In this document: positions 1 through 64,000 of the stretch, in pieces
Position numbering within the stretch: position 1 is the first letter of the stretch
Layout: each line of letters opens with the position of its first letter
NCBI RefSeq assembly: GCF_964204865.1
Contig: NC_135257.1
Coordinates: forward strand, 13,206,001-13,270,000
Source: Styela clava
Lineage: Eukaryota
Direction: 5' to 3'
Length of the DNA stretch: 64,000 bases
Made by a program: the position numbers and the translations under genes
The notes under the pieces: generated by a model
What the model saw: only the letters and a program-made list of their open reading frames with translations
Database searches by the model: none
Told to the model about the DNA's origin: nothing

Positions 1-1880
1 AATCGTAATCCATTCGTTTTGGCAAAAACCTAATTATTACAGTTATTTGTGGCTTTTTACCTCTTCGTTAGCTCAAGCCAAAAAATTCTTATGTATGTGA
101 AATACTTTTCCTAAATCCCCTCTGGTTACAACACAACTCTATAAAAAATTGAATGAAATTGTATATTTCAAGAACAAAACTTGAACAATAAGTGTAAAAA
201 ATTTCATCAAATGAGTCTGACATTTGCTGACGGCCAGCAAGTGAATGCATAGCAATATTATTCAAACAGGCCGAATATACAAAACAAAGGCAGAAAGCTT
301 GTTGGATCAAAGTTGAACAACCACAATTTTTAGCACATTTAGTATATAACAATTGACTAGTGATCCTGTTCCTCTTTTCAAACACCTATAAGCATCCATA
401 ACATGCTCATAATTACTGTAAATCTGTTCCAATCTTCTGTACTTTGATTTGTTACAACAAGAAATACAAGTGTTTCGCAGACATATATCGGAAATGACTC
501 AAAATAGTCAGCAGCAAAATAATAATTTCTATTACACCGCCTAAAGTATAAAATTGAAAAAAACATTTTTTTCACAGTAAAATATAGGAAAAGCAATTTA
601 AGCACAGACTGTCGGGAGATGAATCGTACTTTCCTATGTGTATGTTATGGAAACATATATAAATGCAGAAATTACTGTAATTTAACATAAACAGCAAAAA
701 AATGTGAAGACAAACAATATCAAAAATTGTACCAAATAATACAATAAAATGATGAAAAGAAATGGTGATCAGCTTTTCTATCATTATTACACAAATAGTA
801 TTTGGCAGTCTCATCAAAAAGTTACCAGAAATTGGTTCAAATACGCTAATGTTTAGTTATTGCACAATACTTTTTGATGTCCGATTATGGTGATTGGTGA
901 GGTTTAACAAAATTACAGTGACTCAGACTACCATCACCGCAGATGTCCAGAGTCAGCAAATCTTACATTGTGATCAAAATAATTTGTGATAATTGTCCAG
1001 TAGGTTTGGACTTCTCACAAGGTGTATAGAACGCATGGGAAATGCTGACTTATGCATTGAAGAACAAGTTAACCAGCCAGCTTGTTTCGACCAGGGAACA
1101 CCTATCCAAATAGTAAAATTTATGAGAGCACTGTTTGAAGCATACACATTGGTGCACTATGAGGTGTTTTCATTGAACTTGCAGATTTCAGTTATATTCA
1201 AGAATTTATAATAATCAAAGTAAAATCATTGCATGCACTAAGATTAGTTGAAGGCACTGTTGATTGGATCACAGCAAAACAATATATGAACCTTATTCAC
1301 AGATTTCTAAATGCTCATAAAATTATATTTTGGTAAATGCATTGAAAACATATTGGAAATTCACCTTGAGAAATGCAGCAAGCTCTCAAAATTTATATTG
1401 GCACACTGGAATATTTTCAGTATGATTGAATTTACGGAAGTATATCAAAAAAGTTATTTAGGCAGTATTGATGCACATCTTTCATCCCATCACATACTCA
1501 AAAACAGATCAACTAATTTCCACCTTATACAAAATGGGATATATGTGTTGACAATTCAAAAGACAATGACAAATCCATCATCATAATTATGATCTATTCA
1601 AAATCCATGAATCAGTGTCTGAGTTGACGAACGTTAACAGTGAACACTCACAAGTTACCCATTTCCAAATCCATTAATATTTTATCCTTTGAATGCCCCT
1701 CACAGTCAAAGTATAGCTAAAGCTCGTTTTATTTATAATTCATTTCTGATAAAGTTGGAATTTTTACTTTATCGCAGTTTATCCAGACATACAATGTTCC
1801 AACAATTTTACTGTGCAAATTCAGTTTGGATAGCAGTTATTTTGATAGCACATTACTCATTTTTTAATGAATGATTCCAT

Positions 1881-4800
1881 TCATCGCTGATGTAACGAAG
1901 CATCTTGTAATCGATAACTGGAACTCCACAACGGAGTCCTCCCTGGAGAAGGGGAATTGGAATGAGAGGATGGTGAACCACGTTGCACCGGACTGGAGCG
2001 TTGAAATAAATATGACCCACTTGGTGAATAAGGTACCATACCTGTCGATAATCTCTGTGGGCTTACCATAACAGGCGAGGAATTGTCTTGTGTCGTCATT
2101 GGAGGCGAGAATGCCCATTTGAAAAATCCACAAGTGAGAAAAATTGCTACAGTTGTGATAAATATTACTAACAATGCTATAAGCAATCCTAAGTAACTAA
2201 AGGAATATTGGTACATAAGCCATGACTCCCTGGCTGAATCAGGGTCAACGCACACTCCACTGCTAACAGAAGTTGTTTGTGATGGGAGTTTAGGCAGCCA
2301 ATGAATTGCAATTGACACTAGTTGTTCTTGATGGGTAAGTGGTGAGAAGATCTTTAAAACATGATCTTGATTGAACTGTTGTTGTGGAATATATGATACT
2401 TCGTAACAAGCAACCCCATGGATTTCTGTGTCTGGAACTTCATGTATCTCAAGATTTCGAGATTCTGTATTGATTTCCAAGCTTTCGCGAATCGTTTGTA
2501 TTGCAGATATGCACAGTCTTAGTTTTTCATCTCTCATGACAACTTGTGATGAGTTCAGAAGTTTGAATGCTGGTAAGAATCCGACGTTGACCGGGTTTTG
2601 AAATGAAATTCCGCGATCTGCCTCATCACTATTGATGGATAATGTGATTGTGAAACTGGCATCTTCAAATAATGATACCTTCTCTTCTAAACTGGTGGCA
2701 AGATCTATTCTATCAAGCACACATGCATAGGAACCAATTTCTGGGATGTATAATGTTGACGGTTTGAATACAGTGACAGCATCTATAGTATTGACTAGAA
2801 AACTTTTACATACAAATGTATTTTGTGCAAATTTGTTCATTTCTTCTTCTAAACCATCACAAATATCACTTGTATCCCCTAACTTAATCGGCAGAATATA
2901 TTTAGACTTAGCATTAGTAATGATTTCAGGAAGCAAATTTTCATCAAAGTTGGCAGAAAAAGGTTTTGAAGACAAAGCAACCTTTGTTGAAACTGGGTCC
3001 AGAAAATATTTAAGATCAGCAGTGGCTCGAGAAAATGACATAACGGCTCCAGAAACATTATCCACCTTGAAGCCATTGTGCTTTATTTCCCACTTTCCCG
3101 GATTACCATCTTCATCGACAATTGCACTGTTGAAGCACTTCTTCGAACCAATTTCCATCAACATGTTGCTACCTTCATTATTTATAGTTGACACAGCATT
3201 CAAAGGGAAACTATATGCATATTCACTTCCAGTCCATATTTTGAAAATTGTAACACCTGTTTTTGAACATTTTACCTTGAGGATGTTTGTTGCTGGGCTA
3301 GGTGTTATTTCAAGAAGATCATTCCTATTTGTACCAAATTTATCACATAGAACTGTAGTATCGAACTTCATTCCATTACTATCAAATTGCTGAACTTCTA
3401 AAGATAATAATGACCCTACAGGAAAACCAGTGAGATGATCATCAGAGTTTTTGGTATAGAATTTTTCTTTTACCTGTGCAATAATATAAGAAACTAATTT
3501 TACCTTAACATGAATTGCCAAAGTCTGTGTAATGCCGAAGCGCTCTTCTGCCGAAACAACAATGGTTGCTTGGCAAGGACTTTTTCCTGTAGTGATGCTC
3601 CTTAGTTCATTATTCACAGTTACACAATCATCATCGTTATTACCGCTGATATTGAGATTGCATTCCTCACATAGTTTCATGTAATTCATTCTAGAAACTA
3701 GTCCATCTCGATTCGACAAAAGATAATATGAAGTTTCTGGTGTTAGTAAAAGATTATTTTGGGAAAGCCACAATTTTTCCTGAGATATTATCAGTGGATT
3801 GAACACCACTACTTTAATCTCAGCGTCCAACTGTGCATTTGCCAATTGTCCAAGGTTTATTCGAGTTGCTGATACTGAAACAGATATCCCACTCTGGCCT
3901 TCTCCTATCCCATTTATCAGCACTGTAAATTTGAGTCTATCAGGAATTTCTATGCCGGCTTCAGCATGAGCAGATTTTAAATCCAAGACAGCATGATTAT
4001 TTACTTTCCATTTAAAGACAAGTCCTGCCGCATCACTATCTAAATTTACTGGGTCATATCCAGGTCCAGCATAACCATAAACATGGAGAGGTACTGTTGC
4101 TCCAGTTTGAAAGCGGAAAGTTGGACTATCAATCCATACACCTTTTATTTGAACAACAAAAACAAAAGACTTTGATTTTCCATGAAAAACTTGACCATCT
4201 TTTGTCGTGGCTTTCACACTTACTGTTGTATTACCTATCTGATGGGCTGACAAAACGCCATCATGTGAAGAACTTGCTATACCTTCATCTTCTACAACAT
4301 AATGAATTTGTACATCTTCTGGTGGACCACCCTCCACATATAGATGAAATTCAGAACCTCTAATCACAGTGATTCTTGATGGTTTTAATTCCAGTGGTGG
4401 AAATACAACAATTCTAACAGAGTTACTGGATATTAATTTACCGTCTCTGGATGTTGTTGAGGCCCTTATCGTAGTTGTGCCTACTTTGAGTGCAGTCAAA
4501 TCAGCAAGAAATATCAAGTCATCATGCCTGTTTGGTTCTCCAAGTGAAATGATACCAGGTGGTTCAGACATCAAATTTATGCTCAAATCCAATTCATTTG
4601 GAGCAGAAAGTTCTCTCATATCAAGGCGAATTGTTGCTTTCCCAGTTGTTCCCACCTCAAGAGGGCTAGAGACCTCGAGGAAAAGAGATGACAAATCCGA
4701 TACCACTATACCAGCTCTAGATTTCGCTCCTTCCGTTTTCGTTGCCTTTGGAATGCAAAGATCAAAAATTTCCAAAGATGCATGCCCTGCGGAAACTGGA

Positions 4801-7718
4801 TTGAGTATAACTTTCCGGTCTGAGGGAAGTTTATGAACTGTTAAAACAACATCCTTGGCTATTCCAAAATTCGATTCAGTTTTAATTTCGTGATCAAAAT
4901 ATCCCGATCCTCCAATAATCTCAATTGACGAACTGAAATTTGGTCTATTAAACATTACAATAGACTGTGGGGATAATGTTATAACATTTACTATATCTAA
5001 TGCCACAGATGCTTGAACAGATGGACTGACTTTGCAGTCATACTTGGAGCATATGTCTCTTTTTACAAAATCTTCATACCTGTCAATGTGTAATTGCAAT
5101 GCCTTTTCTCCCACATCTCTAGGCATCAACAGGCCTTGGCGTATGAAGTGCTTCGTTTGTCCATCAGAATTAGGCACAAATTGCGACTTTGTAGTACTCG
5201 CAGAAACCATTGAAAATGAAGACGATATCCAACGCTTGGATAATGAGGTAAAATTATCAAATTGATAACCAAATTTATCAAAAGCGGTCACTGTGAGATG
5301 CAAAATATCACCAGCAAGAGCAACAGAATGTTCATTTTGATTTTGAAATAACGGGCAGGATGGAGGAAGATTTTGTACAGCAAGTTTTACTGAAGCAGGA
5401 GTGGCACAAGAAAGCTTCAGTGTGATTTGAGCTTTTCTTGGAAAAGGATTTGTTCCACATGGCCTATTCTGAATATTTAAAGTTACAGTTGTTTCACCCA
5501 AAACCATGCAAGTTCCAATGAAAATGTATTCTTTGCCTGAAAGTTGTTGATGAAAGTTGAAATTTGCATTGTCTCCCCTTATAATTTTCTCGTGATTGTT
5601 CGGAAGCAATGGCCATGGGTCTGGTCCACCTTCAAAACGCATCATTTTGGAAGAAGCTAATGATACAACAGCTATCTGTGAAGGGTCTAGTATTTTAAGT
5701 GGTTCATATGCAGCAATAACTGTAGAAGATTCCAGAGTTTCCTCTAGAAGTTTATTGCGATAGGACAGTGATACAGTGGTATGTCCACTCTTCAAAGCCT
5801 TTACTTTGCGCATCAAGCATGGTGGTGTCTGTGGAACTGGATCTAAAAATTCATCTGGCACTTGCTCAGTATTCTTTGCAAATTTAAAAATGTTGGTATC
5901 ATGTATAGTCCACACAAGACTTTTCATGATAGAGCAATCAGTAAAGGCTACATATTCATTGTTAATCTTAGCATACATTGAGATATACAGATTCAACTCA
6001 TCTCCAACTTCAGCCTCAAGGTAAGATATGGCAAATTTCAGTTTTGCAGGAGGGGCTATAGTGACAGTAGCTGTACCAAAATGAAAGGAATTGCGTATAT
6101 CAGCTGCTTTTACTGCTATTTTTCTTGGATGATGCTTTTCATCAGATCCACTAGAAACACTAACTTTACCTGTGTATGAAATACTAGATGATTCAGTTTC
6201 ATTTACAGACCAGGTATAATTTCCGCTCCCACCAGATGCTTGAAATGTATATTGATACAGAAGAGGATCAGGCTGCCATGGGAAGAGTACAGCAGGAGGA
6301 GTTACAACAATTCTATCAAAAATTTCCAAATTTTGAAAAGTGGAAATCGGAGAATCAAATATCTCCATGTTCTCACTACCTTTACTAAAAATACCAGCTT
6401 GCATAATCATAGATCCAACATTGACAACACCTTTCAAAAGTGACTTTATGTCACAATTTCCTTTTGTTAGAGCTTTCACAAGAAACCAAGTTCCATTTTT
6501 TACTGTTTCAAGTACGTTGAGATATTTATTATCCAGTTCACCAACTAAACGAACATTATTAGCTGGCCATATTTCCTTATTATCTTCACTATAAATATGA
6601 ACTGTTATTTCATATATTCTACCAACTTCCAAAATCCATTTTTGATATGGCGAGATTTCAAATCTTAAATATGCAGCTTCTACAACATATATATCCGAGG
6701 TTGCCTGTTCCATAAGTGAATCGTCATAGTGTTTCAGGTGTTGGTCAACCAAATACAACTGACTGTGCCCCCCATTCAAACCCACTACAACAGAGGTCTC
6801 CTTGTTGAGGTGGATCACAGATCCAGGAGTTCCAGTGATGTCACGAACATCCAACACATATTGTGGACAAGGCATAGTAATCTGGGAAGGTATTCCTTCT
6901 CTCCATCGCTCAACTTTGTATTCCACAACAGCATGTTTTAACAAGTATATATCATGAGAAGGATTCAAAAGAACTTTATCCCTGACAATGAACCTGACAC
7001 TACACGTTGAAATCGCTTTGTGACATTCTATTGTGCTCACCAACTTAGCCACAACAACGGCTGCCCCTGTTTGAATTCCAGATATCAAAATTGTATCTGA
7101 CATTTTACCTTTAACTTCAAGCGAGTCCACATATGGATCTGCAACATATATTGTATCAAGGAATTTCTGAATGTGAAGGATACTGTGGGATGACACAGGC
7201 GGGTGATGCATTTCACCATCAGATCCTTTGTGGTATTTTTCATCTTGTGCTAGACTCCACTCAAATTCCATACCTGCTGTACTGCTAAAAGTATTTCCTT
7301 CTTGATCCAAAGCTCTAATCTTCAATTCTTCTGGTGGGTCGGCCAAATAAAGTTCACGAGTTCTGGACACAATATCTATAGTTTCGATTCTATCTACGAT
7401 AATATCACATGAAAATATAGTTCCAGTTTTTACATTGGTGGCAAGAACTAGAGTAGTCTTTCGAACTGGTTGCGTACTCATGACAATTACAATAGCAGAT
7501 GAAGAGCACATATTGACTGGATCAAAAGCACTTTCGATAGGTCTGATGGTGGCAACTTCTTGTCGCAGAGATTTCCATTGATAGCAACCATCTTCAGCAT
7601 GTATTGTATAATTGACCTGGTAATCTCCATGAAATGGAAGAAGAATTTTTGGCTCTATAGCACCTTCACAGAAATGTAATAGAAAGATGAAACATATTCG
7701 GATATATATTGGTAACAT
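1881..7718 (-). CDS. NUP210: Nuclear pore membrane glycoprotein 210 (gp210), single-exon CDS
   Basis: 1951-aa ORF with N-terminal signal peptide (MLPIYIRICFIFLLHFCEG), gp210-like N-terminus (PKILLPF...GCYQWKS...CDIIVDRI), repeated Ig-like beta-rich segments, one C-terminal TM helix (YLGLLIALLVIFITTVAIFL) and a Ser/Pro-rich tail. True ATG probably 7718, just after acceptor ttctttttcag at ~7738; the ORF-track start at 7736 is a GTG. Confidence 0.93.
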   Translation of the reverse strand: MLPIYIRICFIFLLHFCEGAIEPKILLPFHGDYQVNYTIHAEDGCYQWKSLRQEVATIRPIESAFDPVNMCSSSAIVIVMSTQPVRKTTLVLATNVKTGTIFSCDIIVDRIETIDIVSRTRELYLADPPEELKIRALDQEGNTFSSTAGMEFEWSLAQDEKYHKGSDGEMHHPPVSSHSILHIQKFLDTIYVADPYVDSLEVKGKMSDTILISGIQTGAAVVVAKLVSTIECHKAISTCSVRFIVRDKVLLNPSHDIYLLKHAVVEYKVERWREGIPSQITMPCPQYVLDVRDITGTPGSVIHLNKETSVVVGLNGGHSQLYLVDQHLKHYDDSLMEQATSDIYVVEAAYLRFEISPYQKWILEVGRIYEITVHIYSEDNKEIWPANNVRLVGELDNKYLNVLETVKNGTWFLVKALTKGNCDIKSLLKGVVNVGSMIMQAGIFSKGSENMEIFDSPISTFQNLEIFDRIVVTPPAVLFPWQPDPLLYQYTFQASGGSGNYTWSVNETESSSISYTGKVSVSSGSDEKHHPRKIAVKAADIRNSFHFGTATVTIAPPAKLKFAISYLEAEVGDELNLYISMYAKINNEYVAFTDCSIMKSLVWTIHDTNIFKFAKNTEQVPDEFLDPVPQTPPCLMRKVKALKSGHTTVSLSYRNKLLEETLESSTVIAAYEPLKILDPSQIAVVSLASSKMMRFEGGPDPWPLLPNNHEKIIRGDNANFNFHQQLSGKEYIFIGTCMVLGETTVTLNIQNRPCGTNPFPRKAQITLKLSCATPASVKLAVQNLPPSCPLFQNQNEHSVALAGDILHLTVTAFDKFGYQFDNFTSLSKRWISSSFSMVSASTTKSQFVPNSDGQTKHFIRQGLLMPRDVGEKALQLHIDRYEDFVKRDICSKYDCKVSPSVQASVALDIVNVITLSPQSIVMFNRPNFSSSIEIIGGSGYFDHEIKTESNFGIAKDVVLTVHKLPSDRKVILNPVSAGHASLEIFDLCIPKATKTEGAKSRAGIVVSDLSSLFLEVSSPLEVGTTGKATIRLDMRELSAPNELDLSINLMSEPPGIISLGEPNRHDDLIFLADLTALKVGTTTIRASTTSRDGKLISSNSVRIVVFPPLELKPSRITVIRGSEFHLYVEGGPPEDVQIHYVVEDEGIASSSHDGVLSAHQIGNTTVSVKATTKDGQVFHGKSKSFVFVVQIKGVWIDSPTFRFQTGATVPLHVYGYAGPGYDPVNLDSDAAGLVFKWKVNNHAVLDLKSAHAEAGIEIPDRLKFTVLINGIGEGQSGISVSVSATRINLGQLANAQLDAEIKVVVFNPLIISQEKLWLSQNNLLLTPETSYYLLSNRDGLVSRMNYMKLCEECNLNISGNNDDDCVTVNNELRSITTGKSPCQATIVVSAEERFGITQTLAIHVKVKLVSYIIAQVKEKFYTKNSDDHLTGFPVGSLLSLEVQQFDSNGMKFDTTVLCDKFGTNRNDLLEITPSPATNILKVKCSKTGVTIFKIWTGSEYAYSFPLNAVSTINNEGSNMLMEIGSKKCFNSAIVDEDGNPGKWEIKHNGFKVDNVSGAVMSFSRATADLKYFLDPVSTKVALSSKPFSANFDENLLPEIITNAKSKYILPIKLGDTSDICDGLEEEMNKFAQNTFVCKSFLVNTIDAVTVFKPSTLYIPEIGSYACVLDRIDLATSLEEKVSLFEDASFTITLSINSDEADRGISFQNPVNVGFLPAFKLLNSSQVVMRDEKLRLCISAIQTIRESLEINTESRNLEIHEVPDTEIHGVACYEVSYIPQQQFNQDHVLKIFSPLTHQEQLVSIAIHWLPKLPSQTTSVSSGVCVDPDSARESWLMYQYSFSYLGLLIALLVIFITTVAIFLTCGFFKWAFSPPMTTQDNSSPVMVSPQRLSTGMVPYSPSGSYLFQRSSPVQRGSPSSHSNSPSPGRTPLWSSSYRLQDASLHQR

Positions 7719-10074
7719 CTCTGCTCCACAAATCACCTGAAAAAGAACAGAACTATATATATTTATATGCGATCAACCTTACCTTTGCCAGCAGTACTAT
7801 TTAGGCTTCATGGAATGTAGCATACATTTTCATATGTTAATATTTAATGACATTTTCATTTTATTGGGTGCTTAGGTGAACATTTTATATAAAAACTACT
7901 GAACTGTACTTTTGTTGAATTTCAAAGCAGTTAAAAATAATTTTTTCTACAGACAATAAAATGCTGAAACTTCTAATATTATTTCAAAACTACAAAATTA
8001 TCTGAAATTACTTCTTTTTAAGTGGACATTTTTTAAGACATGAATAGCAATTAGATTTCTCATAGAAGATGGTCCATCCGCCAACCCTTAACCTAAAAAA
8101 ACATAAGTGTTTACATTGAAAGGTATTTGTGAGCTCCATTTACCTGTTACTTTTTCCAGTGATGTCGTTACAGCTTTCCTATATTCAAGGGAGATAGCAA
8201 TTAACTAAAGTTATGATTGCTGATAATAAAGAAAAATATATATTAATTAAATTAAAACTTATACCAGCGAGCAAAACTTCGAAAATGAAATGTGCAAAAG
8301 ATAAAATAAACTTTTTAACAATATTTAACAACACATGTGAAACACACACTTTTAGCTTAGTCGTACAATAATACAATGCTTTCAGCCCTAGTTGACATAA
8401 TTAAAGTAAGTGAAAGGCATAAAATACTGAAATACCGAACTAATTTATTACTTGTTATTATTACGATGACTGTTATTTCATTTTGATTGACAAAAAAATA
8501 AATCTCTTTCTCTCTGCAATAGGGAGTGATAAATTTACCAACAATCAATAAGTTATAGAGCAATCAGTACCTCAGTATAAATCAACAAGATTCGATCAAT
8601 CGATTTGTCCAAACTAAGGTAAAGTAGTATGTTTTAAAGGTAATAGCACCCATCAGCAAAGTACAAAGATATAATAATTCAAACTAAAATAACTCGGCTA
8701 GCAAGTTAACAGCATTCCGATATTCCAATTTCTATCGAAAAAAATACTTTTGTATATTGAAAAATATACATTTGTATATATATTGAAAAATATACTTTCG
8801 TGTCTTTATACTTTTTATATATTTATAAATATACAAGACTACCGGTACTTATTTATATATATTTTTTTGTATATCTTTAAAATATTACTTCAGTACTTAT
8901 TTTAAGTAGACCTATCTCCCTATTTTATATATAAATAAAAAAATTAATATAAATCATTACTGAATTTCATACATACAGACATATGAAACAATTCCATAAT
9001 TATTATTGAACAGTTGTATCAACATTATAGCAGATCCATTGTAAATCCCATTTGGCAGTTTGGTGTCATCACCTAGGCTATTACAGTATTAGTTATATGT
9101 TTCATGATGCCATTTAGAAATATTTTAATTAACGCATGAAAAAGCAAATTTCAAGAATTAGTTCCACTTCATTATGATAGGGATAGGATTTATATTTAAG
9201 AACAGATCTTTTACTTATTCTGAGTATCCTCTCAGAGTAATATCCATCAACCGGTCGAAATACGTGTAGCTCAATCGTGGTGAAAACGAAGTTACAAATT
9301 ACCAATATCCCAATGCAATGCACGCCCAGCACGTCGTTTGCTATTTTGGCGCGACGAGATTGTCAAATGCAATAAGCAAAACTGCGACATCTCGCGACGA
9401 TCGGTAAAACGGTTCTCGTGGTCTAGCAAGTGTGGGATTATAAGTTTTCGAATATCTGAATATAGGAAAAGTTACCGTATCTGTCACGTCGTTATAAGCT
9501 TGGATGGCGAAAGAATGAGCGTGATTTCATGTGAGTTTGTACACACACCGACCGTTTGGAACTTCAGAAGTATGAACAGATAAATCAGTAAAATGAACGG
9601 TATGGTACGTGGTATTGTTATACGGTACCGTACCCGTACCGTAAGCATCAATATTCTCATTTTGACATTTTTGAATGATTGATTGCCGCAATGATGGAGA
9701 GGCTTTTCATTATTGATCCGTAACTTTATCGGTTGGTGATGTCACAAAATACGGTATGTTCCAGAATCCCTTAGTTTTGTCACAATACAGCAATATGAAA
9801 ATGCTGCAATGCCTGTCTGGCACATCTCTCACATAACATGGACAGGCGCTGAGTGTGTGTTCCCAAACATGGCAGCCATATGCCGCCACCAAAAGTGCGA
9901 TATACAGCAGGATATATGATGCGCAAGCCTTTGGTTCCTGACCACTGTTTTAAATCCTATATCTGTATGTTTTCATTAAATATTAATTTTTTATTATAAC
10001 ATGTTAATATGCTCCTAATCTGCCTAATATTTGTATAAGAGCTGTTACTAAACCTTCAGACCTTTGATGTAGAG

Positions 10075-10613
10075 CAGCGGTTCCCATAATTTTTGTTCAT
10101 GCAACACCAAATTACCAGGAATATACTCGCGGCACTTACATGAAAAAATTGCTGCCTTTGGAAATAAGACTTTTGTGATCGTTGATGTGTACGCTTTGGG
10201 CCTAAAGAATAAACGCAAAATGTCAACTCTTCTTCCTCATGTCTGCCTGATTTTTCCTTGAAATACTAAAAAAAATCACTCATGTTCGCTAAACTCGATT
10301 CAGCAAATAAATAATCTTCAGCTCGCCAAATTGCAGCAATTAGTGTCTAGGCTACCTCTACTGTTACATAGCAATAGAGGTAGACACTACGTATCAGAAA
10401 GTGAGCGATATAGAAGGTTAAAATGAATTTATTATTCATGTACACAGCATTCAAAATAAGAAACGATAAAGCATTCATAATAAACACAATATGCAAAATG
10501 CTCAATAACATATTAGTTATTAGTAAAATGCTCAATAACATATTAGTTATGTTTAACACAATTCTTTAATTTTCGGGGCGCACTAAGCAAATCGCCTTTT
10601 TTGGGAACCACTG
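10075..10613. mobile_element. Non-autonomous hAT (Charlie-like) element upstream of the TAF2 CDS
   Basis: TIRs CAGCGGTTCCCA ... TGGGAACCACTG in TAGA-containing flanks (imperfect TSD); internal 30-bp tandem duplication at ~10495-10550. Confidence 0.65.
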
Positions 10614-10900
10614 CTAGAGAATGCACAAGGTGCAAATCATTGGGAGGTATAAATCCCATCCGAAAATGTAATCTCATCATGTTATCCACTGCAAGTACTA
10701 GAAATCCCTTAGGTCAAATCAAGGTGCGTCTGGCGGTTTCACCCAGTTATTCCAATCTGGTCCTCTTGTATTAAAATTGCACACCCCTGCACTAGAACAT
10801 AGTAATACCGTTTTAGAAACAACTGATTTGTTCTGCTAATAAAATTCTTTTAAACCTGCATATTCATATTCAGAGTTTTAGATGAGTTAACAATCAGACA

Positions 10901-13900
10901 ATGGAAAAGGCTAAATCATTAAGGCAGTCTTATCAAAGACCTTTTAAACTCAGCCATCAAGTTTTGTGTATAACATCAATCAATTTTTCAAGAAAAGCTT
11001 TAATGGGATATGTTGAACTCTTAATTCAACCAAGGAGATCAGATTTAAAAACTATCAAAGTCAACAGCAAACAATCAAGAATTTACAAAGTTAGTGTGAA
11101 TGATTATGAAGCTCCATTTCAATATCATGACCCTTCTCTAGACTTGACGCAGCGTGATCCAATAGCAAGAAACCTTGAGTTTTTAAAATCTTGCCACTGT
11201 AATGCAGTTAATGTTGTTGACCCAGATACTGGTTACCATGGAGAAGTTACTATCAAACTCCCAGCAGAAGTACAAAAACTTGTAAAAGATCAAAAAGCGT
11301 TGCGTATAAGTATGGATTTCACTTTGGAAAATCCTAATGGAGGAGTTCAGTTTGTTGTGCCGGATGTGGAAGGTACAACGAGTGAAAAAGCAATGCATTT
11401 GTTCACCTATGGTCATGAAAACTCGGCCAGGCTTTGGTTTCCTTGTGTTGACACATATTCGGAGCCTTGCACCTGGAAATTGGAATTTACTGTTGATGCC
11501 ACTATGACTGCAGTTTCTGTTGGAGAATTGGTTGAGACTGTTTTCACACCAGATATGAAGAGGAAAACATTTCATTATATCCTCACTGTTCCCACAGCTG
11601 CTCCAAACATTGGTTTAGCTGTCGGTCCATTTGAAGTTCTGGTTGACAAACACATGCACGAGGTCACACATTTTTGCCTGCCTCAACTTCTACCATTGTT
11701 GGAACATACAACTCAAGCATGCTATGAGGTTTTTGAGTTTTATGAAGAGATACTAAGTTTTCGTTTCCCGTATTCTTGCTACAAACAAGTTTTCGTTGAC
11801 GAAGCATATCGTGATATAGAATCATATGCATCATTAGGAATATTCAACACAAATTTATTGCACAGTAAAATAATTCTTGACCAAAACCCTGAAACGAGAA
11901 AGCAAATGGCAAAAATGATATCCAATCAGTTTTTTGGTTGTTTTATGGCCAGAGAATCTTGGAATGATCTCTGGTTGCCAACAGGCTTGTCTGCATATTT
12001 GCAAGGCCTATGGGTTAAAAATATATTTGGAAATAATGAATACAAGCACTTGATTGCAAGTGAAACAAAAAAGCTTTGTCATTATGAAATGAATGTTCAG
12101 CCAGTTACACTCTGTTACAATGCTTCTCATGATTCTGCGGATTCAAACACTTCTTTGAGGAATCCTCATACTATGTCACCCAAGTATTATGAAATGCTTC
12201 AATGCAAGTCACATCTCGTTATGCGAATGATTGAAAATTCTATAGGCCCACAACTCCTTTTGCAAGCATTAAACAAATTGCTATCTTTGGCAAATACATC
12301 GGCACAGCAGAAAGTTCCGAATTCGACATGGGTTGCAATGCTCCTATCAACTGAAAGCTTTCTGAAGTCAATTAACACTGTTTCAGGAAAGAAGATTGAC
12401 CATTTAATGAATCAATGGGTATATCAGAGTGGTGTCGTTTGTTTTAAAGGGAGATTTACATTTAATAGAAAGCGCAATGCTGTTGAGTTGGATGTTAAAC
12501 AACACACTGGTGGGAAAGGTATAAGAAAATATGTTGGACCTTTAACAGTTCGGATCCAAGAACTTGATGGCTCTTTTCAACACACCATTCAAGTTGAAGA
12601 AAACACTACAAAGCATGACATACAATGTCATTCAAAAAGTCGTAGGAATAAAAGAAAAAAAATACCTTTGTTGAATGGAGAAGAGGCTGATATTGATTTG
12701 AGTGCAATGGATCCAGATTCTCCTGTTTTATGGTTGCGTATTGATCCAGATTTATCAGTGATTCGAAATGTAAGCTTTGAACAACCGGATTACATGTGGC
12801 AGTATCAAGTCAGATTTGAACGTGATATTATTGGACAAGCAGAAGCTTTATCTGTTCTGTCACATTTTCCTTCTCCACCAACTCGGAAAGCTCTAACTGA
12901 CATACTGGAAAATGAAAAATATTTTTATAGGGTTCGAATGGAGGCTGCATTTTGTATGGCTAAAGTTGCTAATGCCATGATCAGTTCCTGGGCAGGACCA
13001 CCTGCGATGCTAACATTATTTACAAGATTCTTCTTCTGTGAATCCACACCTCCGATTGTTAGAATGAATAATTTCACAAATTTGCAGCAATACTTTATGC
13101 AAAAGACTCTGCCAGTTGCCATGGCCAATTTAAGAGACACTAATAATGTTTGTCCCAAAGAAGTTTTACATTTTCTAATTGATCTGATCAAATTTAATGA
13201 TAATTCTAAAAGCAAGGTTTCTGATAACTACTATCGTGCAGCATTAGTTGAATCACTTTGCCATTTAGTAACACCTACCATGTCAAATCCTGGTCAAAAA
13301 GTAACAGTTGAAAACTTACCATTAGATGTGAGAATGATTTTGGAGGAAATATCAAGATTTCTCAATTTAGAAAAATTGTTATCTTCTTATCGTTATACTG
13401 TTACAGTGTCGTGCCTAAAAGCAATACAAGCTTTACAAAGAAATGGTCACTTACCACCTGATTATGTTTTACTGAGAAGCTATGCTGCACATGGATTCTT
13501 CGTGGACATCAGAATAGCTGCAATTGAGGCTCTCGTTGACATGATTAAAGCCACAAGTGATGTTGATCAGTTTGAATGGTTGCTAGACTTGTGTGAGAAA
13601 GATCCAGTACCAGAGATCAAGTGGAGAATTCTTAAAGCATTTGTCAGTAATCCTCCATTTACAAAATCTGACAGTCAAACTTCTTCTCTTAACACAGAAC
13701 ACTTTGTGGATAAACTATGGAATTTCATCAGTAAGACAACATATTATGATTCAAGAATAAGGTGTGAAGCGATCAATTTGTACAATATTTTGTTTGGAAC
13801 ACATAGGCCGAAGTGTTTACCTCCAAAAGATAGAAGGCCGTCTACTACTATATCGACCAGTGTCGGTGATAGGGCGTCTTCAACCCAAGGACCACAAAGC

Positions 13901-14326
13901 AAGCTCAAGCGCACTGCTTCAACATCTTTCACTGGTAATTCTCATGATAAAATCAAGATGAAAATTAAGTTTGGAAATACTTCAGTTGATGAAGGGGATG
14001 AGTTTGACAATGCTGATGTAATGGCTGCTGAAAGTTTGCTTTCACTCAGTCACAGTGATCTACCAACCCGGCCACCAACACCTGGTACAGATCAGCCAGG
14101 CTCGTCATGGCAAACTAGTCCTTTTGTCGGTTCTGAAACGAGTCGTGCCATTCACGACTCTCATAAAAGACCTTCTCAAGATTCTGCTGTCAAAGACAAG
14201 AAAAAAAAGAAAAAGCACAAACATAAACATAGACACAAATATAAAGATGGCGATTTGTCTTCGCCATCTAGTTCACATGTTGGTTCTCCTATGAATCTAG
14301 GAATATCAGACTCTCCAAAACTTTAG
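10901..14326 (+). CDS. TAF2: TFIID subunit 2, single-exon CDS
   Basis: 1141-aa ORF with M1-aminopeptidase-like fold motifs (RPFKLSHQVLCI, SARLWFPCVD, CHSKSRRNKRKKIPL, PVLWLRIDPD) and the characteristic KKKKKKHKHKHRHK C-terminal tract. Confidence 0.96.
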   Translation: MEKAKSLRQSYQRPFKLSHQVLCITSINFSRKALMGYVELLIQPRRSDLKTIKVNSKQSRIYKVSVNDYEAPFQYHDPSLDLTQRDPIARNLEFLKSCHCNAVNVVDPDTGYHGEVTIKLPAEVQKLVKDQKALRISMDFTLENPNGGVQFVVPDVEGTTSEKAMHLFTYGHENSARLWFPCVDTYSEPCTWKLEFTVDATMTAVSVGELVETVFTPDMKRKTFHYILTVPTAAPNIGLAVGPFEVLVDKHMHEVTHFCLPQLLPLLEHTTQACYEVFEFYEEILSFRFPYSCYKQVFVDEAYRDIESYASLGIFNTNLLHSKIILDQNPETRKQMAKMISNQFFGCFMARESWNDLWLPTGLSAYLQGLWVKNIFGNNEYKHLIASETKKLCHYEMNVQPVTLCYNASHDSADSNTSLRNPHTMSPKYYEMLQCKSHLVMRMIENSIGPQLLLQALNKLLSLANTSAQQKVPNSTWVAMLLSTESFLKSINTVSGKKIDHLMNQWVYQSGVVCFKGRFTFNRKRNAVELDVKQHTGGKGIRKYVGPLTVRIQELDGSFQHTIQVEENTTKHDIQCHSKSRRNKRKKIPLLNGEEADIDLSAMDPDSPVLWLRIDPDLSVIRNVSFEQPDYMWQYQVRFERDIIGQAEALSVLSHFPSPPTRKALTDILENEKYFYRVRMEAAFCMAKVANAMISSWAGPPAMLTLFTRFFFCESTPPIVRMNNFTNLQQYFMQKTLPVAMANLRDTNNVCPKEVLHFLIDLIKFNDNSKSKVSDNYYRAALVESLCHLVTPTMSNPGQKVTVENLPLDVRMILEEISRFLNLEKLLSSYRYTVTVSCLKAIQALQRNGHLPPDYVLLRSYAAHGFFVDIRIAAIEALVDMIKATSDVDQFEWLLDLCEKDPVPEIKWRILKAFVSNPPFTKSDSQTSSLNTEHFVDKLWNFISKTTYYDSRIRCEAINLYNILFGTHRPKCLPPKDRRPSTTISTSVGDRASSTQGPQSKLKRTASTSFTGNSHDKIKMKIKFGNTSVDEGDEFDNADVMAAESLLSLSHSDLPTRPPTPGTDQPGSSWQTSPFVGSETSRAIHDSHKRPSQDSAVKDKKKKKKHKHKHRHKYKDGDLSSPSSSHVGSPMNLGISDSPKL

Positions 14327-15030
14327 TCTTCTAGCAGAATCTCGAGTTAGCGAAAATTATTAACAAACATGAATCTAGACAAGTTTTTCTATGTGGTCAA
14401 TATGGAATAAAATATTATGTTCCTTCACCAATGTTTCTTTTATTTCTATATATGGTTGTAATGTTGTTTGCTACTTTTTTTTCAATTTGTATGCTTTTTT
14501 CATTTGGATTGCATTTTTCTCCCAAGCATTACTAGGCTTCAAATAGCCTATGTTGTACTTTGTTAAATTGATCGAAACAAAGTAATTGATTTACTAAAAA
14601 CAAATTTGATTGACATGTATGATATACAACGTTTTGGAAAGTATGTTGATTTGAAACTTTCAATGTTCTCTCAATCATTGCTTTGTATCCTCATCAAATT
14701 TAACGGTCTATGTCCTCTGTCTCCATCGTTGAACCAACTAGGCTATTCAATAGTATAAACAGTCCCATTTGTTTAGGTTATAGAACAGTATCTCCCATCC
14801 ATCGTTAGGGCCTACATATATCTGCTTTGAACTTCCAATGTAGACACTTACCTAATATTAATTTCAAAACCACCTTTTTGTTTTAAATGGCATAATGAAT
14901 TTTCTTTTGAGCTTATATTTGTTCTTAAATTATGAAAGGTTATATGCTGGGGCTCAATATACATTCCAATCATTACATATGTCCATTATTTTTCAATAAA
15001 TCTTAGCTAATAACAACCTAACTGAAAGAG

Positions 15031-16785
15031 ATGCAAACAAGTTTCAACAAAAAGCCAAGGGGAAAATCAAATGCATTGCAAATAAATGGTACTCAGTCAT
15101 CACTTCATAATGGTCAGCTCTTGTGCTCGACTGGAATTCCATCCCTTGATGGGGTAATAGGAGGTGGCATCCCTGTTGGAACTGTTTTCTTGCTTGAAGA
15201 AGATCACAATCATCAGTACTCTGATGTGCTCACAAGGTTTGTAGTTTTTCTTATGTTGTATTATGTTTGAAAATGAGTTTCACCTAAGAAATAAGCTTTG
15301 GCGTAATGAAGTATTTTAAGATTATGAATTTAAATCAGTTGAAATATCTGATAACAAAATCTGAAACAAATTGATGTTTGTGTAACAGATACCCGGAATG
15401 TTGGTACAAATATTAATAGGATGTGCTACTCCTATTTTTGAAAAATTTAAATGTGCCTAATCTCATGCCAGGTAAAGATATTTTGAATTATGAAAATTTT
15501 TCTGCTGTATATAGGTTGACAACTGCAATATTATAGTAATAATAATGGGAATGCCATGTGTTCAGGTACTTTCTTGCCGAAGCCGTTGTAAGCAGTCATG
15601 AAGTATTTATTGTCGGAAACGATGATGAATCTTCCTTTACAAGTTACTTACCCAAACCTGTGATGCCTGATGAAGATTCACATACAACAGAGGCAAATGC
15701 AGGAGATATGAAAATTGCATGGAGGTATCAGAATTCTCCACAGGTGCAAACATCAATAGGAAAATACACGAAATATGGACACTATTATGACATAAGCAAA
15801 CATATGGATGAGGAAATGCTAAACAACACAAAAATTAAATATGTTGACCTTAGGCATTTGTATCACAAAGAGTCTGAAAAGCCTCCAGATCTTTTCAAGG
15901 ACAGTTTGAAAGAACTACATAAGTATATTGTTGAAAACAACTTCGATGCTGTGACTGCATTACAAGCGAAAAAACCTTTAAACATCTTGAGAGTGGTGAT
16001 ACATAGTTTTCTCTCACCATCTTGGGGATGTATAGGAGAGAATGACAGTGATGATCAAAATTTTATTCGATTTTTAGTTTGTCTGCGTGGTATATTGAGA
16101 AAGTCACTTGCTGTTTGTTGGGTAACAGTTCCAACTCATATCCTTTCTTCAATCAATGTTAAGTTGTTGCGACACTATACTGATATGGTTGTCAAGTTGG
16201 AAGCATTTGGAAAAGGGAAAACCAATCCACTGTATAAGGATTATCATGGTAATGTTTGAAATAAATTTTAAAATTTTTCTTTGTGATAGTTTCCCATTTA
16301 GCTGTTTGATTACATAATTTTGCATGAGGAATGCCTTGAAAAAAGTTTTAATGACATATGTTACAATTTTCAAGCTTTTTATATTTCAAGCATTTAAGTG
16401 AAAAAATATCTTGATGAATGATATCCTAAGAAATCTTTTATGACCTATGCTAAAATTCTGAAAGATTTTTCTAGTTCTCAAGTATTTAATTGAAATAGTT
16501 TATTGAAATATTCCATGCTTGCTAAAATGAAAAAACTGATCCCATTTAAATTTTTTTTCAGGTTTGTTGAAGATTAAAAAACTACCAGTACTAAATTGTA
16601 TTCTGCCATACATGCCAGACACATATGATCTTGCGTTTAAGCTTCGAAGAAAAAGATTTGCTGTTGAGAGGCTTCATTTACCCCCAGATATAACAGAATC
16701 AGCGAGTAGACAAGGTGTTGAGGAAGAAACTGGGTTGTCAGTCATGAATGTTAGTCACTCTAATAAAAAATCTGTGGATTTCTGA
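15031..16785 (+). CDS. ELP4: Elongator complex protein 4, 3 coding exons (~15031-15236, 15566-16248, 16562-16785)
   Basis: Motifs STGIPSLDGVIGGGIPVG, DMKIAWRYQ, GHYYDISK, DLAFKLRRKRFAVERLHLPP; GT-AG junctions join the three ORF-track pieces in frame. Confidence 0.93.
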
Positions 16786-17126
16786 TTACCTCACAAATTG
16801 TCTCTTTCATTAAGGCTGTTTTAAACAAAGCAGGTTTTCAATAAATACCGGACAAATTTATTCTATAATATAATTTAAGACTACAGCCGGAGAGAAAAAA
16901 TTATATCCCATTGGTGCAATTACAATAAGGAATGGGCGTGACAAGCTCTTAATACTTCGAGATCAATATTTTTAAAGTAAGGAACAGTGATTTACATTTT
17001 ACTGAATTCGTACTAATCACAAAGTAGGAATAATCAGCCCAAGTAGTGTTGCGGATGATAACATCTGTTATTGTAGTTTTGCTTAGTAGTTTAAGCAGCA
17101 ATCTTTTCTAAAGTGTTTGGCAATGT

Positions 17127-18819
17127 TTACATATTTGGATAGTTTTCTTGTTCATATGGCTTGGCTTCATCAAGGTATTCGGCTATTGGTTTGCTGAATG
17201 CTGTGTTCTTCTTGAAAGGTGTATCTCTGGTTTTGACTTGTGAGACTCCCTGAAATGGAATAAGAATTAGCCTTTTGGTCTCTTTATTGAAATAATTTTT
17301 ACATCCAAAGAATTCAACTTACCGTAATTTTGTTTGTATGCTCTGACCAGAATGTAACACACTGTTCAGTGTTCACATTGTGTTCCTGAATGTGAATAAA
17401 GAACTAGTTATATTTATGTAAAAGGAAAGAGATGGAAGTTCTATATTTGGCATAGCAATAGTTTGCAGGTATATACCCATAGGTGGGATTTGAGCTGATC
17501 GTGCGAGCCCATTCAAGGAATGTCATGATAATCAGCGAATTATATTTTGTTTTTCTACACAAGATTTTCTGAAATAAGGGAACCTGTTATTTCTAATATT
17601 GATACTAAAGAAAATTTATTATTGAAATTTTGAATCCAATCACTATATATTATTAATACATAAATAATCGGGGATAATAATCTTTTCAACCATGTCATGG
17701 TAAAATAGTGTGTGCAATGCCACACTAAGTAAAGTTTGGTCTTGGAAATGGGTTGCACAGATGAATTATCTTACCTTCGTGGGTGGAGGCAATGTTGATT
17801 CAAAATCACTTTTGTCAAAGTCTTGTTGCTTAATTGTAATGTATTCTGTTTTTGGAGGTGGTGGGTTGAAGTCTTCATGTGTTTGTTGCCTAGAAGATGA
17901 TGGGAAATAAGGTAAACATGCAGTCATTGGGAATGGTGGAGACTCAAAATAAACTTGAACACCATATTATATTTCACAGCGGGTTAGTATTAGGAAACAT
18001 TACACAATCACTCTTTGATGAATATGTGCACACTCACCCAATTTCATCATACAACATTTGTTCAATCAATTTAGCTTTTTTTCCTTTCAACAATACTTGA
18101 GGAAATTTTGGTTCCTGATATGACTCTCTTACTGTAGTGAGTTTTTCAGCTCTTGCATCGGTTTCTAATGTAAGAAGACCTTTGTGGCCATGTCTGTGTA
18201 ACTGGGCACTGCTTGTGTATTCAGAGTTGACATCGGTGGGCTCAAGTTTTGCCGTTGCACGCTGTGAAATATGATGAAGAATGTCCAAATTTGTTTTGAT
18301 TGACAAATACTATTAGGTGTTTTATACTAACATAACTAAATGTCGAACATAATTGTTCGAATAGCCAGCGAAAGTGTGGATGGGGTTTGTGACAACATCT
18401 TCTTCAGTATTGGTGGCTCAAGTTTCTCAACTGCGCAAGTTATTTTCCTCTCTTAACTATATGTTTACGAAATGTCTTCCAGTGCATTAGAATTGTAACA
18501 AATTCGGCTTCTAAATAAAACACCAGCTATGAAATAGCTGGATAATTATGAAGGCGTCACGATAAGAAACATTAAATAGAAATGCAGATAACGCATTCGT
18601 CGTGGTGCCAATATAAGGTGGTACCAATTAGAAAGCCAGTGAGCAAAACTAGAGGTAGGTACCGTTTTTCTAGTTGCTGAGTTAAAGTAATGTATCATAG
18701 TATTATTTATCTCTACTGCAAAACCGTTGCCATACCTCCTCCACCCAGTTCTCCAGTAGGCATCTGCCTCCAGAATTGTTAAATCTTATTTCATTACGAC
18801 CTTCAAATCGCGAACTCAT
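17127..18819 (-). CDS. SPAG8: Sperm-associated antigen 8-like ciliary microtubule inner protein, 5 coding exons (~18736-18819, 18038-18261, 17775-17889, 17323-17385, 17127-17249)
   Basis: Hand-spliced product MSSRF...GRCLLENWVEE|RAT...RHGHKGLLT...|...VTFWSEH...|GVSQVKTRDTPFKKNTAFSKPIAEYLDEAKPYEQENYPNM*. The CLLxNWxEER motif, HGHxGLLT and the DTPFxKNxxFS C-terminus are SPAG8 hallmarks; all junctions GT-AG and in frame. Confidence 0.85.
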
Positions 18820-18898
18820 CTTCACCAATTTGCCTGCATTAAAGAAAACGATTGAAAAGCTACGCAGATGCAAGAGAGTCGAAGAAAACAGCATCAGT

Positions 18899-18913
18899 GT
18901 CACCACAGTGATG
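18899..18913 (-). promoter_or_regulatory. Degenerate RFX X-box candidate upstream of SPAG8
   Basis: GTCACCACAGTGATG, ~80 nt upstream of the ATG. Confidence 0.4.
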
Positions 18914-19713
18914 ACCTTTGACTCTTACATTTGTGGGTTTGTCATTTTGGTAGGAGTCGATAAATACGGTGATAATAAATTTAGTACATTTCTGGACATG
19001 TTAAATTTAAAACAAATTATGGAATTTACAAAATATTTAACCTTAGTCACGTAAAGACTGTGATTAGATGGCTTTGCGGATTATTTTTTAGGTTATGCGG
19101 AAACCAGAACTCGGGCTATTTTATACTAGTTAGTTACGTGAGTGACAATGGTAATGGATGTTGTGCCTACAGGTCAGCTCAGTAAAATACCAATTGGGGA
19201 CCATCTGGGATTGTTGACTGTGCTTGCCTCTCATGAAATTCGTGACAAAAGTTGAAAAAACACGGGCGCAGTTCGTCAACAAAAATGCGATTAATGAACG
19301 GAAAAATACGTGATCCATTCTGCGATGGCGAAAAGTTCAGCGATTCTTCGCATACGGGATTCCTATCCGATTACAAAGTGTGAAGAGTGCTAACTGTCAC
19401 TTGGCAAACTTCGCAATAACCCCGGAGCTAATAAGCTATCCATAAAAACGCCAAGAGTGTCCGCTCTCTCGCGCCAACGGCTAACATACCTCACTCGCAC
19501 GAATTTCCGAAAAATATCTGGAGTTAAAGGAGGAAAACGTCGAGCTGTGATTGCGAAATGCTGAGAAGAGAACAAGTAAATTTGAAAAATATCGATGATA
19601 TTGGGCGGTAAAAATTATTGTGATACTATGAATAATGTTTTTTTGACTTGTTTAAGCACTTAAATATAAATAATAAATGTATGTTATACGGTATACTTGC
19701 AACACCATTTTTA

Positions 19714-20471
19714 GGGAACGGTCTAAAAGTAGACACTCGAAAGTTAGGCTTAGGCACTTGGAAAAAATGGGCGTAATAACTTTTAAAAACATAATGAATT
19801 AGTTAAAATTATTCGAAATGAATATTGATCATGCAAATTGCAACAAGTAAACCAATCGGTAATATTTAAAACGTAGTATTATAAAGAGGCGCACGCGCTC
19901 GATCACCACATATGCTAGGCACTTCAAAAAGTATTGAAAAGAGGAATTATCATCAATAAAATAGATGGAAAATAAAAATATTATACACAATGATTAGCCT
20001 GGGTAAATATCTAATGAATGTACCTGAGTCTAGTAGTGGTATTCGAGAATAATAAATTGTTACCAGTAGGAACTTTTCAGGCACTTTGGAAAAAAAGGTA
20101 AAATGGGCGTTATAGCTTTCAAAAAGATGATGAATTAGTAGTTTAAAATATTCTAATTAACTATTGCCATACAAATTGCAACAAGTAAATCCATTGTTAT
20201 TACTAAAACGTAGTATTATAAGAAGGCGCACGCGCTCGATCACAACATATGCATGCTAGGCACTTATTTAGACACTTCGAAAAATTCTTATAAAACTATG
20301 TTTTAAATATTTATCATTGGGTTTGCTTGTTGCAATTTGCATATTGTATACTTAATTTAAATATTTTTAACTAATTCATTATCTTTTTTGAAAGTTATTA
20401 CTCCCATTTACCTTTTTTCGAAATCCCCCAAAAAGTTCGTAATTCTCAAGTGTCTACTTTAAGTTTGTCCC
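19714..20471. mobile_element. MITE with long imperfect inverted arms and 8-9 bp TSD (Mutator- or Merlin-like)
   Basis: Ends GGGAACGGTCTAAAAGTAGACACT ... AGTGTCTACTTTAAGTTTGTCCC flanked by (c)CATTTTTA on both sides; internal direct duplication (~19750-19930 vs ~20080-20280). Confidence 0.65.
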
Positions 20472-20580
20472 CATTTTTAGGATTATTTCCAAGATTGGTG
20501 CGGTGTTAGGTCACTAAACACCGTCAGATACTTCTACAGTTCTAGTTGGCATGCCAAAATCATTTTCACATTTGTCATTT

Positions 20581-21000
20581 CGGGTTTAGTGAAGTAATCG
20601 CCGTAACTGCTTAAATATCGCCTAACAAAATATAATGTATAGCTGTATAATGAATGCCATAACTGCTCAAATAACACCCAACAAATATGTGATGTGAAAT
20701 TTTATTATAAAAAGATCGAGATTACACACGTATTGTCTTAAAACGTCGCTGTCGAAAAGGTGGATGACTTATCTATCCTTTCGTGAGTGGAGTTGTCCGC
20801 TGCCGTTTGTCCTATGTGTTTTGCTTATTGTGTTCACGCGAGACAAACTTTTATTTTTAGAAAAAAAATGAAAATTTGGGTTGTATTTTCATGTCACAAT
20901 TTTGTTTGGTGTTATTTAAGCACTTGCAGGATTCATTTTCACACCACATTTGTGTTTGTGGGTATTTAAGCAGTTACGGCGTTTGCTTCACGAGACCCCG
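20581..21000. mobile_element. MITE with inverted terminal arms
   Basis: CGGGTTTAGTGAAGTAATCGCCGTAACTGCTTAAATA ... TATTTAAGCAGTTACGGCGTTTGCTTCACGAGACCCCG. Confidence 0.65.
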
Positions 21001-21014
21001 TTTCTAACCTACGC

Positions 21015-22185
21015 CACAGTGACGAAATAAGGCACGTCAAAGTATACGAATTGTTGTCCAAAACGTGCAGATGATCACTCAAAATCAAACAAGCTATTTC
21101 TCTCATGGAACGATCGCCGGCGTTACTGCATTCGCGAGGGCGTTATTGTCGCCGTTGGCAAGCTCTATGACGTGATTGTGACATCGTAGTAACGTAATTT
21201 TTGGATGACATAGCCAGGTGGGGGTTAGGAAGAACATATGCAAAAAGGTTTGTGAAGCGCCAACAAGAACAGTACGGCACACTTTACAGATCGGGGGACA
21301 TTGTCTCGTTTCAGAGAAACCCATTTTGCCAGTGATCTGACACCCCTCCTTTGGGAGATGTCTGGACATTGTTGTCCCTCAATATCTGTAAAAATACAGT
21401 ATAATGAAGTTGCGCAAAATACTACAAAAAAGCGCAATCTAGTAACGTCATCATTGAATTCCTCAGGAAAAAATAATCCGATTTACCAAAGAAAAAAAAA
21501 TTTTACCGTGGCTTTCGAGAGTTTTTAGCAAAATATGGCAATTTTGGTCACGTGACGGCTGCGATAAATTCAGATCATTATTGAGACAAGCATGGCGCGT
21601 TATGACGCATCTGACGTGGTGCCAGACGCCCCTCGTTTGTGAGACACATTGAGTGTTTGTTTTATTGAACCAAATGGAGGAAAAATCTTGGAATTTGGAT
21701 GGTGTGCCATACTGAAGAAGGTCTTACGACGTTTAGTGAACGTGCGCTCCAATATTGACTTACAAAATGCTGGAAATGAAATGCAGTCAAGTCTATTAAC
21801 CCGAATTTTTTTTTAAAAATTATTCGGAAATTACATCACAGTGGCGAAATAAGACCCCTCAAACTATACGAACTGTCATCCAAGACGCACAGACAATCAC
21901 CCAAAATCGAGCAAGCTATTTCTCTTGTTTTCTTGTTGCAACAATCCTGATATGAGAGAGATCGCTGCCGTCAGTGAATTCTTTATTGTCGGCACAGATG
22001 CCATTTTAGGCTATCGTAAGTATACTTTGGCAAGCTCTATGGTGAGATTGTGACATCGTAATGACGTAATTTTTGGATTGCCGTAGTTATGAGGGGATTA
22101 GGCATGACATGTGCGAAAATGTTTATGCTACGGCCACTAGAAGCACTTAAGGTAGGAAACTACACGAGACCCAAATTGGGGAAAT
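21015..22185. repeat. Two tandem copies of a CAC-terminated dispersed repeat (Transib/Chapaev-like ends); related copy in EIF3E intron 1 (~45180-45385)
   Basis: CACAGTGACGAAATAAGG..AAAGTATACGAA at 21015 and CACAGTGGCGAAATAAGA..AAACTATACGAA at 21837; shared internal blocks (caagctatttctct, gacatcgta..cgtaatttttggat, gacccaaattg). Confidence 0.55.
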
Positions 22186-22887
22186 ATTTCAATGATTTCA
22201 GGACTTGATAATAAATGCTGATCTGAATAAGCTTTTGTTAATTTCTATATCTATGGGTAATATTGTGATTTACGATAGTGTCAGTTTCTATTCAGAATGA
22301 TTCTTAATTCTCTTGGGCTTGTTGTCATTAGGCCTTTAATTCTAATCATAATAATCAGTTAAATCTATTATTAAAATTTTCATCCAAATGTAGCCTATCT
22401 ATAAATGTGAAACCTGAAATGAAATAAGGAAACCTGAGCTTTCCTTATTGTGAAATCTAATCTTTCTTTCACTCCAAACACTAGTATTTGTACTTATTTT
22501 GTAGTTTCGTGCTAAAAGTTATAATTTCCAAACATACTTCATTATGTTTTCCAAACATTAAATAATAACTCAGTTTGAATGATATATATAAGAATTTGAT
22601 TAAAAAAAATGACTCCTTTTTCAAAATGTATTTCTTTTTCCACTGCAGTATTATAAAGTGCAAATTCTGATTAATATTCAAATATTACCGGTAAGTAATT
22701 TGACTGACTTTTTTCATAGCCCTGGTTTTGCATACTGCTATCTCTAATTGCTTGTTTTCAATTCTATGCTAGTTTATTATTCTCATTTGTTTACGAAAAG
22801 TTATTAGTCTGTACATATCAAACCCCAACACTACATTTTTGAAGTTAATAATTAATTTTCCAACTGATTTAGAAATTAGTTACAACA

Positions 22888-25428
22888 ATGGAGCAAAAAT
22901 TTGGTGACAAGTTAGGCTCGTTAGATTTAACTGATGATGAGATCAAGAGACTTGGTGAATGCATGAAAGATGATAAGTTTATGGATCTTCTCCGCGATTA
23001 TACAATGGCAATTAGTGATCCAGAAAACAAAAAGAAGTATGAAGAAGAAATAGCAATGCTTGAAATAGAAAGAGGAAACGATGTCAAGTTTATCCATCCT
23101 TGTCCTGGTCATGTACTGAAAACAAGCAGAAATGGAGAAGATAAATGCTTTATCAATATATGTTCAAGTCCAAAAGTCGGGAAACCAGTCAGTAAAGCAA
23201 CAGTTCAAGGTGCTACTCGTGGCATGCAATGGTCTATTCCTCACAGTCTATCACAACCAAGAGAAGACAAGGATAAAGCGGGAGGGAATTGTTTTGTGTA
23301 TGATGTTGTCTTTCATCCTGATACTTATCATATGTCGGAGAAAAATACAAGATTCCGTAAAATGATTCATGACATGGCGCTTGATGCGGTTGAACGTCTT
23401 TTCAGTGTGACGTTGGACAAAATTAATGTCAAAAAGCCAAAAATGAAGTTCAAAGGACTACCTCAAGCTTCAATAATAAGAACTCCGAGGGAGGATACAA
23501 GAGAGCTTGATGCCAAGATTGATGACCCAGATGATCCTCTTAAAGTTCCATATCCTCCTACGCCAAATGGTCATGCACAAAAAGACACTGGAGCATCTAC
23601 TAAAGCTAAAGAAAATGCTTCTGAAACTCCAAAAACACAGTCAAATAATAAATGTGACCACAAATTATTTAGGGAAGGACAATCAGATATTCTTCCTATT
23701 GTTTCGAGTGTTGTTGAAATTCAAAAAGAGGAATATGTGGAGCCTAAATACACTATCGCACATCGAGGATATTTTGAAATGAGTGATTATTACAATGTCA
23801 ATGAAAATAAAGTGCATTCTACTCGTCCCCGTGAGATTATTATGAACATAGAGTTGCCTATGCTGAAAGCAGCTTCTGCTTTGCATCTCGAAATATTTGA
23901 GGATAGGATTTTCTTGGAATGTGCCAAACCAGTCAAATATAAATTGAGCTTGAACCTTCCCTATGGAGTGGATGACAGCAAAGGTCATGCCAGATTTGAT
24001 AAAAGCAAGCGACGTTTAACAATCACACTTGAAGTTCTTCCACCAAAAAGATTGCAACTTCCGGCAATAGTTTCACAGGATGAAAATGCTTGCGGTTCTT
24101 GTTTCCAGAAAGAAGGGGAAAGCAAATCTGAACCAAAGAAAGAACAAAATGAAGACCCTTCTGAAAATGATTTGCTACCATCTGACCATCCAAGTGGTCT
24201 AGTTCATGGACGTACACAATGTAGGCATCAAAATCATGGGGAGCTGTGGGATGTTAAATATGAAAATGACTGGAACAAAGAGACTGACCTGGGAATGCTT
24301 TCTAACCCTTCACCATTCTTAGTTGAAAAATTATTAAATTATGAAATGGGAAAAAAGAAACCAAAATATGTGAAAGTACGTCCACAAATTTTTTATCACC
24401 AAGATGAAGCTTATGTAACCATAATTGTGAATATTAAACTTATCGATTCAAAGAAATTGTGGTACGTTTTGCAACACAATTGCCTTCAGTTTTCCTGCAT
24501 GACAGACACCGATGAATTCAGCCCAGATTCAACTCGTAACATATATCAGTTCATGCTAAGTTTCAACGAAAATGATTTTGTCGACCCAAGACGATCTCGA
24601 GTAGATATTTCTTCTGAAAATGCAGTATTTTTACTCAGAAAGCATCTCATTAGTTGGCATGAATGGCAGACAGTGAAAATGGGATTTGATTCTACTATGT
24701 TAAAAACAATCTCATTTGCAACTGAACAAAATATTAACGACCTCATTACATCAGTTGAATCTCAAGTACAGAAGAACCGAACCCGAGAGTTTGAGTGTGA
24801 AAATATTTCTGATGGACAGAATTCAGAGCTACTTGCGTTGAAATTACTCCCTAAAGAGATTACCGATGAAGAGCGATTGCCCGGAGCAGAAGACGTGGTC
24901 GACGAACAGAATGTAGGTCACTTACCTGGACTTGAACCCGATCTCGTAGAGGCTCGTAAAGATAGAGATGAAAAAAAGAAACGCTCAATAAGGATCGATC
25001 ATGAAAGAGTTATGTCAAAGACTTTAAACCTTGCCGGAAGCCATTTTGAAGTAGAAACGGATGAAGATGATGATTCTGATACTTATGAAACGGCTGATTC
25101 TTCATCTGAAGAGGAGAAGATACTTCGTTTTCGGAGAACTCGGAATGATTCTACTAGTCATGAGAATGCAACTCGAAAAAAAGACTCTCAAAGCAAAGAA
25201 AAAGTGGAAGAGGAGAAAGATGAATGCTTTGAGGAGGTGTTGGCAAAAATCAATGCAAACGCTTTTCAGAAACTCAATAAAATGCAAGAAGATGCCAGAA
25301 AAAGAAATGAAACTATAATTTTCCGTGAATTTAAGAGAGGAGGTGGGGAGGAAAAAAAGACATTTACAAATCACTCTACTCGAACTAGAATTCGTCTCAA
25401 TAATGAAATGCTGTTTGAAACTGATTAA
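22888..25428 (+). CDS. DNAAF2: Dynein axonemal assembly factor 2 (kintoun/PF13), single-exon CDS
   Basis: 846-aa ORF with N-terminal PIH1 domain (YEEEIAMLEIERG, FIHPCPGHVLKT, KCFINICS, WSIPHSL, YDVVFHPDT), CS domain (RPREIIMNIELP...AxFDKSKRRLTITL) and conserved C-terminus (NHS...NEMLFETD). Confidence 0.94.
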   Translation: MEQKFGDKLGSLDLTDDEIKRLGECMKDDKFMDLLRDYTMAISDPENKKKYEEEIAMLEIERGNDVKFIHPCPGHVLKTSRNGEDKCFINICSSPKVGKPVSKATVQGATRGMQWSIPHSLSQPREDKDKAGGNCFVYDVVFHPDTYHMSEKNTRFRKMIHDMALDAVERLFSVTLDKINVKKPKMKFKGLPQASIIRTPREDTRELDAKIDDPDDPLKVPYPPTPNGHAQKDTGASTKAKENASETPKTQSNNKCDHKLFREGQSDILPIVSSVVEIQKEEYVEPKYTIAHRGYFEMSDYYNVNENKVHSTRPREIIMNIELPMLKAASALHLEIFEDRIFLECAKPVKYKLSLNLPYGVDDSKGHARFDKSKRRLTITLEVLPPKRLQLPAIVSQDENACGSCFQKEGESKSEPKKEQNEDPSENDLLPSDHPSGLVHGRTQCRHQNHGELWDVKYENDWNKETDLGMLSNPSPFLVEKLLNYEMGKKKPKYVKVRPQIFYHQDEAYVTIIVNIKLIDSKKLWYVLQHNCLQFSCMTDTDEFSPDSTRNIYQFMLSFNENDFVDPRRSRVDISSENAVFLLRKHLISWHEWQTVKMGFDSTMLKTISFATEQNINDLITSVESQVQKNRTREFECENISDGQNSELLALKLLPKEITDEERLPGAEDVVDEQNVGHLPGLEPDLVEARKDRDEKKKRSIRIDHERVMSKTLNLAGSHFEVETDEDDDSDTYETADSSSEEEKILRFRRTRNDSTSHENATRKKDSQSKEKVEEEKDECFEEVLAKINANAFQKLNKMQEDARKRNETIIFREFKRGGGEEKKTFTNHSTRTRIRLNNEMLFETD

Positions 25429-26036
25429 TTTGTGTTTATTTTTGTGGCTTTTTTGGTGCCTGTTAATAATACAAGTAGTGTGATTTATTACTTGTTGTGG
25501 AATTTGTCATGTCTGAAATTGTTAATGTAGAAAAACAACATTTGCATATGATCACAGTTCGCTGTTGAATTTTATAATCATCATTTTGAATGATAAACAA
25601 TCTGGCTTTGCTCATCTTTGGATCTTACCTGATTGAATTTGTGTCTATATATTTCTGTTGTGCATCAACAAATTGTCTTGTTTGCATTTTTGCTAACATT
25701 AATTTTGAATTTGTATAAATGCAAGTGTTCTATTAGCATTTCAAAAATGTAGTTGAAAGATAATGAAATGTAACCTGTTCAAGTCTGTTTATAATTCAAC
25801 TTCTTTGTGTGATATTTTCTTCTTGCCTTTTGCTCATAATCTATAAGCTTAGGTGGGAATTTTGGTTTATTGGTTTCGACTATATAGTAGTTATTTGAAC
25901 CTGTGTACACTGTATTTCTATTTATTTTTAGGAAGTAATAGTTACTTAAAATGCAGTCATTTAGTTAGTTATTCATAAGGCATAAGAATTGATGAATGAT
26001 GTTTTCACTGTAAAGTAATCTTCTACATCTGGTCTG

Positions 26037-29000
26037 ATGGCCACATACGATAACACAGTGCAAGGTTTCAAACTATTCTTAGAGGATTACACAAAGACAG
26101 ATTGTCCTACTGATGAAACACCTTTGCCTTTTCGTCCTCAATCATTTATCCTGACTGAAGATGAAATTAAAGGGGATGTGTTGGATTCATGTCTGAATGT
26201 ATTAGACACTGCGTAAGTTTATTCAATTCTATTCTCTTAATTCTGCACCTCCGGTTGAAACAATTACTGTATATTTTTAGGTTCATATTTCAAACGTTGA
26301 ATAGACCTATGTTGGTATTTGCTGACATTTCTAATGTCTATACAGACAGTCTTTTTCAGGGTAATTCTAAAGAGCAGTTAATATATAGTATATATTTCAC
26401 ACATGAAACAAATATTATTGTCGTCTATTTGAAAATTGGTTGGGATCAAAGAGGGAAACATTTTTTTAATTCTCGAATTAAATCTTATCAAAATATTGTG
26501 TTGGCATAGCAGAAAGATATTTTGTTTATTAGCCATAGAATGGGTTTCTTTATTAGTATGATAGGAACTTGTGGTAGTTATTCAAAATTTGTCCCAACCT
26601 ATGTAATTCAATACATATACGATTGATGGTGTTGAAATTTTTAATAATTTGAATATTCTCAAATCCTGTACGTATTATTTGCAATATACAAAAAAGTTAT
26701 TCGTATTAAATTATTCTGTAACCTCTACATTTGATAAATTGATTGGTTGACTTGTTTCAATGAATGTGTGTTACTGAAGTTTATATATTCGCCTTTATAT
26801 TTGTGTTGAATACGGTACTTTTATTTAGTCTAATTCATAATGTATGTTATTATCATTTTCTATTATAGGTAATTTAATAATTGAAAAAGTAGTCTGTTTG
26901 TCTTGTCAAAGGGTGGAAATTGGCTATTACAAAACTATGACATATTTATAATTTTCCCCCCTATTTGTTATGAACTGAAAGAATTTATGAACTTCACTAC
27001 AGATCGGTCGTTGCCAATAACTCTAGGTTAATCTTTAACCAAATCTGGCAGTAACAGCGCGATGAAGTGATGCTTGTACACAATAGCTTTTGTTTGATAA
27101 TATCATTCATATCCAAATAAAAGCAGATTTCAATGGTTTCATTTTTATATATTGTTCTTGTACATTTATCCACCAATATAAAACATCCGCACCTTGAAGG
27201 ATATTTACCGACAGACAAGAAAAGTTTGTTTTTGAATGTTTGCACTGAAAATAAAGAAATTTTAATTATGGTAATAAATCTAAATGTATTATGTTTGTTT
27301 TTGCAATAAAATAGAGTGTTGGCTGTTGCCACACAAACTTTCTTTGAACATCGTCTGAGTAAATAATGGAAAATTGAGTTTTCCTAATCTTATTATTATA
27401 TTTCTAAAATTCCTACAGTCTTCAAATTCATCAAATAGTTTAGAAATTATTTTACCAACGCATATTACATTACAATTGTTATACCAAAGTTTAATATCGA
27501 GACATCATATAGGTGACCCCCAAAAAATAAACCTATATTTTTCGAAAATGAAAAAAATTTATTTAACAAATAAAACTTCTTTTTGTATTGTATTATGTTG
27601 TTTGTATTATGATTGTACCTAAAAGTTTCAGTAATTTTAGACGCTTTGCACAAAACGATTTCAACTCAGCGAGAAATGTGAAATTTACCTTGCAAAGAAT
27701 ATCAGTTTTGGTGAACTAATACTATGATATTGAAGTGTATTAAATTGGATTGGGCCATCTACCTGTGATATAGTACATATCTATTACTCTAGTCTCTTAA
27801 AATCTCTCCTGGTTCCACTTTAAAATTATTTTGATAGGTAATTGCTAAAGGGGAATAATACAATATCATGAAGTCCGTATGATCCACATTTTTGTGGAGA
27901 AGTACCTTATATTTTTTGCCATAAAATCGCAATTTCTGGAATTTCAATTACTATTTTTCCATCAAAAGTATAATTCAAAATGCTTGAAATTCAAGTTGAA
28001 TAGGCCTATAATTTATGTTTCTGGTAATATGATGAAAAATACAATTTCTGCCAGTCAATTTTTCAGGAATTTGATATTCCTCTTACGAAAAAATTATCAC
28101 CATTCTTACACATCCATTTTCTCATGATGATTAATGTATAATGCATGTTGTGTTTGACAGTACAAATATTCTTTCAGACAATGTCCAGAGTTCCTCAAGT
28201 ATTCCATCGCAAATGAAGTCGGAAACCACGTCATAGCTGGCGGTCTAGAACAATACAAAAAAGAAATTCAGAATGTAGATTTCGAAACACCATGCACTTG
28301 TGAGCATTAAATTGTATTGTCCAAATTCATTTCCTCCATATAGCATTGTTTAAGGTACTTCGAAGTATGTGAACCAAGATGGCGGACACTGAAACGTAGT
28401 ATGTGTACCTGGTTAGGGTTAGGCCATAATTTCAGGTACAAATACTACGGGAGTCACTTGGCTAGTCCCCGAACTTGTAATAGAACCAAAATAAGGAAAA
28501 TTGGAATAAACTTATGGCCTAACCCTAACCTGGTACACATACTACATTTCAGTGTCCGCCATCTTGGTTCACATACTTTGGGAGTATCTTAAATAAGGTA
28601 TGTTTTTAGTGCATGGTAGTTAATAATTTTGTTTTCGTTCCCAGATTATTCAGCAATAGCAATTGCCAAAGTATCTGTCATTGAAGTTCATCACTTATGC
28701 GAAAAATGGAAAAATGATTTTCCCGGTTTTAAAATTCCAGTGTTACCCACTTATTCTGTGTGCGGGATTAAAAATACTCGACGGAAAATGGAAGACAGGC
28801 ACACTGTGATCACTGACCTCAATGCATTACTTGATATAAAAGTAGGTTCATTTACATTGTACTTTTTATCCTATTCTATTATATATGGAATATTGGGTTT
28901 CTTCTTAGTCCTACCACTGCTACCAGGGATTCCTACGTAGACATTTTGTTTTCTACTCTGAAATATATTTTATTTTAATTTGTTTATATTTTTTGCCCTA

Positions 29001-32000
29001 AAATGAAATGCTGAAATTTTCTGAATTTTTTATTGATTGATAACATTTACTACTGGTATTTAGAATTAAAAAAAAAACAGTAATCAGCTAGCAATATTGT
29101 AAATCTTGCTAGCTGATTACTATTTTTTTTGCAAATTTTAAACACCAGTAATAAATTTTTAGTGATTTATTTCAGATTCAGATCAAATACATATTTACTG
29201 AGTTTAAAAAAATATCGATTGTATAAAATTTCCAATGTATTCAATATTCGATAATTCAATATTTCTGAAGTTAATTAAAAATGAACAAATACCTATCTTT
29301 GAAGACTAATGTAGTATCTCTTGTAATTTTCATACATCGTATTCACAATAATTTTGCAATTCAAATATTTAAGGACATGCCACACACACAGTATTATGGG
29401 GTATTCGATGGTCATGGTGGATTGGATGCTTCTGTCTATTCTTCAAAATTTTTGCACTTGAGACTTGCTCAGCATGAATTGTTTAAAACCGATGTACAAC
29501 AAGCTCTTAAAGATACCATTCTACAGCTCGATAAAGATTATTGCGACAAGTCACAACGGGATGTAAGTCTTATCTTGTTCAGTGTTAATAAATGTTTGTG
29601 TATTATTTCTTGGAAGTTAACAAGTATGATAAAAACACAATTCAATCGAAAGTTTGTGACATGAAATTTTTTCTTTATATCTATCAATGGGGGCAAATTA
29701 AGACAAATGGGATGAATGTTGAATTTTTGATAAAAATTTCATTTGAAAAGACGCAGTTTTTTTTTTAAGATGGTTTATTTTTAATCATAATTGCGGCAAT
29801 ATTGATCAAATTATTTCGATAAAAAGTTATAGGAAATTGATGAAAATCAAAAATGATATTTTCTAATTTATTCAAAACAGCTTTTTCAAGTTTCGGCCTT
29901 GTGGATCAAAGCCCTCAAATAGTAGGATATCAGTGATCATTATGTTATATATTGCATTGCCACACATCCAGCAACATTGCTCTCATTTTTCATCTCATGT
30001 TTCTGCTAAATCTCAAACATTGCATAAGGATTTTATTCTGTTCTGACAGTTTGTGGTCACTTTTGACCCACAAGTCATCTCCGGAATGCTTTGAAACACA
30101 AATAAATCTTTGTTATTTTAGATTTGTTGGTTCTTGTGCTCAGTCTAATTTCTTCGAGTGCTTTTAACAATAGTAATATAATATATTTAATGCCCACATT
30201 ATTAATATTATTAGTATAAAATGATGCTATTAAATATTCCTGACCCGTTATCAAAGGAGTTGTCGGATATAATTTCAAATAATTCATAGTATCTTTTGTG
30301 ATAAATGTGGACATCGTGGCAAAAGCATTACAGCAAACTATGAGGTTAAAATCTCGATTTCAAATTCCATGCCCATCACCCAGGATGTAATAAACTGGGT
30401 GGACAATGCTAACCCAGAATGATTTCTGACCTTCCAAATTATCGTAGCTCCTTACCTAGCAGTGGCTGCTTGTACAAAGCCTATTTTAGAGCAAAATGGT
30501 AATATAAATCAATAGTGATATAAAATTATACAATGTTATAAAGCATTATAAAGAATCACTGCACATAATTACCTAATTTGTCTCTGCATTAGTTTTATTA
30601 AACCAGTTTTATAAATATATTTACAGAACTTGAGAAGTGGTACTACAGCAGTTATTGCTGTCATCAGAGAAAATAACCTATATGTTGCTTGGATTGGTGA
30701 CAGTCAAGCTGTCTTGGTTCGAGATGGTAATCCTGTTCAAGTTAGTCTTTAATTTACCTTTTTGGTTGCGGATAGGTAAACTATTGACTTTTTTTAAACA
30801 ATACATTTCGCCTATGTTTGTGTCACTTTGTACATATATAATACAGAGCAAATTCTTCTTTTTTTATTTATTAAATTGACTCAAATAACAGATGCTTGAA
30901 TTTGTGTTTATTGTATTGTTCAATACTAATAGGTCACAAATGTTGCAATAATATCTCCAGTACATAATTACATGCAATTATGGCATTTAGGTGTTTCACA
31001 CAGGTTCGTATGAATCCGATCTTGCAATGTCGAGAAAATTAGCAAGCCTTTACCTATTTTAAGACATTAGGTGACATTGGCTCAGATGCACCAAAGCTAA
31101 CGACTGGCGTTATATTTGAAAGTTCGAATGTTTTATATAAGATCCATGTAAAGAGTGTCATGTTATTGTTTGTGTCATTGTTCTTATCATGTAATTTGAT
31201 GTTAAGTTCAGTTATTGTTATCTGTACTCCCGAAGTATGTGTACCAGGTTAGGGTTAGGCCATAATTTCAGGTACAAATACTACGGGAGACACTTGCTAG
31301 TCCTCGAACTCGTAATAGAACTAAAATAAGGAAAATTGGAATAAAATTATGGCCTAACCCTAACCTGGTACACATACTACGTTCCGGTGTCCACCATGTT
31401 TGACAAACCATGTTAACTTTAGCAGTTTTTATCATGGCTTACTGTAAAACAGGTCCATAGGCATCGCTCTATGCTTTTGCTATAAAAAATGTAGGTGCTT
31501 ATTGTGACATCACTGTTGGGTTTTAGCTTATTTCACTCAATACCACCACATGACCAAACTCAAAAATCCAGTGAAAGGAGCTTTAAAGTTTCATGAAAAA
31601 TGTATATATATATATCGACATGGGGTCACACTGGACACTTGAAAGTTGTCTTTGGGGTCATCCTGTAAAAAGCTTGGTTTAGTTCATATATTTCGTGTAC
31701 ATGTTCTGTGTGTAATATTCTTCCTGAACTCTCTTCCAACGCATTAATTTTCATAGTTGATGGAACCACACAAGCCTGACAGAGAAGATGAAAAGCATAG
31801 AATAGAAGAATTAGGTGGATGTGTTATTTGGTTTGGTGCTTGGAGAGTCAATGGCACATTATCAGTCTCAAGAGCGATAGGTGAGTGTTTTAACCAGAGA
31901 TGTCTAAACTGGATAGAATATTCGAATCAATTCTAAAAATATTGTATTATATGTTTTGTATTTCTGATTTTGAAAATATTTTAGGATATTTTATTTGGAA

Positions 32001-35000
32001 AATAATCATTTTGGGAAATTGAAGTTTTACCTAACCAAATTTCTGAAAACTGTAAAAGATATAGAAAACCAAATGTTCGATTGTACCAAAAAGTTTCAGT
32101 AATCTATGACGCTCTGCACTAACGTCATATAGAAGTCTAGATACCTGGGTCTGTTTGTGGGGGCATGGGGGTCATCCCGTACTTGGATTATTTTATTTTT
32201 TTTATACCTTGGATTTTGGTCATGAAATAATTAATTTTTTCATTGATTGAAGAATTTGGTAGAGCAATTGTATTTTTATTTTCAAGTAACTAACTTTTAT
32301 AATATGATCTGTATTTTATTTCTCTACCAGGAGATGCTGATTACAAACCTTTTGTATGTGGGGATGCTGACACAACTATGAAAGAATTTAACAATACAGA
32401 AGATTATCTTTGTCTTGCTTGTGATGGTTTCTGGGATGTTTTTGATGGCGAACAGCTTTCTAAGTTGGTGAGATATAGTTGCTTTTAAAGAGGTGGAAGT
32501 TCTCAGAGTCAAGTTCTGATTTTTGTTGGGCAACCAAACCCAAAGTCAGATGTATGAGACTATTATACATTTTTCTTGAATACACAGTTCCAGTGGCTTT
32601 GCATGTAAATTTGTAATGCGTATTCACAATATATATATAAATTTCTCATTTTCAACCTTTTGCGTTAAGTCTTTTGGTTTGAAATTGGAAAATGTGGATG
32701 TATATAGACCAGTGTTTCCCAACCTTTTTTCGTCGCGGACTCCTTTCTCACCAGGGAAAATCTTTGTGGACTCGATGTGCGTTCATTTTGTAACCGAACT
32801 CTGTGCGAAGAAGCAATGAAATCAAAAACAACAGAATTTTAACGAAGTAGGTTTATTATCCACATTCACCAATTTTTTTAATGGGAAGTGGGAACCATAG
32901 CGAGACAAACTTAAAATATATTATGCGATCACTGAGGACAATTTGCTGAGGAAAATTATAGGAAGGAATTTGAACCTAAAATTTTCAAACAAATTCATTC
33001 TGATTATTATCTTTCATGCCGGCTTTGATTGTCCTTCGTAAAATTAAAAATTAACAATATCTTTATTTCTATCGAGTCTATGTTATTTTTGCTTCAAAAC
33101 AAAACCTCTGGAATGTTTTCACTGTGTATTCGTTGAAATCTGATAGAATTCACCTAATGGTACTTCATATTCAAATTAATATATCCGTTCGAAAATATTT
33201 GAAATTTACTTTTTGTTATTTGTATTGGTGATTCGAATTTTACCAAATGGCCCACTAGAAAAATGTGAAACTCACATGATATGGGTGCACAATAAGATCA
33301 TTTAAAAATTGGAGCAACGATGTTACAGGAAACAAATGATAAAAAAAAAATTTCAACGTAAGTGAAAGGTTCGTGTAGATTTGTGTTTTTGTCAGAAAAC
33401 GGCAAGTGCCTTATGCAATCCAATTGTTTGATTCAGCGAGGCGCGATTGACGCGCTGTGTCCAAGTCACATGTTACTAGGTATTCTAATAGGTTGCTGTT
33501 CAAACATTTTGCCCGACCCTTACTCAGTAATCGGTAATTATTGACTCGATTAATTTTATGTGAATAAACTTGCCTTTTATGTTCTATGTAAATACTAATG
33601 TAAATCGTAACTTGGCTGGTACTTAAGTCTCGTAAGAACGTTTTCGCCCCGCAGTGAATTTCGTGACACTAAAAAGGTCAGTGACCTACATGAAATATAC
33701 TACTACATAACTTTCTAAAACGGTATTGCTCATTGAGAACTCATTCAAACGCGGACTCAGGTTGGGAAACACTGATATAGACGATGAGTAAAGATGTTTT
33801 ATGAAATGTGTTTTCAAAAAAGAAAATGTTAGTGAAAATTTTAAAATCTCCATCTACAAATCTTTTTATTTTCTGGTTTTTATTTCAATATCTCAGGTAT
33901 CTGATCATATGAAAGAGACAAACGGAGACAGAAGTACTCTAGCAAGAAAACTTTGTACAAAAGCAAAAGAGGCAGGCTCGTCAGACAATATCACTGTACT
34001 TATTGTTTTTCTCAGAGATAAGATACCAATTAAGGATGAGTCAGTCAATGGAAAGGAAAAAGTCACCAACAGAGGTGATTTACTGAAACATATACCATAT
34101 TTTATGGATGATAGGGTGCACTATCAATAAATTGCTCACTTTGGGTTTTTATTCATACATAAGGTACAACAGGTACTGGTTTTAAGTGTAGGGAATAAAG
34201 CATTACCTGATTCATACATTAGACATTCGAGAGGGTGATTTTTGAAAAAAAGGGTATTTATCGTGAACGTTGTGGTCCAAGGCACACAATTTTTGAGAAA
34301 AAAAGGTGTTTGGAGCGCACCTTTATGGTTCGTAAATTGTCTGAAATAAATGTATTTTTCTTTTATTACAGATGAGGAAAATGTGGAAACAGATGAAAAA
34401 AATGGAAACAACCCTAAAATTGAAATTAATAATGGTGATACAGTTGATTTGCCAAAAAACGAGATTCCACCAGAAGGCAGTGTTATGGTCCAAGGCAGTA
34501 GACTTCAACCATCATTGAAAGACAGACCACCTCACAAAATATTTGTCAATAAACCCAATGGTCTCAATTTCAAGGTAAAATTTGAATATTTTTTCAAGCA
34601 ATTATGCAACTGGCCATTCAGTCCAAAAGTATACTGATTTGGTGGTTGGGTAATTAGATAGAATAGGTTGTCATCAGAGGATGTGTTTCGGGATAAAAAG
34701 ATGGATCAATCAAAACTTTGTCTTCATGAGAAAAATCAACGTTATATTTTGGACTTTGATACATAATTATTCAGTTGCATAAATGATCCCTAAAATTTAT
34801 GGAATAGTTTGTGTATAGCTGTCCCTATAAATATTTTTTTGCAATATTGACTTGTAAAGTTCTTGAGTTACCAGGTTTTTTAAATTACACTTTTACTAGT
34901 AGTTTCTATTTTTGAATATGCAATGTTTTAGCTCTTTATGCTACGTGTTATTCAAAGTGACATTTTGAACATAAGATTTCTAGATTCTATTTTTTTCAGG

Positions 35001-37588
35001 TCAGCGTAATTGTGACAGAATCAACGCCACATGCAAAACTTAGAAACTCTGTGAAAACACATAAATCACCTTGGCAGAGGTAACAAAATTTAAATGATTA
35101 AATTTAATTTATAATTCTTGTCTGGATCAGGCCAAAGTGTTTTTTATGTAATGAGGGAGGCCAACACATCAATCACCATGCAGCAGCTAGCTAGGCTCTG
35201 TACAATTGCTCATTTTTAAGTGAGGAGCTGCTATTTATTGATGTATCGGAATTAGCATCACCACCGAATTTATTACACTCTAGGTTAGGTGATGGGCATG
35301 GGATTCAAACCTGTTATTTTTAACCTCACGATGCCAACATAGCCAAACCAAAACTCTAGACCAAGTCTCTGCACTATTATGTTATATAACATTTTTCAAA
35401 TATCCATAAACAACACAACAAGCAGTCATACCAACTGACTCTAGTTCCTGGAGATTCGCTAATTATCTATCCAATTTAAATTAATGACTGGAAATTACTA
35501 TTTCTACAGTCCACAAGTTTCTCCTGCAATAGAACGAAGAGATACGAGAGGTAGTTTATTATCACAAAGTACATACGATTCTGATGATTTGAGAAATGAG
35601 CTCAATTTTAGAACAAATTTGGAAAACCATGCCAACGTGAGTTCTTTTTTATCAACAAGCATTCTAAAATAATTGGCGATTTTTAGCTTCAAACAATTGC
35701 CCAATTGAATAGATCGTGCATATTAATTATGGGCACCTGTGAATAGTGGATTCAGCCTAGAATTTATTTTATAGATGAACGGCCAATATGTGCATCCAGT
35801 CCTTCCAGCGATTGTAAGAGATGGAAAAGATGCGGTATGTAAAAAATGAGTTTTTCCGATCTTCTGTGTTTTGTTGAAGTTTTACTCATTAACAAAGCAT
35901 AAAGTAGTTCTCACTGAAAAGAGAGTGATTTTGTTGGCAGATGTATTTGTGTAAACTACACTATAAGCTGAATGAAGGGTACTCCTGAAGTATGCGTACC
36001 AAGATGGCGGGCACCTGAACGTAGCATGTGTACCAGGTTAGGGTTAGGCCATAATTTTATTGCAATTTTCTTATTTTAGTTCTATTACAAGTTTGGGGAC
36101 TAGCCAAGTGACTCCCGTAGTATTTGTACCTAAAATTATGGCCTAACCCTAACCTGGTACACATACTTCGTTCCGATGTCCACCATCTTGGTTCACATAC
36201 TTCAGGAGTGTCGAATGAAGGACCTAACATAATATATAGTCAGCTTACTTGTAGATTGATTCATTAATACAATTTTGTATCATAAGATTACCAAATGTTA
36301 TAATTATTTAAATTTATTTACCTTGTAAATAAAAATACTAAACAACGTGAATATTCAATTTTATACCTCAAATCCATTTTAAGCTGAATAATTACGAATG
36401 AATTCTGGAATATTTATCTGTTAAATTTAGCTGTTAGCTGGAATATAATATCTTATGAAATAATTTTGTGACTTACCTCCGTAATAATCAGTCAAGATCG
36501 CCAAGAAGAAACACCCCATCACCATATTGCAATTCTGAACCATCAATGTCTGTGAATCATTATCCGATCAAACCACCCACAGTTCCAAGACAGTCGAGAG
36601 GACGAAAACTTTATAGAACCAGTATTGTAATGAATAACTTACATATGGAGAATGGTGCTGAAGTGAAGGGGTATGTTTATTTGAACATTCAAAAAATGAT
36701 AAAATTGTTACATTATAATTAGGTGTTTATTTAATTTTTTGTGCAGTGTATTGGATTTTTATATTTATCCTCGGGAGAGGAGAGCTGATAAGACGGTTTA
36801 ATCTTAGTTTGGGTAGAGTATAATGATACTGTAAGTTACATAATGGATGGTGAAGTAAGTGCTCAAATGAGCTAGTCTGCAACAACTCGTATATTGTAAT
36901 TTATTGAATTTATACTGTGAACCTCTGCATGGCACTCTGTATTGTATTGGAAATCTTATACATGGTGTACAGCACAATCCGCTAACATTGAGTGATTTAA
37001 CTGACATTTGTTTGCAACAATTAGCTTATGTCGTGAATATTGATTGTTATAGCAGTAAGCTGTCCGATCCCTATTAGAAAGCATTCATATACCTATCGGA
37101 AGCATTTTGATAAATTCTACCAATTGTGCTGATATATATGGTACATAATAATTATGAAGCTGATATGCATTGATATAATTGTACATGCCTTGTGCCTTAT
37201 ATTGAAATATGACAGATTGCTGTATTTCAGATATAATTCTGGATGGCAGGAACGAACATTTACCAGACGAATGTCCATGTCTGTGCCAGATAAGAGACGT
37301 CGGAGGCCACAGTCACAATCTTATGGAAATATGTACGACATAAGGCAGAACAGCGGTACTTCAAATGCTTTTCCAATTGATAATGGAATTCAAAAAGAAA
37401 ACTTGATATCAGCTTATTGGAGAAGAAATCACTTTGATACCGATATCGCAATTACAAACTCTTTACATAATAAAATTAAACCCAAAAAGAACAAGGACAA
37501 AAGACTTTCGGTTAATACTAATAAAGTTCCAGCGACACTGCCAGTGAGAATGTTGTATCGGAGACAAAGAAGTCAATCTGCTCTCTGA
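26037..37588 (+). CDS. PPM1E: PP2C-family phosphatase, PPM1E/PPM1F-like, ~14 coding exons
   Basis: Exons start near 26037, 28178, 28645, 29374, 30627, 31757, 32331, 33897, 34372, 35000, 35510, 35775, 36492, 37231. They encode [40 protein letters not shown]...[26 protein letters not shown] and GSSDNITV. The N-terminal PLPFRP...EEIKGDVLD segment is typical of PPM1E/F. Confidence 0.88.
28355..28588. mobile_element. ~230-bp palindromic MITE with GGTTAGGGTTAGG motifs, copy 1
   Basis: ~80-bp TIRs (aagtatgtgaaccaagatggcggacactgaaa..ggttagggttaggccataa and its reverse complement); TTAA on both flanks. Confidence 0.8.
29046..29155. repeat. Intronic ~110-bp inverted repeat (hairpin)
   Basis: tttactactggt...agtaatcagctagcaa-loop-ttgctagctgattact...accagtaataaa. 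Confidence 0.6.
31225..31399. mobile_element. Same MITE family, copy 2 (internally deleted/truncated)
   Basis: Near-identical core to copy 1 (tcaggtacaaatactacggga...gtaatagaac.aaaataaggaaaattggaata). Confidence 0.75.
32710..33774. mobile_element. Non-autonomous hAT (Charlie-like) element
   Basis: Perfect 16-bp TIR CAGTGTTTCCCAACCT ... AGGTTGGGAAACACTG with perfect 8-bp TSD ATATAGAC. Confidence 0.9.
35200..35370 (-). mobile_element. Probable tRNA-derived SINE (degenerate second copy at ~30310-30470, +)
   Basis: Minus strand has A-box-like TGGTCTAGAG and B-box-like GGTTTGAATCCC followed by atgcccatcacc..tgtaataaa; the latter block is shared with 30340-30410. Confidence 0.5.
35978..36212. mobile_element. 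Same MITE family, copy 3 (opposite orientation)
   Basis: Full TIRs; flanked by direct repeat GAATGAAG on both sides. Confidence 0.8.
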
Positions 37589-39206
37589 GCCTGATACCAC
37601 ACACACACACTGAGGTGGTGTGGGCAACCTGCTTAGTGCATGCTCCCATAGCTGAGCACAAGATTTTCTGAACTTCTATATCAAATTTTTTTTAACACTG
37701 ACGAATGGTATCTCTTGTCATGGTATGGATGGGTGAGGCCTGATTCTTTCATTCTGACATATAATCCTTGTTAAGGGGGAGTACAATATGGTATGCCAGA
37801 ACCATTTCCACAATATTTGTATCACATCTGCTTGTTCTGAATCTTCTCTATAAAACTGTTTGTGTGCCTATATTCACAAGGTCACCAAAAGATTATAATT
37901 TTCGCAAGACGTATTGATTTTCGTGTTATTGACTGCAATCACAATATCATAAATTTTAAAAAAAATCGTGAGATTTGAAATTGTGTTTCTTCATAATGTT
38001 GCCAGTGCCTTCCTACCGCAAGTATATTGTGAAAATAACATTGTTGCCTCAAATGATTGCTTGATAGTAGTTTTATATTTATGTAGATTTATTTTTTGTT
38101 ATTGATTAAGTGCTTTATTGCATTACCCAGATGTTTTATCACATTATTGGTTTCATTTTTTCAGTCCAATCGAAATATGAAATGTCATGAAAAATTATTT
38201 GATTACCATTTTTCCTTGTTAAAATAATGTCATCGGAGAAGAGCTGAGAATATTATTTTTAATCAGTTCACACTAGATTTAAAATTATGATATTTATTCA
38301 GATATTTTGAAATTTTCGCCATCAAATATCAATGTCTTTGCTCTGAAAAAATGGGTCTGGTTCTTTCTATTCTTAGTTTTTCATAAGATATGTAGTGCTC
38401 TCATTCACCTTTATCTGTTTTTGTTGTTAGCCTTATTCAAGATAGATATACACTGTAACCAGGTTTTCAATCCCAATAATATCTACTTTTCTTGCTTGAA
38501 GAAAGGTGCAGATTCTGTTTTAATCAGTATGTAAGACAAGTTTGATTATTTTTGTACAATCATTGTTCAGAAATTATTTTTAACAATTATGTATGTTTGA
38601 TATACAAATAAATTAATTAAACAAGTGTTTCAGTTTATCCATTGTGTAACGGTTGCGAGAAATGTCAGAATGTTTAGCTCTAGTATTCCAGATACTAAAA
38701 CCATGGTGTATCCACTGATCTCATATTTGTTTGTTGCGTCTAGGCGAAGTTTTCCTGCTTGTAAAAATTCTCTCCAAAATATGTTGGTTCCTATTAGACA
38801 AAGTGCGTGTTTACCAACCTTTGACCCCAGAATTTGTCTACAATTATGGTAGCTAATTTTTGACTAGTCAATCCGCGACTTCCAGGACCAATCTAAAACC
38901 TTCGTGAGGACTTACTAAATGACCTGCATTTAAGAAACGCCACTAAAAACTGATAAATAGCTTTTAAGATAAGCTAACAATTCACAGCCATGTTTAAAAA
39001 TCTTGAGCAAGAAAAGTGTTCGCTAAAATTCCAATTGGTATTTCACCATGGACATATTACTGATTAGCCAATATTACTGAAAGTTGATGCCAGGGGAAAC
39101 CAAACATATTCGTGCATTTGTATTTTATTCTAAATTTTAATAGAATTTTTTCAAAACAAATGTGATAAATACACATGAATAAACAAATATGATAATACAT
39201 AAGTTT

Positions 39207-40658
39207 TTAGTCTTTTCCGAGCTTTCTTGGTAATGGATTAACCAGAATACTATCAACAAATTCAAAGACAGTGTGAGGATCCTGATCAGCATTAATCCTC
39301 ACTGAACCATCATCTCTATAATATTCAGTCAAATCTTCAGAATACACGTGATAGTCTTCCAGTCTTGAACGAACTGTTTCCTCTTTATCCTTGGGATTTT
39401 GCACACAACGAGCTTTTACATCAGCAGTTCGAGGAGGATTAAAAAGAGTGTGGTATCTTTCACCACTTATCGGATCTGTCAAGCGGTAACACAATCGTTC
39501 TACAATTACGTCATCTGGTATGTCTAAAAAGTATACTCTATTCGGTTTCAAACCACTATCGGTCAAGTTTTCTGCTTGTTCTCTTGTGAGTGGGTAGCCA
39601 TGTAAGACCCAACCTCTTGTAGTAGCATCAAGTTGTGTTAACCTATCAGAAAGTATCTTGCTAACAAGATTGTTTGGAGGTTTTTGTTCTTCTTCGACAT
39701 ATTGCCTGACTGCTTCTCCTAGTCTTGTCTCATCTGCAACTTGCTGTTTAATCAGTAATCCACAAGACACATCAACAATATTATATTTTTGAGCAAGTTG
39801 TGCTGCCACAACACTTTTGCCACTGCCTGTTGGACCAATTAAAACAATCCTTGGTGTATGAGCGGCTTCGGATCGTTGACGAGTATTAATGAAAGAGATT
39901 GCTTGAGCAAGAACATCCACTTTCGGTTGATCAGCATTCAACTTCTTGCAAACTTTTGCGTATGTGTTTGAAATTCCATCAGCATTTCTATTATATTCAT
40001 CTAGCCTTTCTTTTGTGTCTGTCTCTGACATCTTGTCTGGCTCAATCAGTCTGGCTTGAATATTAACATCTTGTGGCCAATCAAAAGTTGTGTGATAAAC
40101 ATCACCAGTTATGGGATCAACTCGTTTACCACCTTGGCGTTCCATTAAAACCACATCAGGTGCATCCAATATGATAGCATGTGTTGGCATTATTCCATAA
40201 CTTTGGAGTGCGTACGCTTGGGATCTATTTCTTGGAAATCCCTCCAAGATAAATCCTCTGCGCAAGCAGTCTTTTCTTTTTACTCTGTCTCTGATCATTT
40301 GAACCCATAATGTGTCTGGAACTGGCTTCTTTTCTGCGAGCAATGCATTTGCCTTCTTGGAATGTTCTGAAAGTTCATCTGACAGTATTTCCTGTTCTGT
40401 TACAAGCACTGAGTTGATTTGCTTGCTTAGAGTTGTACTTATACATGTCTTTCCGCTCCAAGGTGGGCCAACGACCACGATTTTAGTCGTGTCACTGCTG
40501 TCTCTTTTAAGCCAGTCTATCATGAACTGAATGGGATCATCAGGTTTTTCAACTATTACTTGACTGAGAAGGCGTTTGTACATATCGAATATTTCATGTT
40601 CTTCTGCGTACACTCCAAATTCTGGAGGTATTCGTAATGGCTTTTTACTAGTATCCAT
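39207..40658 (-). CDS. AK8: Adenylate kinase 8 (tandem AK domains), single-exon CDS
   Basis: 483 aa; N-terminus MDTSKKPLRIPPEFGVYAEEH...KPDDPIQF (docking-domain-like), two P-loops (GPPWSGKT, GPTGSGKS) and two LID motifs (DPITGDVYH, DPISGERYH). Confidence 0.94.
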   Translation of the reverse strand: MDTSKKPLRIPPEFGVYAEEHEIFDMYKRLLSQVIVEKPDDPIQFMIDWLKRDSSDTTKIVVVGPPWSGKTCISTTLSKQINSVLVTEQEILSDELSEHSKKANALLAEKKPVPDTLWVQMIRDRVKRKDCLRRGFILEGFPRNRSQAYALQSYGIMPTHAIILDAPDVVLMERQGGKRVDPITGDVYHTTFDWPQDVNIQARLIEPDKMSETDTKERLDEYNRNADGISNTYAKVCKKLNADQPKVDVLAQAISFINTRQRSEAAHTPRIVLIGPTGSGKSVVAAQLAQKYNIVDVSCGLLIKQQVADETRLGEAVRQYVEEEQKPPNNLVSKILSDRLTQLDATTRGWVLHGYPLTREQAENLTDSGLKPNRVYFLDIPDDVIVERLCYRLTDPISGERYHTLFNPPRTADVKARCVQNPKDKEETVRSRLEDYHVYSEDLTEYYRDDGSVRINADQDPHTVFEFVDSILVNPLPRKLGKD

Positions 40659-40733
40659 GTTTTGCTGTAGAACAAACTACTACCGTATCGTAATAAAAGA
40701 GCAGTATGAAAAGTTTGGACGATAAACGACGTC

Positions 40734-40748
40734 GTTGTCATGGGAGAC
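40734..40748 (-). promoter_or_regulatory. RFX X-box candidate upstream of AK8
   Basis: GTCTCCCATGACAAC on the minus strand, ~76 nt upstream of the ATG of a motile-cilia gene. Confidence 0.6.
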
Positions 40749-41668
40749 GTTGACTATTTTGGGAGTCGCTTATCAGAAATCCGGTTGAGGTGCCCGAGAA
40801 CGGCAACTTGTTTTACTGTCCTAATGAGAACTGCAACTTGTTTTACCGTCCTAATACGATATTGTCGTCGCATCTCATGTAGATAATAAGAGTTGATTAA
40901 TATGTCAAGCGCCATATACCGTACGTGGCCTCTTCTGTAGAGAGAAATCGGGCCCCTAGTCTTGGTTTTTAGCGCAGTTACACAAGTCGCGTGCTGTCAA
41001 TCAAATGCAGTGTAGTACTGCGGAAGTGTGATTCATTCAGTCACTTACATAGATTGCCAGACATAGGACTCTCGATCATTATAGAAAAGTCAATGCTATT
41101 TATCTGTGGGCCTACGCACAAACAATGTAACAGGCTTTGTTTTATCATTCTACTACACGTGACTCAGGTTGATACTGGTAACCTTTTGAACGATGTGTAT
41201 AGATAATTTTATAAGCAGTACTGGACTCCCACTTATCGCAGGGCGATTAACATGGTCTCCAGTTGATACAGCTTCCTCAACTGACAGAGCCACAGATATG
41301 CAACAAATACCTGGTCAACTATTCACATGTCCAACCTGAACAAGTCTTCTACTACGAAATGACTATGAAAATAGTGTTCAGACCTTTGTGCAAATCAACA
41401 CTTCTAAACAGCCCAATACTCATGAAATACCAATGAAACAGTTTCGCAAAATTTGAACCTTCATCTTTATATGTCAAGAGCAAGTTTTTAAGCAATGTCG
41501 TATATCTAACCGCGCCAAACACTAGAATCCCCAATGGCCAACACAAAACTCCAGATTTAAAAATTCTATTTTATTCTTGATTGTTTTCATTCCCTATACC
41601 ACACACTCCATATATTTCCAACTCTGGCAATGCTTCTGCATGATGCAAAATAGTAAACATGTTAAACT

Positions 41669-44600
41669 TCACCACCCTTCTTTTGGACCACCAGCCCAAT
41701 GTGGAACCTACAAAACAACACATGAATTAAGATAGATAAGAGTCATTATTTCAATCTTTTCTTTAATTGGTGAGAACATTTATGAATCTCCCATCAATCA
41801 GAATTTTCTGAATTAGCGTTTCGTAATTTGATCATGATATACGGTAGTTTACTATGAAGATACCATCAGTCATCACACACTTAAATATCAGAACAGTGGT
41901 ATTCATATTTGTGAGCAATGGATTGGGTTAGATATGGGATTAAATAACTAGAAATTATATGAGGCATCTTGAGATAGCAAAGACTCAAACCTCTCGCACA
42001 TAACTGAGCCTCGTTCGAGATCGAAAACGTAAGTTTAGAAACCTGGGATCATGAGCTAGCGGGAATTCTCTTAGAAATAAAATACTAATATGTAATTACC
42101 GTCTTTGTCATGTAATTGAGTTAAATTTCTTTTAATTGGAGCTTGAACTATTTGACCAAATTTTGCATCAGGCGAGTTAAAATTATCATGCTAGAAACAG
42201 GTATCTATTTATTCGATTTTAAATATCCAAGTTCAAGAATTTGGATAATTGAGAGATTATTTCAATGAGGATTAAGAAGTGTCAATTTGTTTCCTATAAA
42301 GTATCCCAGCATGGAATTGCTGCATCGATTACATGCTCCCAATAAAAACGAAACTAGATTGATATTCAATAATCACTTACTGCACTTTCATTGGAACTTT
42401 TTTCCTTTGTCAGTCTTCTCTCTACATTGGTAGAGAGCATTTGACTTCGAAAAGCCAAATTCTTAGTTTTCTCTATAACCTGGTAACAAGAATGTCGGGT
42501 TTATTGGGCAATTGAAAACACCGATTGTGTCTGTAAGGAGTCCCAACCACTTGTTGAAATTAGTATCAATATAGTGTTTATTCATTTTAATATGCAAATA
42601 AAACAATGAATTTATCAATACGTTTACACATAACTAATAGAAGAATTCTTGCATTTAACATAATTTTGAACCTGCTCATATGGTGACACTGCTTGTGTTC
42701 CCATCATGACATGGCCCAGTTTGGAGTCTATTTTAGCATCCAAGTGAGCATTTCTGATTAGATTCACAATCCATCTCTCTGCATCTTCCGAACTCATGTT
42801 GAGTTTCTCTGCCAGCATATCAATGCTAATGCACTGCGTAGGAAGAAAAAATTTATATTGATTCTACGTATCCAAAAAATGAAAAAAACCAACCATCAGA
42901 TATTAGCACAAGATAATGACTGGGACTTCAAGAATCAATTGAGTTCATGTTTATCACATAAGCTAGGAACTAGTAATAGTCTTTAAGTATGACAATAGTT
43001 AAAACTCCTTAACTCTTAAAAACTTTACATTTTACTCTAAACACCACTGTTCAGTACAGCCAGACTCTTTTAATACTCATTAATAATAGTGTTAGAGCAA
43101 TTAATATGGGGAAGCCAAATAATAAATAACATGAATTATATACCTGATGAATACGGCAAAATGTTTCGAAAATGAACAATCTTGCATTTTCTATGAACTC
43201 ATCAAGACAAGCAATGAGGAAGAAATCGTTTGCCAATACAGTCTCACATTCCCTCAGTTTTTCTTGAGCACGATCAAAATCAAAATGAATGTAAAGACAT
43301 TCAATAAATTCAGTGACTGGGTCACGGTATGTGTAGGTCTCTTGTTGAATTACACGAACAAGATCTTTCAAAACCTAGAAGACGAAGTTTGTTTAACCTA
43401 ACTGCTAACTGTTGGATCTTTTGCACTAATGCAAAAATGTAAGATTTGGAAAACACCACCGCCACATTTTAAGTACTGCAGATTGAGCATTCGCTGTCGA
43501 TAACCCCGACTTCGATAAATTCAGTGCTGGAATCCATCATTAAATAAAAAATATCTAGACACTAATTTTTTTAATTTGAGCAGAGGGGGAGTGTTTTTTT
43601 TTGGCGGGGGCTTTCTAGAAAAAGTCAAAAATATTATAGATTATTTATTTACCTAAAACTACCTATTACTTTACAATCAAATATTAATTGCTCACCTGTC
43701 TTCTCCTTTTACTTGTGATAACTGCTGTTGTGAGATAACGAAGTATCCAGGGACACATGGTTTGAATAGCATTTAAGTAAGGTAGTTGATAGAGAAAAAG
43801 TTCAATGATTTCATCTTTGCCCTTAGCATGATTGAAAAATACAAACAAAGACCAATGGATCAGCCATGTCCTCTGCTGGAGTAGCTGAAACAAAACATAT
43901 GTTTTAAAATTTAAAATACCAAAGTCTGTAAATCCACAGAAATTAATAAATTAAACTTTGAGGTACATTTAAAATATATTCAAAAAATGTTCTCAAAACT
44001 AGAATCCATATTATTGATAAATCTATATATTTGACTATCAGCTCTGTATTTTATGGGTCTTTGAGCCCAACTGTCACATGCAGACGAATTTGCTGCCACC
44101 AGACTTCCACAGCTCTGAGCATGTTTTTACATAAATGAGGTCATGCTAAGAAAAAATAGCCTCCAACTCTAAAATTTCCAACTCTATTATTAAACATCTT
44201 ATCCAATATATACATATAAATATAATATTGATATAAAGATGAGTGAAACTAGCAAATAACTAATGAGTGAAACCTGCAGAGGAGTAGCTATTGTGTTTGC
44301 ATCTATTGTTTCTCGCAATCTATGCAAATCTTCCCAAGCTGTATCCCAATTCTGCATCAATATTTCACTAGCCAGTTTCCCCCACAAAGTATCCATCGCA
44401 TGTTTATCTGTCGGACTTACAAGAACTCTATGAAAATATAGGTATTCAGCAGCACCTGAAAATAATATTAATAGAATTCAGGTACCAAATGGATTGAACA
44501 ACCAACTTTGACTATTAAAATCTCTATAGTCATACCTGAATAGTTACCACATTCATACTGGAACTTGGCATAATCATATAAAGAATCTAAGTCTTCGAGC

Positions 44601-45603
44601 CTAAATGCATGGTTTGTTTCCAGATATTCAAAAAGTTGTTTTCCGTCTCTGACAGTTTCGACCTGTAAAATCAGAGAATGTTGAGAAATGCAGCTTTATC
44701 ATTCAGTTGAACTGTTCATCAAACAAGTACTAGCCGAAACTTTTTAAAAGAGCAAAATACTCACGAACTGGAACTATATGGTAAAATGCTCATATTTTCT
44801 ACATTAAATGAATATTCTGGACAGAAAGTATTGATTTGTATGTTGTTATCAGCATTAGTATAAAATATCAGTCATTTGAATCCAATAATAAGCAGCACCA
44901 ACCTGTTTACTGACTTCCGGGTTATTGAAAATCTCAACGATAGGCATAGTTTTTGTAGTATGAGATTTTAATAAGCCGACAACTTCTAATCTTTTCTCTG
45001 TTAGATGAGCAGGAGCCTCCTTAAAAATAAGAGCATCATTAAATAGAGCACAAATGTACGTATATCAAATACCAACCCCTATTTGACTACACAATCCAAA
45101 AAATGACATCAATATCATGTCACAATCACTTCACGCCTCCAACCGATGAAATGGCATCTGCGCCGACGAAAAAGAACTCACTAAGATCGTTGCGGCGAAA
45201 AAACAAGTGATCGGAGAACATCTGCGCATCTTGGATTACAGTTCGTATAGTTTAAAGGGCCTTAATACATCGTGGTGACATAATTTTTGGATGACACAAT
45301 CAAGTGTGGGTTAGATGGACATAAGCTAAAATTGTTACACCCACTAGAAGTACTCATGTTGGAAACTACACTAGACCCAAATTGAAAGCTATCAGATGCT
45401 ATACTTGCCTCGCCAGGATACAAAGTTTTATAAACATCCACTGCGAAATCCACCATGTTTGTGTTGCTCAGAAGATCAATTTTTCCTTTGTGCAAATCCC
45501 TTTCATCAAATATGTCTCGTTCAGATAAAAATTCCAATAATGGAAACACCAAGTGGCGATCCAAATAACAACCAATTTTTGATGTGAGATCATATTCAGC
45601 CAT
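41669..45603 (-). CDS. EIF3E: Translation initiation factor 3 subunit E (Int-6), 9 coding exons
   Basis: [93 protein letters not shown]. Exons ~45409-45603, 44903-45019, 44536-44662, 44274-44455, 43696-43885, 43144-43374, 42673-42833, 42381-42479, 41669-41707. Confidence 0.96.
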
Positions 45604-47088
45604 TTTAAATTTAATTGGAATAACTATACCTATATAACATAAAGAAAAATTGAACCGTTTTAGTTTCCTAATTGATTTTTTCAAGTGGACTATATTTTAA
45701 TTTAACTAATTGATTATCTTTTTAGAAAGAATTACACTCATTTCCCTTTTCCGAAATGTCTAATTTTAGTCCGTGATCTCAGCTGTCGGAATATCCAAAT
45801 CATTTTCACAAGCCTGCAAACATCTAAACTTTCTCAAATTTGAGCAAATCACTAGTAACGCAACTTGCATGCAGATCGTACAAATGAACTTTAGGATACT
45901 TCTAATTTTATAATATTGATCTATTCATTTAAACGAGAAGTAAACAATCATACGGTGGGTACCCCTGAAATAAAGCACACAAATTCTCCTTTTCCTGTAT
46001 TATAGCCACGCGAGTGTTCGAGTGATGGTGTTGAATGACGTCACTAGGGTTCAAGCATGCCTTGTCAACGCATCCTTTGTGGCCAAAGACATATTTTGTC
46101 TACTTCAAATGGCTAATTCGGTATATAAGGATGATTTTTCATTATTATTATTTGTTTTATCCTATATTCATTTGTTTGTAGACAGCAATAACGCAAATAA
46201 ATAATGCAGTAGTCAAAAATCAAGATCAAGGGGTCAAGGGTCATAGAAACATCACAAATACTTTGATTGTAACCGAAGTGAATATAGTCATTCATTAGTC
46301 TGTCACTTTGATTGTAACCGCCTAGCATCAAATTATGCACTCTTTCCCGATAGGCAGTATTTTTGTTTCCGTAAATCGATTTCTTGCAGAATTCCCACAG
46401 CGAAAAACTATTTAAGCGTTGGTCTAATGACTCTAATTACATAATTAATGATGTTAGACCGCCATATTTCAGAATTTACTTTTTTCTGTTTGTCGCAAAT
46501 TTCTACTTACCTAATTCAAATTCTTTCCCCAACAACTCAAGGTAACAATCCCCAAACTACTCTACTGCTGTTGAAAAGAAGTTTTTCACTTCGAAGCTAG
46601 CTGTATCAGTATCTGAGTATACAGCAGGTTTATTGTCTAAGACTGAAATGATACTGGTATTTAGTTTATATCAGTCCTAACTAATCTTCGATACCGTAGT
46701 CTATTGATTTCAATGAAATTCCCTAAAATCTGACATTCGTTTTAATGAATGCATGTTTGCTAAAATGAATAACGCAATAAATTAGAAGCTATGACAGTAT
46801 GACTATGAGAGATTCATGCTGATGTAAACCAGTTGTGTATAATCATAATTTTTGAACATCAATAATTTTTATATCAAAATATGTAAAACTTCAACTAAAG
46901 TTTGTCAACAATTAGACAATGGTTGTATGAATGACTATTATATCGATATTTAAAAAATATATATATAATTTTCAAATGCTGATTTATTCTAAATATTAAT
47001 TTCGACTAATGTAAAAACTCATCTAGTCAGTGATTTCTCAATGTATTCCAGATGAAAAAACAGTTTGCATTAATTACATAAATAAAAA

Positions 47089-47775
47089 ATGGATGTGACA
47101 ATGCAAGAAGAGAAATCTCCACAGAACGATAAAGAAAAATGGGTTGAAGAGATGGAAAATATGCACATTGAATCTGCTATTATGAACAGGTTAATCATGG
47201 ACTATTTGGTAACAGAAGGATACAAAGAGGCTGCAGAGAAATTCGAAATTGAAGCAGGTATAAGTGCTTCGGAATGCCTGAAAGGAATCGAAGGTCGAAT
47301 TAAAGTTCGAGATGCAATATTGAAAGGGTGTATATCAGAAGCAATCTCACTCATCAATGATCTGCACCCTGAGCTTTTAGATGATGACAGAGTGTTACTT
47401 TTCTATCTGCAGCTTCAGCAGTTAATTGAACTCATACGTGAACACAAAACGGAAGAAGCGTTGGAATTTGCCCAAACAAGTTTAAGTGAACGTGGTGAAG
47501 AAAGTCCAGAATGCCTTGTCGATATGGAAAGAGCTTTGGCTTTGCTGGCTTTTGAAAAGCCTGAAGAGTCGCCATTTTTGGACCTTTTATGCCCTGCACA
47601 AAGGCACAAAGTTTGGAGTCGTGTCAATGCTGCAATTATGGAATATGAAAACAAAGAATCTGTACCTTGCCTAACAAAATTAATAAAGCTTCTAATATGG
47701 TCTGAGTCTCAGCTTGAGGCAAAAGGAGTGCATTATCATAAGATGAATGATATTTCGAAGGGAGAAGTTTCTTAA
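47089..47775 (+). CDS. GID8: GID/CTLH complex subunit 8 (TWA1), single-exon CDS
   Basis: 228 aa; LisH ([21 protein letters not shown]), CTLH ([11 protein letters not shown]...[11 protein letters not shown]) and CRA ([10 protein letters not shown]) domains. Confidence 0.95.
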
Positions 47776-48937
47776 CATTTAGAGTGAATCAAGATTATGA
47801 TTTATGAAACACTTAAATACATTTACATGTGGGCACTGTTCGGACATGCAGGTGCTATTGATACTTCCCTATGTTATATAATGAATTTTCTCAAATAGGC
47901 AAAGCATCTATGAAGAACATCTGTGCAGCTCATTTCATTCATAAATGTTCTTCAAGTCAATATCAACACTCCGCTGCATTTTACTAAGAACAATTGTGCA
48001 CCATTAACCAAGGACACTTAATTGTACAGTTTTATGAAACCAAGAATATACTTGAAGCTTCATAAACATGTATCTTTGCTATAAAAATTACCTAAGTGGT
48101 AAACTGTCTCTATAGTATTTCAATAAAGAAAGTCAGGAATGGAATTCCCTACAGGACATTGATGGAGACAGGAAGAATGATAAAATTTTGTCCAGACTAT
48201 TTTTTTTACCGCAGAATCATCAAGAATTAGTGTAAATAGCATAATGTCTCTACTAATATAATATTTATTCTCACTTATTTAATTAGGTCACTATTTCCCA
48301 CCAATTAGTTGCCATTGTATCTCAAAAGCAGGATTGATTAACACACTAAGAGACCAGCCTCGAGAATCTTATGGGCCAATCACTCTCTTAAGTGGGCCAC
48401 TTACAAGTAATAAACTTGGTTACTGGGCCCCCAAGGTTCATGAAAAACAGTTTAACTAGCGTCGATAACAATCTCCTTCCTGCCTGCTCATTTCACTGAT
48501 GTATATAATGCAATAGGTATTTATTGCATGAGAAATTTGTATCCGTAAAAACTATAGTCTTAATTTATAACAGGCGGAAGTGGGCCGGATGAAACACTCA
48601 TGTGGACCGAGGGATGTATTAAAAAGTACCTTGTCTCTAAATATTGCATTGAAAAAAAGACTGTACAAATCAACATCCCAAAATAGTTTTCGCAATTTAA
48701 TACTCCTGAATTCTAACATATTCATCTGAAAGGAACAAACTGATATGTTCTGTGGACAATTTAAAACATATTCTTCAGTCTATGTTGCATTCTAAAACAA
48801 CTTGCGAAATTTGGATACTTAATCAAACCTTGTCTAGAATAACTGTTTCTGATCGTATACCTCTACATTACATAAATGAAATACAACAATATATTGAAAT
48901 GGATCACACCATTTTATTACAATATGGAATATACCAC

Positions 48938-49638
<701 letters not shown>

Positions 49639-49756
49639 TTTCTAAAAACAAATTATATAACATTATTCATCAGTACAGACATTTCATTCAAGAGAATTGT
49701 GCCACAAATGGATTTAATTAATCCTGAATTGATTTAAAAGGTATTGCCCTATTATA

Positions 49757-51136
49757 CCAGACTGGATTTCAAGGCAGGTGAAGCCCGAAGGCGCTAGCGC
49801 TTCGTAGAAATGCACGCGAGCGAATTCAATTTTGCTTGCCGAAAACATGCAATTGCTCACTAATGAAAATCGGTTTAAATGGTTTTTAAATCAATAATCC
49901 GGTAATATAAAGATGCCAACAAATTGTAGCTCTACAATTGTGGACTACATAATAGCTTGCAAGATTTGGCCTGATCGAAAAATGCGAAGCAAAAAAGACC
50001 GTATTTCAAAATTGCTTAGCGGTATGGTGCATCGTGTTGAATGATAGGAATCCCGTGAGAATGGACCTTTGACCCCCGAAAAATTCTTCCTAAACTTTAC
50101 CATTGCAAAATTTTCAAGGCTATTTTTAGAGTGCTTTTGCGAGTTGGCGCCTGTAAAACGGGGTATGTGTTGCAAACCATCATTATGATTCATAGCATAC
50201 AATAATTTGTTTTTTAAAGTACCGGTAAAGAATTTTAGCCTGGTCTATCACAGCTATTTCTACACTAATTTTTTATTACTGCTATTAAATTAAAACTCCT
50301 AGGAAGACAGAGTGATCATTGAATTATCTGATTTATATTCAAGTTTTCGAAACACAACTGAAAACTGACGAATAGAGTTCGAAAATGATGTAATGTTTAT
50401 GACCATGCTTGAAAAAGTGTCTGAGCGGATGCGAAAAGGGAGTATTGTTATGTCACTTTTTGCATCTTGCTGATTGGCCAATGTCACGATGTAAACAAGG
50501 AAGTCGATGCTTGGGGAAAGGTCCATAGTTATGGGCGAAAAGATCGCCAGACTAGCCTGCGCTGGTCAGTTACTGATTCAGCGTATTTTTCATTCAATAA
50601 TTTAACATCGATGTACTGAACAGTACCGCTATCTAAAGTTGCACAAACACTCTCAAAATTAGTGACGAAGTATAAAAGTAATATTTGGGGTCAAATCTCC
50701 ATTTTGTTCTGATTCAACATATTTTTCACCAAATAATTATACGTAAAAACACTCCCAAAATTAACAGATTAATGACAAAGTATGTTCATTTTGCTCTGAT
50801 TCAACGTATTTCTTATCCAATAATTTTACGGGGATGTACTGAACAGTATCGGTATCCAAGGTCGCACAAACACTCAAAATTAATGACAAATTATAAAAAT
50901 AACGTTTATGGGTCAAAGGTAAAACGTCCATTTTTGCTCTGATTCGACAAATTTTTTATCCGGTAATTTTACGCCGATGTATTGAACAGTATTTAAAATC
51001 AGAATCAGTTGCACGCGGGCGCAGTTGATTTGCACGCCGTAAGCTATGATTGTGGCCGGGAATCCTGATTTGCACGCGGGAATTTCCGATTGCACGCCTG
51101 ATTTCTCGTTCAAAAAGGCCATGAAATCCAGACTGG
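49757..51136. mobile_element. DNA transposon derivative with 8-bp TSD, copy A, in FAU intron 1
   Basis: TIR CCAGACTGGATTTCA ... TGAAATCCAGACTGG; TSD CTATTATA / CGATTATA. Confidence 0.8.
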
Positions 51137-51434
51137 CGATTATACACGCGTCTTTATTTTATTGTGCTCTTTTGACTGTTTTTGGTGGACGGGCATGTAC
51201 TCGTACGTTTCTAACTTTTCATTAAGTAATGCCCATCCTCCAAATCCCCTGCATTTTGTTTGTCCGTTTGTTTCTTCCAGAGTGATCAAAATAAAATTGA
51301 TTGATTGAATTAATCAGAGGTACTTGATCTCAGCAATTTCATTAATTCTGAATCCAAAGTTCAGTCGCTGCTGTTTTCAATTGAAAACGGATCTCAGCAG
51401 ATTTCATAGATAGCATATAATTTGATGACTTACA

Positions 51435-52797
51435 CCAGGGGTCGACATCCTACAACCCGGCGGTTTTGACGATAATTTAATTTTATAACACACGCTCTGG
51501 AAGTTGAATATATTTGCTACGAAACAGAATTTATTGTGAGACATGTGTAGAATAAACTATATTATAACCTAACAATTTAGCGAACATCTACTCGTTTAAC
51601 AAGCCTAAAAGTTATTTATAATTAGACGATTGGCAACACGCAGGAAAATCTTCGCAGAGGGTTCAATGGCGCAGAAAATATTCGAATAGAGCTTCTTGAG
51701 ATGCAATGCAATGAGGAAATGAAATCCATATTTTATTAGAGAGATGTATCACTGCTTGATTTTTTATTAAAAGTATATTCTTGAAGGAAATCTCTATCCA
51801 AAATTGACAAACCGTGCGAAAAAATTCGAATCCATGCTTGGAAGTACATACATTCGACACCTCAAAACCAAACAGTGCTAAGTCCACTTTTCCAAAAAAT
51901 GACATTTTTACACTGCTGATTTTCCTGGACTTAGCTCTACATTTTGGTCTATTTGCCTTATGGACATAACCCTGCTTTTTTTAGGGCATTTGAGAACTAA
52001 ACAGAGCTGAGTCTACTATAGTGGACTTAGCTCTGGATAACTGCATTGTAAGTTGGGGCTAAGTCCCTTTTTTGGACATAGCTCCTCTCAAAAAATATAA
52101 TACAAAGCGCTAAGTCCATACCAGCCTCTATAATAACATAATAAAGGGGCCCTAAGTGCAATAAAATTGTTTCTGGTCCAGAAAATTGAGAGCCAAAAAG
52201 GGTTAAGTCCAAAAAAAAACCCCTCAAAAAAAATTGGGGCGGAGCCAAATTTTTTTATACCATCTAAATATGGCCTTCATTGTAACTTTGGTGGACCATA
52301 AAAACTAGACATCCTCGATGTAAGGTATTAGAGAAATAAAAAAAAGAAACAAAAAAAAACTTTTTTGCGTTTTTCTCAAAACTAGAAAAATGGACTTAGC
52401 CCAATTTGGATTTCATGCGTCGATGTGTGTACGAACAATTAATTTCAAAAGTGAACATTACAAAGAACAATCTGAAGACTCGGATTAGTGATGCCCATTT
52501 GGAAAATGTTCTAATCTTGGCCTAATAGTTATCAAGCGTGATGCAAAAAGTGCCACATTGGGTGTCATTTGTAAATTTTTTTAGTAAGACGACAGAGTTG
52601 AGTTCATGAGTTGCAACAGTTTTCGCACTGTTTAAAATCTGAAATTTCTGATCTGTGAGAAAAAATTTGGGTTTCATCGGTCATCCGTCCTATTTTTAAC
52701 TTTCTAAAAATACAAAAATATGTGCGGTCCGCCAAGACTTGCAACCCTTAATTTAACACTCGCTCAAAAATTTCCCAAAAGTCTCAAGCCTGCCTGG
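51435..52797. mobile_element. Degenerate hAT-like element containing a nested inverted-repeat element (~51849-52427)
   Basis: Starts CAGGGGTCG. Nested unit has imperfect TIRs (cattcgacacctcaaaaccaaacagtgctaagtcca / tggacttagcccaatttggatttcatgcgtcgatg) and repeated ctaagtcca/tggacttag motifs. Confidence 0.45.
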
Positions 52798-52842
52798 TCA
52801 TTCCATTTAGATGACTGAGCCTTCGAAATAGGTGGCTGAAGT

Positions 52843-53489
52843 CCAGTCTGGATTTCATGGCCTTTTTGAACGAGAAATCGGGCGTGCAATCAGAAATTCC
52901 CGCGTGCAAATACGAATTTCTGGCATGCAATTACAGCTCATGGCGTGCAAAACAACTGCGCCCGCGTGAAACTGACTTCGGCCTAAGATACCTTTCAATA
53001 CATCCGCGTAAAATTACCGGTATTGGATACAAAATATGTTGAATCATAGCAAAAATGGACGTTTGACCTTTGACCCCAAACATTATTTCTATATTATTCT
53101 CACTAATTTTGAGAGTGTTCGTGCGACTTTATATACCGGTACTGTTCAGTACATCCGTGTAAAATTATTGTATAAAAAATACGCTGAATCAAAGCCATAA
53201 CTGGCCAGCGTCGGTGAGGAGGCGATCTTTCTCATTCAACACGATATGGTTTTTTGCTTCGCATTTTCCGATCATGCCAAATCGTGCAAGCTAGTATTAG
53301 TCGACAATTGTGGAGTTATAATTTTTTGGCATCTTTATATTACTAGATTATTGATTTAAAAACTATTTAAACCGATTTACATTGGTGAGCAATTGCAAAT
53401 TTTCGGCGTGCAAAATTGAATTCGCTCGCGTGCATTTTTGTGGAGCGCTAGCGCCCTCGGGCGTGCATCTTCCATGGAATCCAGTCTGG
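52843..53489. mobile_element. Same family, copy B (shorter, inverted relative to A)
   Basis: TIR CCAGTCTGGATTTCATGG ... CCATGGAATCCAGTCTGG; perfect 8-bp TSD GCTGAAGT. Confidence 0.85.
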
Positions 53490-53829
53490 GCTGAAGTAGC
53501 GTCAATGATTACAGTCTTTTTAAGGCTTCCCCAACTCAGATAGCAGGATTGGTCTCCGATTCGTAAACACATATTAACTCAAAATAATTATATAAATCTT
53601 GATGAGAACAATGAGACTACCGGTATAGTAACTAATTTCCATGTTAGCAAGCACTTATTTTCCTGATTTCATATATTCGTATAACCGCACCAGTAATCTC
53701 CTTCCACCATTACGTTAAAACATAGCGACCAAAACAAGCTGGGGTATATTACGTTCCATAGTTGCAGAATTTAGTGGAGGAAACTTTGCGTCACTATATT
53801 AGTCTAAAATCGATCTAAAACTCACTTAC

Positions 53830-53891
53830 GATATTCAAGAACGCCAGGCGTTGATCAAGCACAGCAACACAACAGGGTAAAAGGGAGAAGG
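53830..53891 (-). promoter_or_regulatory. FAU: Probable non-coding exon 1 and 5'TOP/TCT initiator of FAU
   Basis: Minus strand reads cgcCTTCTCCCTTTTACCC...gaatatc|GTAAGT. A polypyrimidine start plus strong donor is typical of ribosomal-protein genes; it implies a ~4.2 kb intron 1 ending at the acceptor at ~49642. Confidence 0.7.
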
Positions 53892-56039
53892 CGATTGTGG
53901 CACCTGGGATGTGCAATGTGCTTAACTCGCTATAGCGAAAATGTATGTATTTCTCTGGAATATTTTTATGGTATGGCTGTATGTGACACTTTCGATTCTG
54001 TTAGCAACGGACAATGTGATAGCCGTGAAAAAAGGCCCTGAAAAACGCCTAGAAAATGAGTTTTGTAGCGCACATACAGGAACTACCTGGAAATGATTCT
54101 AAAATGTTCCTTAGAAATTTAGTAACAAATAATGCCTTGTTCCCACTTCCAAAAGTTGCAAGTTTAACGGAAAGGACGCTTTTACTACAAGAAATATGTG
54201 CTACGATCTGTCCTATATTTTCTACATTTCCGGCAATGACTTCTGCATGACGTAACAATTGAATTAAATCAGCTGTTAACGAGAGAATTTATTTTTTTTT
54301 TTTGCGTTGAGTTGGGTAGCCTTTCCATAGCTCTATTATTGTTATTAGTTAAGTTATGCTAAGACGTTGTTAAAAAGTATAAGTAAGTTGTTAAACATTT
54401 GTAGATCCTTACCACGGATATAGGTCGTGAGACGAGGGCTTAAATAACGTCCAAAAATGAGTTTTGTAGCACACATCTGGTAACTAAATGAATTCTTTAG
54501 TTTTGTATGAAAATGAACATACTGAACGCATTACAGCTTGTTCCACAATCCTGATGCGAAATTGAATATAAGGTGTTGCGTAAATTCAATAATCATAGGT
54601 TTACAGAGAGAGAGTTTATTTGTTTTGTCTACCAGACATCATATACACAACAAAAACATGAATGATAATAAGCGGAACAGTTCTCGGTATAGACTGCGGG
54701 TGATAACGATACGACCATGCGATCATCAGAGTCAGTTACCACCCAACATTAATATCAATAAACATGAATAAAAAATGCTTCAGATATGTTTTAACATATT
54801 TTAGGTGTGTCCAAAAACAACATTAAATTTCCATGGAAAGAAAGAAAAAATACTAAAATATTTTCTTATACACAATAGGCGTTTAAAGTTAAATAGAATT
54901 TCGGGGATGTTGCACACTTGATCAAGTGTGGTATTGGTCAAATTTTATATGGATATGTATTTTTGAGTATATGGATGCATGAATTGCGTGGAATTGGGTT
55001 TTTAAAGTTGAAGGATACACAATAACTTTTTGTGTAAATGGTGGAAGACTTTAGGCAGCATATATATGAAGACGTTAAACAAAATAACTACAAAGTAACA
55101 AAATAAATTTGAACAGTTTATAAGGTTCAGAGAAAAAGGAAAAAAAAAAGCAAAATCTCAAAATTGAGCTTAAGCTGGGACATGCAAAATAATACAACAA
55201 CGCAGCATAAGAACTATGTAATTCAAGAGGCCTACAGCACACTAACACAAATGTATTTCTGTAACGTCTTGCCTGACCAAAATCAGACTTCCTCAGTCAA
55301 CCATAATTTATTAGGTAAATTACGAAAAATATGCCATACATGTAACCAACAACAAAAAATACTTTAATTGTGTGACAGCAGTCTCGAGGGACCTCGAAAG
55401 ATCCTCAAGCAGCGACAACAACAACGCCGATTCAGATTAGCGAATAAATTTTATGTAATAACAACACATGAGCAGTTTACAACAAGAACAGCATAAGAAG
55501 TTTGCGTTGCATTCATTTTATAGAAGCTATCAAACGTAATCATTTTTAAGCAATGAAGTCACAAATCAACATCGTGAGCACAATAACACAAATAAATCAG
55601 TTATTTCTCACTTAGAAATTTACCGGAAAAGTAAAGAAAATTAAATGAATGTACATTATGTACATAACATAGTGAACAGAAATGTTACAATTAGTCTTTT
55701 TTTAGTTTATGTGGCTATGTATTTGAACAAAAGCAATATTATTTCTCTGGTACCAAAGTTACCCCAGCAGACATCACTCTCCTTTTTGAACGCGCCTATC
55801 ACGGTTGCAAGAACTCAGATTTCAATTGAGCGATGCGAGAGTTTACGAAAAAAGCATCGATGCAAAATCAGCTGATGCTTGATGCTTTGCCAGATTGATC
55901 ATGAAAACTGTGAATAATTGCCAAAAAAATATAGTTCTCCCCCAAATATCAGTGTCTTACACATATATCCGCTTAGTATAATAAAAATAAGTTTAAGTGC
56001 TTATAATAAGAAGTAAAAACAACGAGTTTGACAAAGATT

Positions 56040-56870
56040 GGATAGGTGGGTGATATATTTATTATCTTTAAAACCTGGCCCAGTCGTCAAATTTTAATAA
56101 AAATGGCAAAAAGACCTATTTTGCCCCCAAAAAGATGTGTCTTACAATCATGTCATCTCCATTTATAAATAAACAGCAGTAGAACATATAATAAAGTGTT
56201 TATACAACGAGTTTCAAAAACTTTGTATGGGGAGAAGATATTTTTATTATCGTTTAAAGTTTAAACATGGCACGATAGTCAACTTATTAAAAAAAATGGC
56301 AAAATGACCTATTTTAACTCAAAAATGATTGTCTTACAATTACGGGCCCCTCATTTACACGAAACAAGCAATAGTACATATAATAAAGTGTCAATACAGC
56401 GAGTTTGAAAAAGTTTGTATGGGGGGAAGATATTTTTATTATCGCTTAAACATGGCCTGCTAGTCAATTCATGATAGAAATGGCAAAGAAAAACTATTTT
56501 GTCACAAAACATAAGTGTCTTACAATTACGGCCCCCCCATTACACAAGACCAGCAGTAGTACATATAATAAAGTGTTTATACAGCGAGTTTGAAAAAGTT
56601 TTTATGGTGAGAAGATACTGTAATTATCGCTCAAACATGGCCCGCTAGTCAATTTAATATAGAAATGGCAAAAAGATCTATTTACCCCCAAAAAATGAGT
56701 GTCTTACAATTACGGGCCCCTCATTAACACAAGACCAGTGGTAGTACATCTAATAAAGTGTTAATACAGCAAGTTTGAAAAAGTTTGTATGGCGGGAAGA
56801 TATTTTTATTATCGCTTAAACATGGCCCGCTAGTCAATTTATGATAGAAATGGCAAAAAGACCTGTTTTT
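56040..56870 (+). repeat. ~185-bp tandem array (~4.5 units), left arm
   Basis: tagtcaatt...agaaatggcaaa recurs at 56461, 56646 and 56831 (185-bp period). Confidence 0.9.
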
Positions 56871-57115
56871 ATAGTCGGGAAGTAATGACTAAATTTAAAA
56901 CGTTTTATGTACCCAAAATTTGATTTAGGCAAGTTTGGTACAACAATAGGCTATGAAAAGTATAAGCATTTTACGCAAAATCATCGGTCTCTAACAAACA
57001 TAACTTAGCAAAAGATAATCAAACACAGGGGAATCAAGGAGAAAAGTCAACTGAAGCTAAAGCGTACTCGTTTCAACAACAGGTGGTTTAAACGTCTTGA
57101 TGGAATCGCTGTAGT

Positions 57116-58324
57116 CAGGGGCGGATTATGCCCCTTTGGTGCCCTAAGCACTAAAGACTTTGGTACCCCCGTATGTGTAATTCGATTATAAAAACAACAA
57201 AACCACATAAGTGTATTATCCATTAAAAATAAATCACAACCAACAGTAAATAAAACAACTTTTACGAATATTTTTAGATTTTTTAACTGGTATATACAGC
57301 GAAAACTTTTGAGAAGGTCTCGCGGGCCGCAAGTCGGAGAAAACCCAAAAGAAAATATCGCGAGTTTACTTACTTTTGATTAATAAACAACGAGAGTTTA
57401 CCGTTCTGATCAGACCAATATCATGCTGCACGGGTGGCGTGAACCTTCAGCGAGGACAAGCTTAATAGTGCCATCGTCAAATAACCACCGAGTCCGTCTA
57501 AGTTGGTATTTCGGGACCTTGCAGAAAAAAAGGGATTGCGCGGCGTTAAGTCGGCTCTGCGTTTCGTCACTACTGTCACATGGCCTACGCTTAAAAACAG
57601 AGGAGTGTTTTTACTAAAATAAAGGCACAAAGCGTTAGAAAAAAGGGGTTTGAATCTCGGGATTTCAACCCCTATTGGAATATATAAAAAAAAAAATAAA
57701 AAAGCCCTGCTATTAAATACAAATATACACTAAAATTGTTCTGTGGGCTACACGTAAGGTACCAGAATGTCAGGGTTTGGACCACCCTGGTCTACCTTAT
57801 CAAAAACTCCCGACTACGCTGATCACTAGATCGTTAAAATGCGATCGTGGAACCGCCACATAGTGCAAATAGTTCATTGGTTCAATTTTTAGAGAGAAAA
57901 AAAAGCAGCAACAAGGAGAATACTAGAAAGAAAAAACAATTTTACAAAACGACTCATAGGCCATTTCGTGTCCAATAAATAAGTTTCAGTGTTTATTTTC
58001 GATAAAGAAGATAATATATTACTTGAAGACGAAAAATAAGCGAAAATTTGGAAGTTTGAGTCGTATGGTGAATTCGTAATATTTTAAACGAGAATATCGG
58101 TCATAGACCGAGGACTTATCGATCAAAAGTTAGGGGATCCCCCAAAACAGCGCTCTTACTGTATAGTGACACCTCGTGTCCCATCACTAATTAATTAATA
58201 ACTCGCTAATTAAGCGACATAATTCGCCCAAAATAAATAGGCTTCTGGTCCGAGATATGATGAATGCACATGAAATATCTGGAGCAGATTCAATCTTGTT
58301 TTTGTGAGATACCGCGTGCATCTA

Positions 58325-58361
<37 letters not shown>

Positions 58362-58510
58362 TACCTATCAACATACTTACCGATTAAAATCGATAAGTAA
58401 TAAACACCGATAAAATATTTAAAATTCTGCTATAAAAATTTCTGTGGTGCCCCTCTTTGCTTGGTGCCCTAAGCACGTGTCTATGTTGTTTAATGGTTAA
58501 TTCGGCACTG
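57116..58510. mobile_element. hAT (Ac/Tip100-like) element nested in the foldback core
   Basis: Ends CAGGGGCGGATTA ... TAATTCGGCACTG, subterminal ggtgccctaagcac at both ends, perfect 8-bp TSD GCTGTAGT (57108-57115, 58511-58518). Confidence 0.85.
58110..58402. mobile_element. Helentron-associated (DINE/HINE-like) element with (GACA)n microsatellite
   Basis: acttatcgat near 58114, (ACAG)n at 58325-58359, terminal hairpin ACTTACCGAT-taaa-ATCGATAAGT at 58375-58398; 5' boundary uncertain. Confidence 0.6.
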
Positions 58511-58789
58511 GCTGTAGTGTATGATCAACTTCATAATTCCCTAATTAGGGAGTCTCAGGATAATTTGATTGTTCGTCTCGAAAAAAGGAAAGTTGAAAAC
58601 AGAGACCAAATTGACCAAGAAATTGAGAAATGGGGTAAAAGATGTAGAAATATGGGTAATGATAAATCGAAAGGTATATATTTATAGCCACCGTCTAGAC
58701 CTCTGAAAGCTTCTTGCCTAATGTATTGATCGATAAAGATGTATTGAAAACGGAAATGATATGTGAGGCGTCTTCTCAGTCAATGGCAT

Positions 58790-59522
58790 TTGCGATTTAG
58801 TTCATACAAAATTGATTTTCAAAACTTGGTACATATGTCCAACGTTGGCTTTGAAATATTGAGCTCCGATACTAATTTCCAAAGGAATTGGTTCACATCG
58901 GACATTATAAATACCGCATCGCTAATTTTGTCATCGCAGTACCCAAATGCTGAGGGCCTTCAAAGCACGACACTTTATACCACAATATCTGGCCCAAAGG
59001 TCCACGCTCCCTGATAATCCCTGGGTAGCTGCGACAAACATATTTTCGTTCAATCAGAATACCATTCAAATCTATGATAGTTCGTACTTGAAATACACAG
59101 AAAATGACAAATATGCTATTTCGCTTCTCATGCGGCCAACATTAGGAACAAACAAACTACAGATTGAATTTCCTCTCGTCCAGCAACAAACGTTAGATGC
59201 ATCATGCGGACCATTTGCAATAGGTTTTTGCATAGCTTTATGCAAAAGAATTAGACCAGGGATATAGTTTTTGATGAGATAAAGTTCTAAAGTTCTAAAC
59301 GATTTTCACCAAATTTCAATATCGACCGAAACCACAATAAAACTAATACGAAGTTCATGGTTATTCAGATATTTTTGTAACTGCCGACTGCCCTACATGC
59401 AAAATCAGACTATGATAGATTGCACTTCATGTTTGGAATGGTACCACCCGGAATGTTGCAATACTCCTGTGCCAACTGAGGCACTGGAAGATTGCAAAAT
59501 TGAATGAAATTGCGAGAAATGC
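58790..59522 (+). pseudogene. Decayed ULP1/C48-like cysteine protease + PHD finger gene carried in the foldback core
   Basis: Frameshifted pieces: WFTSDIINTASLILSSQYPNAEGLQST / NPWVAATN...IQIYDS...VQQQTLDASCGPFAIGFCIALC / FCNCRLPY...MIDCTSCLEWYHPECC...IE*NCEKC. Confidence 0.8.
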
Positions 59523-59809
59523 AATCGATGCTAAATTTTTCCGTTATATATTCACCATAATCCTAACTCCAATTATTTTTCAGGTCCATCAGCTTCATGG
59601 ACACACAAATGATCAGTCTAATTTACCTTTAGCAATATATGCCAAAAATAAGGGTTTTCTCTCTCGATCGTCGCCAGTTTTGAGAGATGAAAACCACCAC
59701 GGTAGTTGGCACCTTGACGTGGTATGGTGGCTTACTACTGAGACCAACTATTTACCCAATGCAGTGGGTGTGTTTTCCACCCCGAGTGTAAGTGGGGAAC
59801 CCTGATTAT

Positions 59810-60900
59810 AAAACACTTATTTTTTAGGGGCGAATTGCCATTTTTTCCCCATAAATTCACGATCGAACCATGTTTAAACGAGAATAAAAATATTTTCCCC
59901 CATACAAACTTTTCAACACTTGGTTACATTTACTACTGCTGGTCTTGTGTAAATGGGGGGGGGGGGGAAGGGGGGGATTATAAGGATATGTAAACATTTA
60001 TAATAAATAATATAGCACAAGTTATGGTGCATGGAATGGTTAATTTAATTGTAGGGCACCCTCTTTTTTGGGGCAGAATAGGTCTTTTCCCCATTTTTCT
60101 CATAATCTTTTATCGGGCAATGTTTAAACGAGAATAAAAATATCTTCCCCCCATACAAACTTTTTAAAATTCGCTGTATTACAATTTTATTACATGTACT
60201 ACTACTGGTCTTGTGTAAATGTGGGAACCGTAATTGTAAGACACTCATTTTTTGGGGCAAAAGAGGTCTTTTTGCCATTTCTATCATAAATTGACTATTG
60301 GGCCATGTTTAAGCGATAATCAAAGTACCTCCCCCCCCCCCCCATACAAACTTTTTTAAACCCGCTGTTTAAACACTTTATTATATGTTCTACTACTGGT
60401 CTTGTGTAAATTTGGGGACCTTAATTGTAAGACACTCATTTTTGGAGCAAAATAGGTCTTTTTGCCATTTCTATCATAAATTGACTAGCGGGCCATGTTT
60501 AAGCGATAACAAAAATATCTTCCCCCCATACAAACTTTTTCGAACTAGCTGTATGAGCACTTTATTATATGTACTATTGCTTGTTTTGTGTAAATGATAG
60601 GACCGTAATTGTAAGACACTCAATTTTGCGTGAAAATAGGTCATTTCGCCATTTTTTTTCATAAGTTGACTATCGTTCCATGTTTAAACGATAATAAAAA
60701 TATCTCCCCCCCCCCCCCCCCCTTACAGACTCGTTGTATAAACACTTTATTATATGTACTACTGCTGTTTTTGTATAAATAGGGAGGACCATGATTGTAA
60801 GACACATCTTTTGGGGGGCAAAATAGGTCTTTTTACCAATTTTAGTAAAAATTGACGACTGGGCCAGGTTTGAACGCTAATAAATATATCTTCCGCCCAA
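59810..60900 (-). repeat. Inverted copy of the ~185-bp tandem array (~5-6 units), right arm
   Basis: Reverse-complement units (tttgccatttctatcataaattgacta..ggccatgtttaagcgataa), with poly-C/G expansions. Confidence 0.9.
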
Positions 60901-61799
60901 CGACTAACATACCGCTTCCACCCATCCAATCTTTTTCAAACTCGTTGTGTTTACTTCTTATTATAAGCACCTATACCTATCTTTCTTAAACTAAGCGGAT
61001 ATATTTGTGAGACACTTATATTTGGGGGAGAACTATAATTATTTGGCAATTATTCACAGTTTTCATGATTAATCTGGCAACCCATGAAGCATCAGCTGAT
61101 TTTGCATCGTCTTCGTAAACTGCATGTCTTTTTCGTAAACTCTCGCATCGCTCAATTGAAATCGGAGTTCTGGCAACGGTGATCGGCGCGTTCAAAAACG
61201 AGAGAGATGCCTGCTAGGGACCGCTGTGAAGCTAGTAGCAAACGTACCGCTAGCCAAAATTATTAAATTTTGATGGCTTACGTTCGAAATGTGTGGAAAA
61301 CTTGAGTAGGCTACCGGTAACCCTTTTTTTTATTTTAGTGCAATCTCATGCCTCCTAAGTCTGTAAGTGAAGAACATGCTGCTGGACTTAACACCTTTTT
61401 GATATAACTTCTGAACTTTATGTAATTTTAATAAATATTGGCTGTCTGTTAGAATGACCTACCGGTAAATTTAGAATGCTTAGGTTCGAGTTGTGTGAAA
61501 AACTAGATCTTGATTATTTAACAATAAAAGCTCATGCCGCTTGAGCGGGAAGACATTCCACTACAGCGAAATTGCTTTTGTTGTTTTCAATTATCAAAAC
61601 TCCCACTTCGTTTTTATCGGAAAATTCAACCTATTCTATGTGTTACTGCATTAGATTCTATGTTCAAAAATGGTGTTGAAACTTTTCCTTCAATGCTGTA
61701 ATTTTCGCTGCAGCAAATTGAATAAGGCTGTTTTTATAATCGTAACTCCCACTTTGTATTTACCGGAAGATTCAATTTGTTAAGTTGACTTACAGATAT

Positions 61800-62290
61800 T
61801 AGTTTTAAATTTCAACTTATTCTGCTTCTTCCGCTTAAGGTTCAGCTTTTCAATGACTTCAATCATCTCACCTTTTGTCGGAAGTAATTTCATACACTTC
61901 TTCCTTTCAGGGTTCATCCTTATAGTTATAGTGACTTAAACCACCTTAACTTTCGCCGGAAAAATTTCATTCATTTGTTCTTTTCGGGGTTGACCCTTTT
62001 AGTGACTTCAGCCACCCCACCTTTTGTGAGAATAATTTTCCTCCACTTCTTACTTTTAGGGTTCAACATTTTAGTAACTCCAACCACCTCAACTTTTCAT
62101 TGGAAGAAATTTCATCCATTTCTTCTTTTTAATGTTCAGCTTTTTAGTGACTTCCCATCCTCCTACAAAAGAAATTTCCTTCACTTCTTCTAGTTTTCAG
62201 CATTTTAATGTTCCTCAATTTTCCATTTTTTGGGACACTGCAACTTCCATATTTAATTCACTTCATTCGTTTCTTCCTTCAGCCTTTTAG
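61800..62290. repeat. Degenerate ~72-bp minisatellite upstream of the RAB15-like gene
   Basis: (g)tgacttc-type anchor at ~61854, 61931, 62002, 62074, 62147, each followed by ccacc..actttt..aatttcat..cttctt..gggttca. Confidence 0.65.
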
Positions 62291-62482
62291 TATTCTCCAC
62301 CTGTTTCTGATTACTTTGAATTTTATTTCGCGATCCCTATAAAATTATTAATATTCGAATATTACATATGAGACAAATCTTTGTTTCCTTGTCTCGCTTT
62401 CTTTCTTGTTCACTATGCAATTTATCTAAAAATTTTTTAGATTGTACTTCATGTCATTGAAGGCTATATTTAAAATTGGGAA

Positions 62483-63685
62483 ATGGATAGAGATTATGAT
62501 GTGTTGTTCAGGATTATGGTTTTGGGTGACACAGGAGTTGGCAAGACTTGTTTATTGCAAAGATTTTGTGACAATGAATTCAGATATAGTCATGTCTGTA
62601 CGATTGGTATGTATTAAGTAATCTTTCACTCTAAGTTGAGCCAGATATTTTGATTTCTGATGCCAAAATAAACCTGGATCACTGAATTTTAGTAGTTTCA
62701 ATTCGAAAATAGCAAACATTATTATTTTTTACTTACTGTCTCTACTTTTATATATATTGCTAACAACATTTTATGTTGTCTATCATAAGTCTGTAAGTCT
62801 ATATTATGCACTTACCTAAGTATAGAATCTTTCTATTTTTACAGGAATAGACTTCAAAATGAAGACTTTGGTTATGGATGGAATAAGAACAAGGATACAA
62901 ATATGGTCTGAATCTTTTTCACTGTCATATTTCATGATTTATTCGTGTGGTTTTGCCCCTTTTCATCATTGTGGGATGTGTCAACCTCTATTTTTCATTA
63001 GTGTCAGCAATTATCACTGCTCCAATATGAAATAACGATGCGTTATGTATGCTTTTTCATTTATGCCCGAGTTAAAAGCTTATTATTCATTAGCATATTT
63101 TGTTTTACTATGAATACAATTATTTGGGAAACTTTTATGGTTAATTGCTTCAGCATTTCTGTAATTTACTTCATCTTTCATGCTGTTTAATGGGCAATTT
63201 TTTTCATGATTCCATTATTCCAGCAAGTTTTATCAAATCAATGTATGCAGTTACATTTGTCGTTAAACATTTTCATATTAGATTCTTCTGTAAATTATAT
63301 TTTGTTTATATAAAGATATTCTGTTTTATGATCAATAGTCTCGTCAATATTCGATTTTATCAAAATTCATCGAAATATATGTACCTTTTTTTTGTAATTA
63401 TTTTCTTTTATAAATTTTTTTGCTGCATGGCCATAAAGCAACTATAATATACTTATGATATTTTGCAGGGACACTGCTGGACAAGAGCGATATCGTAGCA
63501 TCACAAGACAATATTTTCGAAAAGCACAGGTTTGATAATCATACATATATTTCTTCTTTTCACTAAGCTGCTCTTCTTCAACGAACTTTTCTTCCTATAT
63601 TTTTCAGGGAATCATACTGACATATGATACCACCGATGAGTCTTCATTTCTCAGCATCAGGGATTGGGCAGAAGACATCAAAGAA
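62483..63685 (+). CDS. RAB15: Rab GTPase, RAB15-like; first 4 exons, incomplete at 3' end
   Basis: MDRDYDVLFRIMVLGDTGVGKTCLLQRFCDNEFRYSHVCTIG|IDFKMKTLVMDGIRTRIQIW|DTAGQERYRSITRQYFRKAQ|GIILTYD...; the YDVLFR, DNEFxxSH and DFKMKT features fit RAB15 best. Confidence 0.8.
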
Positions 63686-63812
63686 GTATGAATATGATTT
63701 ACTGACAACAATTGCCATTTATCATATCTTAAACTTTATGTAATGTGGAATAGATCGAAGTCTATCGGCTCCAGTATTGTCAGTTGAGCGAATGGAAAAT
63801 ATATTTTAAACT

Positions 63813-64000
63813 ACCGTATATGCTCGTTTTACCGCCCGATCTTGATTAAGAGCCCGTTTGAATAGCCGCCCGTGTGAACAGAACATAAAAATAAGTAAGG
63901 GCCGGGGCTTGAATACCCACCCGATGTAAAAGCTGATTTTTCAGTGGTAGAGAACAATAGGAAATAAGAAACGCTTTTCTCACAACGCTGTTGAATTTGA
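63813..64000. mobile_element. Possible Tc1/mariner (pogo/Tc2-like) element end in the RAB15 intron
   Basis: TA|CCGTATATGCTCG followed by repeated gcccg motifs; the other end lies outside the window. Confidence 0.35.

What the first reader, a model, noticed from the sequence alone, without database searches (positions are those of the whole stretch)
55763..61219. Foldback transposon whose >1 kb inverted arms are ~185-bp satellite arrays around a SUMO-protease/PHD cargo
Seen: CCC...GGG termini, a ~300-bp unique outer inverted segment, then inverted arrays of a 185-bp unit with unequal copy number, enclosing a decayed ULP1-like protease fused to a PHD finger. No transposase is recognisable. Known: CMC/EnSpm and Mutator/Foldback elements can have subterminal repeats and carry ULP1 domains, and PHD fingers read histone H3 tails. 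Inference: this may be an uncharacterised family combining nucleosome-length repeats with a chromatin-reading deSUMOylase (a candidate anti-silencing module), and a possible route for seeding new satellite DNA.
Basis: partly seen in the sequence, partly recalled or inferred. Interest (0 to 1): 0.8.

Follow-up and report, generated by a model that had tools for sequence, protein, structure and literature searches.

The report
Decayed Rehavkus-type foldback transposon copy
This stretch is an old, broken, non-autonomous copy of a Mutator-superfamily "foldback" DNA transposon (Rehavkus type) of the sea squirt Styela clava; its protease-plus-PHD "cargo" is the tail of the element's own transposase, which is intact in other copies in the genome, so it is a new family of an already known kind.

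Summary
Window 55752-61219 is a foldback element with ~150 bp of unique outer inverted repeat, inverted arrays of a 185-bp unit (about 4.6 and 4.5 units), and a decayed C48 (ULP1-like) protease plus PHD finger.

- The genome (Styela clava) holds at least 20 paired copies of 5-15 kb.
- One 15.1-kb copy carries an uninterrupted 1,423-codon ORF: WRKY-like zinc finger, DDE core (D732, D804, CxxH, E1043), C48 protease, PHD.
- The protease-PHD is therefore the transposase C-terminus, not cargo.
- The window copy keeps only residues ~977-1423, riddled with stops and frameshifts. It is split by a nested hAT-like element (57116-58510, 8-bp TSD) and lacks its right terminus and TSD.

The 9-bp TSD, subterminal tandem repeats, PHD finger and motif order match published Rehavkus transposases. 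The best structural match is the IS256-family transposase ISCth4. Zisupton, Ginger, CACTA and P/Galileo fail their defining tests. No free-standing arrays of the unit were seen.

Verdict: new member of a known kind, of modest interest.

The parts
55743..55751 (.). Left flank TTCTCTGGT, the expected 9-bp target-site duplication; no partner on the right side
   Evidence: Position deduced from 14/16 complete copies with perfect 9-bp TSD directly outside the terminal A. No second copy with 0-1 mismatches right of 61219.
55752..55761 (+).
   Evidence: The same decamer ends both arms of all complete copies.
55762..55912 (+). Left outer, non-repetitive part of the terminal inverted repeat
   Evidence: Inverted pairs I16 and I3. 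About 90% identical to the ends of other copies.
55913..56869 (+). Left subterminal array of the 185-bp unit (one degenerate unit, then 4.6 units)
   Evidence: TRF period 185 at 56019-56869. BLAST matches to arrays of the full copy start at 55913. 5 units counted.
56867..57115 (+). Transposase remnant, residues ~977-1068 (end of the DDE core, region of E1043), with stops and a frameshift
   Evidence: BLASTN to full copy C13a 5530-5252; TBLASTN in two frames with internal stops.
57116..58510 (+). Nested non-autonomous hAT-like transposon (CAGGGG...GCACTG) with 8-bp TSD GCTGTAGT at 57108-57115 and 58511-58518; contains an (ACAG)n microsatellite at 58325-58359
   Evidence: The full copy is uninterrupted here and the two flanks overlap by 8 bp. 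Over 4,000 first-look candidates in the genome. Two other copies have 8-bp TSDs. Microsatellite.
58511..58789 (+). Transposase remnant, linker between core and protease (residues ~1065-1160), with stops
   Evidence: TBLASTN; BLASTN 87.6% to the full copy.
58790..59270 (+). Decayed C48 (ULP1-like) cysteine protease domain: catalytic His replaced (DNHW to DNPW), frameshift and several stops; Asp, Gln and Cys motifs still readable
   Evidence: Pfam PF02902, E 0.055 here and 1.3e-5 at residues 1237-1340 of the intact copy; alignment.
59379..59534 (+). PHD finger remnant, with a stop in place of Trp in KIEWHC, followed by the natural stop codon
   Evidence: Pfam PF00628, E 1.9e-5. The intact version aligns to the PHF2/PHF8 PHD fingers, E 8e-8. 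Stop shown.
59786..60899 (-). Right subterminal array of the 185-bp unit, in inverted orientation (degenerate unit 59786-59960, G-rich spacer, then 4.5 units)
   Evidence: TRF period 184 at 60061-60899; inverted pairs I1, I2, I4-I15; BLAST.
60900..61219 (-). Right outer part of the terminal inverted repeat, ending at CCCTAGCAGG (read on the minus strand); the terminal decamer and TSD are missing
   Evidence: I3 and I16; no CCAAAGTTA motif at this end.

Best explanation
Window 55752-61219 is an old, internally deleted, immobilised copy of a Styela clava family of Rehavkus-type (Mutator/MULE-superfamily, 'foldback') cut-and-paste DNA transposons.

Shown. Complete elements are 5-15 kb. [quoted passage not shown] - an N-terminal WRKY-like zinc finger;
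- an RNase-H-like DDE core (D732, D804, C850xxH853, E1043);
- a C48 cysteine protease with its His, Asp, Gln and Cys motifs;
- a C-terminal PHD finger of the PHF2/PHF8 type.

The window copy lost about 5.7 kb, including the zinc finger and both catalytic aspartates. It keeps only the decayed tail (residues ~977-1423), was hit by a hAT-like element, and lacks its right terminus and TSD.

Inferred. The transposase binds the terminal and subterminal repeats through the zinc finger. It synapses the two arms, excises the element, and reinserts it with a 9-bp staggered cut. Internal deletions arise by abortive gap repair, which would explain why every copy has different breakpoints. The PHD finger probably tethers the enzyme to H3K4-methylated chromatin. 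The protease probably removes SUMO or a ubiquitin-like modifier from a chromatin or repair factor, or from the transposase itself. This copy could at best have moved in trans and is now a fossil.
For: - Family and ends: 41 matches of the terminal 259 bp in the genome, in plus/minus pairs 5-15 kb apart. All complete copies share the terminus ACCAAAGTTACCC, and 14 of 16 have perfect 9-bp TSDs.
- Arrays: 4-39 units per arm, and one copy is pure foldback with 17+19 units.
- Full ORF: 1,423 codons with no stop in L031:4186-8454. Pfam finds C48 and PHD at its C-terminus.
- Catalytic residues: D732, D804, H853 and E1043 are invariant, and C850 nearly so, across 14 homologues from tunicates, fishes and rotifers.
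- Structure: the AF2 model of residues 520-1110 has pLDDT 89.9. The top Foldseek and VIA matches are the IS256-family transposase ISCth4 (Z 12.4, against Hermes 9.8 and P element 9.6). The N-terminal sheet matches the WRKY18 DNA-binding domain (prob 1.00, rmsd 2.9).
- Rehavkus features from the literature: 9-bp TSD, TIR 26-400 bp, PHD finger, minisatellite; foldback termini with tandem repeats.
- Motif order: the published Rehavkus DDE alignment shows the same order as this family: DATGS, YY, PV.EM.S..H, TDFS.A, LC.AH..K, SPFY, N.YY.P, PLWS, N..VE..F...K.
- Window copy mapping: 56863-57115 and 58511-59960 align to 5530-3737 of the full copy, overlapping by 8 bp (the nested element's TSD).
- Decay of the window copy: stops and frameshifts.
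- Age: window ends are ~90% identical to other ends, which are ~96% alike among themselves. Internal parts of the other copies are 94-99.9% identical to the full copy (most 97% or more), and each has different deletion breakpoints.
Against: - No computed alignment to a Rehavkus reference was possible, because Repbase is not on hand. The match is a by-eye motif comparison with a published alignment.
- Pfam's MULE model does not hit the Styela protein. It hits only 2 of 44 relatives, below threshold (E 0.0014).
- The structural lead of ISCth4 over Hermes and P is only about 2.5 Z units.
- The window copy itself has no verifiable TSD.
- The roles given to the zinc finger, protease and PHD are inferences, and none is tested.
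- Transcription is not shown. Two runs only guessed to be RNA hold short, low-depth contigs over the 3' half of the ORF.
Confidence: 0.9

Rival explanations
1. It is a Zisupton/KDZ element. That superfamily was named after its zinc finger and SUMO protease and is common in fishes, where the closest non-tunicate relatives of this protein occur.
For: Zisupton proteins carry a Ulp1-type protease and are 1,200-1,400 aa long. The best named relatives of the Styela protein are uncharacterised teleost proteins with C48 and PHD.
Against: Zisupton makes 8-bp TSDs, whereas here 14/16 copies have 9 bp. The defining Pfam domain PF18758 gives no hit even at E <= 1 on the Styela protein and none in 44 relatives. 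The motif order matches Rehavkus.
Confidence: 0.04
2. The two arms are independent insertions of a dispersed 185-bp satellite or repeat that happen to flank a decayed host ULP1-PHD gene. On this reading there is no single mobile unit.
For: The window copy lacks a TSD and its right terminus.
Against: At least 20 loci have the same paired architecture, shared termini and 9-bp TSDs. The coding remnant is colinear with the inside of full elements. All 150 listed unit matches lie within such elements.
Confidence: 0.01
3. It is a foldback element of another superfamily (P/Galileo-like, Ginger1 or CACTA/EnSpm) that independently acquired a Ulp1-PHD module.
For: Galileo has FB-like long TIRs. Ginger1 transposases carry Ulp1, once together with PHD. 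The P element transposase is a Z 9.6 structural match.
Against: There is no THAP domain, no integrase-type YPYY or GPY/F motifs, and no CACTA termini. The 9-bp TSD differs from Ginger's short TSDs and, from my own knowledge, from the 7-8 bp of P and the 2-3 bp of CACTA. The CxxH motif and the N..E..F..K motif after the second Asp are of the MULE/IS256 type. ISCth4 ranks first in both structure searches.
Confidence: 0.03

Closest known systems
Rehavkus DNA transposons (Rehavkus-1_TC, -3_TC of Tribolium; Rehavkus-1_HR of Helobdella; Repbase), treated as a branch or outgroup of the Mutator/MULE superfamily
   Same: 9-bp TSD, long TIRs (26-412 bp) followed by subterminal tandem repeats, one long ORF with a PHD finger, and element sizes of 5-18 kb. 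A 164-bp unit sits in the inverted termini of Rehavkus-1_TC. The conserved DDE-core motifs occur in the same order.
   Different: The host is a tunicate, whereas the published range is Arthropoda and Annelida. A C48 protease between core and PHD is not listed among Rehavkus features in that paper. The unit is 185 bp, with up to 39 copies per arm. The DNA sequence is unrelated.
Mutator transposases with Ulp1 (and PHD) tails: hydra and lancelet MuDR entries, and plant elements of Arabidopsis, melon and rice (PMC2836005 and references therein)
   Same: A C48/Ulp1 domain, sometimes with a PHD finger, is fused to or carried with a Mutator-superfamily transposase.
   Different: In plants, from my own knowledge and not checked here, the ULP domain is usually a captured or separate gene. 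Here it is in frame with the transposase, and that arrangement is conserved from tunicates to teleosts.
Foldback elements that feed satellites: Drosophila FB, Tetris of D. virilis, Tm1 of Meloidogyne
   Same: The TIRs are built of tandem repeats of variable number. Tm1 has 9-bp TSDs, an explicit Mutator/Foldback link, and many non-autonomous and pure-foldback derivatives.
   Different: Tm1 repeats are ~14 bp and its transposase is 496 aa, without protease or PHD. Tetris and the Tribolium Rehavkus families have spawned long satellite arrays, and none was seen here.
Zisupton (KDZ superfamily)
   Same: A large transposase with a zinc finger and a SUMO-protease domain, and abundant relatives in fishes.
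   Different: 8-bp TSD and the PF18758 core, neither of which is found here.
ISCth4 / IS256-family bacterial transposases
   Same: Best structural match of the DDE core: Z 12.4, 242 residues aligned, rmsd 5.6.
   Different: 9% sequence identity. It is prokaryotic, uses copy-out/paste-in transposition, and has no WRKY, protease or PHD modules.

Membership tests
Rehavkus (Mutator/MULE superfamily) | 9-bp target-site duplication | tested here: met
   14 of 16 complete genomic copies have perfect 9-bp TSDs, and 2 have imperfect ones. The window copy itself has no right-hand TSD.
Rehavkus (Mutator/MULE superfamily) | Long terminal inverted repeats with subterminal tandem (minisatellite) repeats | tested here: met
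   About 150 bp of unique TIR plus 4-39 units of 185 bp per arm.
Rehavkus (Mutator/MULE superfamily) | PHD finger in the transposase | tested here: met
   PF00628 at residues 1374-1420 of the 1,423-aa ORF, and PHF2/PHF8-like, E 8e-8.
Rehavkus (Mutator/MULE superfamily) | DDE core homologous to reference Rehavkus transposases | tested here: met
   A motif-by-motif comparison by eye with the published alignment of six Rehavkus cores finds the same nine motifs in the same order as in alignments A1 and A3. No computed score: the reference sequences could not be passed to the tools.
Mutator/MULE superfamily in the strict sense | Match to the MULE transposase domain (PF10551), IS256-like fold | tested here: inconclusive
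   No PF10551 hit on the Styela protein. Sub-threshold hits in 2 of 44 relatives, E 0.0014. The fold search ranks IS256-family ISCth4 first, Z 12.4.
Zisupton / KDZ | 8-bp TSD and the KDZ transposase domain PF18758 | tested here: not met
   The TSD is 9 bp. No PF18758 hit at E <= 1, and none in 44 relatives.
Ginger1 | Gypsy-integrase-like core (YPYY, H2C2, GPY/F) with a Ulp1 or OTU tail | tested here: not met
   No integrase domain in Pfam. The core is of the IS256/MULE type with a CxxH motif. Only the Ulp1/PHD tail is shared.
P superfamily (Galileo-type foldback) | THAP DNA-binding domain and a P-type core with a GTP-binding insertion | tested here: not met
   No THAP hit. The N-terminal domain is WRKY-like. 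The P element transposase ranks below ISCth4.
CMC / EnSpm (CACTA) | CACTA-type termini and a 2-3 bp TSD | tested here: not met
   The termini are ACCAAAGTTACCC and the TSD is 9 bp. The defining values are from my own knowledge.
hAT (for the nested element 57116-58510 only) | 8-bp TSD, short TIRs beginning CAG; hAT transposase in autonomous members | tested here: inconclusive
   8-bp TSDs in 3 of 3 copies examined and CAGGGG...CACTG/CGCTG ends. No autonomous partner or transposase was sought.

The most novel reading that the evidence does not exclude
The Styela family may be a currently active chordate Rehavkus element. It would belong to a very large, unnamed metazoan clade of MULE-related transposases (7,221 cluster representatives and no Pfam model of the core). 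In that clade the enzyme is regularly fused at its C-terminus to a ubiquitin-like-modifier protease (C48, UCH or C98), often with an H3K4me3-type PHD finger. That would point to a conserved, chromatin-guided or SUMO/ubiquitin-dependent step of transposition that nobody has tested.
Probability: 0.3. Interest if true: 0.55.

Novelty: new member of a known kind. Interest (0 to 1): 0.3.

Why it matters
For genome annotation, the finding removes a false lead. The 'ULP1-PHD cargo' is a transposase tail, and the locus is a dead transposon copy, not a gene or a new kind of element.

Beyond that:
- It extends Rehavkus-type foldback transposons from arthropods and annelids to a chordate.
- It supplies an apparently intact 1,423-codon transposase gene, with copies up to 99.9% identical. 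That makes the family a candidate for recent or ongoing activity in an invasive ascidian.
- It shows that the transposase-protease-PHD fusion is conserved between tunicates and teleosts and is widespread in animals.

The last point makes an old question directly testable with a natural, intact element: why do so many DNA transposases carry SUMO or ubiquitin proteases?

Tried and rejected
- Zisupton was considered because of the SUMO protease and the fish relatives. It was rejected on TSD length and the absence of PF18758.
- Ginger1, P/Galileo and CACTA were rejected on core type, DNA-binding domain and TSD.
- 'Two independent insertions' was rejected because of the paired copies with TSDs.
- The partner of the left 9-bp flank was searched for to the right of the element and not found, so this copy's TSD cannot be verified.
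- The ESM Atlas look-ups failed twice because the sequence is not held.
- The second word-based protein search, using the alignment, returned only 10 proteins and added little.
- The RNA question stays open. No listed run is on record as RNA, and two runs guessed to be RNA hold only 179-364-nt contigs at depth 2-4.5 over the 3' half of the ORF.
- Free-standing arrays of the unit were not seen among the 150 listed matches. Another 174 matches were not listed, so absence is not proven.
- There is no element-specific homogenisation of units: 90.8% identity within an arm against 89.5% between elements.
- The Rehavkus reference sequences printed in a paper's supplement were compared by eye only.
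- The script printed a majority-rule sequence of the 185-bp unit. It is not reproduced here and was not used further.


Full report
WHAT IS IN THE WINDOW

The outer segments 55762-55857 and 61124-61219 (96 nt, 90% complementary) and 55858-56049 and 60918-61109 (192 nt, 91%) are inverted repeats. Dozens of further inverted matches of 100-234 nt link two tandem arrays. Tandem Repeats Finder gives a 185-bp period at 56019-56869 (4.6 copies) and a 184-bp period at 60061-60899 (4.5 copies). Between the arms, Pfam recognises a PHD finger (E 1.9e-5) and, weakly, a C48/Ulp1 protease (E 0.055) in short open pieces on the plus strand. The window has 29-39% G+C and no long ORFs, as expected for eukaryotic DNA.

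THE FAMILY IN THE GENOME

The terminal 259 bp find 41 places in the window's own assembly (377 Mb, 380 contigs). Nearly all are plus/minus pairs 5 to 15 kb apart on the same contig. I fetched 18 such loci.

Most young copies also have a 14-nt tandem duplication just inside the end. Directly outside the terminal A, 14 of 16 complete copies have a perfect 9-bp direct repeat, and the other two have an imperfect one. The 9-mers share no consensus.

The number of 185-bp units per arm ranges from 4 to 39 and is often very unequal, for example 39 vs 9, 9 vs 35 and 25 vs 11. One copy is a pure foldback of 17+19 units with about 40 bp between them. This is a mobile family with a Foldback architecture, not a chance pair of repeats.

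THE TRANSPOSASE

The longest copy (C13:1014458-1029575, 15.1 kb) contains one uninterrupted reading frame of 1,423 codons (L031:4186-8454, minus strand). The first ~400 residues are low-complexity peptide repeats. NCBI's gene model for the sister copy starts at an internal Met and is called 'uncharacterized protein LOC144431350 [Styela clava]' (99% identity), which identifies the organism.

Pfam sees only the C48 protease (residues 1237-1340, 25.6 bits, above the 20.7-bit cut-off) and the PHD finger (1374-1420).

The central 600 residues have no Pfam family but are clearly a DDE transposase:
- An alignment with 13 relatives from tunicates, teleosts, rotifers and metagenomes has D732 (in IYIDATGG), D804 (FICDGS), H853 (with C850, a CxxH motif), E1043 and K1050 invariant.
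- A profile of the core finds 7,221 cluster representatives at E <= 1e-3, and 1,287 at E <= 1e-30, among 1.84 billion proteins.
- Named members come from medaka, cichlids, Betta, sea cucumber, mussel, clam, rotifers and the ascidian Phallusia. All are 'uncharacterized'.
- Of 44 relatives scanned against Pfam, 9 carry PHD, 8 carry C48, 8 carry a UCH deubiquitinase at the same C-terminal position, and 2 give a sub-threshold MULE hit.

An AlphaFold model of residues 520-1110 is confident (mean pLDDT 89.9, pTM 0.84).
- Foldseek's four best PDB matches are all chains of ISCth4, an IS256-family transposase.
- Foldseek's local match of the N-terminal four-stranded sheet is the WRKY18 DNA-binding domain (probability 1.00, rmsd 2.9 A over 60 columns).
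- Re-alignment gives ISCth4 Z 12.4 (242 residues), ahead of Hermes (9.8), the P element transposase (9.6) and retroviral integrases (about 8).

IS256 is the bacterial relative of eukaryotic Mutator elements. A WRKY/GCM1-type zinc finger is a known DNA-binding domain of MULE transposases (title and abstract of PMC1702500, listed).

WHICH KNOWN FAMILY

Rehavkus is the best fit.
- Dupeyron et al. (PMC6446971) describe Rehavkus as the sister or outgroup of MULEs, with a 9-bp TSD, TIRs of 26-400 bp, one ORF, a PHD finger and a minisatellite. They know it from arthropods and annelids, with element lengths of 4.9-18.5 kb.
[quoted passage not shown] Rehavkus-1_TC has a 164-bp unit, and one unit has expanded into an 80-kb satellite.
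- The alignment file of Dupeyron et al. prints six Rehavkus DDE cores. Read beside alignments A1 and A3, they show the same motifs in the same order. These are (L/I)xxDATGS; YY(Y); PVxEMxSxxH; (V)TDFSxA; LxLCxAHxxK (the CxxH motif); SPFY; NxYYxP; PLW(S/T); and (S/T)NxxVExxFxxxK carrying the catalytic Glu.
- I could not pass those reference sequences to a tool, so this is a motif-level comparison and not a score.

Zisupton was the obvious rival because of its SUMO protease and fish hosts. It makes 8-bp TSDs and is defined by PF18758. Neither feature is found here. Ginger1, which can also carry Ulp1 and once PHD, has an integrase-type core. Galileo has FB-like TIRs but belongs to the P superfamily with a THAP domain. 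Ulp1 with PHD at the end of Mutator transposases of hydra and lancelet was already noted in 2010. The domain combination is therefore not new either.

WHAT HAPPENED TO THE WINDOW COPY

BLAST against the full copy shows that window 56863-57115 and 58511-59960 correspond to positions 5530-5252 and 5259-3737 of the full element. That is the last 447 codons plus the 3' flank. About 5.7 kb are missing, including the peptide repeats, the zinc finger and both catalytic aspartates.

The two aligned blocks overlap by 8 bp in the full copy. The 1,395 bp between them (57116-58510) are therefore an insertion with the TSD GCTGTAGT. That insert is a separate, very abundant repeat (4,184 first-look candidates). 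Two other copies end in CAGGGG...CGCTG and have their own 8-bp TSDs. It is therefore a hAT-like non-autonomous element.

What remains of the ORF has two frameshifts and about ten stops. The protease His is lost (DNHW to DNPW), 16 residues after the protease are deleted, and a stop replaces the Trp of KIEWHC in the PHD finger.

The copy is older than its relatives:
- Its ends are ~90% identical to the other copies' ends, which are ~96% alike among themselves. Its own two arms are 90.2% identical.
- Its units are ~80% identical to each other, against ~90% elsewhere.
- Its internal DNA is 85-90% identical to the full copy, against 94-99.9% for the others (most 97% or more).

The right end lacks the terminal decamer. 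The left 9-bp flank TTCTCTGGT has no partner to the right of the element. The copy could not be cut by a transposase now.

HOW THE FAMILY LIKELY WORKS

Shown: the termini, the 9-bp TSDs, the variable arrays, an intact ORF with a complete DDE triad, a C48 domain with its His, Asp, Gln and Cys motifs, and a PHD finger. Each copy has its own internal deletion.

Inferred from what is known of MULE, hAT and IS256 enzymes: cut-and-paste transposition with a 9-bp staggered target cut. The WRKY-like finger would recognise the terminal and subterminal repeats. The many units would act as multiple binding sites that favour synapsis; the Tribolium authors cite an increase of excision with repeat number in foldback termini. 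Deletion derivatives would arise by interrupted gap repair.

The PHD finger aligns with the H3K4me3-binding fingers of PHF2 and PHF8. It keeps the positions F/Y-C-x-C, P-Y, M-I-x-C and W-(Y/F)-H. That these positions form the methyl-lysine cage is my recollection of the PHF8/PHF2 structures, not a test. Tethering to active chromatin is the most likely role of the PHD finger. Removal of SUMO or a related modifier from a chromatin or repair factor, or from the transposase, is the most likely role of the protease. Nothing here tests it.

OTHER CHECKS

Expression is undecided. Two runs guessed to be RNA hold a few 179-364-nt contigs at depth 2-4.5 over the 3' half of the ORF. A DNA run covers the whole stretch, at depth 150-370 over the 3' part and 35-55 over the 5' part. 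That gradient fits the excess of deletion derivatives that keep the protease-PHD end.

All 150 listed genomic matches of a unit dimer lie inside element copies. Another 174 matches were not listed, so free-standing arrays are not seen but are not excluded.

The Styela clava genome paper does not mention the family. It agrees with, and is explained by, the present reading.

VERDICT

The element is a dead, nested-into, deletion derivative of a Rehavkus-type transposon. Its 'cargo' is the transposase tail, and the kind of element, its satellite-like arms and its protease-PHD fusion are all described in the literature.

What is new is the host lineage (a chordate), an apparently intact and young autonomous copy, and the size of the unnamed protein clade. 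The finding is a new member of a known kind, with interest 0.3.

Noticed in passing
window 57116-58510 (TSD 57108-57115 and 58511-58518): A nested non-autonomous transposon with CAGGGG...GCACTG ends and an 8-bp TSD (GCTGTAGT). It belongs to a very abundant Styela family (over 4,000 first-look candidates) and is probably hAT-type. It carries an (ACAG)8.8 microsatellite at 58325-58359. The 5' internal region of the full foldback element (C13a 10583-11263) is 76% similar to part of this repeat.
   Followed up: partly
window 61825-62154: A tandem array of a 72-77-bp unit (4.5 copies, 70% matches) just right of the element, and a pair of ~45-nt direct repeats at 61585-61775. Their nature was not examined.
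   Followed up: no
L031:188-215 and the ends of most young copies: A 14-nt tandem duplication (AGCAGACATCTCTC x2) lies immediately inside the terminal decamer in most ends. It is absent from the window copy and from a few other ends, so the family has two terminal variants.
   Followed up: partly
relatives of the transposase (P0064, P0071, P0090, P0100, P0111, P0150, P0066): Across this metazoan transposase clade the C-terminal module is interchangeable. It is a UCH/USP deubiquitinase, a C48 Ulp1-like protease or a C98 SUMO isopeptidase, often followed by PHD. Two cichlid relatives (P0004, P0005) carry a Macro domain as well, by the precomputed Pfam list.
   Followed up: partly
P0019: A 1,067-aa member of this animal transposase family is deposited as a protein of a bacterial MAG (Sedimenticola sp., 7.6-kb contig). 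It is probably a mis-binned eukaryotic contig.
   Followed up: no
L031:7250-8454 (minus strand), residues 1-400 of the ORF: The N-terminal ~400 codons of the open frame are tandem peptide repeats (SPSYADVLLRGLKGRATDTIARSLS-like). NCBI's gene model starts only after them. It is unknown whether they are translated.
   Followed up: no
G000:C1:15640389-15653639 (L039+L040): One locus has the arm order + - + -, that is, two elements nested or adjacent, and its left terminal decamer is mutated. A subgroup of short copies (this locus, C3:13512047-13517458 and C18:16812042-16818912) shares breakpoints near 5513/10583 of the full copy. That suggests an amplified non-autonomous derivative.
   Followed up: partly
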